A DNA stretch of 63,393 nt, the filler included, from Stramenopiles sp. TOSAG23-2 (lineage: Eukaryota), in the NCBI GenBank assembly GCA_900128395.1. It is 3 parts of 3 records of this genome, joined end to end, with 100 filler letters (N's around TTAATTAATTAA, not from the genome) between each part and the next. Parts side by side here need not be neighbours in the genome. Positions count along the whole stretch, not along the records: positions 1 to 21,139 come from LT649542.1; 2 more parts are not named here. One strand, given 5' to 3'. Below the pieces are notes generated by a model. The model was not told the DNA's origin. It saw nothing but the letters and a program-made list of their open reading frames with translations, and searched no databases. Positions 1 to 63,393 of the stretch are shown in pieces. The translations under genes and the position numbers were made by a program. Position 1 is the stretch's first letter. Each line of letters starts with the position of its first letter.

Positions 1-170
1 AATTGATAGGAAAAATGGTATACTAGTGGAGCCTAAGTTTAAAAAGGTATTTTCAATGTTTTTCCTTTGTTTTCATGTAATGAAATGAAAAATCCATCAT
101 CAAATATATGAAATATAAGAATTTAGGTCATAAATGCTCATTTTAATGAAATTTGATGGAAAATTTCCCT
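1..170 (-). repeat. Dispersed repeat module, reverse-complement copy of the hAT-like element interior (25023-25194)
   Basis: 1-~100 (aattgataggaaaaatggtatactagtggagcctaagttt...atccatcatca) is the near-exact reverse complement of ~25094-25194; weaker similarity continues to 'aaatttccctg' (170) versus 'cagggaaattt' (25023). Confidence 0.9.
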
Positions 171-396
171 GTTGCTATTGTTGTGATGGCTGGCCCGGCT
201 GGGCCGGGCATGGTGGCTGGCCAGCTGAAACTTCGTACATGTACTAAATTAGTGATGATACACATTTTATCATATCGCACCGCATCAAATATCAATCACA
301 ATCATATTTTCATTTTTGTTAACACACTTTTAATTTTAATTCAATAATAATAATAATAATATCATTTCTTGTTTGACCCCTGGTTTGACTTTTGAC

Positions 397-2184
397 ATGG
401 AATTGTCAGATAATAATAGCAAATCAACCCCATTATTACCAGCTATGAGTAACGAAGATCATGTCATTGTATACGACGATATTGATAATAGTGAACATGA
501 CGAGGTCTTATCTCAACTAACTTCGTCAATGGATAGATGGTCGGGATTAAGAAGAAAACGACAGCGAGGAATGACTGGTTTAGGAGATAGTGATGATGAA
601 GATGATAATAGTGTGATGATAAAAAGAAAATCTATGTCTTTAAAAACTTATGGAGGGAGGATATTATCAGAATCAAAACGTAAGTTGTTGAAAAGGCATA
701 AATATTGTAAGATAAAATGCTTAAATTTTATTCGTGTCCCTACTCTTAGGCAACAATGGATTGAAGTCCCAGGTGAAATATATTTAAATTCAAGTATACA
801 TGATGAAAGACGACCTCGTTGGATGGATTTATTATTTGATTTAGTCTTGGTAGGATTTCAAATTCATATTTGGAAATTATTTGTTCAAATGCTCCCTGAT
901 GCAGAAGTATATGATACGTTTGGATTCCTTATTTCTGGGTATGGGATAGTAGCCTTGCTTTGGCAAACCGTTCAGAAGTATCGAAATAGATATCATTCCT
1001 CTGGTTTGCAAGATACTTTTATTTTGATATTTATGATTACCTTAGCCGTTATTGCCATACGGGACTTACATCATTGTACGATATTTGTAACGTGTTCTGC
1101 TATTGATATTTTGATAGATCATCAATGTCACGAGATTTCGCTGGGTATTAGTTTGTTGTACATTTTCTATGGTTTGTTGAATTTATGGGTAGCGTCATTT
1201 AACAAAAAATTCCGTTTAAATAATATTTACGAAGCAATTTGGTTCTTTATATCTTCAATGTCATGGTTGGTAGTAGTAATTATTCCTGTAAGTAGGAAAA
1301 TTTTTAGGATGAATTATGTCTTATCGACATTATTACTTTTAATATGCCGGCCAGCTTTAGTATCAATTGTTAAAAAATTAAAAGATGATTTTCAGCCTCA
1401 AAATGTTTCATATTTACGAGAAAGATTGGGTTTACTTGTTATTGTTAACCTAGCTATTGTAATAGAGCAATCCTTTGAAACAGAATGTATACATAGCAAT
1501 TTTCATCTATGTGATCATGCAATGAACGGTTCGACTGCAATACATACTCCTCGCCGTTTGCAAGCTGTCGCGCCTGAAGAAGTAGATGAAAATAGCTTAA
1601 GTAAAGTATTCTTAGGATTTACGACATTATTTTTAGCATTTTTCATGAAAGTATTGTATTTCAATGTTTATGATTATTCTGAAATGGAAGAACACGTCAG
1701 TAAATACACATATCAACCAATTAACGGCATACGTTTAATTTTAGTATACTTCCTATCAATTGGTTTTAGTTTATTGTCCGCAGATGAAAAAATAACGTTG
1801 TGTCAATTATCTGATATGGAAGATATACATGGGAATCCGACACTTACATACACTTGTGCAATTGTTATTCTTACAATTACCTTCACAATCCATCATTATA
1901 CAAACACGAAAAGGGCTAAGAAGAAATGGCATAGTAGAAAATTTTGGACTTTTATTTGTCTGCGATTTTTTATAGTATTTGCTTGCATTATATTTGATCT
2001 GATTTTTCCTAGAGATGCCAATTCTTATCATATATTTGTTTTTATGATAGCGTTTTTGGTGTCCTTATCTGTGGAGCAATATATCTTAAAATTGCCAATG
2101 CGTTACGGCGCTAAACGTGATAAGGAGCTCCGTTCAAAATTAAACCATTTGGCAGAAAAGGCTGGAAAAAGCAACCACGTGTAA
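397..2184 (+). CDS. LtrA (low temperature requirement A)-like polytopic membrane protein
   Basis: First ATG at 397 (the ORF track starts at a TTG, 373). Motifs RPRWMDLLFDLVLVG and YLRERLGLLVIVNL resemble the LtrA ELFFDLVFV and HLxERFGLFxII motifs; many hydrophobic segments. Confidence 0.7.
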   Translation: MELSDNNSKSTPLLPAMSNEDHVIVYDDIDNSEHDEVLSQLTSSMDRWSGLRRKRQRGMTGLGDSDDEDDNSVMIKRKSMSLKTYGGRILSESKRKLLKRHKYCKIKCLNFIRVPTLRQQWIEVPGEIYLNSSIHDERRPRWMDLLFDLVLVGFQIHIWKLFVQMLPDAEVYDTFGFLISGYGIVALLWQTVQKYRNRYHSSGLQDTFILIFMITLAVIAIRDLHHCTIFVTCSAIDILIDHQCHEISLGISLLYIFYGLLNLWVASFNKKFRLNNIYEAIWFFISSMSWLVVVIIPVSRKIFRMNYVLSTLLLLICRPALVSIVKKLKDDFQPQNVSYLRERLGLLVIVNLAIVIEQSFETECIHSNFHLCDHAMNGSTAIHTPRRLQAVAPEEVDENSLSKVFLGFTTLFLAFFMKVLYFNVYDYSEMEEHVSKYTYQPINGIRLILVYFLSIGFSLLSADEKITLCQLSDMEDIHGNPTLTYTCAIVILTITFTIHHYTNTKRAKKKWHSRKFWTFICLRFFIVFACIIFDLIFPRDANSYHIFVFMIAFLVSLSVEQYILKLPMRYGAKRDKELRSKLNHLAEKAGKSNHV

Positions 2185-2416
2185 AAAAGCATTTTGATAA
2201 CACTAGATATTTTTTTTAAAAATTCTTTTGAGAGTAATAGGAAATTGTCACTGGGTAGAAATAAAAAATTAAAATACGCGTACTTTATTTTGTTATTATT
2301 ATGTATTTATTGGTGTTTGTTATTAATTTGCGCTCTTTTTTCAATTTTCTCCGCCGGTAATGTACTTCTTTTTTTTGTTTCCCCCTTTCTTTTATGTTTT
2401 TTTTATTTAATTTTTT

Positions 2417-3028
2417 TCATCGGATTGGTGATATATGTGGCATCGGACATAAAGAAATATCATATTCATTAGGTCCTGGTGATTCTTTTGCGTTGTGAAT
2501 AGTCCACTCTAAGTCACTCTTTGGATTGGAAGTACTAAAACGGCCACCTTTGAGACGATCCCCTAAATCTTGATCCGGCTTATATTGATTAGGGCCTGGT
2601 GTTTCAGCAGAACGTAACATTATTAAATCTACTGCTGATTTTGGATTTGCATCACTTATTTTTACGCCCCTATTTCCACTTCCGAAAGATGGCACAACAT
2701 ATTCATTCGGCCCTGGAGTCTCTGCAGCTCTTAACATTTTAATTTCAATGTCGCTCTTCGGTCTGGCATTCGAGAAACGACCACCGCCAGGCTTGCTCCA
2801 TTTCCCGGTGGCACTGCATGGCTGAATAAAGTTCTTTGGTCTATTTTTTTTTTTACGAGGCTGGGATAATCGATTTATAATAGCATTGTTAATTGGGGCT
2901 AGTTTAGTTTTGTTGGATGGTAATGGGGAATTATTTTCAATTTTCGAGATTGACGACGATTTTTTCCGATGGCCATTGTTTGTATTTATAGGTGACAATT
3001 TAATGCCTTTGGTTTTTCGATTAGACAT
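2417..3028 (-). CDS. Sperm-tail PG-rich repeat (STPG/SHIPPO/ODF3-like) axonemal protein
   Basis: Three repeats with ETPGPNEY, ETPGPNQY and ESPGPNEY, each preceded by a G(G)RFSxxxPKS-like unit. Confidence 0.8.
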   Translation of the reverse strand: MSNRKTKGIKLSPINTNNGHRKKSSSISKIENNSPLPSNKTKLAPINNAIINRLSQPRKKKNRPKNFIQPCSATGKWSKPGGGRFSNARPKSDIEIKMLRAAETPGPNEYVVPSFGSGNRGVKISDANPKSAVDLIMLRSAETPGPNQYKPDQDLGDRLKGGRFSTSNPKSDLEWTIHNAKESPGPNEYDISLCPMPHISPIR

Positions 3029-3139
3029 TTAAATTACTTTGCATTATATATATACATACAGGAATTTATCAATAAAAATGTAAACAGAAAGTGTAATATA
3101 TATAGATACATTTATATATGCATGTATAAAATATAATAG

Positions 3140-3171
<32 letters not shown>

Positions 3172-3896
3172 TAATACTACTATTAATACAATAATAATAA
3201 TAGCTGAAGAAGCTATGCAACCTATATGAGGTCGTAATACCAGAATAGCTCCTAACCTGGAATACACAGTAACAGTGTTATGGAGAATTAAAACTCTTCC
3301 AGCTACTATACGAGGCGTAGAGATATTAGCTACAAGGCAGGTACTGTTACTGTATCTAGACTCTTTTCTATGTAGCTTATAGCCTGATGATGCTGGATAG
3401 CCTGGATAGCTGGACGATAGCTAAGCTACGAGATGCTAAGATAGCTCTAGCTATTAATAGCTTCTGAAGTAGTGAGTAGGGTTGCCCTATTAATATGTAA
3501 AAAAGCAAAAAGAAGAAACGCTATATACTACCACCAGTATACCACGTGGTGGTACAACATTACAACCAGCTTTTCCAGTTCTGGAATGCCAGAATGTGGT
3601 GCTGGATGCCAGCCTGGCCAGCCCAGTTGCCCTGGAAGATGCTGGAATGCCAGAAGGAATGCCAGAATGCCAGGAATGCCAGGAATGCAGCAGTTATTTT
3701 TTCTTTTTTTCATCAACAACGCGACACCAACACACAACATGATATCAATAATAATAAAAGAATAAGAATAATAGTCATCTATTTAAATTATACATATAGT
3801 TCTAGTTATATATTGAAAATGATGCTAATAGTAGTAATTTTATTAAACGACATACCATACCGATAAATACCTCGATATAGATGCCGCTGTTGCAAG

Positions 3897-6800
3897 ATGC
3901 AGCAAGACACAAAAGTTCCCCCGGATACATCTTCTCGTATCATCAAAGGCTATATATCATCGTTGAATAATGAAGAGGAAGAGCGGGAACAAGCAGAAAG
4001 GTCAATTGCTATGTTAGAAAATGCTATTAAGCAAGTATCAAGCATATCAAATCCTCTAAACCCTAGTTTCGCTGTGCCTGCGAAGCCAGAAACAGCAAGA
4101 GACAGATCAAGGAAGCGCAGAGGCGAATCGTTGCGAGAGAAAAATTCACGACTGTTAAAACCAAAGGCACCAGCTAAAATTCCACTTTTTTCAAGACTAC
4201 ATACTGTAAATAAAATTAATGATAAAAACTTTCTTTTGAATGAGAAAGAACGAAAACAAGTATTAGCTAGAAAAGCTGAAATTGTTAAAGCTAGATTCAC
4301 CTCGAAAGGAAGTTTTAACGTAAGGCCAACACAAGTTGCTCCTCCCATTCCTGTCTATGTCCCTCCGAAAAATGCAAAAAAATCTGTTCGTATGGCAGAG
4401 TTAAGATATACAAAAAAAAGAAGAAAACGACCAAAACCATCACCAATGGGGGCTCCTATTAAGCATTCAATTATTATAACACCAACAATTTCGGAAAGAA
4501 TTGGTATGTATTATGGCTCTACTATGTTATCCCCGAGAACTTTAAGCGCATTGGCAAAAATAAATGGTGAAAAAGCCAAAGAGAAAAAATTTCGATGTTT
4601 ACTAAAGCCGTTTCCAAATGTCGTTAAACAGGATGTTGGACGTTTAAGTGTAACAAAACATCGAAATATTTTATGTTCTGTTTATGAATTGGAAGATGTT
4701 CTATGGAACGATTATGAATTACATTATTCACGTTCAATTGGTGATAAAGTAATACATTTACCGAGTGGTAAACTATGTGTAATAAAGCATTTGAAACCAC
4801 GTCATCGCCGGTACATATTAGAACATGTTCAAGATAATAAACCCAATATTAAAGCAGATATAGCTAATGCCAATATTGTACAATTTTCTGCAAAGCGAAC
4901 GGAAACTTTACCAATTTCAGATGACAATCGAACTATGTTTCTTGCAATCTGTAAAAATATAAAAGAACAGCAAGATTTTCATCTAAAGCGAGCACTTTTG
5001 ATGCAGTATGATGAATGGGTGCATCAACATTTAAAGAAAATTAACCAATTGCCATCGTATCCATTCGTAAAGTTTGAAAAAAATAAAGAAGTAGAGTCTA
5101 TAGGATTAAATGCTATTCGTCAGAGTCATCCCTTGTATTTAAATGCAAAACATCATATTTTACAAGACAAGGCTTCATATAGTGGCCTTACAAACATAAT
5201 AAACAACAATGTTACTGACAGCATGGACAATATGACATTCAATGAAACAAGGAATAAAATAAAAATTCAACACATTTTTTCAGTACATCATGCAAGCGAG
5301 TTAATTTTATCCATTTTCGATTCTTTTCCACCAGATCATTTATTTAAAAGTAGGAACATGTCAGAATTACCATGTAATGCGCGCCGTTATCGTTCTCAAG
5401 AAACAGCCAGAAGAAATCTAATTATAGCAAAACTGGACAATAAATGGAGAAGAAATATTATAAAACAAATATGCAGTATACACGATTTATTAGGTTTTGA
5501 TTTAAAACGTTTCAGTTCAGAGGAAGAATATAATAAAAGTTTTACAAAACGATTAATTAGAAGGGTTGAACTACAGATGGTGCAAGTATTACGATTTCAT
5601 TTTGAACAATGGGCTGCAGATTTTGTCAGCCACATGTATCTCTTTCATAAATTACGACACCCATATTTTAAAGTCCAGGTAAATGTTGGTTATAAAAAAA
5701 ATAACGTGACTGAGAAGACGCAGTTTAGTGGTGCAAGCTTAAATCCATTTATAGTTCCAACATTGACGGATCTCGAATGGCCCTTTGTACAAATCGCAGC
5801 TCTAGCGGATGATATTAGAAGTCGAATAACACCTTTACGTGGAAGCATCTGCCCCTTACTGCCTTATGAAGGGCGACCCTTGTATGATCCATTGAGTGTA
5901 TATAGCCATGTTCCGATGTTGCATAAAAAATTATGTCTTCTTTTTGATAAGACAAAAATTGCTGTGGAAAATGTTTTAGTAAAATATACTTATGATTTTG
6001 AAACAATGGATAATTCATATCACGCGTATGACTTATTGGAAAATAGGATAAAGTTTACAACTGTCAATAGTTATACTGATCAAACTTTGTTCATTAATAC
6101 CGCCGGCGCTAAAACATTTCTTCATGTTCAAATAAAAGCGAAGCGAGAGAATCATTTAGAAAAAGATAATTTAAAAGTAGAAAAGTTAATGAAAAGTGCT
6201 TTGATAGAGTTAAAGGACGCGCTAGAATTAATTGCGAGGGTACCTAGTACGCCAGAGGAATGGGCAGAACAAATGGCCTTTAGGCGAAATAGGCATCAAT
6301 TTGCTAGAAGAATTAATGTAAATGTTATTCAAGTCGTTCTTCAGAAAATTAGTCAGCTAGAATTGTTTTTCCTAAGATTTCCTCGTGATGTATACAAAGT
6401 GCTTTATTCCATACAAGAACACAATGTACAAGTATTTAATGGTGCAAGAGACATGGAACAAATGTTAGCAAAAACTGGCAAAAAATTAAGCTCAGAATTT
6501 CGTAAGCAACAAGGAGCTTACAGGAAGAAGATAGAGATTTTAACTGAAAATTTACTTGCATATGAAGAAAATACAAATATGGAGTTAGCATTAGACTTTG
6601 TTGATGATCTGGAGCAACTGGGGGATAAAATTACTGTGATGTTGAAACAGCGCGAAACAATGATTTTTCACCAAAAACAGTTGGAAATTGAAATTAAAGC
6701 CAAAGACAAATTTTTGCAACTTGATCATCTCTGTAATGAACATAAAATTTTTTCGACACTATGGAAAGTGGGTGGTGAATGGTCCACATTTAGTGAAAAT

Positions 6801-9800
6801 TGGATACATGGCGAATTTAACAGAGTAAATGTCATTGAAGTAAAAGAAAAATTGGAAGAATGGACACCGCTAATTGTGTGGCTCCTTGCAGAACCATTGA
6901 AAGAGAGAAAAACACCACGCTCCGTTGCAAATAGATTGCGTCTCTTGCTTCATGGTTTCAAAAAGCATGTTCCAAATCTTGAGCGATTGAGACATCCCGG
7001 AATGCGACATCGGCACTGGCAGAAAATCGGTTTACGCCCTGAAACGTTCCAGGAAATACTAGATGCTAAGATAGAAACATCACTTATTATCAAAGTAAAT
7101 CATGTTGCGGATGAGGAATATAAATTAGAGATGGAAGTGGATAAAATGCAAAAAGACTACAAAAAAGATCCTATTTTCAAATTCGATTCGATGCAAAATA
7201 TATTAGACATGATACAAGTAACTTCATTAAGGGTCAAGGTTATTTTACAGTCGCCATATTCCGAACCCCATGAATTGGAATTTTACGAATGGCTTCATGA
7301 ATTAGAAGAAACAAAACATTTTTCTTCTATATGGAAAAGTATACACGATCAATGGAATCGATTAAAATTTTTACAAACAGATAAATCATTTGAAACACTT
7401 TGTACAAAAGCGCATGCTCATTTATTGAAGCTAAGCCAAACATTATCGCTTCAATTGGAGCATATAAGCAATAAATCAATGGTAAAAGTTGCAACCGATG
7501 ATAACATAAATAATGCATCTGCTATGATCAAGATATTAAACCGTGTTGGTTTACAAACAGATTTGTACATAAAGGAGAAACGCATGGCATACCCGCGGCT
7601 GTATTTATTGTCGCAAGAAGATACGCTTGCTGCATTAAGAAACGAAACCGACGTTATGATAAAATTGTTTGGAAATGGCACATTAAAATATTGCAATGAG
7701 AATGAAATGATCAGCATCCATGGGCAGTCTATTTTGTTGGAAAAGTGTATTGAAGAACGGAAGATTGAGGAAAATCAACTGTTAGAACAAGCAAAGGCAA
7801 AATTAAAAGCGATGGAAAAAGCTAAAAAGATACAAGAAAAAAGCGGGAAGTCTCCGCCTATCGTTGAATATGAGCCAGAAACGATTCCAATACTAAAGAT
7901 CATTGAATTAAGAATGAAATATTCATATCAGCGTGATTTGCGATACATGATAAAACATATTGAAAGAGATGAGTACAAAAATATCAATATTAAAACTGCA
8001 AACATTTACATGATTCAACAAGCTCTTCATATATGTTGGACGTCGAGTATGGAAAATATTATGTCATTAAAAGACGGCAGTCGTATCTTGGACAAATTGA
8101 AACATCATTTAAAGCACATAAGCGATCAAATTGATGTCCTAATCCCATCATATAAGTCGGCGACAAATTCTACTCATGCTACATCAAACTTGTTGTTACT
8201 TCTCATAGAAGTCAGAGATAAAATAGATCATGTTATTAAGAAGCATATTAGAACTATCGATTCCTTTGGATGGTATAGTTTAGTACGCACATATTTATCT
8301 TCTTCAGATAAATCTGCGGCAATAACAAAGGTTGGTTCTAGTGAAATTAAGCATGAAAACGAATTCATTGGAGGATACTCAAGAGCAATAATAACTCCTT
8401 TAACATATCGTTGTATACAAGCTATGTACATGTCATCCGTCGGTATGTTACATGGCGCTATATTACAGGGTGCAAACCAATTAGGAAATTATCGTGATGG
8501 AATTGTGTTTGATATGGCAGCATATTTAGGAAAAATTTATGTACCGTTATATTGTACGCCTCTTATGGATAGCAATGAAATCATTCGTATAATGAAAGGA
8601 ATAGTATCTCTAGGTGCGTGGGCATTGTTTAAATCACCAAGAAAGTTCTCTGTCAATGTCACGCAGACAATTGCTACAATTGTATCACATGTTCAAATTG
8701 CATATCAAGAAAGCGTAGAAAACATATATGTTGGAAAGCAAGAAGTTCAATTTTGTAAGCCTACCTTTTTCTTTGTTACTCGAGGGAGTGGCAAGTCTAC
8801 TTTACCTATGACTCAAGGATATACACCAATACAATTTTCACGCCCTAATTTTGGACTAGTGAGTGAACTTTTGTTGGTAACATATGGTTTTAAAGATGCT
8901 AGAATTTTATCATTGAAACTAGTAGCATGTCTTGTTGCGTATGGTTTGGAGCCTCAGGTTCAGAAAGTGGTGGAGCGTTCTGCAACGCTTTTAAATGATG
9001 CATTAAAATCAGGTAGCAAAAACTCGATCGGCGATTCAAAAGAAATAGATGAAGGGGCAATTATCTCAGCAGCATTAAAAAGTTTCGTTCCTTCTTCCTC
9101 TGCATTTGTTATTGATTATTTTGGCGGCTCCATGGTTATTGATAAAGTACAATCGACTCAGAAAAAAGTAAATTTCACTGAAGAAATAAATCGTGTAGCA
9201 ACATTATTGAATAGCACGGTAGGATATGAACGTAGTATGCTAGTCTCTGGTCAAATCCATTCCGGAAAAACATTAGCAATAAAAAAAACAATAGGCGAAA
9301 ATGGGCGTGTCTTACCCGTGTATATTGATTCGTATATAAGCATTGAAGATTTATGGGGCGGCATGGTTACATCAAGTCGCTCCACTAAGAAGAAACAAGA
9401 ATTTGTATGGTCAAATGGAATAATTGCAAAGGTCATGAAACAATTATCCGAGATCAATGACCATGAAGAAGCGGGAAAAGAGGATAATAGTAGTAAAAAA
9501 AGTTGGATTGTGTTTGATGGTGTTCTTACGCCTGATTTTACAGATGCGGTTGAGACATTACTACGCCAGAAGCCTAGGATGTTTCCAAGTCCAGTTAATG
9601 ATAACTTTTACTTATCCAAAACTACGGAGATTGTTTTCGAAACGGTGACTATAGAAAGTTGTTCCCCGTCGTTTGTAACAAATTGCACATCAATTAATAT
9701 CCGCGATACCACAATATATTGGCCTGCAATTTTCACTTTAATCAAATTTAAGCGCACTGATAATGTTTTAAAAACATATTTGGATAAATGTAAGTTATTC

Positions 9801-12800
9801 TTTTTTAATGAGCAGCATGAAGCAAGTGCGCATTATGTTATATTAAGAACAGTGACAACCATGAAAAACATTATGAATAGTTTGCAAAACGTCATATTAT
9901 CTCAAAATAAAGTAAAATCCACTTCAAAAAAGAAAATACCTGAAATAGTAATATTTTTTGCCAGCATTTGGTCTTTCGGAGTTGAAGCTTTAATTGGTGG
10001 ATTCAAAGAACTGACAAAAATTGATTCTTTTTTTAACGATATGGCAAAAGAAATGCATATTTCGTTTCCAAAACGATGTGGCATATTTGATATCCAAATA
10101 GATCTAAATACAAACTTATTTACTCCATGGACAACGACACAAAACGTAAAAACACTAAAAGGATTGCAAATTCGAAGATTAAATTACATTTCAAGTATGT
10201 TACTTCAGAATAAAGTCAATGTATGTGTAGTCGATCCGGGAGCTGTGAATGTCTCAAAACTGGAACCTGAATTGACAAACGAACTAATGAAAATTGACAT
10301 TACAGCATTTAGTACACAAAATACCCCTTGCTCCTTCCATAAGAAAATATTACCATTATTAGAAAAGGAATCTAGTAACAGGTACAGGCCAAAAAAACTA
10401 GATACGACGTTAATCGTTGTTATCGATGATGTTAATGTGCCATCCAAAAACAATTTGAAGCATATTGAACATTCCAGATGTTATGCTGATTATTCTGGCT
10501 GGTGGTTTCCCAATGGTAATTGGTGTAAAGTAGACAATGTTGTCTTTTCCATCTCTTGTCCATCTAAAAAAATAAATAGCAAAGGCAATAATACACAATG
10601 CAATAGGCTATTAAAAAACTACGCTTTGCTACTGAATGAACAAGTTATTTTGGAAAGCGCGATTCTCAATACGTTCCAAGCAAAATTGGTAAAATTATGT
10701 ATGAATGCAAAAGCTAGCGATGAAGTGAGAAATTTATCAAAAACTATTGCTGGAGTGTCAGATAAACTCCATCGCGCTGTTAATCATGCATTTGAAAAGC
10801 AAACGTCAACAACAATTTTCACCAACGAAGTTTTTAACCGCATCTACTATTCATTTGAAGTGGTAGATCATGAAAATTTTACAACACCATTAAATTACAT
10901 TTCACTGTGGCATCACTCGGTGCAACATGTATACGGAGACCACTTAGCATTACACCGGGATAGAAAATTACTACGAGAGACCATTGAAGCAGTTATACAA
11001 AAGGAATTGCCAGAATACTCTGCAAGCTTGAGCCAAAGGCAACTGTGTTACTATGAACCTATTTTATATAGACGAAACAAATGGGAAGAAGGTTTATCAT
11101 TCGCTGAATCATGGAAAGAAATGGGTATCGCTGGGAACGATGGCCAACCTGGATTACACGAGCAGTTTGTAAAAGAAGTTCTTAAGATTTCTCGTGTTAT
11201 TCGATCAAAGAGGTTATGTCCTCTTGTAATTTTTGGTGATGATCGTACGGCTCTTTGCAAACTCGTCGGTAGCTCAAGTAAAATTTTAGGTTTTAAAACT
11301 GAAATCATTGAAATGCGATCGTTGTTACGCGATGATGTGAAGTCACAAAACAACACCATTTTAATAGTTGGCAATTGTTCATGGGGCACTATGACAAAAC
11401 AGGCATTTGATGGGGGTCCATCTACTATAAGCGTAATTTTGTCAAAGCAGGATGTGTTAAAAACAAATGCTAGGATTGTATATATAGTACAATCATCTGA
11501 CAAACATGCTTGTAAGTATTGGAGAGACCACGGAATGAGCTTTGCATCTATGATATCTACAAGTCAACCACCGAGTTCGTTTTTAATGAAGTCTATGAAT
11601 AATTTGATGGAGGATACAGATGATAGATCAGCCGCGATACCGTCGTTAACTAGTATTTATAGACAAATATCCAATGTTTGGCAAATCAACTTTGGAATTC
11701 CGTGTATACCGAGACAGCTTGAAGATTGTGTTAGACTGGTTTCAACTTTAATCACCAACTATCGTAAGAATACGATCTTAGTTGCAGAGGATTATAAAAG
11801 AAATGAAGAAAAAATTATTAATCTTATGAACAATATGGAAAAAAATGATGAAAGAATTAAAGGTATAGAGCTAGACATAAAACATTTTCATAAAAAAATT
11901 GATGGCGAAAACCACAAGATATACAAATATGAGGATCGATTGAAAGTTACTGAAAAGGATACAGAGGATTATGCTGGTAAACTTGACCAATTAGCACAAA
12001 CAGAAATCGTCTTAGTGGAGTCCACATCTTCCAATTTAAAAACATTATTCAACTCGTATAAAAATATTTTGCTTTCAATGGATGGTGATGAAGAAGGACG
12101 AGAAGCGCTAGTTAAATTTTTAAATAAAGGAAAATCAAAAAAAAGTAAAAAGAAAAAAGCTTCCAAGAAGCCAGCTTCTTCTTCTGCAAAGATTTTATTC
12201 CAAGGACTTGTATATATATTTGGAAAGTCGGTAAAGGCAAAAGATGCTTTTAAGAAGATGAAAGCTTTAATCAAAATGAAAACTGCATCAAAAGAAGGAA
12301 TATCAGTCAAGCTAATACCTAGCAGTATGGATGAACAAACTATTCGACTTTTCTCTGCATTTGTCGATACGGCCGAATTCAATGAATTGCTAATGGATGA
12401 AAACAATGGACAAATAGTTGTTTCATGTGCTCATTGGATAAAAGAAGTGAATAAAATGATCCAATTAAAATCAAACTTTGAAACAAAAAAGGCTCAACTA
12501 ACAAAACGGATGCTTGATGCTAATACTAATAAGGCAAAGTTAGAAAATGAAAGCTCCAATTTACGTGCTAAAATTGAGGTCGGAAGAAACAATGTCCAGA
12601 AATTTAGCAATGAACGTGATAAATTGCAAGAAAAAGTAGCACGTTCTAGCATAGACACGGAAGATTGCAACAGTATTTTAGAAAGAATGCAATCATACCG
12701 AAAAAAATGGGCAGACCATATGGAGCGTCATGAAAGGTTCTCGAAAACATGGTTGGGCGACATAATACTCACCGCAGCGTTTGTAGTATTTGCAGGTCCC

Positions 12801-15800
12801 TTGTCATTAAAATTTCGAAAGCGTTGTTGGAAAGAATGGAGTAAACTTTTAAATAGCATGTCAATCGAAAGTACAAAAATTGTGGATTCTTCGTTAAAAG
12901 ATGAAAGTGATAATGCAAATCTTAAGAATGGTAGTGATGACGAGAAGCTAATTTCTGCACCTAAAGCTTCTCGCTTAAGTGTACTAAGAACATTTTTGCC
13001 TCCGTTACCGTTTCATCCGTTGTCTTTGCAGCAATCTGATGTTAAAGAGAAAATCGAAGAAACACAACAAGAGCATATGATTGAAAATACGTTAATACAA
13101 TTTAACAGTCCATCAAACACTGTTATAGTTATCGACCCACGACATTATTATAAACAATGGTGGCACAAAATATTTGATGCGTTTGAATCTGTATCGCATA
13201 TAAAACCTGATTTTGGGAAGTCTATTGATGATTTTAAAATAATTTATATTCCTACACTACCCACAGTAGGAAATGCCACTTGGTATGATAGCACAATTAT
13301 AACTATTGATTCAAACGATCACAGAATTGTAACGGAGGAGTTTATTCATGGATTTGCGACCTCATGCAGCCAGAAAGATTATTTGAAGAAATATCATTCT
13401 ATTTGGGAAGATACTATAATAAAATGGCATAATGAGAAAATACTTGAGCAACGTATTCGTATTTTATGGAACAATACAACAGAAAATTTAGATGTAGGTG
13501 ATTCTTACATAGTTGAATTACTCTCTGCATTAACTGATCTTAATCAACAATATGGGTTTGTTGTAGAAACAAGGACTGACGATATTAATGAATTGCTGCC
13601 GATAGTAACATATGAAAGAAAGCAATTCGAAGAAATTAGCAATTTTACTACAATTGTATTTAACATATTAAGTTCAACTAGAAGCATTAACTCATTTTAT
13701 TATATGGACGTCCAAGCATTTATCGTTGCTGTCAATCCGGCTTTAATTGAGTTATTTAATAATAAGGAGAAATCACAAGATACGGAAATCCCAACAGTTG
13801 TTCAGGCAATCTTCAAACATTTGAATTTATTTATACATTCTAATGACGAAATCATGCTATATTTAATGATTTGGTATGCACAAGAGGTATATTTTAATGG
13901 TACAGAAGACATCATTGCAAACGAAACTTGGGTATACCTTATATCGAAAATAGAAAATTCAAGGAAAAGTGCAATAAAGAGTGGCATGCGAAGTAGCCTG
14001 CTAAAGACCAAACATAAAAAAATGGACGTTTTAAAGTCAGTTCGTGGCAATAAGAAAAAATTGGAGAGCTTGAAAGAGTGGTTTCCGGAGGAAATGTGGC
14101 AAATTGTTATTGAATTGTCCCATTCTTTACGAGAATTTTATCATTTTCCGCAAAGTATGTTGAATAATGATATTACCAGGTTGAAAAATGGACAAGAACT
14201 AAGTTGGAAATCTTGGTGGATTGAATGCAATTCAATCATTAAAAACGAGGCATATGAACACATCGGTACTCAGCTATTTCACCTTGATATGCCATTGATT
14301 CCTTCCTTAAAAAGTACAGCAATTACACGCTTAGTGATTTACAATGCTTTTTTCCCACAAGCAACTGTCCATTTATTACAAGCTACTTTTGAAAATAATC
14401 AAACGTTTCAAAAAATCTTGAAATGGAAAAATTCCCGTTACACACTCACAAGGAATAAGAAATTAGTTGACTTTCTTGTAAACACGCCAAGTTTCAAACA
14501 CCATACATATTCCATATCTTGCGCAACTAGTACAAATTTAGTCTTGAATATTCTTGATGCAGCATTACTGTCGGGCGTGAAATTTGAAAGTTCGAATGCA
14601 GGAAAAGGTGGCATTAAATTTCTTTCAAGTAGTGCAATCGGGTTTCCACAAAACAGTAACATCTTACGCAATGCAATGTCAGATGGCGGGTGGATAGTGC
14701 TGATGCGACCGGATATGGAAAACATGAAATGGATAAACAGTTTGCAAGCTTTTATACGATCATGCGGAAGAGCCAGATCCGTCCATCAAAAGTTTAAATT
14801 AATATTGCTATTTAATTTTGATGCTGGAATCGGTAGCGTGCCCGAAGATATGATTGCAAATACAAGTAGATTTTTGCTTGAACCAATCAAAGACGTTTAT
14901 GGATATATTATAGAACTCTGTAATGCCCAAGATTGGTCTCATTTATCTTTAGAAGATAGAATTGTTCAATTTACCATTGCATTTTGTACTGGTATGATGT
15001 ACAAGCGCAGTAAAGCCGGTTCATTATTTCGCAGTAGTGATTATGAAATTAATGATTCTCATTACTCTAGAATTTTAACTTTGTTAAATGATCCGAAGAT
15101 ACAAGCAGCAATATCAAGAGTTATTGGAATTGTTAAAAAGGTTGACGATGAGATGGAAGGCAAAGAAATATTGAAAGCAGAATTACTACATATGGTGGAG
15201 CGAATGTGTCTTCTCGGGTCATTTGAACTGAGTGAAAATAAGATTATACGGCGCACTTTGGACCATGTTTGCTCCGCATTACCATTCTTTAGATCAGATT
15301 TTGGTGGAAAGGACTCTATCTCAAAATATGCAGTGGAAGATACTCCTAAGTTAAGAACAGTTATTCGTTCGACAAGCCAGGCTATGTCATATGCTTCTAC
15401 GTTGGGTCAAAATTGGTTTTCAAACGCAGGCTTTGAAGGAAATTCGCGAGATGTTATATTTTTTTATATGTTGCGTCGATGGAATGCAGCAAAAAAATCC
15501 TTACAAAAATGTCACACTAAACAAACATTTGAATTAGAAGGGGAAATTTCTGCCAATATTGGTAAAGGTCTCAATCAATTTGGGGAATTTTTGAACAGAA
15601 TTTTGTCATTCGTTTTGAAATATGCAAAGCTACTTAATAATGTTGTAATCAAGTCAACTCTGACTGTTGCTGAAAATGTTGTGCTAAATGAAGAGATAAA
15701 CATACATCGTTATCTCTTAACGTCATTGCAAAAACAGATTGAGTTCTGTCTATTAAAATATGATAGAGGGGAAGAAGATGAAAGTGAAGAATTAAAATCG

Positions 15801-16664
15801 TTAAATAAAATAATTGGTAGTATTGCTGATAACGAAAGTGGTTCTGCTGGTAATGCATCGATAAAAATTAATAATACTGTAGAAGAAGAAAGAGGGAAAC
15901 CGCATTATGATATTGATACAATGAATGCAAAACTAGTTATGTCGAGCTTAAAGAATAACATTGTCCCAACATCATGGAATTCATGTTTTAAAGCTAAGGA
16001 ACCAATGGAATGGATCAAGCAACTTGGAAAACGTATCCGCTACTTTAAGAAATGGGCAACGTCTGGGACGCCATTAAAACATTCATTACCAATGTTTTCG
16101 TCTCCTCATAATGTGTTTTTTATAGTAAAGTATGCATTTGCAAGACAACAACAATTGCCACTAAGCGCGGTAGTTCTGGTTTCAGAACATTTAGCAAATG
16201 GTTTGTACAAGCGAAATAGTCGCTCTTCGCAAAGTTACACAAAAACAAAAATTTGTGTTGAAGGCTTATATGCACAAGGTATAGAAATCGACGAGGAAGG
16301 CAAAATTTTAATTTCACAACAAACACCACTTTTAGTAAAAGCACCAGCTATGAATATTTATGCATTTGATAGAAACAATTTGAAAGGTGATGATTTTTTA
16401 ACAGCCAAAGATTGTCCTATTTTTGGTCACTTAACATCCACAAATGATGATGAAAACGCTGATGCACTATGGTTCAACTGTCGTAGGGAACGCTTAAATC
16501 ACGTTGTGGACCTATATTTAGGTCCATTTGTAGATGAAAATAAAGAAATTGTATTTGTAGATCTTAATGATAACGTTGGGGGAGGAGGTAATATTAGTAC
16601 TGTGGGTGACCAAGCTACTACCATTTTAGATGTTGTTTTGTATTGTTCTGCTGTAGAAGAGTAA
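3897..16664 (+). CDS. Divergent dynein heavy chain-like protein (4255 aa) with degenerate ATPase motifs
   Basis: Uninterrupted 12.8-kb ORF with dynein landmarks in the correct order: LRHPGMRHRHWQKI and KRMAYPRLYLLSQED (tail/linker), ENEFIGGYSRAIITPLTYRC (AAA1 entry), GQIHSGKT and SWIVFDG (AAA2), IVVIDDVNVP (AAA3), stalk coiled coils, LGDIILTAAFVVFAGP (post-stalk), and NNIVPTSW (C-terminal domain). Confidence 0.9.
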   Translation: MQQDTKVPPDTSSRIIKGYISSLNNEEEEREQAERSIAMLENAIKQVSSISNPLNPSFAVPAKPETARDRSRKRRGESLREKNSRLLKPKAPAKIPLFSRLHTVNKINDKNFLLNEKERKQVLARKAEIVKARFTSKGSFNVRPTQVAPPIPVYVPPKNAKKSVRMAELRYTKKRRKRPKPSPMGAPIKHSIIITPTISERIGMYYGSTMLSPRTLSALAKINGEKAKEKKFRCLLKPFPNVVKQDVGRLSVTKHRNILCSVYELEDVLWNDYELHYSRSIGDKVIHLPSGKLCVIKHLKPRHRRYILEHVQDNKPNIKADIANANIVQFSAKRTETLPISDDNRTMFLAICKNIKEQQDFHLKRALLMQYDEWVHQHLKKINQLPSYPFVKFEKNKEVESIGLNAIRQSHPLYLNAKHHILQDKASYSGLTNIINNNVTDSMDNMTFNETRNKIKIQHIFSVHHASELILSIFDSFPPDHLFKSRNMSELPCNARRYRSQETARRNLIIAKLDNKWRRNIIKQICSIHDLLGFDLKRFSSEEEYNKSFTKRLIRRVELQMVQVLRFHFEQWAADFVSHMYLFHKLRHPYFKVQVNVGYKKNNVTEKTQFSGASLNPFIVPTLTDLEWPFVQIAALADDIRSRITPLRGSICPLLPYEGRPLYDPLSVYSHVPMLHKKLCLLFDKTKIAVENVLVKYTYDFETMDNSYHAYDLLENRIKFTTVNSYTDQTLFINTAGAKTFLHVQIKAKRENHLEKDNLKVEKLMKSALIELKDALELIARVPSTPEEWAEQMAFRRNRHQFARRINVNVIQVVLQKISQLELFFLRFPRDVYKVLYSIQEHNVQVFNGARDMEQMLAKTGKKLSSEFRKQQGAYRKKIEILTENLLAYEENTNMELALDFVDDLEQLGDKITVMLKQRETMIFHQKQLEIEIKAKDKFLQLDHLCNEHKIFSTLWKVGGEWSTFSENWIHGEFNRVNVIEVKEKLEEWTPLIVWLLAEPLKERKTPRSVANRLRLLLHGFKKHVPNLERLRHPGMRHRHWQKIGLRPETFQEILDAKIETSLIIKVNHVADEEYKLEMEVDKMQKDYKKDPIFKFDSMQNILDMIQVTSLRVKVILQSPYSEPHELEFYEWLHELEETKHFSSIWKSIHDQWNRLKFLQTDKSFETLCTKAHAHLLKLSQTLSLQLEHISNKSMVKVATDDNINNASAMIKILNRVGLQTDLYIKEKRMAYPRLYLLSQEDTLAALRNETDVMIKLFGNGTLKYCNENEMISIHGQSILLEKCIEERKIEENQLLEQAKAKLKAMEKAKKIQEKSGKSPPIVEYEPETIPILKIIELRMKYSYQRDLRYMIKHIERDEYKNINIKTANIYMIQQALHICWTSSMENIMSLKDGSRILDKLKHHLKHISDQIDVLIPSYKSATNSTHATSNLLLLLIEVRDKIDHVIKKHIRTIDSFGWYSLVRTYLSSSDKSAAITKVGSSEIKHENEFIGGYSRAIITPLTYRCIQAMYMSSVGMLHGAILQGANQLGNYRDGIVFDMAAYLGKIYVPLYCTPLMDSNEIIRIMKGIVSLGAWALFKSPRKFSVNVTQTIATIVSHVQIAYQESVENIYVGKQEVQFCKPTFFFVTRGSGKSTLPMTQGYTPIQFSRPNFGLVSELLLVTYGFKDARILSLKLVACLVAYGLEPQVQKVVERSATLLNDALKSGSKNSIGDSKEIDEGAIISAALKSFVPSSSAFVIDYFGGSMVIDKVQSTQKKVNFTEEINRVATLLNSTVGYERSMLVSGQIHSGKTLAIKKTIGENGRVLPVYIDSYISIEDLWGGMVTSSRSTKKKQEFVWSNGIIAKVMKQLSEINDHEEAGKEDNSSKKSWIVFDGVLTPDFTDAVETLLRQKPRMFPSPVNDNFYLSKTTEIVFETVTIESCSPSFVTNCTSINIRDTTIYWPAIFTLIKFKRTDNVLKTYLDKCKLFFFNEQHEASAHYVILRTVTTMKNIMNSLQNVILSQNKVKSTSKKKIPEIVIFFASIWSFGVEALIGGFKELTKIDSFFNDMAKEMHISFPKRCGIFDIQIDLNTNLFTPWTTTQNVKTLKGLQIRRLNYISSMLLQNKVNVCVVDPGAVNVSKLEPELTNELMKIDITAFSTQNTPCSFHKKILPLLEKESSNRYRPKKLDTTLIVVIDDVNVPSKNNLKHIEHSRCYADYSGWWFPNGNWCKVDNVVFSISCPSKKINSKGNNTQCNRLLKNYALLLNEQVILESAILNTFQAKLVKLCMNAKASDEVRNLSKTIAGVSDKLHRAVNHAFEKQTSTTIFTNEVFNRIYYSFEVVDHENFTTPLNYISLWHHSVQHVYGDHLALHRDRKLLRETIEAVIQKELPEYSASLSQRQLCYYEPILYRRNKWEEGLSFAESWKEMGIAGNDGQPGLHEQFVKEVLKISRVIRSKRLCPLVIFGDDRTALCKLVGSSSKILGFKTEIIEMRSLLRDDVKSQNNTILIVGNCSWGTMTKQAFDGGPSTISVILSKQDVLKTNARIVYIVQSSDKHACKYWRDHGMSFASMISTSQPPSSFLMKSMNNLMEDTDDRSAAIPSLTSIYRQISNVWQINFGIPCIPRQLEDCVRLVSTLITNYRKNTILVAEDYKRNEEKIINLMNNMEKNDERIKGIELDIKHFHKKIDGENHKIYKYEDRLKVTEKDTEDYAGKLDQLAQTEIVLVESTSSNLKTLFNSYKNILLSMDGDEEGREALVKFLNKGKSKKSKKKKASKKPASSSAKILFQGLVYIFGKSVKAKDAFKKMKALIKMKTASKEGISVKLIPSSMDEQTIRLFSAFVDTAEFNELLMDENNGQIVVSCAHWIKEVNKMIQLKSNFETKKAQLTKRMLDANTNKAKLENESSNLRAKIEVGRNNVQKFSNERDKLQEKVARSSIDTEDCNSILERMQSYRKKWADHMERHERFSKTWLGDIILTAAFVVFAGPLSLKFRKRCWKEWSKLLNSMSIESTKIVDSSLKDESDNANLKNGSDDEKLISAPKASRLSVLRTFLPPLPFHPLSLQQSDVKEKIEETQQEHMIENTLIQFNSPSNTVIVIDPRHYYKQWWHKIFDAFESVSHIKPDFGKSIDDFKIIYIPTLPTVGNATWYDSTIITIDSNDHRIVTEEFIHGFATSCSQKDYLKKYHSIWEDTIIKWHNEKILEQRIRILWNNTTENLDVGDSYIVELLSALTDLNQQYGFVVETRTDDINELLPIVTYERKQFEEISNFTTIVFNILSSTRSINSFYYMDVQAFIVAVNPALIELFNNKEKSQDTEIPTVVQAIFKHLNLFIHSNDEIMLYLMIWYAQEVYFNGTEDIIANETWVYLISKIENSRKSAIKSGMRSSLLKTKHKKMDVLKSVRGNKKKLESLKEWFPEEMWQIVIELSHSLREFYHFPQSMLNNDITRLKNGQELSWKSWWIECNSIIKNEAYEHIGTQLFHLDMPLIPSLKSTAITRLVIYNAFFPQATVHLLQATFENNQTFQKILKWKNSRYTLTRNKKLVDFLVNTPSFKHHTYSISCATSTNLVLNILDAALLSGVKFESSNAGKGGIKFLSSSAIGFPQNSNILRNAMSDGGWIVLMRPDMENMKWINSLQAFIRSCGRARSVHQKFKLILLFNFDAGIGSVPEDMIANTSRFLLEPIKDVYGYIIELCNAQDWSHLSLEDRIVQFTIAFCTGMMYKRSKAGSLFRSSDYEINDSHYSRILTLLNDPKIQAAISRVIGIVKKVDDEMEGKEILKAELLHMVERMCLLGSFELSENKIIRRTLDHVCSALPFFRSDFGGKDSISKYAVEDTPKLRTVIRSTSQAMSYASTLGQNWFSNAGFEGNSRDVIFFYMLRRWNAAKKSLQKCHTKQTFELEGEISANIGKGLNQFGEFLNRILSFVLKYAKLLNNVVIKSTLTVAENVVLNEEINIHRYLLTSLQKQIEFCLLKYDRGEEDESEELKSLNKIIGSIADNESGSAGNASIKINNTVEEERGKPHYDIDTMNAKLVMSSLKNNIVPTSWNSCFKAKEPMEWIKQLGKRIRYFKKWATSGTPLKHSLPMFSSPHNVFFIVKYAFARQQQLPLSAVVLVSEHLANGLYKRNSRSSQSYTKTKICVEGLYAQGIEIDEEGKILISQQTPLLVKAPAMNIYAFDRNNLKGDDFLTAKDCPIFGHLTSTNDDENADALWFNCRRERLNHVVDLYLGPFVDENKEIVFVDLNDNVGGGGNISTVGDQATTILDVVLYCSAVEE

Positions 16665-16980
16665 AGGAAATATATATATATTTGCGAACTTTCTCGTATG
16701 ATTGATACGTAAATATGCATAATGCACTATATATATTTAAAAATAATTCTCTTATTTTAATATATATATTAATATATTATAAAAAATTCTCTTATTCTAA
16801 ATATATATGGATTTATAACAAGTGTAAACTTCTTTTAGATATGATATTACGGTTGTATGATAAGATATAAATAACAAAGGTAATGATATTCATATCATTA
16901 TCAGATATTATACCGTATGTATGATATCTATGAACATCATTAGGGGTATATAATATATATATTATAATTACCGGGATTCA

Positions 16981-18347
16981 TTACGAAGCTTCAACATTGC
17001 CACAATTCCCAGAAACCGGTCCCCAACCAATTTGCTTTTTTGCTAAATCAAATACAAGATAATAATTTCTCATGGTTGTATCACCAATAATAAAACCAGA
17101 TCCACCTGCTGAACCACCATCTCTTATTCCTAAACAATATTGATCACTCTTCGTAGCAAGAGGTGAGCCTAACAAAAGATAATCTTTGGAACTCATCTCT
17201 AATTTAGTACCATCCAAATTCATAGTTAGTGATGGATATGCATCTACCTCTTCCTTTGTTAGTTCAACACATTCATTTTTCCAAAGGGCATCACATTGGG
17301 ATAAAGATGAATCGGAGCACATAGATGATTGAAGGGAATTCATAACATTTGTAGGTGCCAATAAAATATTTGTTCCAGTATCCAATATTGCTGCACTGTT
17401 TACTGGAATGTCATTACTTAATGGAGCCATCAATTGCTTTTTCTCCTTGCCAATATGACTTTTACTTGTTGTTAATGTGATTGATTCTACTTGTACACTA
17501 TGAAAACCAAATCCAACATCTGGCACATAATTTACTTTGCCTCCAACACTTAAACGTTCATCAACACCACCAATTGTAATTGTTCCATTGCTTTTGCTTC
17601 CCTCTTTCATGCAAATTGCCCATACATTATCACATTTTCCAGCTGCAACTAGCGATGCAAATACATCCTCATCTCCTCCACTTGTAAAACCCATGACACC
17701 GCCCTGTATATGGAGCGTAGCGTATGAATAAGTGATGTGTTAGAGAGGAAGTAGACGTCAGGCAGATGATGCAACAGAGAAGATAGGGGGGTTCATAGAA
17801 TTTTACTTACAATAATTTTAAATTGATCAAAATTAGTTGTTTGCTTTTCAATAGATCCAACTTTCACAGTTGTCGGTCCTACTCCTGCCAAGGTAACTTG
17901 GTCATTGTATACTTTTCCAGATATCGTGCATACCGCTGTTGGATTTTTTAAATCACATGTTTGATACGAATTGGAAAAAACGTATGGGAATACTGCTTTT
18001 GCACTTTTACTTTGTGTATGATCATATGGTTTATTTGGAGGAGCTGTAGGACATCCATCACAATTTTTACCAGAAATATCTAAATCACCACTACCAGAAT
18101 CAATTGCTACTGGAAAATCAACTGGCGGTGTCCCAACTTGCACAGTAGTCCAGTATATGGCTGTTGGCCAAACAGAGCCGCCAGCCGGAATAGACGATCC
18201 ATTTGTAAGTATTGAATGGATACGTGACGTTGGTCCTGAAGGATACATATGTGTATGTAGATGCATATTTGAAAAAGATGATGCTACAACATCTAATCTT
18301 GCAATTGTCATAAATAATATGAGAAATAAACTTGATGAAATTTTCAT
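16981..18347 (-). CDS. Secreted/lysosomal pepsin-family (A1) aspartic protease, 2 exons (18347-17811, 17703-16981), 419 aa
   Basis: Signal-peptide-like N-terminus; catalytic VAIDSGS and AILDTGT; C-terminal IIGDTTMRNYYLVFD. Removing the 107-bp phase-0 intron 17810-17704 (GTAAGT...TACAG) gives ...FKII-GGVMGF... in frame. Confidence 0.93.
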
Positions 18348-18900
18348 GATGGGTGATTTTAATTCTTATATTTCTTGTAAATATATTTGTGTTGCTGTTG
18401 TACGTATGTGTATCTTGTATTATCTCTCTATATATAGTATTATACAAATATATATATATGTATTTTGATCCATTCATTTATTTCAATTTATATTCGGTAC
18501 AGGTATAATATTTATTCAAGCCAGCAAGAGGATTTAGCTGGTTATTATATAATATTTATTAGATTTTCTTCTTTGTGCACCTTTCTGCACTTCTCGGGTG
18601 CCTGCTGGCCTTAGCTGGCCTGCTGGGCCTGGCCTAATACAACTTGTATATTATTATCTTCTCCCTGGTATACGGAATACCAGAATACCTGGACTGTAAT
18701 AGCATGTACGAGTATAATATAATACAAAACAAACAATATAAATAAATTATATTGATTTTTACAAAAAGAATTTACACAATTTTTAAAATGACATTTACCA
18801 GGTACCTATAAGTATCCAGGGATTACCAGGATTACAGAAAATAATATGAAAGATATGAGGAAGCATAGTACTTATTATTAAGAAAACTTTTGGAGTAAAT

Positions 18901-19977
18901 CTAATAATTATTCCATATGAATTCTATCAAATTTTCTTGAACTATCCATAAAATTACAGTATGCGGTGTCAATCGTACCAATGTTGGGACTAAACCTTTA
19001 TATAAACCACGTATGCCTTCAATTTTTAATATTTTTACAATACAATCAATTGGGCCATTATAGACAATATTTTTATTGTTCATCACTGCTGATGATGTTG
19101 TCGATGAAATATTTTTTACATTATTATGTATTATATTATCATTTTTCTGTTGTTGTTTTTTCATATTTACAAGTCTTGTTTTTACAACATCCACTGGTGC
19201 AGTTACTAATGATGCAGCTGTAGCAGAAAATAAACTTGAAATAAAATGTAAGGAAAAATCGTTTTGTTTTAAATTCAATAATTTGGAAAAACTTTGTTTT
19301 GCAAAATAATACGATGGAATTTGTGTTGATGTAATTAATGTTGCTCGTAAAATATTCGGGGTACAGCCAATCCACAATGATTTGATTTTTTCATGTTGAA
19401 TTATTTTTTTAATACCATTAAATGCATTTGAATATCCGCGTCTTTGATGTTTTGGCCAATGATTATCTGCTTGCATACGTATAAGTACAACATCACTTGG
19501 ATTCGATATTAAAGCAGCACTCCCACCAGCAATTATACCACACGTAATTTTAGTCATTAATGAAAGATTTGATGATGGATGTGGTGGTCGTTTCTTATCG
19601 TTAATTAGATTAGTATTATTGTTATTATTGTTATTATTATTATATTGTTGTCCTAAATATAAGCACAGTGTTGCATAGCCACCATGGCGTAATGTGCTAA
19701 ATGTGCTTTGTCGTAAACAGGAGGCTGATATACCGTTATATAAACCTGAGAAAAACCCTTCTTTATTTACAATAGTTATCGCATCTTGAAACATAGCCCG
19801 AAGACCTTGTTTATGTTTTATACATGACAATTCACCTTTCAATTGGCTTCTAACTTTTAATGTGTCCAACGGATGTGAAAATAGACATGCTGTTACATCC
19901 CCAGCACCACCAGCAATGAAATAAAAATGCAATGGTATGCGTGTGTTGGGTGAAGTTTGCCGTTGATGTCCCGGCAT
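18901..19977 (-). CDS. Mitochondrial carrier (SLC25), dicarboxylate/oxoglutarate/UCP-like
   Basis: Three Px[DE]xx[KR]x[RK]-type signatures (PLDTLKVR, PSDVVLIRMQAD, PVDVVKTR), plus LRQSTFSTLR and EGIRGLYKG. Confidence 0.93.
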   Translation of the reverse strand: MPGHQRQTSPNTRIPLHFYFIAGGAGDVTACLFSHPLDTLKVRSQLKGELSCIKHKQGLRAMFQDAITIVNKEGFFSGLYNGISASCLRQSTFSTLRHGGYATLCLYLGQQYNNNNNNNNNTNLINDKKRPPHPSSNLSLMTKITCGIIAGGSAALISNPSDVVLIRMQADNHWPKHQRRGYSNAFNGIKKIIQHEKIKSLWIGCTPNILRATLITSTQIPSYYFAKQSFSKLLNLKQNDFSLHFISSLFSATAASLVTAPVDVVKTRLVNMKKQQQKNDNIIHNNVKNISSTTSSAVMNNKNIVYNGPIDCIVKILKIEGIRGLYKGLVPTLVRLTPHTVILWIVQENLIEFIWNNY

Positions 19978-20281
19978 GTGATGAAAGTAGTGCTTAATCT
20001 ACACTCTTAAATTGTTTGACTTGATTCCTTTTCTTTGTTTTGCGAGCTAAATCTTAATTTTTAAAAATAATACCAAAAGTTGAGGCTCTTATATGAAAAA
20101 TGAAAATTACTACTACCTATACCCGTATTAGTGCACTACCACTGGTGGTAGTCCAATAGATTATATATTCTAATTATAATAATATTATTCTAATTATTGC
20201 TATTATTAAAAAAATACCAGGTACAGTATAGTGCTAAGCTTATATAAAAAAAAAGATGATGAATGTAAATTAAATCACTTT

Positions 20282-20552
20282 TAGGTACAGATTTCTTCTT
20301 TCGCAGGTACAGCCATCTGTACCCATTTAGGTTTTTAAACGCTTCAAGACGTAATGTTATTTAATGCTATTCCATTTTTTAAACGATTTAAAATCTAAAT
20401 AGGTACAGATGGCTGTACCTACTTCTTTGAAAAAACTGTACCTATTTAAATTTAAGACGTAATGTTATTTAATGCTATTCCATTTTTTAAACGATTTAAA
20501 ATCTAAATAGGTACAGATGGCTGTACCTACTTCTTTGAAAAAACTGTACCTA
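20282..20552. mobile_element. Small MITE-like inverted-repeat element with a duplicated right arm
   Basis: TA|GGTACAG at 20282 pairs with CTGTACC|TA ending at 20444 (second copy ends 20552). Inner arms 20305-20341 and 20384-20420 are near-perfect reverse complements. Exact 108-bp tandem duplication with units starting at 20346 and 20454. Confidence 0.65.
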
Positions 20553-21139
20553 TTTAAATTTTTTAAACATGTGTCCCTATCTCTAAAAAATAGAACGTAT
20601 CATAATGTAGGTTTATATGAATAAGGGTGTATATTATAACTTAATTTTAAGAATAAACATAATACTACCAATCAACATTACAACCATCAAATTCACAATT
20701 GCTCGGTTCATCACCAACATTACGAGCTCGTTGATGGCTTGATGGTGGTATTACCTGCTGTGTGGTGGCTTTCCATCATCATGGCATTTTGGTGATAAAA
20801 ATATTTAAAATAGCATTAAATAACCTTGTGTATGGAGTTTTATTAATGGAAATCAATGTTTAAACAGAAAATTTGGGAATGCATTTATTCAATAGTGAAT
20901 AGTGAATAGTCATAATATTTTATAACGTATTATTATAGGATTTTTATCATCAACATTCTGTAATATTTTCATCACCAAAGCACCACCAAATATTAACTAT
21001 TTTGCCAATAGTAATCCATTACATTTATAATTTACCAACTTCAGGATCAGACCAAATGCCTCAAACCACCAAACAAATGGACACCAGTTGCCACACGATA
21101 TCTAGGCATTTTTACAAATTTTCATACCAACGGGGGCAC

Positions 21140-21239
21140 NNNNNNNNNNNNNNNNNNNNNNNNNNNNNNNNNNNNNNNNNNNNTTAATTAATTAANNNNN
21201 NNNNNNNNNNNNNNNNNNNNNNNNNNNNNNNNNNNNNNN
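21140..21239. other. Artificial contig spacer (N44 + TTAATTAATTAA + N44)
   Basis: N-run containing a 12-mer at 21184-21195 that has stops in all six frames; identical in structure to 42312-42411. Confidence 0.97.
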
Positions 21240-21240
21240 G

Positions 21241-23206
21241 TTGAAACTGAAGCAAACAACATCGGAAGAATCAAAATCACCACCACCTCAACTATTTAAA
21301 TGCGAAATGTGTCCAAATAAAGTATATAAAGGCCTAAGCGGTTTGTGGTATCACATGAAAAGATGTCACGATACTAACGGCAAAGGATCTTCATCATCAC
21401 TATCATCGGATGAACCAACATTGAAACTGAAGCAAACAACATCGGAAGAATCAAAATCACCACCACCTCAACTATTTAAATGCGAAATGTGTCCAAATAA
21501 AGTATATAAAGGCCAAAGCGGTTTGTGGTATCACATGAAAACATGTCACGATACTAACGACGAAGAATCTTCATCATCATTATCATCGGATGAATCAGAA
21601 GAATCAGAAGAGTCTGAGTCGGAAGAGGAATCATCATCGTCTTCTTTGAACGATGCGGAACCGGAAGAGGAAGAAGATCTAGGTTCAAAGCCGGTGTTGA
21701 AATCAAAACCAAAATTGAAACTGAAAATTGAAACTGAAGCAAACAACATCGGAAGAATCAAAATCACCACCACCTCAACTATTTAAATGCGAAATGTGTC
21801 CAAATAAAGTATATAAAGGCCTAAGCGGTTTGTGGTATCACATGAAAAGATGTCACGATACTAACGGCAAAGGATCTTCATCATCACTATCATCGGATGA
21901 ACCAACATTGAAACTGAAGCAAACAACATCGGAAGAATCAAAATCACCACCACCTCAACTATTTAAATGCGAAATGTGTCCAAATAAAGTATATAAAGGC
22001 CAAAGCGGTTTGTGGTATCACATGCAAAGATGTCACAAACCGATCTGGGATGTTAGAAAAGATAGAATATTGCAAGATATACCTGAAGACATCCAAAACG
22101 TTATTGTCCCTGTTGTAAATGTTAGAACAGGAAAGTGGACAAAAGATGAAAAGGAAAAATTTGATGATGCTGTAGAGAAATATTTGGGTTATAAATACTC
22201 TGATGTGATTATTGCAAAATGTGTTGGTGGTACACGCACAGCCATCCAGATCCGAAGCCGTTTAAGTGATTATAGGAAAAGACAACGAGATCAAGCTTTT
22301 CATGAAAAGGATTTTGCTGAAGAACGTGAATCATGCAAACAAAATGCTAAGGGTGAATTGGATAATAAAGAAGCAGCAAAAATAGAAAAGCAAGAAACGC
22401 CCGTGAAAAAAGCAAAAAATAAACAGGCAGCGGCAGCAAGTCAACAAGCATACAAAGGAACATTAAAGGATCTACCTGAGGAAATTCAAAAAGTTGTTAT
22501 CCCGTCTTCAAAGGCACCTGTGAACAAAGGAAGGTGGACAAAAGATGAATGGGAAAAATGCGAAAATGCATATATTAAATATGAAGGTTACTATAACCAT
22601 ACGACGATTATTGCAAAATGTATGGGTGGTTCACGTACAAGGAAACAAGTGACTGATCACCTTTGGAAAGTAAAACGAAAAAATCTAAGAAGAGGAATTC
22701 AGGGCCGTCAGTATCTTCCTGCTTTTAAAAGAGAAGCGAAATGGATTTCACGCGTCTACAAAGGAACAGTCTACGAAGGAAAATTAAAAGATCTACCTGG
22801 TACACGCAAACATGCACAGGTCGCTAGACATATTGAAAAAGAACAACTGAAGGATTATCTAGAAACGATGGAAAAAGAAATAGCACCTAAAATAATACCA
22901 CAATCATATAGGAAATCTATCAATGCTGCGAAAAAATGGATTGCCAAGGAAAAATTGCGTAAAAAGAAAGTGGCAAGAAACAAAAGAAAACGCACACAAT
23001 CATCAAATAAAATAAATCATCATAAAAAACAAAAAACAATCAAAGAGATTAAAAATAAGAAGACAGTACATGTACTTTTTCAACATCTAGAACGACGTGC
23101 AGAAAATGAAAATAATGATCGAAGGGACAATATTTTATATGATGAAATACCCTTTGTCGATGATGAGTATGGATTTGAAATATATGAAGGTGTAGAGGAA
23201 AAATAA
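21241..23206 (+). CDS. C2H2 zinc-finger repeat + Myb/SANT-like DNA-binding protein; 5' truncated by the gap and frameshifted at ~21724
   Basis: Four near-identical fingers CEMCPNKVYKG[LQ]SGLWYHMxxCH in 180-bp units. Two Myb-like repeats (GKWTKDEKEKF...IAKCVGGTRTAIQIRSR and GRWTKDEWEKC...IAKCMGGSRTRKQVTDH). A 13-bp duplication (aaaattgaaactg at 21711-21723 and 21724-21736) splits the ORF. Confidence 0.75.
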
Positions 23207-23294
23207 AAAAAGAATGGGGGTGGGGGTGTGGTATAATATTCGTACAAATATATTATAAATTATGATATGTATTGTGTGGGCCAGTGGGATAAAA

Positions 23295-24507
23295 TATATG
23301 ACCCACGTCCGATAAGATCCGTACGATTTGGGAAAATACCTTAACATCAATAGGGGGTATCCCTTGATATTCCCGATATTTTCGTAAACTAACTACCTAT
23401 AATTTAGTATAACATGTGTTTTACTCCCCTTTTCCTGTACTCAAATGCTACGGAAATTTAGTAGACACTGTAAAATGGAAATAAAAAATTTCTTCTGCTA
23501 ATTATTATAAAGGCACTTCCTGATGTCGTCTGAACCTGAGGTTCGAGTATAGAAAAGCTCTTATCCCGCGGGTTATGCCTGCAAGAGGTCCAAAAAACTG
23601 AAAATGGAAAATATTTTATTTCCCTTGGGTCCGCATCATATACTGTATATGACCCACGGCTGATAAGATCCGAACGATTTAGATAAATGGCCATAATATT
23701 AATAGGGGTATCCCTTGATATTCCCGATATGTTCGTATACTAACTACCTATAATTTAGTATAACATGTGTTTTACTCCCCTTTTCCTGTACTCAAATGCT
23801 ACGGAAATTTAGTAGACACTGTAAAATGGTATTTAAAAATTTCTTCTGCTAAATAAATGCACTTCCTGATGTCGTATGAACCTGAGGTTCGAGTATAGAA
23901 AAGCTCTTATTATAGGTTATACGTATACGAGATCGTAAAAACTGAAAATGGAAAAATTTTATTTCACATGGATGCGCATGGATCACCACTTTCCAAAAAA
24001 AAAAATATTTTTTTCTTGTGACTTCCCAAAACTTTTTCATTGCTCGTGTGATGACATTTTGTCTCGCCTTGTCTTGTACGACGTATCATATCATCACGTT
24101 GTTTTATATATATATCATATAAAATATATATTTCCAAAAAAAAAAATATTTTTTTCTTGTGACTTCCCAAAACTTTTTCATTGCTCGTGTGATTGCATTT
24201 TGTCTCGCCTTGTCGTATACGCATAACCTAGGATGTTAAAAATCATCTCCTGAAATTTTTTTGGACAAAAATAAAATTTACGTAAAAAATTTAGCAGAAG
24301 AAATTTTTAAATTATTTTTTACAGTATTGGATAGGTGCTGGTAATCTTTTTGAGTCTTTGAGTACAGGAAAAGGGGAGTAAAACACATGTTATACTAAAT
24401 TATAGGTAGTTAGTTTACGAAAATATCGGGAATATCAAGGGATACCCCTATTAATATTATGGCCATTTTCCAAAATCGTACGGATCTTATCGGACGTGGG
24501 TCATATA
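23295..24507. mobile_element. Foldback/MITE-like element with long terminal inverted repeats
   Basis: tatatgacccacgtccgataagatccgtacgattt...cctgtactcaaa (23295-~23445) is mirrored as a reverse complement at ~24357-24507, with weaker inverted similarity further inward. Left arm tandemly duplicated (period 351, diverged); internal 141-bp direct repeat (23990/24131); TA at both termini. Confidence 0.8.
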
Positions 24508-24860
24508 TTATATATGTACATATATATAATTTTATTTTATAATAAAATATACGCCTTCGTATAATATATCTCACATATCATACGATTACGGCTTCGTACA
24601 TTTTTACATATCCATATATACACTCGTATTTACTAAAATCATACAACGACCACGTAATTTAACTATCTTACGAACTCGTAACAACACCGCCAGCACATAA
24701 ACATCTATCAGATGTAAGGCTAGCAGGCAAATAGCCTCTAAAACTGCCATCGTTATCTATTTTTTAGCATATTTTTCATCCTTCAACAACAAGTTTTTTT
24801 TTCATTTTCATCAACTGCTCAACTTTTTATTGTAAAATCGGCCCCTTTCACGTTCATCGA

Positions 24861-27800
24861 TAGTCCTGGGCCATAGGGACAAAATACCTAGGCACCAAAA
24901 TAGGCACTAATAGTGGCCCTGTCCTCCTCCTTGACAGATTGGAGACCCTAATTATAACTATGTCTGATTTTTCAATAGTAAATAGTTTTATTTTCAAAAA
25001 ATTTATAAAATACAGACAGTCTTCAGGGAAATTTTCATTAAAATTTCATCGTTTTTAACATTTTCATCCTAAATTCTTATATTTCATTGTTGTGATGATG
25101 GATTTTTCATTTCATTACATGAAAACAAAGGAAAAACATTGAAAAAACCTTTTTAAACTTAGGCTCCACTAGTATACCATTTTTCCTATCAATTGGCAAA
25201 ATAATTTTGACATTTCACGTTTTCAGAAATTAGGGATAGCAGAATTTCTGCAAAATAATTTTGACATTTCACGTTTTCAGAAATTAGGGATAGCAGAATT
25301 TCTGGTATCGAATTTTTACATTAAAATTTGTACTTAAATAAATTATTAATTTACAGAAATGACTAAAATAAACTATAAAATTCATAGAAATCATTAAATT
25401 ATAAAAATATCCATTTTTTAAAACACAAAATACATGTAAAAATTACATCGTCATTTTAACAATTTCATCATCTTCTTAAAATTACATATAAATACCACCC
25501 ATATGAAATCATACAAAATATCATATTTTAGATGGAAATGTCATTTTTTACATAAATTGTAAATATCATTTTTGGAAGATTTTAACCTATCAAAAATACA
25601 ATCACTATTTTTGTACTAAATAGTGTAAGACAGACCCGACACTACAGGTGAAAAGCACCTATCAAGTAGTGTTACAGCTATAGGGTTACGCGTTTTTTTC
25701 AACTTTTAACAGTTATTCAAATATGAAGTAGATACAATATAAATACCACCCATATGAAATCATACAAAATATCATATTTTAGATGGAAATGTCATTTTTT
25801 ACATAAATTATAAATATCATTTTTGGAAGATTTTAACCTATCAAAAATACAATCACTATTTTTGTACTAAATAGTGTAAGACAGAGCCGACACTACAAGT
25901 GAAAACCACCTATCAAGTAGAGTTACAGCTATAGGGTTACGCGTTTTTTTCAACTTTTAACGGTTATTCAAATGTGAAGTAGATAAAGAAATATTGATAT
26001 ACTTGGTAAAATTATTACCAAACATATATAAATTGATCGTGGATACTTATTTTGCTAAAGTCATGTATGTGTATGTACAATAAACTACCTTTTGCAATTT
26101 TCAGATTTTACATTTTTAGTCCAGCCTATGTCCATACTAATTTCGAAAAAAATCACCATTTTGAAAAAAATTCGATACGTTGTCAGTTTCATTTAAAACA
26201 TAATTAGATCAAAATATTCATGTACTTCTTACATTTTTAGTCCAGCCTATGTCCATACTAATTTCGAAAAAAATCACCATTTTGAAAAAAATTCGATATG
26301 TTGTCAGTTTCATTTAAAACATAATTAGATCAAAATATTCATGTACTTCTTTCGTTTAGACAGGTGATAAGAGATGTGTCTTATTTCGAATTAATTTGTA
26401 GAAGATTTAGATCGAAAAAATTGACATATTGTATTTTGGTGATATTTCTGATAATTTTTCAATATTTTGGTGATTTTTTTGTCTCTAACCCTAAACTAAC
26501 CCGATCTTGAAAATCACATATCAGTGTAAAGCTCGACTTATATCCAGTGTATGGACAGGAGAAGGATCGGAAATTGTTTAGGTGATCAGTATATGACTTT
26601 TAGGTGTTGGTTTCAGCTTCGTATATAATGGGAAAGTGTAGAAATGGCATTCGTGTGAGTGTATGTTGGTGTTGAAAAATAGAGTGAGAGGTCACGTCAT
26701 GTACGGGTATGACCCCGCAATGCTGAGTAGTGCTAGCATCTCTAACTCTAATGTAAATGATCAAAATGCACGATATTTTTACTAAACATGGTTCTACTGT
26801 TAAACTCCCCAGACCACGAGCCACAGACATTGTATACATAATAAACAACGGATATGCAACGTTTCAACGTCTAATATTTATAACTTCAATGAAAGTTTTC
26901 AACCTTTCATGATTTTCACCATTTCGATGAAAAATGCTCTAATACTAACTCCATGCTAACATACGATTTAAATTTTTTTTCCAGCACTTTTCTTTAAAAA
27001 CATATTTATACATGTAAACGCTCAGAGAAAAGTTAAATATATCACCTACGATATAGAATCTATGATATTTTATCAAAATTTTTTATGTTTCGTTTTTCAA
27101 ATGAAGATTTCTAGCTTCATTTAGAATGTATGTGAATGAAAATCAATCTGGAATTCTAGGCCTTTTTCAGGCATGTTAACATACATTGCAAAATGGGGTA
27201 AAATCAAAACAATATATCTCACATCTATCAAAATATTAGTACAAAAGTAGGTTCGATTCTCATTTATACATGTATAGAGCCAAACCTAAGAGTAAGTTGA
27301 TGACAACTGAGTGTCAGGAACATACTTTACTAATGACGTTTCAATTGCATGTTAAAGTACCCTTACTATGGAATAGGCTTGTAAAACCTTAATAAAAGTG
27401 TCCAAAAAAGTGCATTTTTGAGTGAAAATTCACTTTGGGTCTAGCGTTTCATGTAAATGTAATATTTATTTTGGTTGGAGTTTAGAGATACAAGTTATAT
27501 ATATAAAAAAAGGATGCAGAAGTTTATATGGGGTGTAAATGTTGGAAATGATGTTTGGAGACATAATGCAAATTTTATATATCTTAAATGTAATATTTAT
27601 TTTGGTTGGAGTTTAGAGATACAAGTTATATATATAAAAAAAGGATGCAGAAGTTTATATGGGGTGTAAATGTTGGAAATGATGTTTGGAGACATAATGC
27701 AAATTTTATATATCTGATGAAATTTCTCAATTTTTGTACTCTCTTTAGCGGAACTTTTAAAAATGAAAATAAAATTGGCAAAAATATTCATGTTTGAGGT

Positions 27801-28915
27801 GTTATAGAAATGTAGTATAAATTTGGTAGTCTAATTTACATATTTTTGTTAGAGTACTTAAAACTATAGTATGGAGATTTTTTGTCAATTGATATTGTAG
27901 TATAAATTTGGTAGTCTAATTTACATATTTTTGTTAGAGTACTTAAAACTATAGTATGGAGATTTTTTGTTATTTTCTATAGTAATGATAATTGTCCCTA
28001 TGAAGTTTTTTTAATATATGGAAATAGCATTATAAAATTAGCATGGACATAGTTCTTTCAACATTTTACTCCTGAAATTTGTGTTTTTCTGCCATGTTTT
28101 CTATTTTTCATTTCCTATCATATTTGTACTTAATATAGTCCTTTTCATATACTCAGTAGATTTGTAGTGTTTGCTATATTTGATAGGAAAAATTAGGTAT
28201 TTTTTGTACTTGAGAGAAGGGTGTATATATTTAAAATTGAACTTTAAGTATAATTACATTTTTATGTAATTTTCGTATACTATAGCTTTTTGCATGTTTT
28301 GATGTGTTTTTACAAATTGTTCTGTATACTATTTGTACTTAATCATATATAATATGAATCTATTCATTATTAATTATATATAATATTATAAGTATAAATG
28401 TGATAGGTAAATAAATTTATCAAAATCCCAATCGTGTCATTTCCTGCACCTTTCGAGGCAAAAATGTACATTTTTCATGAAAGATATAGGGAAGAACGGT
28501 GAAATTTTTATAATTCGACCGTGTCAATTTTGATAATTTCAATGAAGTACCATGATAAATATTTTTATAAATTGTACTTATTTTAGTATATAAATATAAA
28601 TTTACCTATATATTTCTACAAAATACCTTGGTAAAAGAAGTAATTAATGCCTTAAAATATGTAATTTTACAAAATACAAAATTATGATTTCAATGATCAA
28701 TACCTGCAAAATTGCTGTAATATTTGGATTCTGTTGGCTTTGCGATTTCATGAGAGATATTTAAATTAAATAGGGTAATATGTAAAAAGTATACTAAAAA
28801 CAGTAAATTAAGCATAATTTTTTATACATTTTAATGCTGTGTCCATGTAGTTGTGCCTATCGGTGCCTGCCGTCCTCCTCCTTGAGGCAAAAGTAGTGCC
28901 TATGGCCCAGGACTA
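24861..28915. mobile_element. Non-autonomous hAT-like DNA transposon, 4055 bp
   Basis: TIRs tagtcctgggccatagg (24861-24877) and cctatggcccaggacta (28899-28915). Perfect 8-bp TSD TTCATCGA at 24853-24860 and 28916-28923. Subterminal TAGGCAC/GTGCCTA repeats. No transposase ORF in any frame. Confidence 0.9.
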
Positions 28916-29143
28916 TTCATCGACAATCATTGTCGATGATCGATTTTTTTTTTTTATATTTTTTTAATGATTTGCAACATTTCCATATTGAAAATTGCAT
29001 AAATAATGAATTAGAAGATCTAGAGAGAAAGAGAGAAAGAGAGTAAAGAAAAAATTTGTGTTATACATATAGATATATATTGTGTGTGGAAACGATATTT
29101 GTGTACATTTTTGTGTGTATATTATATAAATATATCTGTGATT

Positions 29144-30025
29144 ATGTCTTCATCATCATCGTCATCATCGAGTCAATTGATTGATTTGACGACGACTACT
29201 ACTACAACGACAACGACGACTACAATAAATAATAGTCAAAATATTGGTGGAAATACAATACCGATACCTAAACATATCACATGTCCAATTTCTGGTGAGA
29301 TATTTAAAGATCCAGTTATTGCTTCTGATGGGCAAACATATGAAAGGAAGGATATAACAAGATGGATACAACAGAAAGGTAATAACGCTACATCTCCTTT
29401 AACTGGTTTAAAACTAAAAGATAACAAGTTGATCCCAAATCATAGTATGAAAAGTCTTGTCGCAGAATGGCATCAAAAAAATAAAAATGGTACACATGTA
29501 GAAGATGCACTGAAGTTGTTAGTTGGAAAATTGATGACTACTTCCTCTAGTGAAGAATTAGTGAAATTATTAAATAATATTTTGGATTTAATTCAATCAA
29601 GTCATAAATTATTGGTCACTAAGAAAAAACTAGACAAATGGAAGTATGTCATAGATGATGAACTTTTGACTGATGAAGTTGTATCCTCTTTAGAAGTTTT
29701 AGAATCTCAAGTAATAGTAATCACTAATACGAAAGAAATGGAACAGAAAACACTTATTGAAGTGAATAAATGTCAATCGATTATGATGGAAAAAATAAAA
29801 GAACAAAGCATACAGATAAACATTGGCTTTAAAGAGGCATGCAATGAATATGAAAAATCTAAAGCAGCGTTTGAAAAGGCGAGAGAGAAGATGAATAATG
29901 ATGAGTTGGAATTAAAACGTGTTAAAAAAGCAAAAGATACCAATGCAAAACAAATTGAAATCTTGACAAGTTTAATGCAAAATTCCATTTCAGAAATGAA
30001 TACTAATAAATATATTTTTTGTTGA
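29144..30025 (+). CDS. U-box E3 ubiquitin ligase with a C-terminal coiled coil
   Basis: First ATG at 29144; HITCPISGEIFKDPVIASDGQTYERKDITRWI...TSPLTGLKL...LIPNHSMKSLVAEW is a canonical U-box. Confidence 0.9.
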   Translation: MSSSSSSSSSQLIDLTTTTTTTTTTTTINNSQNIGGNTIPIPKHITCPISGEIFKDPVIASDGQTYERKDITRWIQQKGNNATSPLTGLKLKDNKLIPNHSMKSLVAEWHQKNKNGTHVEDALKLLVGKLMTTSSSEELVKLLNNILDLIQSSHKLLVTKKKLDKWKYVIDDELLTDEVVSSLEVLESQVIVITNTKEMEQKTLIEVNKCQSIMMEKIKEQSIQINIGFKEACNEYEKSKAAFEKAREKMNNDELELKRVKKAKDTNAKQIEILTSLMQNSISEMNTNKYIFC

Positions 30026-30355
30026 TATATATATATCTATCGAAAGTTGTGAGTGAATTTGAGATTTTTATTGAATTTAGTGCTATGAACCTGCTACTGG
30101 TATTTTATGTGGTGTATAAAATGTAGCTAGGATAGGGCTAAATTAGGGTTTTTTGTGAAAGAAACCAAATTGAAATTTTGGTTTATGTATACTTAAGAGG
30201 TGTTTACACTACATTTTTACTAGGTGAATTTAGCAGCATCATACGCCTGTCTACCAGGTTCAGTAACACACTCAATATACGCGCGTACTTTATTAATTAT
30301 CATATCATACGAACATACACACGACCTGTTTTAATTTCTCTCTCTCCCTTCTCAT

Positions 30356-33300
30356 TTAAAATGCTTCATCCTCCTCTGTCAAAAACAATTTCGTCCCACG
30401 ATTTCCACGACGATGACGACGTTTTTCTTTCTTTTTCTCCACAGTTGGAAATCCCATTGATAAACGTTGACGATTTTTTTTCTTACTACTATATAAAGTT
30501 TGAAATGAAAAATTATGTTTCATTGAACGTCGATTATTTGGTAATGATGATGAAAATTGTTGTTGCTGTTGTTGTATAATAGTAGTAGCAGGTGGGACTT
30601 CTATTACCGTTTCTTCTCCTCCTTTTCCTCTTTCATCCATACCGCTTCTTTTCACATCTTCTTCAAAATCTTCAACTGTTTTCACTTTTGGCCTTGGTCG
30701 TTCTTTTATTGAATATTTCTTTAAAATGGAAGATTGAAATTGTTTCATTTTTTTAATACTTGGTAATCTTCGTATTGGATATTTCTTCTTCTTCGATCTT
30801 CTATTTATTGATGCATGACGATTCCAAACTGGTGATGCAGCAACTTCTTCCATTTGTAACATCGATAATCCACCTTTTACATTTAATTTACTTGATACGA
30901 AGGATTCATCCAAAATAGGATCATTTGTCGGTATATAAAATGGTTTTCTACCAGCAAGATCACGATGATGTTCATAAGAATCAATATAACGTTGACTACG
31001 TAAAAAATACGCTACTTTTTTTGCTTCAGATGAAACACGTTTATGTTGCATACGTTCATATAATGCATTGCTTATACTACTACTACTGCCTCCTGCATTA
31101 AGGCTATAATTATTTTGCTTTCTGCTACCTTTACTCATTATTGACCCTGATTTTTTCTCATGTAAAATAGCACTATTATTTTTACTACCATCATATGAAT
31201 TGGAAAATGCACCATCATAATCTAAATTGGAACCCCATCCATCAAATGTACCATTACCCATTTCGTCCCAAACAGGTGACGTCGGACTTTGTAATTGTAA
31301 CGATGAATTACTATTATATGGTTGCTTTTCAAGAGTATCGATATCAAAGTTACCTCCTAATGCTACTTGAACATCTTGCTTAAATTTTTGATTACTATTT
31401 GTATTATCTTTTTCAAAATCGAATTCACCGTTCTTACTATTATTGTTAATATTGTTGTTGTTATTATTACTACTATTTTTGTCATTCCCCCCATCATTAT
31501 TATTCTTAGGTTTTTTAAAGGTTTTCGCTGACAACATAGCTGTTGGCACATCTTCTCGTATACTTTGACGTTGTGGCTCTCCACCAATTTTTTGTAACGA
31601 TCCAGGCGTATTAACAACTTTACCATCTGCTTTTTTGACAAAGCCACTAGATTCAGGATGCCTTCGAACACGTAAAATAACTTTTCTTTTTGAAGTTTGA
31701 ATCATTGATGAGCATATTGAAAATGTAGATTGCCATTCATTATTGTTTTCAATCGGTGTCCAAACTGAACTTCCAGGCCTTAAATGTTCAACTGCCCAAA
31801 TTAAATTTCTATTCAATGCAAAATGTTTAATTAAGAAATTTAACATATTCAAAAGTGTTGTTCCATTTGGAATATACATAACTTTCTCTGAAGCAGTGAC
31901 TTGCCTACCACTAATCTGAGCTAGACGTACGTATACATCAATTCCCATTTTTAATTTACAAAATTTCGATTTTGTACTGCGCCTATGTCTACCTTTTATT
32001 TCATGCAATGTATTGGTTTCTTCAATTTCCTCAATACGAGATAACGATGTTCCATCGTGGTCGTCAAAAGCATCTTTTTGATTTTTTGGCACATTACCAA
32101 GTCCTAAACTTCCACTAGACGTTGGTCTCGAGTTTCTTCCATCACTAGCTTCGCTACGTGCATCCCAACCTACTATACTTGCTTGATCAAATAATTTTGC
32201 CGGTTTAAATTGTTCTAAACTTAAATCATTATTTGGTCCAATTACAGCTGTAGTTGGGGATAGTTTTCCATTATTATCAACAGGATCTCTCTCCTTGCTA
32301 TTTTCATTCTTTACTAATTTTAAACCACCTGACGTTAAAAAAGTATTATCGTCATTGTTATCATTATTATTACTATTATTATTGTATCCATTACCGTTAT
32401 CATCATTGGACATTGCCATCATCATTGGATCAGCAGAATGTGGTGGTGGCACGTCCATATATTGTTGCATAATACCATCACTTGTATTTATACGTTGTGG
32501 TGGTGATGGCGGATCAACAGTTTCATTCAGAGATAATTGAAAACTTGGATCACGCATACTTTCTCTACTTCTTGGATCAGCAAGTGGGGCTACTAATAAT
32601 TTGTCATGTGAAGGTGCACTAATAACAACAGTTTCAACAATATCTGGACCATAAACACTACCTTCACTTTGTTTACCCCATTTACTTGTATTCGGTGGCA
32701 AAATATAGGAAGATGAATATGGACGATGGTTTGCAGAAAAAGCGCGTCCATTCATTTGCAAGGAAACGGTATGGCCAACACTTTCTTCCCAATATACACG
32801 CCTTCCATGTGGTGATGCTGGGCAAAAACTTGCTCGTTCATATGGTGTACGACTCATTTCTTCTCGACCTTTGTCATCGAAAAATAAGAAATGAAATGGA
32901 CCTTGACTTTGTGGTCTCGATGTACTACTATTTAAATCTTGTTCACTATCAAAAAATGAACTGTCATTCACATCCTTCCCAATAAGCAATCCATCATCAT
33001 AATTCTTCCACCATCCACCACCTTTACTTGATTCTCTACTTATTGAGCCAGACAATGGATCTGCTTTTACATAATTACTATTCATTTTATGGCGTGATTT
33101 TTTATTATTATTATTACGTCGTTGTCTCTCACCAATTGTTGATGGTGGGATTGCACTATTTCTATATAATAACCCGCTGCTACCACTACCATCTTTATTA
33201 TTATTATTTGATATGATAGATGAATTATTGCGTTGATTTTGTAAAATTGAACTATTATTTTCTGCTTGGTGACCATTTTGATTATTATTATTATTATTAT

Positions 33301-34498
33301 TATTTGACGGTGAAATTAAATCACTATCTTCCTCTTGCACATGGCCAGTAACATTCATTGATAATAAACCTAATCTTTCCGTTAAATCATGATAATCCTT
33401 TATTGTATCGGCTTCACTTTTCTCCATTCTATATAAATGTTTGTATTCTACCACACCTTTTTTTGTAGCATAACCACTAGGAAATTTTTTCTTTGATCTT
33501 AATCCACGATATGGTAATCCAGGTTTTATAACAGGAACTTTACGATGTTTTCCTTTTTTATATTCTTCATATATTTGTTCTCTAGTTTTTGGTGCAGATG
33601 ATATTTTTGTTTTTAATGAATATTTATTATGATGATGACTATCGTTGCTGCTATTATTATTATTATGATTATTGACGGACGTGGAAATATGTTTTTTTCT
33701 ATTATTACGATGATTATTTCTCCTTCTATTTTTATTAAATTTTTTATTATTTAACGTTGGTACACTTGCACTAGCACGTATTAAATTTGGTAATTTATCA
33801 TTATTACTACTATTTATTGTAGTACTTTTACTACCAAATGACAAGGACTTGTTATTATTATTATTATTATTACTACTACCATATTTAAATTCTAAACGTT
33901 CACGTAATTGTGATAAACTTTCAGAAACACGCATACCACTATTAAAAGAATCATGGCCAGCAATTTCTGACCTACGAAGTGCTAATATTTGTTGTGCACG
34001 TGATCCAGGTACAGCATTTTTCTCTGATTGACTTAATAATAATTTACTTGAATATCTAGTTGGTATAGGTTTTGCTACATAATTAGTCAAACCGTCTCGC
34101 TTTTCATCATATATATGTTTCTTTCCGCGTTTTGAGATTGGACTTCTTCTATTTTGATTATCTAGTTCATGTTGTCTACGTTGTGTTGCACGGTCCATAG
34201 ATTGTTGGAAAGTATCCTCTACACCAATATGTTCCGGTATATCTGGTATATATCCTTCAATCGGTGGTGTTTTTGGCGGCATTATTGGATATTCTGGTTT
34301 TACATAATAATTTGATTTATCTTTTCCAACACGTTGATGCAACATTTTCCTTTCTTGTTCCCTACGTATAAACGAACGTTCTAATTGCTCTGGTTCCTCA
34401 TCTGCTTTTGTTAATTTTTCTGGAAATTTTAACTTCGAAATGGCAGGTGGTGATGCCAACATAGTAGTAGTTGTATTCGATCGACGATTCATTTGCAT
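30356..34498 (-). CDS. Large low-complexity (Asn/Ser-rich) hypothetical protein
   Basis: Open frame of more than 4 kb; first ATG at 34498; poly-N tracts; no confidently recognised domain. Confidence 0.8.
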   Translation of the reverse strand: MQMNRRSNTTTTMLASPPAISKLKFPEKLTKADEEPEQLERSFIRREQERKMLHQRVGKDKSNYYVKPEYPIMPPKTPPIEGYIPDIPEHIGVEDTFQQSMDRATQRRQHELDNQNRRSPISKRGKKHIYDEKRDGLTNYVAKPIPTRYSSKLLLSQSEKNAVPGSRAQQILALRRSEIAGHDSFNSGMRVSESLSQLRERLEFKYGSSNNNNNNNKSLSFGSKSTTINSSNNDKLPNLIRASASVPTLNNKKFNKNRRRNNHRNNRKKHISTSVNNHNNNNSSNDSHHHNKYSLKTKISSAPKTREQIYEEYKKGKHRKVPVIKPGLPYRGLRSKKKFPSGYATKKGVVEYKHLYRMEKSEADTIKDYHDLTERLGLLSMNVTGHVQEEDSDLISPSNNNNNNNNQNGHQAENNSSILQNQRNNSSIISNNNNKDGSGSSGLLYRNSAIPPSTIGERQRRNNNNKKSRHKMNSNYVKADPLSGSISRESSKGGGWWKNYDDGLLIGKDVNDSSFFDSEQDLNSSTSRPQSQGPFHFLFFDDKGREEMSRTPYERASFCPASPHGRRVYWEESVGHTVSLQMNGRAFSANHRPYSSSYILPPNTSKWGKQSEGSVYGPDIVETVVISAPSHDKLLVAPLADPRSRESMRDPSFQLSLNETVDPPSPPQRINTSDGIMQQYMDVPPPHSADPMMMAMSNDDNGNGYNNNSNNNDNNDDNTFLTSGGLKLVKNENSKERDPVDNNGKLSPTTAVIGPNNDLSLEQFKPAKLFDQASIVGWDARSEASDGRNSRPTSSGSLGLGNVPKNQKDAFDDHDGTSLSRIEEIEETNTLHEIKGRHRRSTKSKFCKLKMGIDVYVRLAQISGRQVTASEKVMYIPNGTTLLNMLNFLIKHFALNRNLIWAVEHLRPGSSVWTPIENNNEWQSTFSICSSMIQTSKRKVILRVRRHPESSGFVKKADGKVVNTPGSLQKIGGEPQRQSIREDVPTAMLSAKTFKKPKNNNDGGNDKNSSNNNNNNINNNSKNGEFDFEKDNTNSNQKFKQDVQVALGGNFDIDTLEKQPYNSNSSLQLQSPTSPVWDEMGNGTFDGWGSNLDYDGAFSNSYDGSKNNSAILHEKKSGSIMSKGSRKQNNYSLNAGGSSSSISNALYERMQHKRVSSEAKKVAYFLRSQRYIDSYEHHRDLAGRKPFYIPTNDPILDESFVSSKLNVKGGLSMLQMEEVAASPVWNRHASINRRSKKKKYPIRRLPSIKKMKQFQSSILKKYSIKERPRPKVKTVEDFEEDVKRSGMDERGKGGEETVIEVPPATTIIQQQQQQFSSSLPNNRRSMKHNFSFQTLYSSKKKNRQRLSMGFPTVEKKKEKRRHRRGNRGTKLFLTEEDEAF

Positions 34499-35377
34499 TG
34501 CAATTCTATCTATATATATTGTATCTATTTCTATTACCAAACAAATAAAAATAAAATAGATAAAAGAAGCGATGATTTACAACAATGCAACAAGATACTA
34601 TATGTGTTTCAGGAAGAAACAACAATAATTCTTGTTTTTACTAGTAATATATATCACAAATATAAATACATCATAATTTTAACTGATAGTTTCGATTTCG
34701 CGAACAGTGACTTTTGGGGCGTGTGTGCCTGCTATTTCTTGAGGATTAGTGCTATGAAAGTGCTATAGGCCAATAATCAATAATTGCCTATAGCTTTTTT
34801 TTGCATTTTGCATTTTTATTTGATTATGTTGATTGTTGTGATGATAGAAAAGCTATGAATCTCGTTAGTGATGATGCAGCTTGAAGCTGAAATCAATATA
34901 TATAGCGCATCCATTTTTATAGTGCTTTACACGAATACTCATGGACTTGCCTGGCTTCGGCAAACGAAAGAGTAAAACATTATGGGAACTCTTATTTTTT
35001 CTAAAAAAATTCAAATCAATGTGATAGAATAGTCAAGGAAAATAGAAACAAGAGGCTAAAAGTAAAACACAAGCATACGATTTTTGTAGAAAAATTAAAA
35101 AATTAAAAATTAAAAACACATTTCAAGATGCACCACGCACCGTATTAAATTTTGTACTTGGGAAGAAAAAACAAAAACAGTTTTGAACATGATGCATATG
35201 TGTATGTAAAAAATATATTGTTTTTTTGTCTTTTACGTTCGTACTTCCCCTCGGTACACAACAAATAAATTATACGACTTACATATATCAATATATATCT
35301 AAGTGTATTCAAAAAATGTTTCGTCTGATATATTTATTACATTATTTTATATATATATGTTCCTTTTTCTTTCCTTT

Positions 35378-36625
35378 CTATTTCTCGCCTTCTTCATTAA
35401 CTTTTACATCTTCTTCTTTCACATTTAAATCTACACGATAATTAATCGTTTTACCCCTAAAACGACTGTGATTGTTATCATATACAAAAATAACTTTACC
35501 AGGTTCATCAATAGTAAATTTGTAAATTTGTAAACCATCTTCTGCTTTTATTTTTAATGAATCATGTAATAATAATTTTTCCTCCTTCGTTTTATTAGTA
35601 GAACTACTACTAATAAATTTTGCAGCTAAAACAATACCATATGCTTCTACTTGTACATTCCATACCAGTTCACATGCTAATGGTATATCCATTTCGACAG
35701 TTTTATCTCTTCTACTTGAAACATGGATTTGTTCCATTTTATCATCACGTTTAGCTAATGGAACTAAGCTTGCTGGGCATTCTAATGTACCACCTAAAAA
35801 ATTTGGTACATTACCAATAGCATTAAAACGTTTCATAAATGGGCATTTTGTTACATCTTCTTTTTCTGTATCTTTTGCAGGGCAAAGTACTTGTTTATCC
35901 AAAGCAGACTGTGGCATGAAGATGGAAAATGTTTTATATAAGAAACGGAAATAGGATGGTGTATTAATCAAAATGGTTTTGCCAAGCAATTGTGGATAAT
36001 AAATTGCACTTAATTTTGAAGCTTCACCAAGGCATTTATAAAATCTTGAGTCTCCTCCAAAAATCGAAAAGTTTGCCATATCAATTACACTAATTTCCTT
36101 CGTGAGCAATCGCGTTTCACGTGTTTTTTTATCACATTCACGCCAAACTTTTTCTTTTGTATAATGTAACCAATCAACAACTTCATCATGTGTCATGGTA
36201 TTCATTAATCCTTTGATATCGCAATACCCGGTACGAACAACATAAATTGGTTCATTTCCAGGTGCTGGTAAGGAACCGGCATGTCCAACCGTATTGAAAC
36301 GTACCGCAATATCATGCTTTGGGCCAAAGCCTGTCTTTACTGAACTTTCAATTGTCTCACTATTTTCTTTACGCCATAATATAGTTTGTTTAACACAATC
36401 AGCTGCTTTTTCATAATCATCCTTATGTGTCAATACATATCGTAATAAAAAAATATCATCATATTGTTTTGTATCCATAGCTAATAATTCCTTATCAATT
36501 TTGCTTCGTAATTTTTGTATACTTTCTTTTTTATTTTTTAATAGTAAATCTACATTTGCACGCATGCCACCGCCTTTTGCAAAATTTGATATATCATTTT
36601 TCGTTGCTTCTGTTAATGTTGCCAT
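35378..36625 (-). CDS. SEC14-like protein (CRAL-TRIO + GOLD)
   Basis: DDIFLLRYV...TILWRKEN (CRAL-TRIO N), VIDMANFS, YYPQLLGKTILINTP; C-terminal PGKVIFVYDNNHSRFRGKTINY (GOLD). Confidence 0.9.
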   Translation of the reverse strand: MATLTEATKNDISNFAKGGGMRANVDLLLKNKKESIQKLRSKIDKELLAMDTKQYDDIFLLRYVLTHKDDYEKAADCVKQTILWRKENSETIESSVKTGFGPKHDIAVRFNTVGHAGSLPAPGNEPIYVVRTGYCDIKGLMNTMTHDEVVDWLHYTKEKVWRECDKKTRETRLLTKEISVIDMANFSIFGGDSRFYKCLGEASKLSAIYYPQLLGKTILINTPSYFRFLYKTFSIFMPQSALDKQVLCPAKDTEKEDVTKCPFMKRFNAIGNVPNFLGGTLECPASLVPLAKRDDKMEQIHVSSRRDKTVEMDIPLACELVWNVQVEAYGIVLAAKFISSSSTNKTKEEKLLLHDSLKIKAEDGLQIYKFTIDEPGKVIFVYDNNHSRFRGKTINYRVDLNVKEEDVKVNEEGEK

Positions 36626-37438
36626 TGTCGTTCTACAATAATAATTTATATATACCTTGGATATTTCTTTGTCGTATTAAAATTTCTTTTCTTTTTTTTT
36701 AATAATTATTTCTTCCTATCTATATAATTATTGTTCTGTTTCACCAAATATATCGTTTTATGATATCATGGTTATACATGCTTTTTCTACCCATAAATAT
36801 ATATTGTTTTTCTTTTTTTTTGTGAGTGTGAGTCATTCGTTTTGGTGTATCGAAGTTCTATTGGACCCTCTCGTATACTAATACAGTACATTTACTATCA
36901 AAATGAAGGATAGTTTTATACTTAAATATATTGTAATTGTGGTACAAAAAGGACTAGATACAAGGATGTTAATGGTAATCTCTTGGTAAATTTTATTTAA
37001 GGGTAAAAAACTTTTACAAATAAAATATTGATCTAAACACGATGCAATATACCTGTGTATTTAATTTATCTCCCTTATACCACCTCGTCAGTTTTCTAGT
37101 AAAATGTCAAAAACAAAAAAGTTAAAAAAATCTTAATCGAAGAAAAAGCTGGAAAGGTTAAGGTGCAACAAAGCAACCAACGAAGAGCGAGAAAAGTAGG
37201 CACGTATAGCACAACAAAAAAAAAAAGGAAAAAAAAGATATGCATATCTTTTGTTAAAGATAATATTAATATTATATTTACCTGTGGTTGATTTAGAAAA
37301 GAAAAAAGGCCAATACCATCCACTTCACTTCAAAATATAAAAACCAACAATATTAACCATTATTTCATCTTTTCATAACCTCGTTTATCAATCTCCAATC
37401 AGATACATCTCCAAAACATCTCTAAAAAAAAATAAATT

Positions 37439-39147
37439 ATGTCGGACAATGCTACTACTAATCAACAACAACAACAAATGTCTACTGTCCCAGATGAAGT
37501 CATTGTAGATGCAATTAAAAATCATGCAAATATATTTCATAATATAAATGCTACTGAAACATATGATAGTATATTAAATAATATTTCAGATTCTACCCGG
37601 TTTGTATTTTTAGGAGAATCTACACATGGTACGGAGGAATATTATCAATTTCGATCCAATATAACGAAATTATTGATGGAAAAGAAAGGATTTAATGTAT
37701 TGTGCATAGAAGGTGATTGGCCAAATGCAGATAATATTAGAAAATATATACGAACAGCAGACCATTCCAATTTTCAAAATGCCAATGACTTATTATTAAA
37801 TTCATTTCAATCGTTTCCAAAATGGATGTGGCAAAATGAAGTCTTTCGTGATTTAGTTGAATGGATGAAGCAAAGAAACAAAGCCATAAAAGAAGAGCAA
37901 AAGAATGGTGCTTTTATAGACGAAATTAATGTATATGGTCTAGACTTATATTCAATGTCTGAAAGTCAACAAAAATTAGAAGAATTTTTAGATATTGTTG
38001 ATCCAAATTTAGCAAAAAAAGCACGTGAGCGATATTCGTGTTTAAAAGAATTTGATGGACAACATCAAAAATATGGCCGTGCGGCGAATGGAAAATTAAA
38101 ACATTTAGTAGATGATATTCAAAAAAATTTAATGAAAACATTAACAGATGTACAATTTGGAAATCGTGAAAAAGAAACACAATATTGTTTACTTGGACCA
38201 GATGAACAATTATCCGCAGAACAGAATGCAGAAATTGTTGTTAATGGTGAAGAATATTATAGGAAATCACACAGTGATGATGGTGGTGGTGTAGTAACAT
38301 GGAATACACGTGATCAACATAGTATGTTTTTTATTACATATATACAAATATTCTTATTTAACGTACATATATTAATATATGTATGTATTAGTGTGTTTTT
38401 AACTAACAAAATTATTATGTATACACACACATATCATAATCATCGTTTTGACTATACTATTTGTTAGTGGTGCAAACGATGATGCGAATTGATAATTTTT
38501 TGGCGCAAAATATGATTTCTGGATTTCCTAAAATGATTATATGGGCACATAATAGCCATGTGGGAGATGTACGAGCTTCATCAATTGGTAAATATGAGTG
38601 GAACTTGGGACATATGATGCGTGCAACGTACGGGGTTAGTCAAACGCATATATTAACCTTTTCAACGAATGAAGGGACCGTTAGAGCAGCTCGTAATTGG
38701 GGGGAAGAGGATATAATAATGGAATTAAATCGTCCGATCAAAAGTTCTATAGCTGATTTGTTGAACAATGCATATTTGGTTAAAAAAGGGAAAGATAATG
38801 GAAATAACGATGATGGTGGTTTGATAATAAATTGGAGAACGGAATCATTAAAATTAAAACATACTGATGGTAATAATAGTGAAAATAGTAGTAGTACTAC
38901 ATTAGATTCAAGCAGCAATTTAACGACGGAAGAAAAAGTATTTAAATCAATGCTGGGACAACGCAAACAACGTTTTATCGGTGTTAGTTATCATAAAGAT
39001 AATGAAGTGAAAAGTCACTACTTAGACTGTAGCTTACCAATGCAATGCGATTGCCACGTTTTTATAAAAAAGACAAATGGTTTGGTAAAGTTAGGGAGTG
39101 GAAGTGGTGGTGGTGGTGGTGGTGGTAGTAGTAGCCGTAGAAAATAA
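37439..39147 (+). CDS. Erythromycin esterase (Ere)-family hydrolase, 2 exons (37439-38321, 38468-39147), 520 aa
   Basis: VFLGESTHGTEEYY, IEGDWP, FPKWMWQN, YGLDLYS, IIWAHNSHVGD. Removing intron 38322-38467 (GTATGT...TTAG, internal ACTAAC) restores WNTRDQHM in frame. Confidence 0.9.
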
Positions 39148-39345
39148 AAAAGGAGGAGATGTGTGCCTCTATCTAATAATTCGTAAAAAGATATTTTGTG
39201 CTGTAATATATTAAAAATAGTCTACACCCCGTGCGATGTACTTTCAAATTAAAACTTTATGCGTAAGTATTTTAGTCTTCTTGATATACTCTCTTAATAT
39301 ATATCAATTTTTTAAAAAATTAATTTTCTAATCCTCTTGCCTCTT

Positions 39346-40848
39346 TTAATCATCATCATCCTCATCGTCATCTGCACTACTACGACGATCTTTCTTCTTC
39401 TTCACATTGTTACCAGCATTTTTTGCCAATAATTTTGCTTTTAATTCCTCTCGTTGTTTTCGCATACGTTCAGCTAATTCTCTAACTTCTTTATCTTCCT
39501 CTTCGACGCTACGGGAAGGAGCTCTTCCTCTTTTTCTTAAATGTTCTTCCGTCATTTCATTTTCTTTTGCCAAAATCAATCGATTTGACTCGATCATTCT
39601 TTCCCACATTTTTTTTGATAATGCATCAAGTTGTGCAGAAAATTTATCCGTATTATTTTTTTTGCTTTTCTTGCTAACAAACGAACTAAACATGGACGAT
39701 AAACGACTAGACGATCGTTTATTTGTAGATGATTTTCCATCATCTGTTTCTTCACCTGATCCACTACTATCACTTTGCTTAGTATTATTATTAGCATCCG
39801 ACTTTAAATTATTATTATCGTTGGCAGTAGTTGTGGTAGAACTAACACTTGCATATTCAGTTGCTTGCACGAAAATATCTTTTAAATCAGCTCTACACAT
39901 TCCCCAACTACCACGAGCAAGTTCACCAAGTAATTGTGTACGCGACCATCTAGCATCACCCCAATATACATTTACGTAACATGGTGGATTATCCATTGAA
40001 TCGTAAAGTCTTTCATGATCTGATTTTGCAATTTTAGCTACTTCTTTCACATTAGTAGATCCAACCCACATGCCACCTTGGTTTCCAACGACACGTACAC
40101 TTTTTATGTTATTGATTTCGTCCGGGTGCGTTGCATGTAATGCACACATGGCAAAGCATTTAGTTTGATAACAAGGTCCACCTATAAAATGTTTCAATTT
40201 TACACCTGGTACAGTTTTACTTTTTTCTTTTAAATCCTCCGGGAAATCCTCTATATCTTCAATTTGCCTTGTTAAATTTATAGCAATAATTGTATCATCG
40301 CCCACTGATGAATTTTCCTTTTCAACATCAACAACTAACATAACAGCTTCTATCCAATGTGCCAAAGAACGAATTTGTCTAATATGAAAATTATTTCTTA
40401 ATGTCTCTGCCATTTCTTCGCTAGTTTCCTTCGTTGCTACTATGAAACAACCTGTAGCTAATAATGATGCTAATTCATCACCTGTGAAACTAGCCATCAT
40501 TTCAGCACGTGACGGTGGTGGAACACTAAACTCGCTTTTACAGACGTTGCAAATGAATTGCCGTTCATCCCTTTCGTAAAATGCTGGATGTGTTGGTTGC
40601 GATACTATCACACTTCGTTGCCACCGCCTTAAACATTCTAAATGTACCCATTTTTGACCACCTTTACAATTGCAAGGAGAGATTAATTTATCACCATCTT
40701 CATCCCCACAAAAACAATATCGACAAAGTGCTTCTTCCGTCGCATTATTGTCATTGTTATTATTATTATTCTCAGTTCCAACATTGTTATTATCATCATC
40801 ATCATCTTTCGTCTCCGTAACATCACTCATATCTTGTTTTGATGCCAT
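39346..40848 (-). CDS. RING-CH (RINGv) zinc finger fused to a DUF179/AlgH-like domain
   Basis: CRYC...PCNCKGGQKWVHLECLRRW...CNVCK (C4HC3 pattern). FIGGP and YWGDARWSRTQLLGELARGSW resemble the UPF0301 GGP and GYAGWxxxQLxxE...W motifs. Confidence 0.75.
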   Translation of the reverse strand: MASKQDMSDVTETKDDDDDNNNVGTENNNNNNDNNATEEALCRYCFCGDEDGDKLISPCNCKGGQKWVHLECLRRWQRSVIVSQPTHPAFYERDERQFICNVCKSEFSVPPPSRAEMMASFTGDELASLLATGCFIVATKETSEEMAETLRNNFHIRQIRSLAHWIEAVMLVVDVEKENSSVGDDTIIAINLTRQIEDIEDFPEDLKEKSKTVPGVKLKHFIGGPCYQTKCFAMCALHATHPDEINNIKSVRVVGNQGGMWVGSTNVKEVAKIAKSDHERLYDSMDNPPCYVNVYWGDARWSRTQLLGELARGSWGMCRADLKDIFVQATEYASVSSTTTTANDNNNLKSDANNNTKQSDSSGSGEETDDGKSSTNKRSSSRLSSMFSSFVSKKSKKNNTDKFSAQLDALSKKMWERMIESNRLILAKENEMTEEHLRKRGRAPSRSVEEEDKEVRELAERMRKQREELKAKLLAKNAGNNVKKKKDRRSSADDDEDDDD

Positions 40849-41304
40849 GTTGATGGTGGATGTATGGGGTGGTGGGGTAAGATATATATTTATATAATAT
40901 ATTCTGTATTGTTGTTGTTGTTGGGATTGTCTCTCAGTGAGTTTATATACTCGGTCCCTTCACACACTAATGGTGTCTCGTCTTCTACGTCTTGCTTCTC
41001 TCCTTTTAAAATGCAGCAAAAGGAGCGAAGCGTTATATAAGAGTAGAGTTTATGTATCTTACTCTCTGTTTAAATTATTACTGTATATTTATATATATAT
41101 ATATATTTATGCATGCATGTGTGTGTTTTGTTTTTTTAGTTCAACAACACGTGTTTTTTTGGGGTTTTGCGAACTTTTTCTTTCTTCCTCCTTCTTTGCA
41201 ACTTTCATAACACAAAAAAATTTGTAAGGCCTGTATCTATGCTATTGTTTTGTAAACACAGCATTAACATGGAAAAAACTTTCGAAATTAGAATACACTT
41301 GATA

Positions 41305-42311
41305 GAAAAATCGCTATACTCACGTTTTAAGTATATTGCCAAAAATATGTAAATTAGACTACAAAATTTATACTACGATTTTATAAAACCTCAAACACAC
41401 ATATTTTTGCCAATTTTATTTTCAATTTGAGAACTTCCGCTAAAGTGGGTACGAAAATAGAGAAATTTCATCAGATATATCAAATTTGCATTACGTCTCC
41501 AAACATCATTACTAACATTTTCAAGTCATATAAACTACCACATCCTTACTTCATATATATAACTTGTATCTCTAAACTCCAACCAAAGTAAATATTATAT
41601 TTACATGAAACGCTAGACCCAAAGTGAATTTTCACTAAAAAATGCACATTTTTTGACACTTTTATTAAGGTTTTACAAGCCTATTTAATATTACATTTAC
41701 ATGAAACGCTAGACCCAAAGTGAATTTTCATTGAAAAATGCACATTTTTGGACACTTTTATTAAGGTTTTACAAGCCTATTTCATACTAAGGGCACTTTG
41801 ACATGCAATTGAAACGTCATTAGTAAAGTATGTTCCTGACACTCAGTTGTCATCAACTTACTCTTAGGTTTGGCTCTATACAAGTATAAATGAGAATCGA
41901 ACCTACTTTTGTATCAATATTTTGATTGACTTAAGATATATTGTTTCGATTATACCCCATTTTGCAATGTATGTTAACATGCCTGAAAAAGGCCTAGAAT
42001 TCCAGATCGATTTTAAATCACAACAATTCTAACGGGAGCTAGAAATCATCAATTTAAACACGAATACTAAGGGCACTTTGACATGCAATTGAAACGTCAT
42101 TAGTAAAGTATGTTCCTGACACTCAGTTGTCATCAACTTACTCTTAGGTTTGACTTTACACATGTATAAATGAGAATTGAACATACTTTTGTAGTAATAT
42201 TTTAACCGACTGGAGATATATTGTATCAACTATACCCCATTTTGCAATGCATTCGCACATGCTTCAAAAAGGCCTAAAATTCCAGATTGATTTTCATTCA
42301 CAACAATTTGA
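41305..42311 (-). repeat. Diverged reverse-complement copy of the hAT-like element interior (~27110-27880), running into the gap
   Basis: e.g. 41801-41880 acatgcaattgaaacgtcattagtaaagtatgttcctgacactcagttgtcatcaacttactcttaggtttggctctata is the reverse complement of ~27273-27352. It carries its own 96-bp and 280-bp tandem duplications. Confidence 0.88.
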
Positions 42312-42411
42312 NNNNNNNNNNNNNNNNNNNNNNNNNNNNNNNNNNNNNNNNNNNNTTAATTAATTAANNNNNNNNNNNNNNNNNNNNNNNNNNNNNNNNN
42401 NNNNNNNNNNN
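42312..42411. other. Artificial contig spacer (N44 + TTAATTAATTAA + N44)
   Basis: Same structure as 21140-21239; 12-mer at 42356-42367. Confidence 0.97.
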
Positions 42412-42742
42412 CCATACTAGAGGGCTGGAAAAAAAAAGTTAAAAAAAAAAAAAAAAAATTTTTTTTCAGCCATCTTTAATGTAGATAACTCTAGACTATT
42501 ATTATATTATTTTTTTTTGTTGTTGTAGAAAAAGAAGATAAAAAGATAATAATAATATTAATATATATGTATTATATATAAATATTTATAGCACCTTTAT
42601 ATCGTAATAATATTAATATTATTATTATAAACAAAAAACCACCGTCACTGTATACGAAATTGTGTAAATTAGTTGGTGCAGAGTTTGCCTAGTTGTTTGT
42701 ATTCATGAATTGCAAGAAATATTTTCTGCAGTTTAAGCTAAT

Positions 42743-45171
42743 ATGAAAATTAAAAGTTCTTTAAGCGTACCGTTACTTTCGTCAGATGCAGCGGAGGAAG
42801 AAACTTCTGTACCAGTTCGAAAAGCAACGTTGCCAGGCAGCTTTGCAAAAGAACATGGAATACAACTAGACCGTAGCAGAAAACAACTTGTTTTCATGTC
42901 AATTGTTCTTGGAATTTTTTATGGCGTTGGCTGGATTTGTTCTGTTTATGACAGTAGTTATAACTATCAGTCTTGGTTAACTTTGTGGGGTTGCACTGTA
43001 GCTTTGGTTGCACTCGTTTTAGAATTTGAACCTTCCAACGTGTTTCTAGTATTAACCTCATTTTTCCTGCTTTTTGGTTTGATTAGCGCGAAAGATGCGT
43101 TGAGGGGCTTAGCATCTCCCGGCTTGATGGCAGTCGCGGCGATTCAACCTATAGCAAATATATTGAATGAATTTGGCACTATTGAAACAGTTTTAGGTGT
43201 ATTGCTAGGTAGGTCCGGTTCAGTGCATGCAAGCTTTATACGGATGTTGGCAACAATATCTATTCTCTCTGCTTTTTTATCAAATACAGCAGTAATATTG
43301 ATTTGTGTTCCCATTATACTCAAGTTTGCAAGTGATAATAATTTTCCAAAGGAAGTTTTTTTACTTCCTCTGAGTTATATTACTCTCCTCGGTGGTACGT
43401 GCACACTACTTGGCACATCAACTAATTTAATTATTAAAGAAATTTCAAAGGAAGATGTTGATATTGGAATGTTTACAATGTTACCGGTTGGTGGCGCTTC
43501 TGTAATTTTTGGCAGCATAGTCTTATATATAACCAAGGTATGTTCTAAGATTGACGTAGATACACAAAAAAATGATATCAGTGGAATAGCGAACAAAAGA
43601 CATTTTTTACCATACCATGTTACTTTTAAGTTATTACGTGGGACAAAGACGAACTTAAAGTCTTTGAATGATTTAAATTTTGATTCACTCTCGCATGACA
43701 ATGCTAAACCAGTTTTCGTCGAGATTTATGAAGATGGAAATCTTATTACAAAAGCAAGCAGTGAATTAGTAAGTGGCCAAGAAGTTAGTAAAACCGAAGA
43801 AGGCGCAAAATTTATATATGAACCAATAAGTAAACTTCTTAACAGAAAACTAAAAAGAAATGACGTTGTATGTTTTGCCTGCACAGCTAAGGGGGTTGCA
43901 TTGCTCCGGCGTTTAAAATATCTCATTATTGATGGAAAACGAAAGGACGAATGTTTGTTTGATACAGATCAATTGGCTCTACCAGGTAGAAAAAGCCGAA
44001 GATTATTTGAAATTATCCCTACGCCAAAATGTAGTTTGCTTCAATTGCCATACGGAAACAATAAAAGATTACAGGCAACTCTGTTGGGTAAATATCAATT
44101 CGTTGTGTTGGCTACAAGTAATATTAAAAATACTACTAATACTGCTGATAATAATGATGATGAAAATAAGGATGATGATAGCATAGTGTCTTCGAAAACG
44201 ACAAGCGATCCTATTATTACGACAGAGACTTTAATACTTGTTGAGGCAAGTAAAAATTTTCTAACACATATGCATACGAATTTTCCATTTGAATTTAAAA
44301 GTGGGAGAAAAATTTCTAATTCTGTACCACCTAGAGTAATGATATTTCGTGATCGAATAAAAAAAGTGGGATCATTATTTATATTTGCATTAATGCTTAT
44401 TCTAGTCATATGCGAAATATATCATGTATTTACAGCCGCCATATTGGCATTATCGTTTTGTGTTGGGATAAATTTGTTAAGTATCGATGATATTATTTCT
44501 TCTATAAACTTAAATATGATGATCACCCTGGTGTGTTCATTTAGCATGGCTGCTGCAATAGAGAATCATCGCGTCGACGAACCGCTCCAATACCTTTGTC
44601 TATCAATCGCAACGAATGAGACAGTGATGCTGACCATGTTGTATTTAGTGAGTACTATATTAACTAACATGATTAGTCCTAATGCTGCTGCCATATTATT
44701 GTGGAACATATTTTCATCCATTGCCGATGAAACAGGATACAGTAAAACTCGTATCGCGTTGGCATTGATGATGGGTTGTTCGAGTCCATTTTTAAGCCCA
44801 GTGGCATACCAGACAAACTGTAAGTAAATTTTCATCCTGGAATGATAATGTCAATTATTACCTATTATATTTTAACGAAGACCTACACTTCAATAATACC
44901 GAACAGTATCTAACAAAATTGATATATTTCATATGTATATTTCATATGTATATTTCATTAAAAAACATTTCATATATGTAAAACGCTTTGTTTACTCATA
45001 TTTTTTTGGCCTGTGCTCCATATATATTCCATCATCCAACTATATATAGTAATTGTTCAAGCAGCAAGTGACGGCAGATTAAAAAATGTAGATTTCGCTC
45101 GTGTTGGCTTACCATTAGTTTGTGTTTTAGCTATAATTATCCCACAGGTATTGTTGTTGGTATATGCATGA
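42743..45171 (+). CDS. SLC13/CitMHS-family (SLT-like Na+/sulfate or dicarboxylate) transporter, 2 exons (42743-44819, 45050-45171), 732 aa
   Basis: SAFLSNTAV, LGGTCTLLGTSTNL, TNMISPNAAA. Removing intron 44820-45049 (GTAAGT...TATAG) gives PVAYQTN-LIVQAASDGRLKNVDFARVGLPL, matching the family C-terminus; a large soluble central loop lies where SLT proteins carry TrkA-C domains. Confidence 0.88.
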
Positions 45172-45577
45172 TCTGTGAAGCGTTATGAAGAGGGCTATTA
45201 TTAAGGCTATACATTTAATTCTCTTACGTACTTACCAGTACGCATGTACGCATTAAGTTAAAATATAATTTATAATGTACAACACGTATTATATATGTAT
45301 TATATATGTCTACATTTATATACATATATTACATATACATTAGGTCCCGAATGACATTAGCCGTACCATTATATAATGGGATAAAAAAGGCCTTCATCCC
45401 ACTAATAGGATAGTTAGGATAAGGGTATATTAGTGTAATATATTATGCAACAATTATTATTATCCTCCTCATTATCATATATTCTATATAGAAAGAAGAT
45501 GGATAGATCTATAGAAGATCACGCACACATACCAATCCATCTATATCATATAGTTTGATATATTTGACGACAACATC

Positions 45578-46927
45578 ATGACGGAATTAGTACATAACAA
45601 TAACAGCAATCGTCATCAAAACAAAGCAGCCAATAATAATAATGATGATACCGTAATAACACCACCACCACCAAAATTATTTACATATAATGATTTACCG
45701 TTAGCAGCACACCAAAATTTAAAAGAACAGTTTAAAGCACATGATAAATCTACTGGTAGGCTATTGACATTTTTAAAATCATACAATGAGATCAACCGTG
45801 CATATGCACAATCCCTGAAGCGTTTGGCAACATCAAATTTATCCCTAGAGGAGCAAGAGGATAATCAAAACGTTCGTGGTATGTATAGTCGATTAAGAGC
45901 ACTTATAAAAAATGAATCAGTACAAGTATTAAATTTAGTTGATGCTATGAATATTGATGTTATACAACCTGTAAAAAAAATGAAAGAAAAAAATGGTAAC
46001 CAACATGATAGTGCAATAACAGAAATCAATAAATTACTAAATGCTCTTGAAAAAGATAAAAGATCATATTTATCAAATGCACGAAAAACAGAAAAAGCAA
46101 TTGATGCAAGAAAAATGGCAATAATAAAGCAAGTTGACACGGAGAGAAAAATGGATCAACAAGAACAAAGATTACATTTACAAAAAGTTCAACAACAAAA
46201 AAAATTATTAAAACAATTACAATCACAACAGAAATTAAGTGGTGTTGGTAATAATAATAATAATAATTATCGTAATGACGATGAAGTAGACAAAGAGGGG
46301 GGTGGAGAAAGGGGTGAAGAGAATGGTAAAGATGATGATAATGGTAGTAATAGTAATAATAATAATACGAAAGAAGTATCATCAACATCATTTTCTACAA
46401 TACAACCACCAAGACGACAACGTCGAGGAACTGTCACAACTGCAAAGATAGAAGAAGAAGATAAAGCAAATAAGAAAAATAAGAATAAGACATGGTCCTT
46501 ACCACCATGGATGAGAAATAAACATATTGTATTATCAGAAGATGAGGTAAATCGATTAAAAAAAGAAACAGAGTTATTAAAGATAGAATTAAACAGTAAA
46601 GCAAATGCTGCAACGCAAACTGCTAGAAGTTTTTATATGATATGGCAAGCATCGGAACGACGTAGAGTTTTTACTGTAAATAATAGTATGAAAAAAGCAT
46701 GTATAATTGGTGTATCTCGTCTAGCAAATACCACATATGATATGAATCAATTATGTAAAGCATTGGAAGATATTGAATTCGGTACAGAGGAAAAGGAAAG
46801 TAATAATGATACAACGAGTATGAAAGTATCGTCAAATGGTTCAACGAAGGAAAGAACAAAGAGTTTACATAAATTAATGGATGCATATTTTCATGATTTT
46901 GTTAAAGAATTTGTAACACAACAATGA
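45578..46927 (+). CDS. FCH/F-BAR-like coiled-coil protein
   Basis: LLTFLKSYNEINRAYAQSLKRLA resembles the FCH helix; followed by DVIQPVKKM and coiled coil, with QASERRR near the C-terminus. Confidence 0.6.
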   Translation: MTELVHNNNSNRHQNKAANNNNDDTVITPPPPKLFTYNDLPLAAHQNLKEQFKAHDKSTGRLLTFLKSYNEINRAYAQSLKRLATSNLSLEEQEDNQNVRGMYSRLRALIKNESVQVLNLVDAMNIDVIQPVKKMKEKNGNQHDSAITEINKLLNALEKDKRSYLSNARKTEKAIDARKMAIIKQVDTERKMDQQEQRLHLQKVQQQKKLLKQLQSQQKLSGVGNNNNNNYRNDDEVDKEGGGERGEENGKDDDNGSNSNNNNTKEVSSTSFSTIQPPRRQRRGTVTTAKIEEEDKANKKNKNKTWSLPPWMRNKHIVLSEDEVNRLKKETELLKIELNSKANAATQTARSFYMIWQASERRRVFTVNNSMKKACIIGVSRLANTTYDMNQLCKALEDIEFGTEEKESNNDTTSMKVSSNGSTKERTKSLHKLMDAYFHDFVKEFVTQQ

Positions 46928-47246
46928 TTGAAATTAGAATTATCATAATATATTTAATTAATGCATTTAATTTATTTTTTAAATATATAAATTAATTATC
47001 ATAATATATCATAACATGATGGTTAAAATCTAAAAGTTAATACGAAGTATAAAATATAGTGTTTTACTCCCCGTGGTATATAATATAAAAAGTATACTGT
47101 CGTACGTCGTACATACATATATATACGTTCGTATGATATAGTGATATGAGGAAAATAATACGCCCTTCGTACGTACTTCGTTAAATAATTTTTATATCTG
47201 CATCTCTCCCGTAAATACTCCACTCGCACTCTCCTCCTGCTGTGTT

Positions 47247-48170
47247 TTATTTTTTAGAATTCATCATCGGCTTCATATCATCATCATCATATTCATTATT
47301 ATTACGACAAAGTGATGATGATAACAAATTATTAACATTATTATATTCAACGATTTTTACATGATGTGGGCTTAAACTACCACGTCGATTATTATTTTTA
47401 TCTTCCATATCAGCAATCTTTTCACTATTATTATTATTAGTGTCAGAATAATCTTTATAATATTCTTTCCATTTTCGATGCATTAATTTATAAAATTTCT
47501 TATAACTAGCTGATGCTAATAACATATTTATTGTTTTACTCATACCAGAAACTGTTTTTGCTTGTACTAATGTGGCATAAAAATCTTTATAATCTATATT
47601 TTCTTCTTCACAAAATTGATATAAATGTGTCTCTATAAGTGATTCATATTCTTTATGAATTTCAGTTGCCAATATAAAATGTTCTTCTTTATATGGTGTG
47701 GAAAAATGTATAGCTTTTTCTTTAATCCAATCTTTTAAACCACCTTCTTCATTTGGTGTAACAATTTTAGAATAAATATAACTAACTGCTTTATATAATA
47801 TTTGACGATCCAATGTCATCTTGACTTTTCCCGACGGTGAAACAACAACTTTTTGTTGTTCAATAAGAATACTATTTGTTGTTTTCATGCCAACTTGTTC
47901 GTTTTCATAATCTATTCTTCTATTGTTTATATCATTTATATCTATTGATTTCGGTTTTTTATTGATTCGAGTATTATTAGTATTAGTAGTAGTATCATCT
48001 GTATATTTACCCTCTTGAAAATATTGTTTCGTATTATTGATATCATCATCTACTTCTTCTTTAAATGTTATATATTTACCTTCAGGTATTTTTGTTAAAT
48101 TGTTAATATCATCGTCTTCTGCATCATTATCGCATTTTGATGATTCGTTATTGTTGTTACTATTTTCCAT
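47247..48170 (-). CDS. BART (ARL2/3-binding) domain protein, CFAP36/ARL2BP-like
   Basis: First ATG at 48170; EEHFILATEIHKEYESLIETHLYQFCEEENI...SYKKFYKLM fits the BART consensus (EExxLxYTxIHxEYxxLVE...DFxxFxxMM). Confidence 0.75.
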   Translation of the reverse strand: MENSNNNNESSKCDNDAEDDDINNLTKIPEGKYITFKEEVDDDINNTKQYFQEGKYTDDTTTNTNNTRINKKPKSIDINDINNRRIDYENEQVGMKTTNSILIEQQKVVVSPSGKVKMTLDRQILYKAVSYIYSKIVTPNEEGGLKDWIKEKAIHFSTPYKEEHFILATEIHKEYESLIETHLYQFCEEENIDYKDFYATLVQAKTVSGMSKTINMLLASASYKKFYKLMHRKWKEYYKDYSDTNNNNSEKIADMEDKNNNRRGSLSPHHVKIVEYNNVNNLLSSSLCRNNNEYDDDDMKPMMNSKK

Positions 48171-49025
48171 GTGAAAGGATATGGTTGATGGTAAAATGTG
48201 GTGTTCCACTTATTGAATTTGTTGAAAGGCTAAACGTAGAGTTGATAATTATAACTGGTGGTCCAGTCCAAATATCGCTGCCCTGATTAGCAGTATTATT
48301 AGCAATATGACTATTGAAAAATGATCTGAAAGTGGTGAAATATGTGAGCCAGTGAGGTGAGAGTTTTGTTTTGTTTATATATTTCGTTCTTTTGTTTGTC
48401 TTCCGAATGTATTGTTGTTTGTCTTTTACATGTGTTATATCTTAATCTATGTGAGTTACTAGCACACTACAAATAATAATAGTAAAAAAATAATATTTAA
48501 TTTTATTAAAAATTTTAAACTGAAAATTTCAAATGTCTTTTTTACTAAACATTTCATATATAACTTTAATATGACTATAAATAGCTTAATAATAAGATAT
48601 AAAATGTAAATATATTAAAAAAAGCTATTTTTAAAAAAATGCTTTTTAATTGTTTGAAATTATTATAAAGCTATTAATAATCATTAATAGGCTTATTTAA
48701 TTTTATAATGTTTAATAATTAATTTAAAGTTAAAACATTTAATTCCATTTTAATAACTTAATGGACAAACAAATCCTTATATTAACAATTAAAAATGATA
48801 ATAAAAACATTTGTAACGATAAAAATTGCAAAATGTTTATTTTTATAATTTTTTAAAAATTTATAATTATTATTGTTGGTGCATTCTGGCATTGCTGGAT
48901 TGAACATATATATTAGATACATAATTTTTAACTAACAAAACCCAAAACAATATTATATCAGGATACATATATATACACACACACACATACAAAACAAAAA
49001 AGAAACAAAGAAAATCTTGAATAGA

Positions 49026-50585
49026 ATGAGTTCTTCTTTATCCAAATCATCATCCTCTTCCTCCTCGTCGTCAAAAAACAACAATAACAACAACGACAAT
49101 ATTAAACCAACTAAAAACAATGATAATAATAAAAACAATAAATCAGCAACAACTACTACCAATACAAATTTCAAGGACAACAACAATAACAATCGACAAC
49201 GTAGTAGAACAAGTAATTCAATAACACGCCCATCCTCCATTAATTCCAATAAATCCTCTGCATCCTCGACGACGTCTAGGCCAACAACGACTACACCAAC
49301 GTATGCAGATTCTTCTGGATATCCATCCTCTGGTGATGAGTTACCAAATAATTGGCCTTTGCCACCATCTATTCATGGTCACCATCAACGTGCTTTTAAA
49401 AAACGTCGTAGAAATAATAATAATAATGGACGTGATGATGAAAGACATTATCAAATACACCATCATCATCACCACCATCACCATGTAGTAGCATCAGCAG
49501 GTCAATATCATAATAGAGGTACGATTTCACCAACGCCATTGAGTCCAATATCAAATAGTGGTAGTAGTATTAGTAGTGGTGGTGGAGGTGGTAGTGGTAG
49601 TTCAAACCATCACCATGTGAAAAGTTTAAGTGGGCATCGTTCCAATAATAATAATAATAATAAACCATTACCAAATCCACCACCACCAGCTATATTAGCA
49701 GTTGCAGTTGCGCAATTTAAAGATCGTGGAAGCGTATCGAAAAATACAACGATTATAATAGAACAAATACAAAAAGCGTCACAAAGCAATGCACAAGTTG
49801 TTGTCTTTCATGAAACTGCAACTACTGGTTATTTTGATAGTTTAATATTAAAAGCTGGACGTGAATTACGTGAATCAGAACGATTAATATGTGCTGCATG
49901 TAAAGCAAATAATATAGCATGTATTGTTGGTACACCACATTTCAGTGAACGGCATGGTATATTTCATAATACAATATTAGTAGTAGATGAGAAAGGCCGT
50001 TGTGTATGTCGTCAAAGTAAACGCCAATTGGTACCTACGGATGATTGGGCAACTCCAGGTTATGAAATTTTAGTATTTCGAATAGCTGGTGGTACACCAT
50101 GTTGTGCAATTATATGCCATGATGTACGTCATCCTGAATTAGTACGTTTACCTGTTTTGAAAGGTGCGCGCGTTGTCTTTTATTGCAGTTGGGAAACTTC
50201 GCATGATGATAAACCAATTGCGTTGGATAATGTGGAAGAATTAGCAGTATACCGAGCACAAGTACAAGCACGAGCTGTTGAAAATGGTGTTTGGCTAGTT
50301 CATTCAAATGCATGTGCTAATATTGAAGATAGAAATAAAGGATCGCATGGAATGAGTCGCATTGTGAATCCACATGGGAAAATTGTTAAGGAAGCAAATT
50401 GTACAGAGGAAACATTATTAATACATCGATTAGATATGAAATTAGCAAAAGCGAAATATGCATTAGAATCATTTCGTATATCATATGTATTAAGAGATTG
50501 GTATAAAAATGGCGCCACATATTCAAATGAACTTAGTATACCACCTGAATCTCCCAGATTAACACCAAGAAGTCCAAAGACATGA
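49026..50585 (+). CDS. Carbon-nitrogen hydrolase (nitrilase superfamily) with a low-complexity N-terminal extension
   Basis: First ATG at 49026; catalytic triad contexts VVFHE, SKRQL and IICHD; ARAVENGVW and GMSRIVNPHG. Confidence 0.88.
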   Translation: MSSSLSKSSSSSSSSSKNNNNNNDNIKPTKNNDNNKNNKSATTTTNTNFKDNNNNNRQRSRTSNSITRPSSINSNKSSASSTTSRPTTTTPTYADSSGYPSSGDELPNNWPLPPSIHGHHQRAFKKRRRNNNNNGRDDERHYQIHHHHHHHHHVVASAGQYHNRGTISPTPLSPISNSGSSISSGGGGGSGSSNHHHVKSLSGHRSNNNNNNKPLPNPPPPAILAVAVAQFKDRGSVSKNTTIIIEQIQKASQSNAQVVVFHETATTGYFDSLILKAGRELRESERLICAACKANNIACIVGTPHFSERHGIFHNTILVVDEKGRCVCRQSKRQLVPTDDWATPGYEILVFRIAGGTPCCAIICHDVRHPELVRLPVLKGARVVFYCSWETSHDDKPIALDNVEELAVYRAQVQARAVENGVWLVHSNACANIEDRNKGSHGMSRIVNPHGKIVKEANCTEETLLIHRLDMKLAKAKYALESFRISYVLRDWYKNGATYSNELSIPPESPRLTPRSPKT

Positions 50586-50821
50586 TGAGAGTAGTGTGGT
50601 TATGGTGGTGGTTGATTCAATTCAAACGCGTATAAGCGAGAGAGAGTACGTACGAATCACACATATATGTGTGTTTAGATACACTGGCCTATGTATCGTA
50701 CGAACGCGTACCGGTATATGTATATGATACGTAATAAATATAATATATACGTATTTTTTTTTATTTCTCAGATGTATACACGCACACGAATTTTTTTATA
50801 ATTTCTCTCTCCTTCCATATT

Positions 50822-51673
50822 TTATTCAATAATTTCACCATCTTCCTCTTCATCCATTATCATCTTATTATTATTAGTAGTGGTGGTAGTGGTAGTGGTA
50901 CTTCTTTTATTATTATTGCTACTACTACTACTACTACTCCCACCGTTATTATCACGATCGTGTTTTTTACCGGTAATTTTATTATCACGTCTTCCACCTT
51001 CTTTTTCATTATCATCGTCATCATCATCGTCATCATCATCATCGCCATTGTCTTTCACTATAAGTTTCATTTGCTTTTCAACATATTCTGATAAATTTAA
51101 TTGTTTTACTAATTTTTCGAATGTTGTAAAAAATGCTTTTGATTCTTTCAATACATTTGCTTTTTCTTTTGCTACATCTTTTTCTTCTTGTTTCATATCA
51201 GCACGTTTTTTTTCCATCGTTTCGATACTTGTCTCTAACTCTATGCGGGAGGTGTAGCTGTTGATTTCTTTACATTTCGCTTCCATTTGCATTTTTTCTT
51301 CTCGCCTTGCCCGTGCTTTAACTAATTCTTTTTTTAAATTTTCAATCTTTTTCTTTGTTTTCATCATATCATCCTCAATAGTTGATGTTAAATTTTTATA
51401 ACGAGCTTGTTCTGTCTGGCATGTTTCATATATACGATTTGCTTGTTGTGCATCGACTTGATGTTTGTATATTTCTTTTAACAATGTATGAAAATGTGTA
51501 GTTGCAGTATTTTCATCAATATTGGTTGCTAATACCGTGTTTTTCTTCTTATTATTATTTACTGCAATGGTATACTTAAATAATATATTCGCTAATGATT
51601 GTATGGAATGTTCCGATTTACTTAATACGGTCTCACGAGTTGCTAATCGCTTATTTTGTGTTATATTATTCAT
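50822..51673 (-). CDS. THOC7: THO complex subunit 7-like
   Basis: N-terminal KRLATRE, then EQARYKNLTSTIEDD...IENLKKELVKARARREEKMQMEAKCKEINSYTSR, which parallels the THOC7/Mft1 coiled-coil pattern; acidic tail. Confidence 0.65.
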   Translation of the reverse strand: MNNITQNKRLATRETVLSKSEHSIQSLANILFKYTIAVNNNKKKNTVLATNIDENTATTHFHTLLKEIYKHQVDAQQANRIYETCQTEQARYKNLTSTIEDDMMKTKKKIENLKKELVKARARREEKMQMEAKCKEINSYTSRIELETSIETMEKKRADMKQEEKDVAKEKANVLKESKAFFTTFEKLVKQLNLSEYVEKQMKLIVKDNGDDDDDDDDDDDNEKEGGRRDNKITGKKHDRDNNGGSSSSSSSNNNKRSTTTTTTTTNNNKMIMDEEEDGEIIE

Positions 51674-52125
51674 GTTAATATAATTGTTGTTGTTATTGTT
51701 ATATTTTCTTTATTGTTTCTCTTAATGATGGTCGTATACGTATGAATAACTATTAATTCATTTTTCTTCCATCTCTTTATTATAATTATTAGTCCCACTA
51801 ACTAATAAAAAAGGACGACTATTTATATTACCTGGTACCTAGGTATACTGGAAAGCTGGAAAGACTATAAATAGTGCTGGCTGGCGGCTGGCTCAGCTGG
51901 AGTGGAGTGCCAGACGACAGGAGTGCTTTCCATCAGGCTTTCTGGCTTAAATATATCCGGAAAATATAGAAAAAATGATTGAATATTTTCCTGTAGTAAA
52001 TAGTGTAAAATGTACGGTTTCGAGAGTATAATTTAGAATATAATAATATCCAAAGAGCGATGAGATTACTGTACATAGACACAGCACTGAATAATAGATT
52101 GCATTTTTTATTTGTTGTAGTTTGA

Positions 52126-52446
52126 CGTACGCAGTATGCTACCCTCTAAACCGTCCAAAACTGTGCACTAACAAATTAACACTATTCACTATAGGAAATA
52201 TGTATATATCGTTTTCTAAAATGCCAATTTTATTTTTCATATATTAATGTGCACTTAACAAATAACACTATTCACTATATAGGAAATATGTAAATATCGT
52301 TTTCTAAAATGCCAATTTTATTTTTCATATATTTGTGAAAAAATAGCAAATATCCGAAAATTTCGAAAAAATGATGAATATTTCCCCCATAGTGAATAGT
52401 GTTAAGTGCACAGTTTTGGACGGTTTAGAGGGTAGCACTGCGTACG
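52126..52446. mobile_element. MITE-like element, family C copy 1
   Basis: cgtacgcagt(at)gctaccctctaaaccgtccaaaactgtgcac ... gtgcacagttttggacggtttagagggtagcactgcgtacg inverted repeats; inner aacactattcactat/atagtgaatagtgtt pair; ~86-bp internal duplication. A degenerate fragment lies at ~51950-52015. Confidence 0.8.
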
Positions 52447-52700
52447 CACGCACGCACGAGCGGCGTGGTGACAACAAAAAAACAGCGCGAGCCATTTTGC
52501 AAAGCACCAAACAACACATTTTTTTTTATAATAATAAATAAATCTTGTATTATAAAAAAAAACTTGGAAAAATAATTCATTTTAAACATGCACACTAGCA
52601 AATGAACAAATCATCATCTGATATACACAATATTAACACCTTTTACGTTGTTGTAAATATTTTAATCAAAACTCCACTCTACAAACCCATTAATTCAACG

Positions 52701-54524
52701 ATGAGTTTACAGAGATACAAATTTTATATGCTTTTAAAATCTGTGTGGACAAAACCTTCTTATACTAATATTAAAATCAATAATAATATATTAAATAAGT
52801 ATTCAGCACAACAATATCGATGTTTATCAACCTTTAACAATGGCAACCATTATGAAAAGAACAATAATGTACTCAACTTTTCATCGTTTGCAAATACTAT
52901 GTTCGTTGCTGTAACAGGTGGTATTATATATCATCAAGTATTTGATAATGAAAATAATAATAATATTAATAATAATAATAATAAAATTACACGTGCTGAC
53001 GCAGCAGCAACTGATGATAATGATAATAATAATATACAAGAAGAAATAGAAAATTATATGCAACATATGAAAGAGAAACTTGAAGAAATTCGTGTGAATA
53101 CAAGGAAAAAATTGCATTTGTCTAAATCAGCAGAAAAGTTTCTTGAGCCTTACAGAACGGTACGAGTTAGTAGAGAATCTCCATATGTATCAAGTTTTGC
53201 AATTGTAAATGTATTTGATGTTCTTGCTTCTTTTAAATACAACAACATGAATCATCGTATAAGTGTTGTTGAAAAAGGTAGTAATGGTGACAATAATATC
53301 TTATATGAAGTTATTATTGATACGGACACTAGTTTTATCATTTTCAAGGATAAACATAGCGACACAATTCGTTTGCAAATATATACAGAACAGATACCAA
53401 ATGAACAACAAATCAATTTAATATTAAACGCTTACAATGCAGCATGGGGACCAGACACATTTTCCAACAATGGATGGGGTACTATATTTCAACAACAACA
53501 ACAAAGCTGGGGGAAAATATTATCACCATCGTCAAGAAGAAAATCAATGAAAGATATGTTTAATATTAATAATGATAACAACAACAATACTAATATAGAT
53601 GGAGTGAAAGAACAATTGAAAAGTATGGGAGTAACAGTATATAGCCATGATGATGATGATGATCCAAACAACAATAATAATAATTGGTCAGCATTAGCTG
53701 GTTATGAACATGTTAAGCGTGAAGTTGACGATACGGTATTACTTGCTTTGAAACATCCAGAGGAATATTTGAAAATTGCGAAAAAAACGAGAAAGAAATT
53801 TGAATCAAACCAACCTAAAGCAATACTCTTTGATGGCCCACCAGGTACAGGTAAAACTACCACTGCGCGTATTATTGCATCAGAAACCGATGTCCCTTTA
53901 GTTTATGTACCAATTGAATCGCTAATGAGTAAATGGTATGGAGAAGGCGAGAAAACATTGGCAAAAATATTTGATCTATGCGATACAATGGGTGATGCTA
54001 TTTTATTCATCGATGAAGTCGATGCATTGGCAACTAGTAGGAGTGACAAAGGTATGCATGAAGCAACTAGGAGACTATTATCTGTTCTTTTACGGAGGAT
54101 CGATGGATTTCAGAAAGCAGGTCGTAATACTTTGACTATATGCGCTACAAATAGAAAAGAAGATTTGGATTCAGCTCTCATAAGCCGTTTTGACTTGACC
54201 GTAAATTTTAACTTGCCTAATGTTAAGGAACGTTTTGCTATATTTAAAATGTATGCAAAGCAATTAAATGATAAGGATATTGGTGTATTAGCAAATTTAT
54301 CTACAAATATGGCAGGTCGTGATATTAAAGATGTATGCCTCCATGCAGAAAGAAAATTTGCATCATTAAAAATAAGAAAACAAATCTCAAATGAAGAAGA
54401 AGCACCTAATATCAACCATTATAAAGAAGCTTTGGTTACCCGTATTAATGGTAATAATATGATGTACGATAATATTGGTGGTAATAGTAATAGTAGTAGT
54501 AATAATAGTGGTGTAGAAATGTAA
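52701..54524 (+). CDS. AAA+ ATPase (classic clade), probably mitochondrion-targeted
   Basis: Walker A GPPGTGKT, pore loop SKWYGE, Walker B ILFIDEVD, SRH ATNRKEDLDSALISRF. Basic/hydroxylated N-terminus followed by a hydrophobic segment. An alternative upstream ATG exists at 52602. Confidence 0.9.
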   Translation: MSLQRYKFYMLLKSVWTKPSYTNIKINNNILNKYSAQQYRCLSTFNNGNHYEKNNNVLNFSSFANTMFVAVTGGIIYHQVFDNENNNNINNNNNKITRADAAATDDNDNNNIQEEIENYMQHMKEKLEEIRVNTRKKLHLSKSAEKFLEPYRTVRVSRESPYVSSFAIVNVFDVLASFKYNNMNHRISVVEKGSNGDNNILYEVIIDTDTSFIIFKDKHSDTIRLQIYTEQIPNEQQINLILNAYNAAWGPDTFSNNGWGTIFQQQQQSWGKILSPSSRRKSMKDMFNINNDNNNNTNIDGVKEQLKSMGVTVYSHDDDDDPNNNNNNWSALAGYEHVKREVDDTVLLALKHPEEYLKIAKKTRKKFESNQPKAILFDGPPGTGKTTTARIIASETDVPLVYVPIESLMSKWYGEGEKTLAKIFDLCDTMGDAILFIDEVDALATSRSDKGMHEATRRLLSVLLRRIDGFQKAGRNTLTICATNRKEDLDSALISRFDLTVNFNLPNVKERFAIFKMYAKQLNDKDIGVLANLSTNMAGRDIKDVCLHAERKFASLKIRKQISNEEEAPNINHYKEALVTRINGNNMMYDNIGGNSNSSSNNSGVEM

Positions 54525-54657
54525 AAAAGTAGAAGGGGGAGAGAGAGATCTTTTATTTTTTACCCGCACCCCTTTTATTTTTAAACGGTATTTATGATGT
54601 GTGATATCTCTATACTCTCTAATAAATTTATATTTACGAGAGAAGTAGTACGAAAAA

Positions 54658-57600
54658 TTATATACGTTCGGCTTTACTTAGTCTTTTAGGTGCATATGCA
54701 TTCATCTCCTTTTGTAATTCCTCGATTTGTTCATTCATAAATTCTATATTTTCCTCTGCTTTTTTTAATTTGATTACTAATATTTTATGTTCCTCCTTTT
54801 CCTTTTCATAATCAGCTTTATCAATCATAAGTTTTGTTTCGTCATTCAATTTTTCCTCTAACTGTGAATACTTTTCAGCGTGAAAATGATGAGTTTTATG
54901 TAAATGTTCGTGAATTTCTTTTTGTAAATGTTGTTCCGTTGCAATCCGCTGTTTTTCACTGTTGCTACTTTCGTTTAAAATACGGTTAATATTCATTTCA
55001 TTGTAAACATTAAGACTATGTATTTGACCAATGTATTTTTTCTCTTGCAATTTTAATTCTGTGTTTAAAATATTTATCTTTGTTTCTTTTTTATGCAAAA
55101 GCATTTCTAGTGTCCTTACCCATTCTTCGATTGTTGATGTATCAATCTTGTTCTGTTTACTTTCGTCACTGTTGTTATTTTTGCCTCCTGTATCACCATC
55201 TTCACTGTTCTTCACTACTTTTTCACCTTTTGGCGTAGCAGAATCATTTTTTGAACTATTTTTGTACTTTTGAACTCTATCAAAAATCAAATGATGCATT
55301 TTATTGTGCAAATCTTCAGCTTCGTCACTTCGTACTTTTAATGCATGTTTTAAATGGGTCACCTCGTCGAAATGCCTTTGTTGAAGAATCAATTTATCTT
55401 CTTCATTCATTAATGCAATGTTTGCAAGGATTGAATGTATCTCGTTTGCAGACTTGATTTTCTCGGCATATGCTAAAATCCGATTTTCTAATTCTTTAAT
55501 CTTTGTTTCATATGCGATAGTTGTTTCTGTAAGTTTCGAAGCAGATGTAACTTTTGCTTCTTCCAGGGCTTTGATTTGCGAATGCAATTTCTCCATTTTT
55601 CTAGCTGTGTCTGTTCGTTTAAAAGTTTCTTTAATCATTTCCATTCTTTTCTGTTTAATCTTTTCCTCCAATTTTCTCAATTCATTTTTATGCTCCTCTT
55701 GAAGTTGTTTTGTTTGGCTTTTAAACGATTTACCTACTTCAATTGCTTTTTCTTTTTCATTTTGTAAAGCAGTTTCCAATATTTTTTTATCTCCATTTAA
55801 TATTGAGATCTTTTGCTTAAAGCTATCTATATTTTTACTATTATTCTTTATCTCATCATTTAATTTATTCCTTTCAGCTTGAAAATCATGAAAAGTTTGT
55901 ATAGTGTTTTCTAAATCTTGTTTTGCACGTTGATGTGTTTTAATTTCTTTGTCTTGATGTGTTATTCTTGTGTTAGCTTTACCCAAGTTTTGAACATGAG
56001 CATTATTTTCCTCCGACAGTTTCTTAGTTATACCTTGTTCAATACTTAATAATTTCCTTATATCATCTAATTCTTTATCATATCTATCTTGTATACGAAC
56101 CAGCCCATCTTGGTGTTGCCCGTGGACCATTAACATCTCATCATGCTTCCGTGTCAACCGTTCTATCTCATCAGTTTTTTCATGCAGTTCAACTTGTAGC
56201 TTTTGATTTTTTTTCACTATACCATCTATTTCCGTCTCTTTATTTATTAACTGGTCATTTTTTATACGCATTTGATCTTCTAGGTCCAAGTTTTTCCCCA
56301 ATTCTTTTTCGTGCTGCGCAGACGTTTCTTTTAATTTTAATGTAGATGCTTTAATTTGCACCTCCAAAGAAATTTTATCTCCTTCTAATATTGAACATGC
56401 CTTTATTAGCTGCGTGACTTTTTTTTCCAGCATATCTATTTTTGTACTTGTAGTAGATATCGTATCCTTTAATGACCTTTGATTATCTTTTAATGCATAT
56501 GATAAGTTATGAATTTTTGCATCTTTTTCACTTAATATTTGTTTATATTTTAATTGCATATCACCAACTTCCATCTGTAGAGTATGTTTGCCTTGTTGCA
56601 ATGCTTCTATTTTGTTTTGAAATGTTTCCATTTCAGCTTTTGTTTTATATTCTATTTCTTTAACCTTATGCTCCAAATTGTATATAGTTGCAGTTAAATT
56701 TTTATGTTCATTATTTTTTTCTTTTAGGATTTTTTGATATTTGGCATCATCTTCTTCCAATTCTTGTATGTGATCGGTTTGTGTTTTTTTTAAAAGATTT
56801 TGTAACACTTTCAAAGAATGCCTAACTTCAATGAGTGTTTTTTCCGATTCTTGCCTTTTAGCATTTTCAGCTTCATACTTTCGTTCAAAGTCTTCAGCTT
56901 GATCTTCAAATAACTCAGTCTTGTTACGAATTTCTTTTTCCATATTCTCTGCTTTACTTTTTGCATCCTCAGTTGTTTTTTCGTATTCCTGTATTTTATT
57001 ATTGCTAATTGTTAAATACTGATTCAGCTGTTTGTTAACCATTGCAGTTGCTTTTGTTTTTTCTTCAAGCTGTTTATGACTGTTAAATGTTGCATTAGCC
57101 CGCGTCTTTAATATATCGTATTCGTTTTTCAAATTTAACATATTTGTTTCTAACTCAGTGCATTTATGCGCAGCTACCATTTTTTGTTTTTTCAATTTAT
57201 TGAGAATATTTGCATTTGTTGTTTCTAATGTGAAACATTTTGCTTTCTGTAAATCCACCTTTGCATTTGCTTTGATTAATAATTTTTGATAGGATAGAGA
57301 TTCTGCTTTCTCTGCATTATATAGTTTATAATAATGTAGCTCATCTTTCTTGTAATTTATATTGTTGCTTTTGTTATTATTACTACTTAGGATGCCGTTC
57401 CATGTGACAAGCTCGCTTTCCAACGTATTGATTTTTCCTTTTAAACCGATATTTTCTTCCTCAAAAACAGAGTTTTGATTTCTTACATGTTCGTAATTTT
57501 TGATTACCTTTACTAAATCAGTCGAAAGTTTAATATGCTGTTCTTGTATTATTTTTTGCTTTTGACTGTCAGCATTTTCATCTTTTTGAATAATCGTCCA

Positions 57601-58959
57601 TTGTTTTACAAAACCTCCAAATATTGCATGCATTTTCTTATTTTCATTTTTCTCTTTCCTCAATACTTTGTGTTTTTCTGTCGCTAGGAATAAGTCTTTC
57701 ACTAATCCATTATTTTTCAATTCCAACGTTTCGACTTTAGTTTTTAGTCCTGATACTTCTTCACAAAGTTGATCAACAATGACATCGTTTTTTACTTTTA
57801 TGTTTTCAAGAGCTTCGTGCTTTTCTGCAACAGTTTGTTTTAGTGTATCTATGTGATTTTCTAGTTTGTCTTTTAATTGCTTTGATTCTTCCTTCTCTTC
57901 ATGCAGTGAAATATCTTGCTGCAATTCCATCAAACTCATCGCCGTTGCATTTGATGTCTTCGATGATTCCAATAATTCATCGTACTCGGCTTTATATTGA
58001 TTGCAAATTTCGTTTTTTTCCTCGACTTGGTTTGTTAATCTTTCTATATTTAATTTTAGTTCATCAACTAAAGCATCTTTGTTATTTAGTTGATGTTGTA
58101 AAACCATCATATTTTCACTTTGCTCTAATAGATCGGTTTCGTATTTGTCTAAAGTTTTTTGATGTCTTTGGTACATTTCATCACGATCATCTTCTTTGTT
58201 GTTATCACCATTTTGCATCTTTTCATTTGATTCATTTTCGTTGCTTCTTTTTAACATATTTTCACGGTTTCGATGCAACGCTTCATTTAATTTATTTTGC
58301 TGAATATTGTATGAATGTTTTAAAATACAATGGTCCTTATCTAATTGTTGGTACTTCATGCGATTTGTACGCAATGCTATTTGTTGCCGTTTAATAGTTG
58401 ATTCCAAATTTGCTAGTTGGACTCTACTTCTACTATTTTTCTCATCCAAGTTTGTGGATCTTAATTTGGCCTTTAAATATTTGTTTTCACGGACAAAACT
58501 TTGGTATTTTAATTTTAAATCTTCAACTTCTAATATCTTTTCTTTCAGTTTTTCTTGTACGACATAGTAATCGTTATTGTTATTGTTACTGTTATTAGTA
58601 TTACTTCTAAATCCTAGCCGACGATTGTTCTGATTATTGTGTTTTTTCATCATAGAAATATCAGCATCATTATTATTATTGTTATTACTTTTTACATATT
58701 GTTTATACATTCTTATTCTATCTTGTTGGTTGTTTTGGAGCTGCCATTGCTGTGGTGGCGATGGCGGTGTCGGCGAAGAAGGTGATTTAGCAAATTGTTT
58801 TTGTTGCAACTGTATTCTATGTATAGCAGCTGCAGCTTTATCTAAAAGACTATCATCAACTTCCGGAATTATATGCTGTTGTTGTTGGTTTTGCCTCAAT
58901 CGATCCTTTCCATACCTCTCTCGGTATTGCTCCCGTTGTTGTTGGTTCGTGTTATTCAT
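54658..58959 (-). CDS. Long coiled-coil protein (1433 aa), function unknown
   Basis: Single long ORF; E/K/Q/L-rich heptad character over more than 1100 aa; Q/N-rich N-terminus. Confidence 0.85.
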   Translation of the reverse strand: MNNTNQQQREQYRERYGKDRLRQNQQQQHIIPEVDDSLLDKAAAAIHRIQLQQKQFAKSPSSPTPPSPPQQWQLQNNQQDRIRMYKQYVKSNNNNNNDADISMMKKHNNQNNRRLGFRSNTNNSNNNNNDYYVVQEKLKEKILEVEDLKLKYQSFVRENKYLKAKLRSTNLDEKNSRSRVQLANLESTIKRQQIALRTNRMKYQQLDKDHCILKHSYNIQQNKLNEALHRNRENMLKRSNENESNEKMQNGDNNKEDDRDEMYQRHQKTLDKYETDLLEQSENMMVLQHQLNNKDALVDELKLNIERLTNQVEEKNEICNQYKAEYDELLESSKTSNATAMSLMELQQDISLHEEKEESKQLKDKLENHIDTLKQTVAEKHEALENIKVKNDVIVDQLCEEVSGLKTKVETLELKNNGLVKDLFLATEKHKVLRKEKNENKKMHAIFGGFVKQWTIIQKDENADSQKQKIIQEQHIKLSTDLVKVIKNYEHVRNQNSVFEEENIGLKGKINTLESELVTWNGILSSNNNKSNNINYKKDELHYYKLYNAEKAESLSYQKLLIKANAKVDLQKAKCFTLETTNANILNKLKKQKMVAAHKCTELETNMLNLKNEYDILKTRANATFNSHKQLEEKTKATAMVNKQLNQYLTISNNKIQEYEKTTEDAKSKAENMEKEIRNKTELFEDQAEDFERKYEAENAKRQESEKTLIEVRHSLKVLQNLLKKTQTDHIQELEEDDAKYQKILKEKNNEHKNLTATIYNLEHKVKEIEYKTKAEMETFQNKIEALQQGKHTLQMEVGDMQLKYKQILSEKDAKIHNLSYALKDNQRSLKDTISTTSTKIDMLEKKVTQLIKACSILEGDKISLEVQIKASTLKLKETSAQHEKELGKNLDLEDQMRIKNDQLINKETEIDGIVKKNQKLQVELHEKTDEIERLTRKHDEMLMVHGQHQDGLVRIQDRYDKELDDIRKLLSIEQGITKKLSEENNAHVQNLGKANTRITHQDKEIKTHQRAKQDLENTIQTFHDFQAERNKLNDEIKNNSKNIDSFKQKISILNGDKKILETALQNEKEKAIEVGKSFKSQTKQLQEEHKNELRKLEEKIKQKRMEMIKETFKRTDTARKMEKLHSQIKALEEAKVTSASKLTETTIAYETKIKELENRILAYAEKIKSANEIHSILANIALMNEEDKLILQQRHFDEVTHLKHALKVRSDEAEDLHNKMHHLIFDRVQKYKNSSKNDSATPKGEKVVKNSEDGDTGGKNNNSDESKQNKIDTSTIEEWVRTLEMLLHKKETKINILNTELKLQEKKYIGQIHSLNVYNEMNINRILNESSNSEKQRIATEQHLQKEIHEHLHKTHHFHAEKYSQLEEKLNDETKLMIDKADYEKEKEEHKILVIKLKKAEENIEFMNEQIEELQKEMNAYAPKRLSKAERI

Positions 58960-59270
58960 TTATTTCTTTACACTAATTAATTAATGATACAAATAGATAT
59001 GCGTGTCTTCTATATTTATTACAAATAAATAACTATACTCTAACTTAAACTCTACCCAGTTATATTATTATGTATATAATTTACTTTTACTCTCTCCACT
59101 AACTAGGTATATATTTTATAGTAATAATAAATAATATTAATAGTAGTATAGTATAATATATAATAATAATAGTAGTATTTCTCTGGAGTTGCTCTGGACT
59201 GGACACCATGGTTCTTCCATAAAGGCTGTGTGCAGTATCAGCACAGCCTTTTTGCTATTAGGCGGAACAC

Positions 59271-59514
59271 ACGCAGTGCTACAAACCGTGTCAAAAATGT
59301 ACACTTCACACTAATTAACAAAATAACAAAATAACACTATTCACTATGGGAAATATGTATATATCGTTTTCTAAAATGCCTATTTTATTTTTCATATATT
59401 TGGAAAAAATAGCAAATATCCGAAAATATAGAAAAAATGATGAATATTTCCCCCATAGTGAATAGTGTTAAGTGTACATTTTTTGCTCGAAGTGTACATT
59501 TTTGACACGGCACT
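59271..59514. mobile_element. MITE-like element, family C copy 2
   Basis: Perfect 22-bp IR ccgtgtcaaaaatgtacacttc (59286-59307) / gaagtgtacatttttgacacgg (59489-59510). The core (aacactattcactat...gaaatatgtatatatcgttttctaaaatgcc...aaatagcaaatatccgaaaat...ccccatagtgaatagtgttaagtg) is shared with 52126-52446. Confidence 0.8.
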
Positions 59515-59811
59515 CCGATTAACCCTAATTCTAACTATTGAATTTTCATCATCCAGTCATCTCATCATAAAAAAAAAAATAATAAAATTGTTTTTTATAA
59601 TGTTTAAGCACTTAATTGCAACCTCCTCCTATTATTATTATTGCTATTCGTTCTTCTTTTTTGTTGAATTGCACAAGTAATAATAATATACACACCACAT
59701 AAAACAATAGATAGATATTATAGACATATTTATTAAAACAGAAAGTATATAATAAGATAATTACGTAGAAATCAGCCATTGCATTATTATCAAAAAAAAA
59801 CCTGAAAAATT

Positions 59812-61170
59812 ATGTTATTAAGTAAAATAGTTTTGAAAACAGGAACAAGAGGTTCATTAATTAAAAGTGCGAAGAACAAGGTTAATTATACAACTACTAC
59901 ATTCAAAAAAAGATACTTTAATACGTCTTCTAAAACATGGAGAAGATATACGAATAAAACGTTTCATGAAAATGTTGGTGGTGATAACAATAGTACTTAT
60001 ATTCTTGCATCGGGGACAGTAGCCATTTCAACTGCATCTTTATTGTTTTCATCGTATATTTTTGCAGAGGAAGGTGAAGAGAAGAATTCAAATGCTTATG
60101 TAGCTGGCAAGGACAGTGAGAAAGAAGATGTAGAAAAAGAAGAAGAATTACCATCAAAAACCTGTAATACTATTTTAGCCGACCGTCACCGCGTATCTAT
60201 TTGTGGGTGGCCAATACGTGGTGCCAGAGACAAAAATGATCCCAGGGTAAAAAATATCAAATCATTGTTTGAACACGTATGGCAATCAGGGTACGATGGA
60301 ATAGAAATTAGTGTTGAAGATATGCTTGCAATGTATCCTAAGGAGGCGAAAAAAATGTCTTCATTAGAATTTGCTCAAATGTTGAAAGAGGAGGCAGATG
60401 AACATGGAATACAAATTTTTGGTTCATTATATCTTGTCACAGATAACACACCTGTTGCGGAAAGACCTCGTCCACATGATATGGATTTTACTGAAGATGA
60501 TTTTTGGGTAAGGATGGAGGAAAAACTTCGTTTGGACGTAGCAGCTGGGGCTGAATATGTTACATATCAAATTTGTTTACCACCAAGATTTATGAATACA
60601 GGTGGTGCATACCGAGGCGATAAAAAATATTATCAAACAGTCTGTGAAAGATTGGAACGGTTGACACAATTATGTCATATGCTTAATTTAAATGTGTATT
60701 TCGAAACACATATAGATAGAATCTCAGAAGATCCTATAGCATTTGCAGAAATAATCCAGTTGTACGAAGATACATATGGAAGAAAATTGGAATTGAATGG
60801 GGATTTGTCCCATTACATTTATCGTGGTATTACTAAAGGAGAGTCAATTGAGAATATCTTAAGTAGAGTGAATCATATGCATCAAAGAATGGCACGGACA
60901 CACGGTGATTTAAGTGTGAATGTCGTTGATCCTATTGAGGATTGGAATAATAAAGGCGTCACCTATGAAGCGTTTGAGCTAAGCGCAAGAGTGTTGAAAA
61001 ATGGTGGTGGATTAAGTAGTAGAACTATTAGTGGTGAAAGTGGCCCAATTCATTTGTGTACTGATCCTCTTTCAAATGATGCAAAAATGGTTCCATTACT
61101 TCGTGCAATGTGTAGTGTTGCCGATGGTGAGTTAGACTATCCATTAACACGCAATCCGTTTTTGGAGTAA
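59812..61170 (+). CDS. Xylose isomerase-like TIM barrel (sugar-phosphate isomerase/epimerase family), probable mitochondrial presequence
   Basis: GYDGIEI, VYFETHIDR, LNGDLSHY and HMHQR are typical metal-ligand motifs; K/R/T/S-rich, acid-free N-terminus followed by a hydrophobic segment. Confidence 0.75.
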   Translation: MLLSKIVLKTGTRGSLIKSAKNKVNYTTTTFKKRYFNTSSKTWRRYTNKTFHENVGGDNNSTYILASGTVAISTASLLFSSYIFAEEGEEKNSNAYVAGKDSEKEDVEKEEELPSKTCNTILADRHRVSICGWPIRGARDKNDPRVKNIKSLFEHVWQSGYDGIEISVEDMLAMYPKEAKKMSSLEFAQMLKEEADEHGIQIFGSLYLVTDNTPVAERPRPHDMDFTEDDFWVRMEEKLRLDVAAGAEYVTYQICLPPRFMNTGGAYRGDKKYYQTVCERLERLTQLCHMLNLNVYFETHIDRISEDPIAFAEIIQLYEDTYGRKLELNGDLSHYIYRGITKGESIENILSRVNHMHQRMARTHGDLSVNVVDPIEDWNNKGVTYEAFELSARVLKNGGGLSSRTISGESGPIHLCTDPLSNDAKMVPLLRAMCSVADGELDYPLTRNPFLE

Positions 61171-61903
61171 GAAATTCAAGTACACGCGTACCTTGAACCC
61201 GTGTGTACAATAATATGTCTGTGTACACACCGCCGAGAGAGAAGAGTGATTAGTACGATATGTTTATTTAAAGATCTTATTTTAAAATACGTATGTGTAT
61301 TTTATTATGATACTTCGTATATGCATATATAATTAAGTTTACGCGCATAATTTATTTTTTTATTAATTTACTCATGTAATAATTCCTACTCTTCAAAAGA
61401 ATACAATAATATATTGAAATAATCTATCTCACACTTTAGTGTGTTGATATATATATTTAACCCATAATAGAGAATACCAATGAAGGCAAATAGATGGTAT
61501 CAACTATTCGTAGGAGTTTTGATGAAAAACGAACATCATAGGAAGGCGGAGAATAAATTGTACCGGGCGTACAATTTTTTTGACATGTCTATAAATATTT
61601 AATTAATTGCATATGATATGCATAACTTAAAATATATTAATACGAACTCGTATTTTTTTATTATTTTTAATATTATAAAATATACGAAGTATTTAAAATA
61701 TTTAACCATCCATGATATATACATTAAAAAAAACATTTGACGCACCACCCCACACTGGCCCCCGCCCCCCTCCCAACATATGTACGAACTTTGTATACAA
61801 CGTACGACGTATTAAAATTACAGAGAGACTCTATCATCTCTTTCGCTTTTCGCTTCTATCTTAATACATACGTCGTAAGAAAATCTTATTTATATAAATC
61901 TTT

Positions 61904-63097
61904 TCAATCATCATCTTCCTCCTCCTCTTCATCAACTTCTTCAAGGATCGTTCCAGCCATTGCGACCTTTGCATCTTGTCCAGTACCTTTTTTGACAGTT
62001 ACCATACGTTCAAACTCTGTCAAACGCCGTTTCTGTCTAGTAAATACTTGAGATTGTTCCATAATACCACCAGCAATACTTAAAAATACATTTAAAAGTT
62101 CTACATCTTGAGTAGTAAATTTTTCGCCACGGTTTTTGTTAATCAACTGGATAACAGCTAATACGGTTTTATTATCAGAAGCAAAAATAGGGCAACACAA
62201 AATTTGCTTTGTTCTGAAATTATGTTTTTTATCATAATCTTGATTAAATCTTGGGTCGTTATATGCATCTCTAATGTTTAAAACTTCCCCAGTCCGTCCT
62301 ACATGACCAGCTAATCCAGACGTCATTGGAATACGAATTTCCACCGCACCTTGTAATGAATACAATTCCTCTCTTTGTCTATCAACTAAGAACAATGTGC
62401 ACCGGCCTGCATCTACCAATGCCGGTGTGCGATTTGTAAGAGTAAATGTCAAGGATGGCATGCCCATGCCGGAATTCACAGACTTGACGATGTCTAACAA
62501 AGCATGAATACGCCCTTGTGTAACTTGTTCCATTTCCAAAGTCATGTAAGTCCGTAAAATAGCACCTAACTGAGTTTGAAGATGTGATAATATTATTGCA
62601 TCTCTCTCAACAAATGGTACTGGGGCGCTACCTTTTCCTTTTTTATTGATCACTTGCAAGACAGCTACGGTTGAGCCATCCTGGTCCTTAATTGGGCAAC
62701 ACATCATAGATGTGGTTTTGTAACCAGTCTTAGCATCTGCATCCTGATTAAATCGATCATCTTTATATGCATCAGGTATATTCAACGTTTCCCCACTTTG
62801 ATAAACGTGGCCTGATAGACCAGTATTCCAAGGTATACGAATATCAAGCGCATCATCATTACTAGAATGTTTAATAACTAATTGCTCATTGATTTTGTCT
62901 ACGACGAAAACAGTAGCACGATCGCAACCCATCATTTTACATGCTTCTTCTACAACGAGAGACGTTGCGTGTGACAATGTAGTGGCTTGACTGATTTTTT
63001 TAATCATTTCTAACATTCCTACTAAATGTTCAGCTAAAATACCATTTTTTTTTAAATTTGCAGCTGCAGCTTTATTTGATGAAGTAGAATTGCCCAT
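61904..63097 (-). CDS. Standalone tandem GAF-GAF protein (PDE/CyaB-type), predicted N-myristoylated
   Basis: Two repeats, LNIPDAYKDDRFNQDAD..TGYKT.SMMCCPI..VAVLQVINK and LNIRDAYNDPRFNQDYD..NFRTKQILCCPI..LAVIQLINK; MGNSTS start; acidic tail with no catalytic domain. Confidence 0.9.
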   Translation of the reverse strand: MGNSTSSNKAAAANLKKNGILAEHLVGMLEMIKKISQATTLSHATSLVVEEACKMMGCDRATVFVVDKINEQLVIKHSSNDDALDIRIPWNTGLSGHVYQSGETLNIPDAYKDDRFNQDADAKTGYKTTSMMCCPIKDQDGSTVAVLQVINKKGKGSAPVPFVERDAIILSHLQTQLGAILRTYMTLEMEQVTQGRIHALLDIVKSVNSGMGMPSLTFTLTNRTPALVDAGRCTLFLVDRQREELYSLQGAVEIRIPMTSGLAGHVGRTGEVLNIRDAYNDPRFNQDYDKKHNFRTKQILCCPIFASDNKTVLAVIQLINKNRGEKFTTQDVELLNVFLSIAGGIMEQSQVFTRQKRRLTEFERMVTVKKGTGQDAKVAMAGTILEEVDEEEEEDDD

Positions 63098-63393
63098 GGT
63101 GATAACAGTATATCTATATACAAAAATCTGTATATATCTCTGAATCTATCGTTATATGAATATATATATATATATATGTAATATATATACAATATTTGTA
63201 AATATGATATAGAACTGATACTATATACAGATGATTTCTATCGAGAATGTATTAGGAGTATCCATGGATATGCCATGTATGTGCCCATGTGCCATATTAT
63301 ATTATTATTTATCACACGTGTGTTAGTAGTGTATACCTGCAGTATATGGTAAAAAACGTGCCGTAGAGCGTTAAACGTGCCGTTCGGGCGATT

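Follow-up and report, generated by a model that had tools for sequence, protein, structure and literature searches.

A full-length dynein heavy chain with a predicted ATPase-dead motor in an uncultured MAST-4 stramenopile

The window analysed here is a stretch of 63,393 nucleotides from the genome of Stramenopiles sp. TOSAG23-2 (GCA_900128395.1). It encodes a dynein heavy chain (DHC) of 4,255 amino acids in one open frame (3897..16664, plus strand, as for all features of the gene given below). We consider it reasonably probable that this protein is an ATPase-dead, single-headed inner-arm pseudo-dynein of MAST-4, full-length and transcribed, that acts as a passive part presumably located in the axoneme. 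Since the ATP-burning parts are lost, the gene is kept and apparently transcribed, and at least one more like it exists, the product probably serves the flagellum as a passive structural component. A first-pass annotation had proposed a catalytically dead, maintained dynein of axonemal type, and this proposal is supported by motif losses in three alignments, by losses in an orthologue and by RNA libraries.

Source of the gene and overall architecture

The window consists of three pieces separated by runs of N, and only positions 1-21139 are a single contig. The 18S gene of this genome contains an exact match to the MAST-4 probe target listed in the probe table of PMC4234645, and the genome is that of a MAST-4 stramenopile, a common uncultured marine flagellate. 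The dynein contig was assigned to the organism bearing this 18S gene because GC3 values match (0.28 in the dynein ORF versus 0.27-0.31 in canonical DHCs of the same genome). The first-pass annotation had described an intact 12.8-kb dynein frame, which is borne out by 4,255 codons without a stop. By base composition alone, a frame of this length would stay open with a chance of about 1e-151; the remaining two forward frames over 3897-16664 contain 338 and 413 stops.

An assembly artefact or a contaminant might be suspected, as the assembly is fragmented (9,146 contigs), the contig diverges from two other assemblies at 16727, and the contig of another DHC, C1910, is an inverted duplicate. However, this explanation is barely credible. 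Two metagenome contigs, L031 and L032, represent further haplotypes and agree with the window at 99.3-99.4% identity over 12-13 kb, which refutes an artefact in the coding sequence, and GC3 is that of the canonical DHCs. The frame is intact in L031 (whole) and in L032 (from codon 169).

In a Pfam scan, which had been suggested with the first-pass annotation, DHC_N2, AAA_6, AAA lid and AAA_7 scored above the cut-off, MT (E 3.5e-4) and Dynein_heavy (E 0.006) fell below it, and none of AAA_8, AAA_9, Dynein_C and DHC_N1 matched the 4,255-aa protein. All 40 PDB sequence matches were dyneins, judged by length and context, with DNAH1 and Chlamydomonas DHC2 at the top and DNAH1 appearing three times among the best. 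The order of the parts, from the linker through AAA ring and stalk to the C-terminal region, is that of a whole dynein heavy chain. A structure model of residues 1469-2428 from a 36-row alignment had a mean pLDDT of 72, and all 45 Foldseek matches listed for it were dynein motors or dynein-bearing axoneme entries. Since this model leans on mostly canonical rows, it indicates that the sequence fits a dynein fold and does not demonstrate the shape of the pocket. Structure prediction from the single sequence (pLDDT 32) was of no use.

Loss of nucleotide-binding motifs

Without ATP hydrolysis at AAA1, a dynein makes no power stroke. The large domain of AAA1 (AAA_6; 8358..8930) seems to retain its fold (Pfam E 1.1e-21; model pLDDT mostly 70-90). 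Its Walker A region (8451..8501), with HGAILQGANQLGNYRDG from 8451, is degenerate: GPAGTGKT is replaced by GANQLGNYRD, which is two residues longer, YRD occupies the GKT columns, and the Lys column holds Arg1533. Walker B reads GAWALFKSPRK (8613..8645), with the DE pair changed to KS (Lys1579, Ser1580). The consensus of 30 comparison rows at these two sites is GPAGTGKT and FDEFNR. The sensor-I column has Gly1630 for Asn and runs on as GSGKST (8784..8801), aligned to NPGYAGRT. The column that we take to be the AAA2 arginine finger serving AAA1 holds Asn1929 (9681..9683), reading TNC versus the consensus SRxG. A sensor-II GxR motif had no alignable counterpart in the 4,255-aa protein.

Three alignments were compared: phmmer to PDB dyneins, MAFFT with the DHCs of the same genome, and MAFFT of 36 rows. 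All three agree on the columns of the two AAA1 Walker motifs and of the P-loops in AAA2 and AAA3, and none of them restores an intact GxxxxGK[ST] and DE pair in AAA1. The erasure of Walker A and Walker B claimed by the first-pass annotation therefore holds, with both words aligned to those columns, and the losses at sensor I, the arginine finger and sensor II extend it. As judged from these alignments, none of Walker A, Walker B, sensor I and the arginine finger is left in AAA1, and with them the residues expected of a motile dynein are gone.

AAA2 has the sole intact P-loop, GQIHSGKT (9249..9272), and retains GKT, FDG and FE; GxxxxGK[ST] occurs nowhere else in the 4,255 residues. In AAA3 (AAA_7; 10173..10628, placed by Pfam and the 36-row alignment), the P-loop is absent at 10221-10256, where VCVVDPGAVNVS stands at 10221 in its place. 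AAA3 keeps the DD of Walker B and the first Arg of RxxRHF (Arg2237, 10605-10607), the second being Lys. At the AAA4 P-loop position (11220..11255), GVGGSG[RK]xS is lost and PLVIFGDDRTAL stands at 11220; this placement comes from the own-genome MAFFT alignment only, in which about 40 residues are also absent further into the domain, and AAA_8 had no match. These results agree with the first-pass statement that AAA3 and AAA4 had lost their P-loops and only AAA2 had kept one. AAA1 serves as the primary ATPase in dyneins, and the ATP site of AAA2 is constitutive (bioRxiv 10.1101/2020.09.22.308700). We infer that AAA2 of this protein still holds a structural ATP. By this pattern, AAA2 seems to be the site that is lost last, as would be the case if the ring were held together by the ATP bound there.

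Tail, linker, stalk and C-terminal region

The N-terminal tail (residues 231-941; 4587..6719) is divergent and lacks DHC_N1; it had no Pfam match and an ESM Atlas lead of 0.89 to DHC_N2-bearing clusters. The distal tail is too diverged for a docking signal. The DHC_N2 linker that follows (6720..7808; Pfam E 3.3e-26) appears to be single-headed inner-arm in type by its PDB matches: 12 of the 14 matches of the tail-linker piece were dyneins of 4,069-4,309 aa, all 12 fit single-headed dyneins by size and label, and none of them carried an outer-arm, I1 or cytoplasmic label.

The stalk coiled coils and a putative, strongly diverged microtubule-binding domain (MTBD) have near-normal length (11754..12827), as placed by the alignment and the sub-threshold MT match. 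A lysine-rich stretch within it (12126..12170; Lys at 10 of 15 residues) is aligned where canonical DHCs have the first MTBD helix motif and may act at the stalk tip. The AAA5-AAA6-C-terminal region (13197..16661) corresponds to the weak Dynein_heavy match. Its last 1,155 residues scored 0.96 in ESM Atlas to AAA_lid_11/Dynein_heavy/Dynein_C clusters, with the best matches agreeing in 10 of 10 cases, and AAA5 is poorly alignable.

Phylogenetic placement

In an LG+C20 tree (31 rows, 979 columns; 29 reference rows hand-picked from the 142 of the FastTree set), the protein fell within the single-headed DHC7/8/9 clade with support of 96/99, on an end branch of 6.1 changes per column versus a median of 0.63 and with its odd composition flagged. 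Plain FastTree trees placed it outside all axonemal classes. The nearest rows were DHC8 in the quick tree and DHC9, then DHC8, in the LG+C20 tree, and class profiles tied at 303, 296, 304 and 298 bits. By the absence of DHC_N1, the linker and the LG+C20 tree, the protein is classified as single-headed inner-arm type. The best reading of this position is that the dead dynein arose independently, from a single-headed inner-arm chain.

This placement bears on the idea of a non-motile partner in assembly or transport, similar to dynein-X, which would pair with an active heavy chain or occupy assembly factors and would have no fixed part in the axoneme. There is a precedent in DNAHX, described as an autoinhibited heterodimer for which microtubule binding is improbable (PMC11785096), and the MTBD is strongly diverged here as well. 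However, the dimerisation domain DHC_N1 is absent, linker and tree indicate a single-headed type, and the stalk has kept its length without any DNAHX-like lengthening (4,255 versus 5,272 aa). We therefore regard such a partner as quite unlikely in comparison with a passive axonemal part.

Orthologue fragments and other dyneins of the genome

A library of 1.84 billion representatives gave 914 matches, of which the best 150 were listed: five short ones at 48-97% identity and 145 dyneins at 21-29%. Among these listed matches, no long protein was clearly set apart by its score from the ordinary dyneins (133 bits at best, 21-29% identity), as members of an orthologous class might have been. Orthologue fragments from another species (P0002, P0152, P0153, P0004 and P0006) have 45-56% identity. 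Walker A and B of AAA1 are missing from them too, as are the arginine finger, where Asn is likewise found, and the AAA3 P-loop, and they retain SGKT in AAA2. The orthologue's Walker A (P0002) reads GTNHLSNHRN with Arg retained in the Lys column, DE of Walker B is changed to NK, and its AAA2 reads SPINSGKT, in which GKT is kept and the first Gly is not. In its NRIQFS the sensor-I column retains Asn, unlike Gly1630 here.

The fragments run into unrelated sequence at their ends, with break points that differ between records; these odd ends may represent sequencing errors or broken alleles. Residues conserved with the orthologue cluster in two of the four fragments (p 0.0035 and 0.038; 0.13 and 0.36 in the remaining two), and blocks at 80% identity occur in regions unlike canonical DHCs. 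A word-index search found P0002 and P0157, and a separate search gave one canonical-type match. The losses of AAA1 hydrolysis and of the AAA1, AAA3 and AAA4 P-loops are best explained as older than the split of at least two MAST-4 species.

In the incomplete assembly, for which class labels were given in this analysis from PDB matches and a few source names, AAA_6 has 17 matches, several of them degenerate. Profile scores and trees point to canonical chains of the outer-arm, I1-beta, DHC7 and DHC9 kinds and to fragments of a dynein of cytoplasmic type. This assembly yielded no clear canonical DHC8, and a 261-aa fragment (C313) is ambiguous. The presence of three paralogues of the p28 light chain and of GPAGTGKT at seven loci indicates a working set of flagellar motors. 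Beside them, C1424 has a 4,156-aa frame in which AAA1 reads GDEGTYET and VDYDK, the only P-loop is at AAA2, and the arginine finger is Asn. C1910 has lost AAA1 in the portion present, and C4287 has DDFN and no sensor I, although GKT and its arginine finger are retained. By sequence, a second full-length DHC (C1424) thus shares the kept and lost pattern, and a third (C1910) does so in part, beside canonical motors. A word-index search with the C1424 protein found nothing (lengths 247-788 covered). The protein paired with C1424 at 0.96-0.996 in FastTree and at 88/94, unstarred, in the LG+C20 tree. A common origin of the two is not supported by their mutual score (95 bits), which is below the 106-117 bits of the best canonical DHCs.

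Transcription

The stretch is partly present in 22 runs from 10 studies, and 13 of these runs are recorded as RNA. The analysis examined four of the 22, all as contigs, and the runs had been picked by this gene. In X1, all 19 bins over 4003-16675 had depth and the six preceding bins had none. In X7, one contig leaves out 17701-17809, an intron of the neighbour gene with GT-AG ends on the minus strand; the X7 library therefore contains spliced RNA. The transcript evidence called for in the first-pass annotation was thus found, and the dynein gene is likely transcribed. The match to RNA contigs of X3 and X4 breaks off at the end of the 3′ flank (16665..16727), where the window also parts from L031 and L032. 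The contig end at 16727 was considered as a polyadenylation site and rejected, as both haplotypes diverge at the same point. Contig depth of X3 and X4 climbs toward the 3′ end, and it was not used as a measure.

The RNA contigs also bear on whether the protein could still be an active, non-canonical motor or ATPase, through shifted residues (Arg1533, GSGKST at 1630-1635) or through RNA editing. The orthologue shares Arg in the Lys column and retains the sensor-I Asn, and new force properties were proposed for divergent classes by Kollmar 2016, without detailed analysis of ATP sites in that account (PMC5100056). However, the two species alike have lost the arginine finger and the pair of acidic residues in Walker B. 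GSGKST was rejected as a shifted P-loop since it lacks the first Gly, sits on the sensor-I loop and is missing from the orthologue. Record 3 of X1 (8497-9716), an RNA contig with five differences, shows none of them at Walker B, sensor I or the arginine finger and so no sign that these sites are edited; Walker A lies outside its span. An active enzyme is very improbable, and the dead motor remains our reading.

Haplotypes and selection

Against the coding sequence of the window, L031 shows 66 mismatches over 12,765 nt and L032 shows 81, with no stops and no indels in either; the haplotype gaps, at 3757, 16678 and 16681, all lie in the flanks outside it. The chance of zero nonsense among 86 neutral changes is 0.026. 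Omega, given as ranges over haplotype pair and transition weight, was 0.44-0.61 for window-L031 (p 0.002-0.04), the sole pair that differed from neutral, and was not significant for window-L032 (0.82-1.14) and L031-L032 (0.72-1.00); polymorphism overstates omega, and these values have no control gene for comparison because the genes that follow the dynein gene of L032 match this genome at just 68-69%. Unweighted dN/dS values (0.38, 0.69, 0.67) overstated constraint and were superseded by the transition-weighted ones. In a three-way count, 26 of 86 variable codons were synonymous versus 28% expected (p 0.34).

Within the species, amino-acid constraint is weak and polymorphism is near neutral. 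The absence of stops and indels together with near-neutral omega suggests that length is guarded, and single residues much less so. The first-pass view that the intact frame implies selection therefore stands as regards truncation, and it does not extend to strong amino-acid constraint (omega 0.44-1.14).

Such values raise the possibility of a ghost gene in slow decay, without useful function, in which only truncation is selected against, as a cut tail would poison dynein assembly, or in which inactivation is pending. Near-neutral omega between haplotypes, 9 synonymous changes among the 35 coding differences listed in the RNA contigs, and an end branch of about 6 versus the median of 0.63 are in line with this idea. 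It has been proposed for DNHD1 (PMC8754002), and DHC pseudogenes are described in MAST-3A, along with DHC families in almost all the remaining genomes of that study (PMC5778133). However, AAA2 GKT, AAA2 FE, AAA3 DD and Arg2237 persist in two species about 50% apart in which the catalytic sites are gone, the 80%-identity blocks lie where the sequence is unlike canonical DHCs, and the same kept and lost pattern recurs in a second full-length DHC. Neither stops nor frameshifts nor a lack of transcript marks the gene as a pseudogene in three haplotypes and the RNA libraries. Slow decay is thus unlikely, and we prefer a maintained passive part.

Proposed role

In our preferred reading of a passive axonemal part, the ring would be fixed in one shape and the tail would dock with the light chains of single-headed dyneins on the doublet. 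The protein could then passively fill a slot or work as a tether or damper, in which the lysine-rich tip of the stalk may take part, and selection would act less on single residues than on length and fold. The roles named in the first-pass annotation, a cross-linker, brake or scaffold, are hypothetical. A bolder version, which we put forward as speculative and rather doubtful, is that MAST-4 flagella contain at least two ATPase-dead single-headed dyneins (this one, C1424 and perhaps C1910) that occupy slots recurring with the 96-nm repeat, with one of them replacing dynein d, the DHC8 chain that has no clear canonical copy in this incomplete assembly, and that shape the beat by passive tethering or damping. 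Direct tests are limited because the organism is uncultured.

Comparison with known non-motile and divergent dyneins

The concept of a non-motile DHC is not new, being preceded by DNAHX, DNHD1 and divergent classes in the published accounts. Opinions on orphan dyneins have been divided between ghost genes and working parts, and for most of them the ATP sites have never been examined. We found no description of MAST-4 pseudo-dyneins in the literature outside subscription papers, figures and bioRxiv supplements.

PMC5100056 lists eight divergent DHC classes, of which three are confined to oomycetes, besides 75 orphans, and its account of these classes does not name MAST-4. The oomycete classes 14-16 and the Aureococcus orphans resemble the present protein as intact, long-branch stramenopile DHCs with a motor more diverged than the tail, and AAA5 regions of classes 15 and 16 are unalignable, as AAA5 is poorly alignable here (PMC5100056). 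Membership of classes 14-16 is judged unlikely, with the absence of a high-scoring long protein among the listed library matches as indirect evidence. DNHD1 is likewise an orphan DHC without the catalytic Walker B residues of AAA1, yet it is reported to be needed for cilia (PMC11785096). Kinship with it is unlikely since DNHD1 is class 11, described as metazoan-only (PMC5100056); convergence is the better reading, DNHD1 being set apart here by its description only, and it was absent among the nameable library matches (28 proteins looked up).

The protein resembles single-headed inner-arm dyneins as regards its length, the lack of DHC_N1, the linker, the best PDB matches and the tree position, but identity is just 20-25% or so and its nucleotide motifs are lost. 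A close parallel in kind is DNAHX (sea urchin XP_041462850), a non-motile DHC derived from the outer-arm alpha chain and reported from some animals only, not from protists, with ATP trapped at AAA1 (PMC11785096; bioRxiv 10.1101/2025.01.18.633724). Both are full-length DHCs with a poorly conserved AAA1, judged non-motile, that coexist with canonical axonemal dyneins. Nevertheless, by its description DNAHX has 5,272 aa, an outer-arm alpha origin, a heterodimeric state, Walker B and an AAA4S insertion, whereas the present protein has 4,255 aa, is single-headed inner-arm in type, has lost Walker B and the AAA3 and AAA4 P-loops, and has a shorter AAA4. We therefore rejected DNAHX membership for this non-animal protein of less than 5,000 aa. 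What the MAST-4 protein adds to DNAHX is the loss of three of four P-loops, a separate origin, a second copy with the same pattern and a place in an abundant marine bacterivore, which suggests that dead motors are a recurring flagellar component across eukaryotes.

Genomic surroundings of the pseudo-dynein gene

Head to head with the pseudo-dynein gene, on the minus strand (2417–3028), lies a gene for a 203-aa protein with repeated PGP words, which presumably resembles the ciliary SHIPPO/ODF3 repeat proteins; it had no Pfam match at E 0.01. Between the two genes, upstream of the dynein frame, a short and GC-richer tandem repeat (3600–3690) coincides with the start point of L031, a metagenome contig carrying another haplotype of the pseudo-dynein gene. 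On the other side, an aspartic protease is encoded on the minus strand (16981–18347) in two frames separated by an intron (about 17704–17810), which has GT-AG ends and is skipped in an RNA contig.

The window diverges from L031 and from L032, the contig of a further haplotype, at position 16727, 63 bases past the dynein stop. Beyond this point, L032 continues with an AT-rich element of 400–500 bases, present in dozens of copies in the genome, and then with other genes. The parting at 16727 is explained either by rearrangement of the DNA or by a repeat at which sequences were misjoined.

Other degenerate dynein heavy chains

A second full-length dynein heavy chain (DHC) of the genome is encoded by a 4,156-aa frame on contig G000:C1424 (L027, L028). 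According to the sequence alignment, it has lost the motifs of AAA1, AAA3 and AAA4 and retained the P-loop of AAA2, and its tail is of the single-headed type. No relatives of this protein were found among proteins of lengths 247–788. A third DHC, on G000:C1910 (L029, L030), has lost AAA1 within the 1,271-aa part that is present. This contig contains two inverted copies with 99.9% identity, probably an amplification chimera.

Additional DHC pieces, strongly diverged, were observed on G000:C4287, C8689, C1875, C2604, C752 and C8532, with 19–31% identity to their best relatives where measured. The C4287 piece retains the GKT of AAA1, yet reads DDFN. A canonical DHC7-type gene on G000:C1638 is split into two frames near an N run at AAA3, and this break is probably an assembly gap.

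Partly degenerate AAA1 domains were also seen in two other DHCs, the library proteins P0054 and P0027, in which Walker B of AAA1 reads DQ or DN and sensor I is lost. In a FastTree phylogeny, P0054 nests next to the outer-arm chain of the TOSAG23-2 genome (support 0.99).
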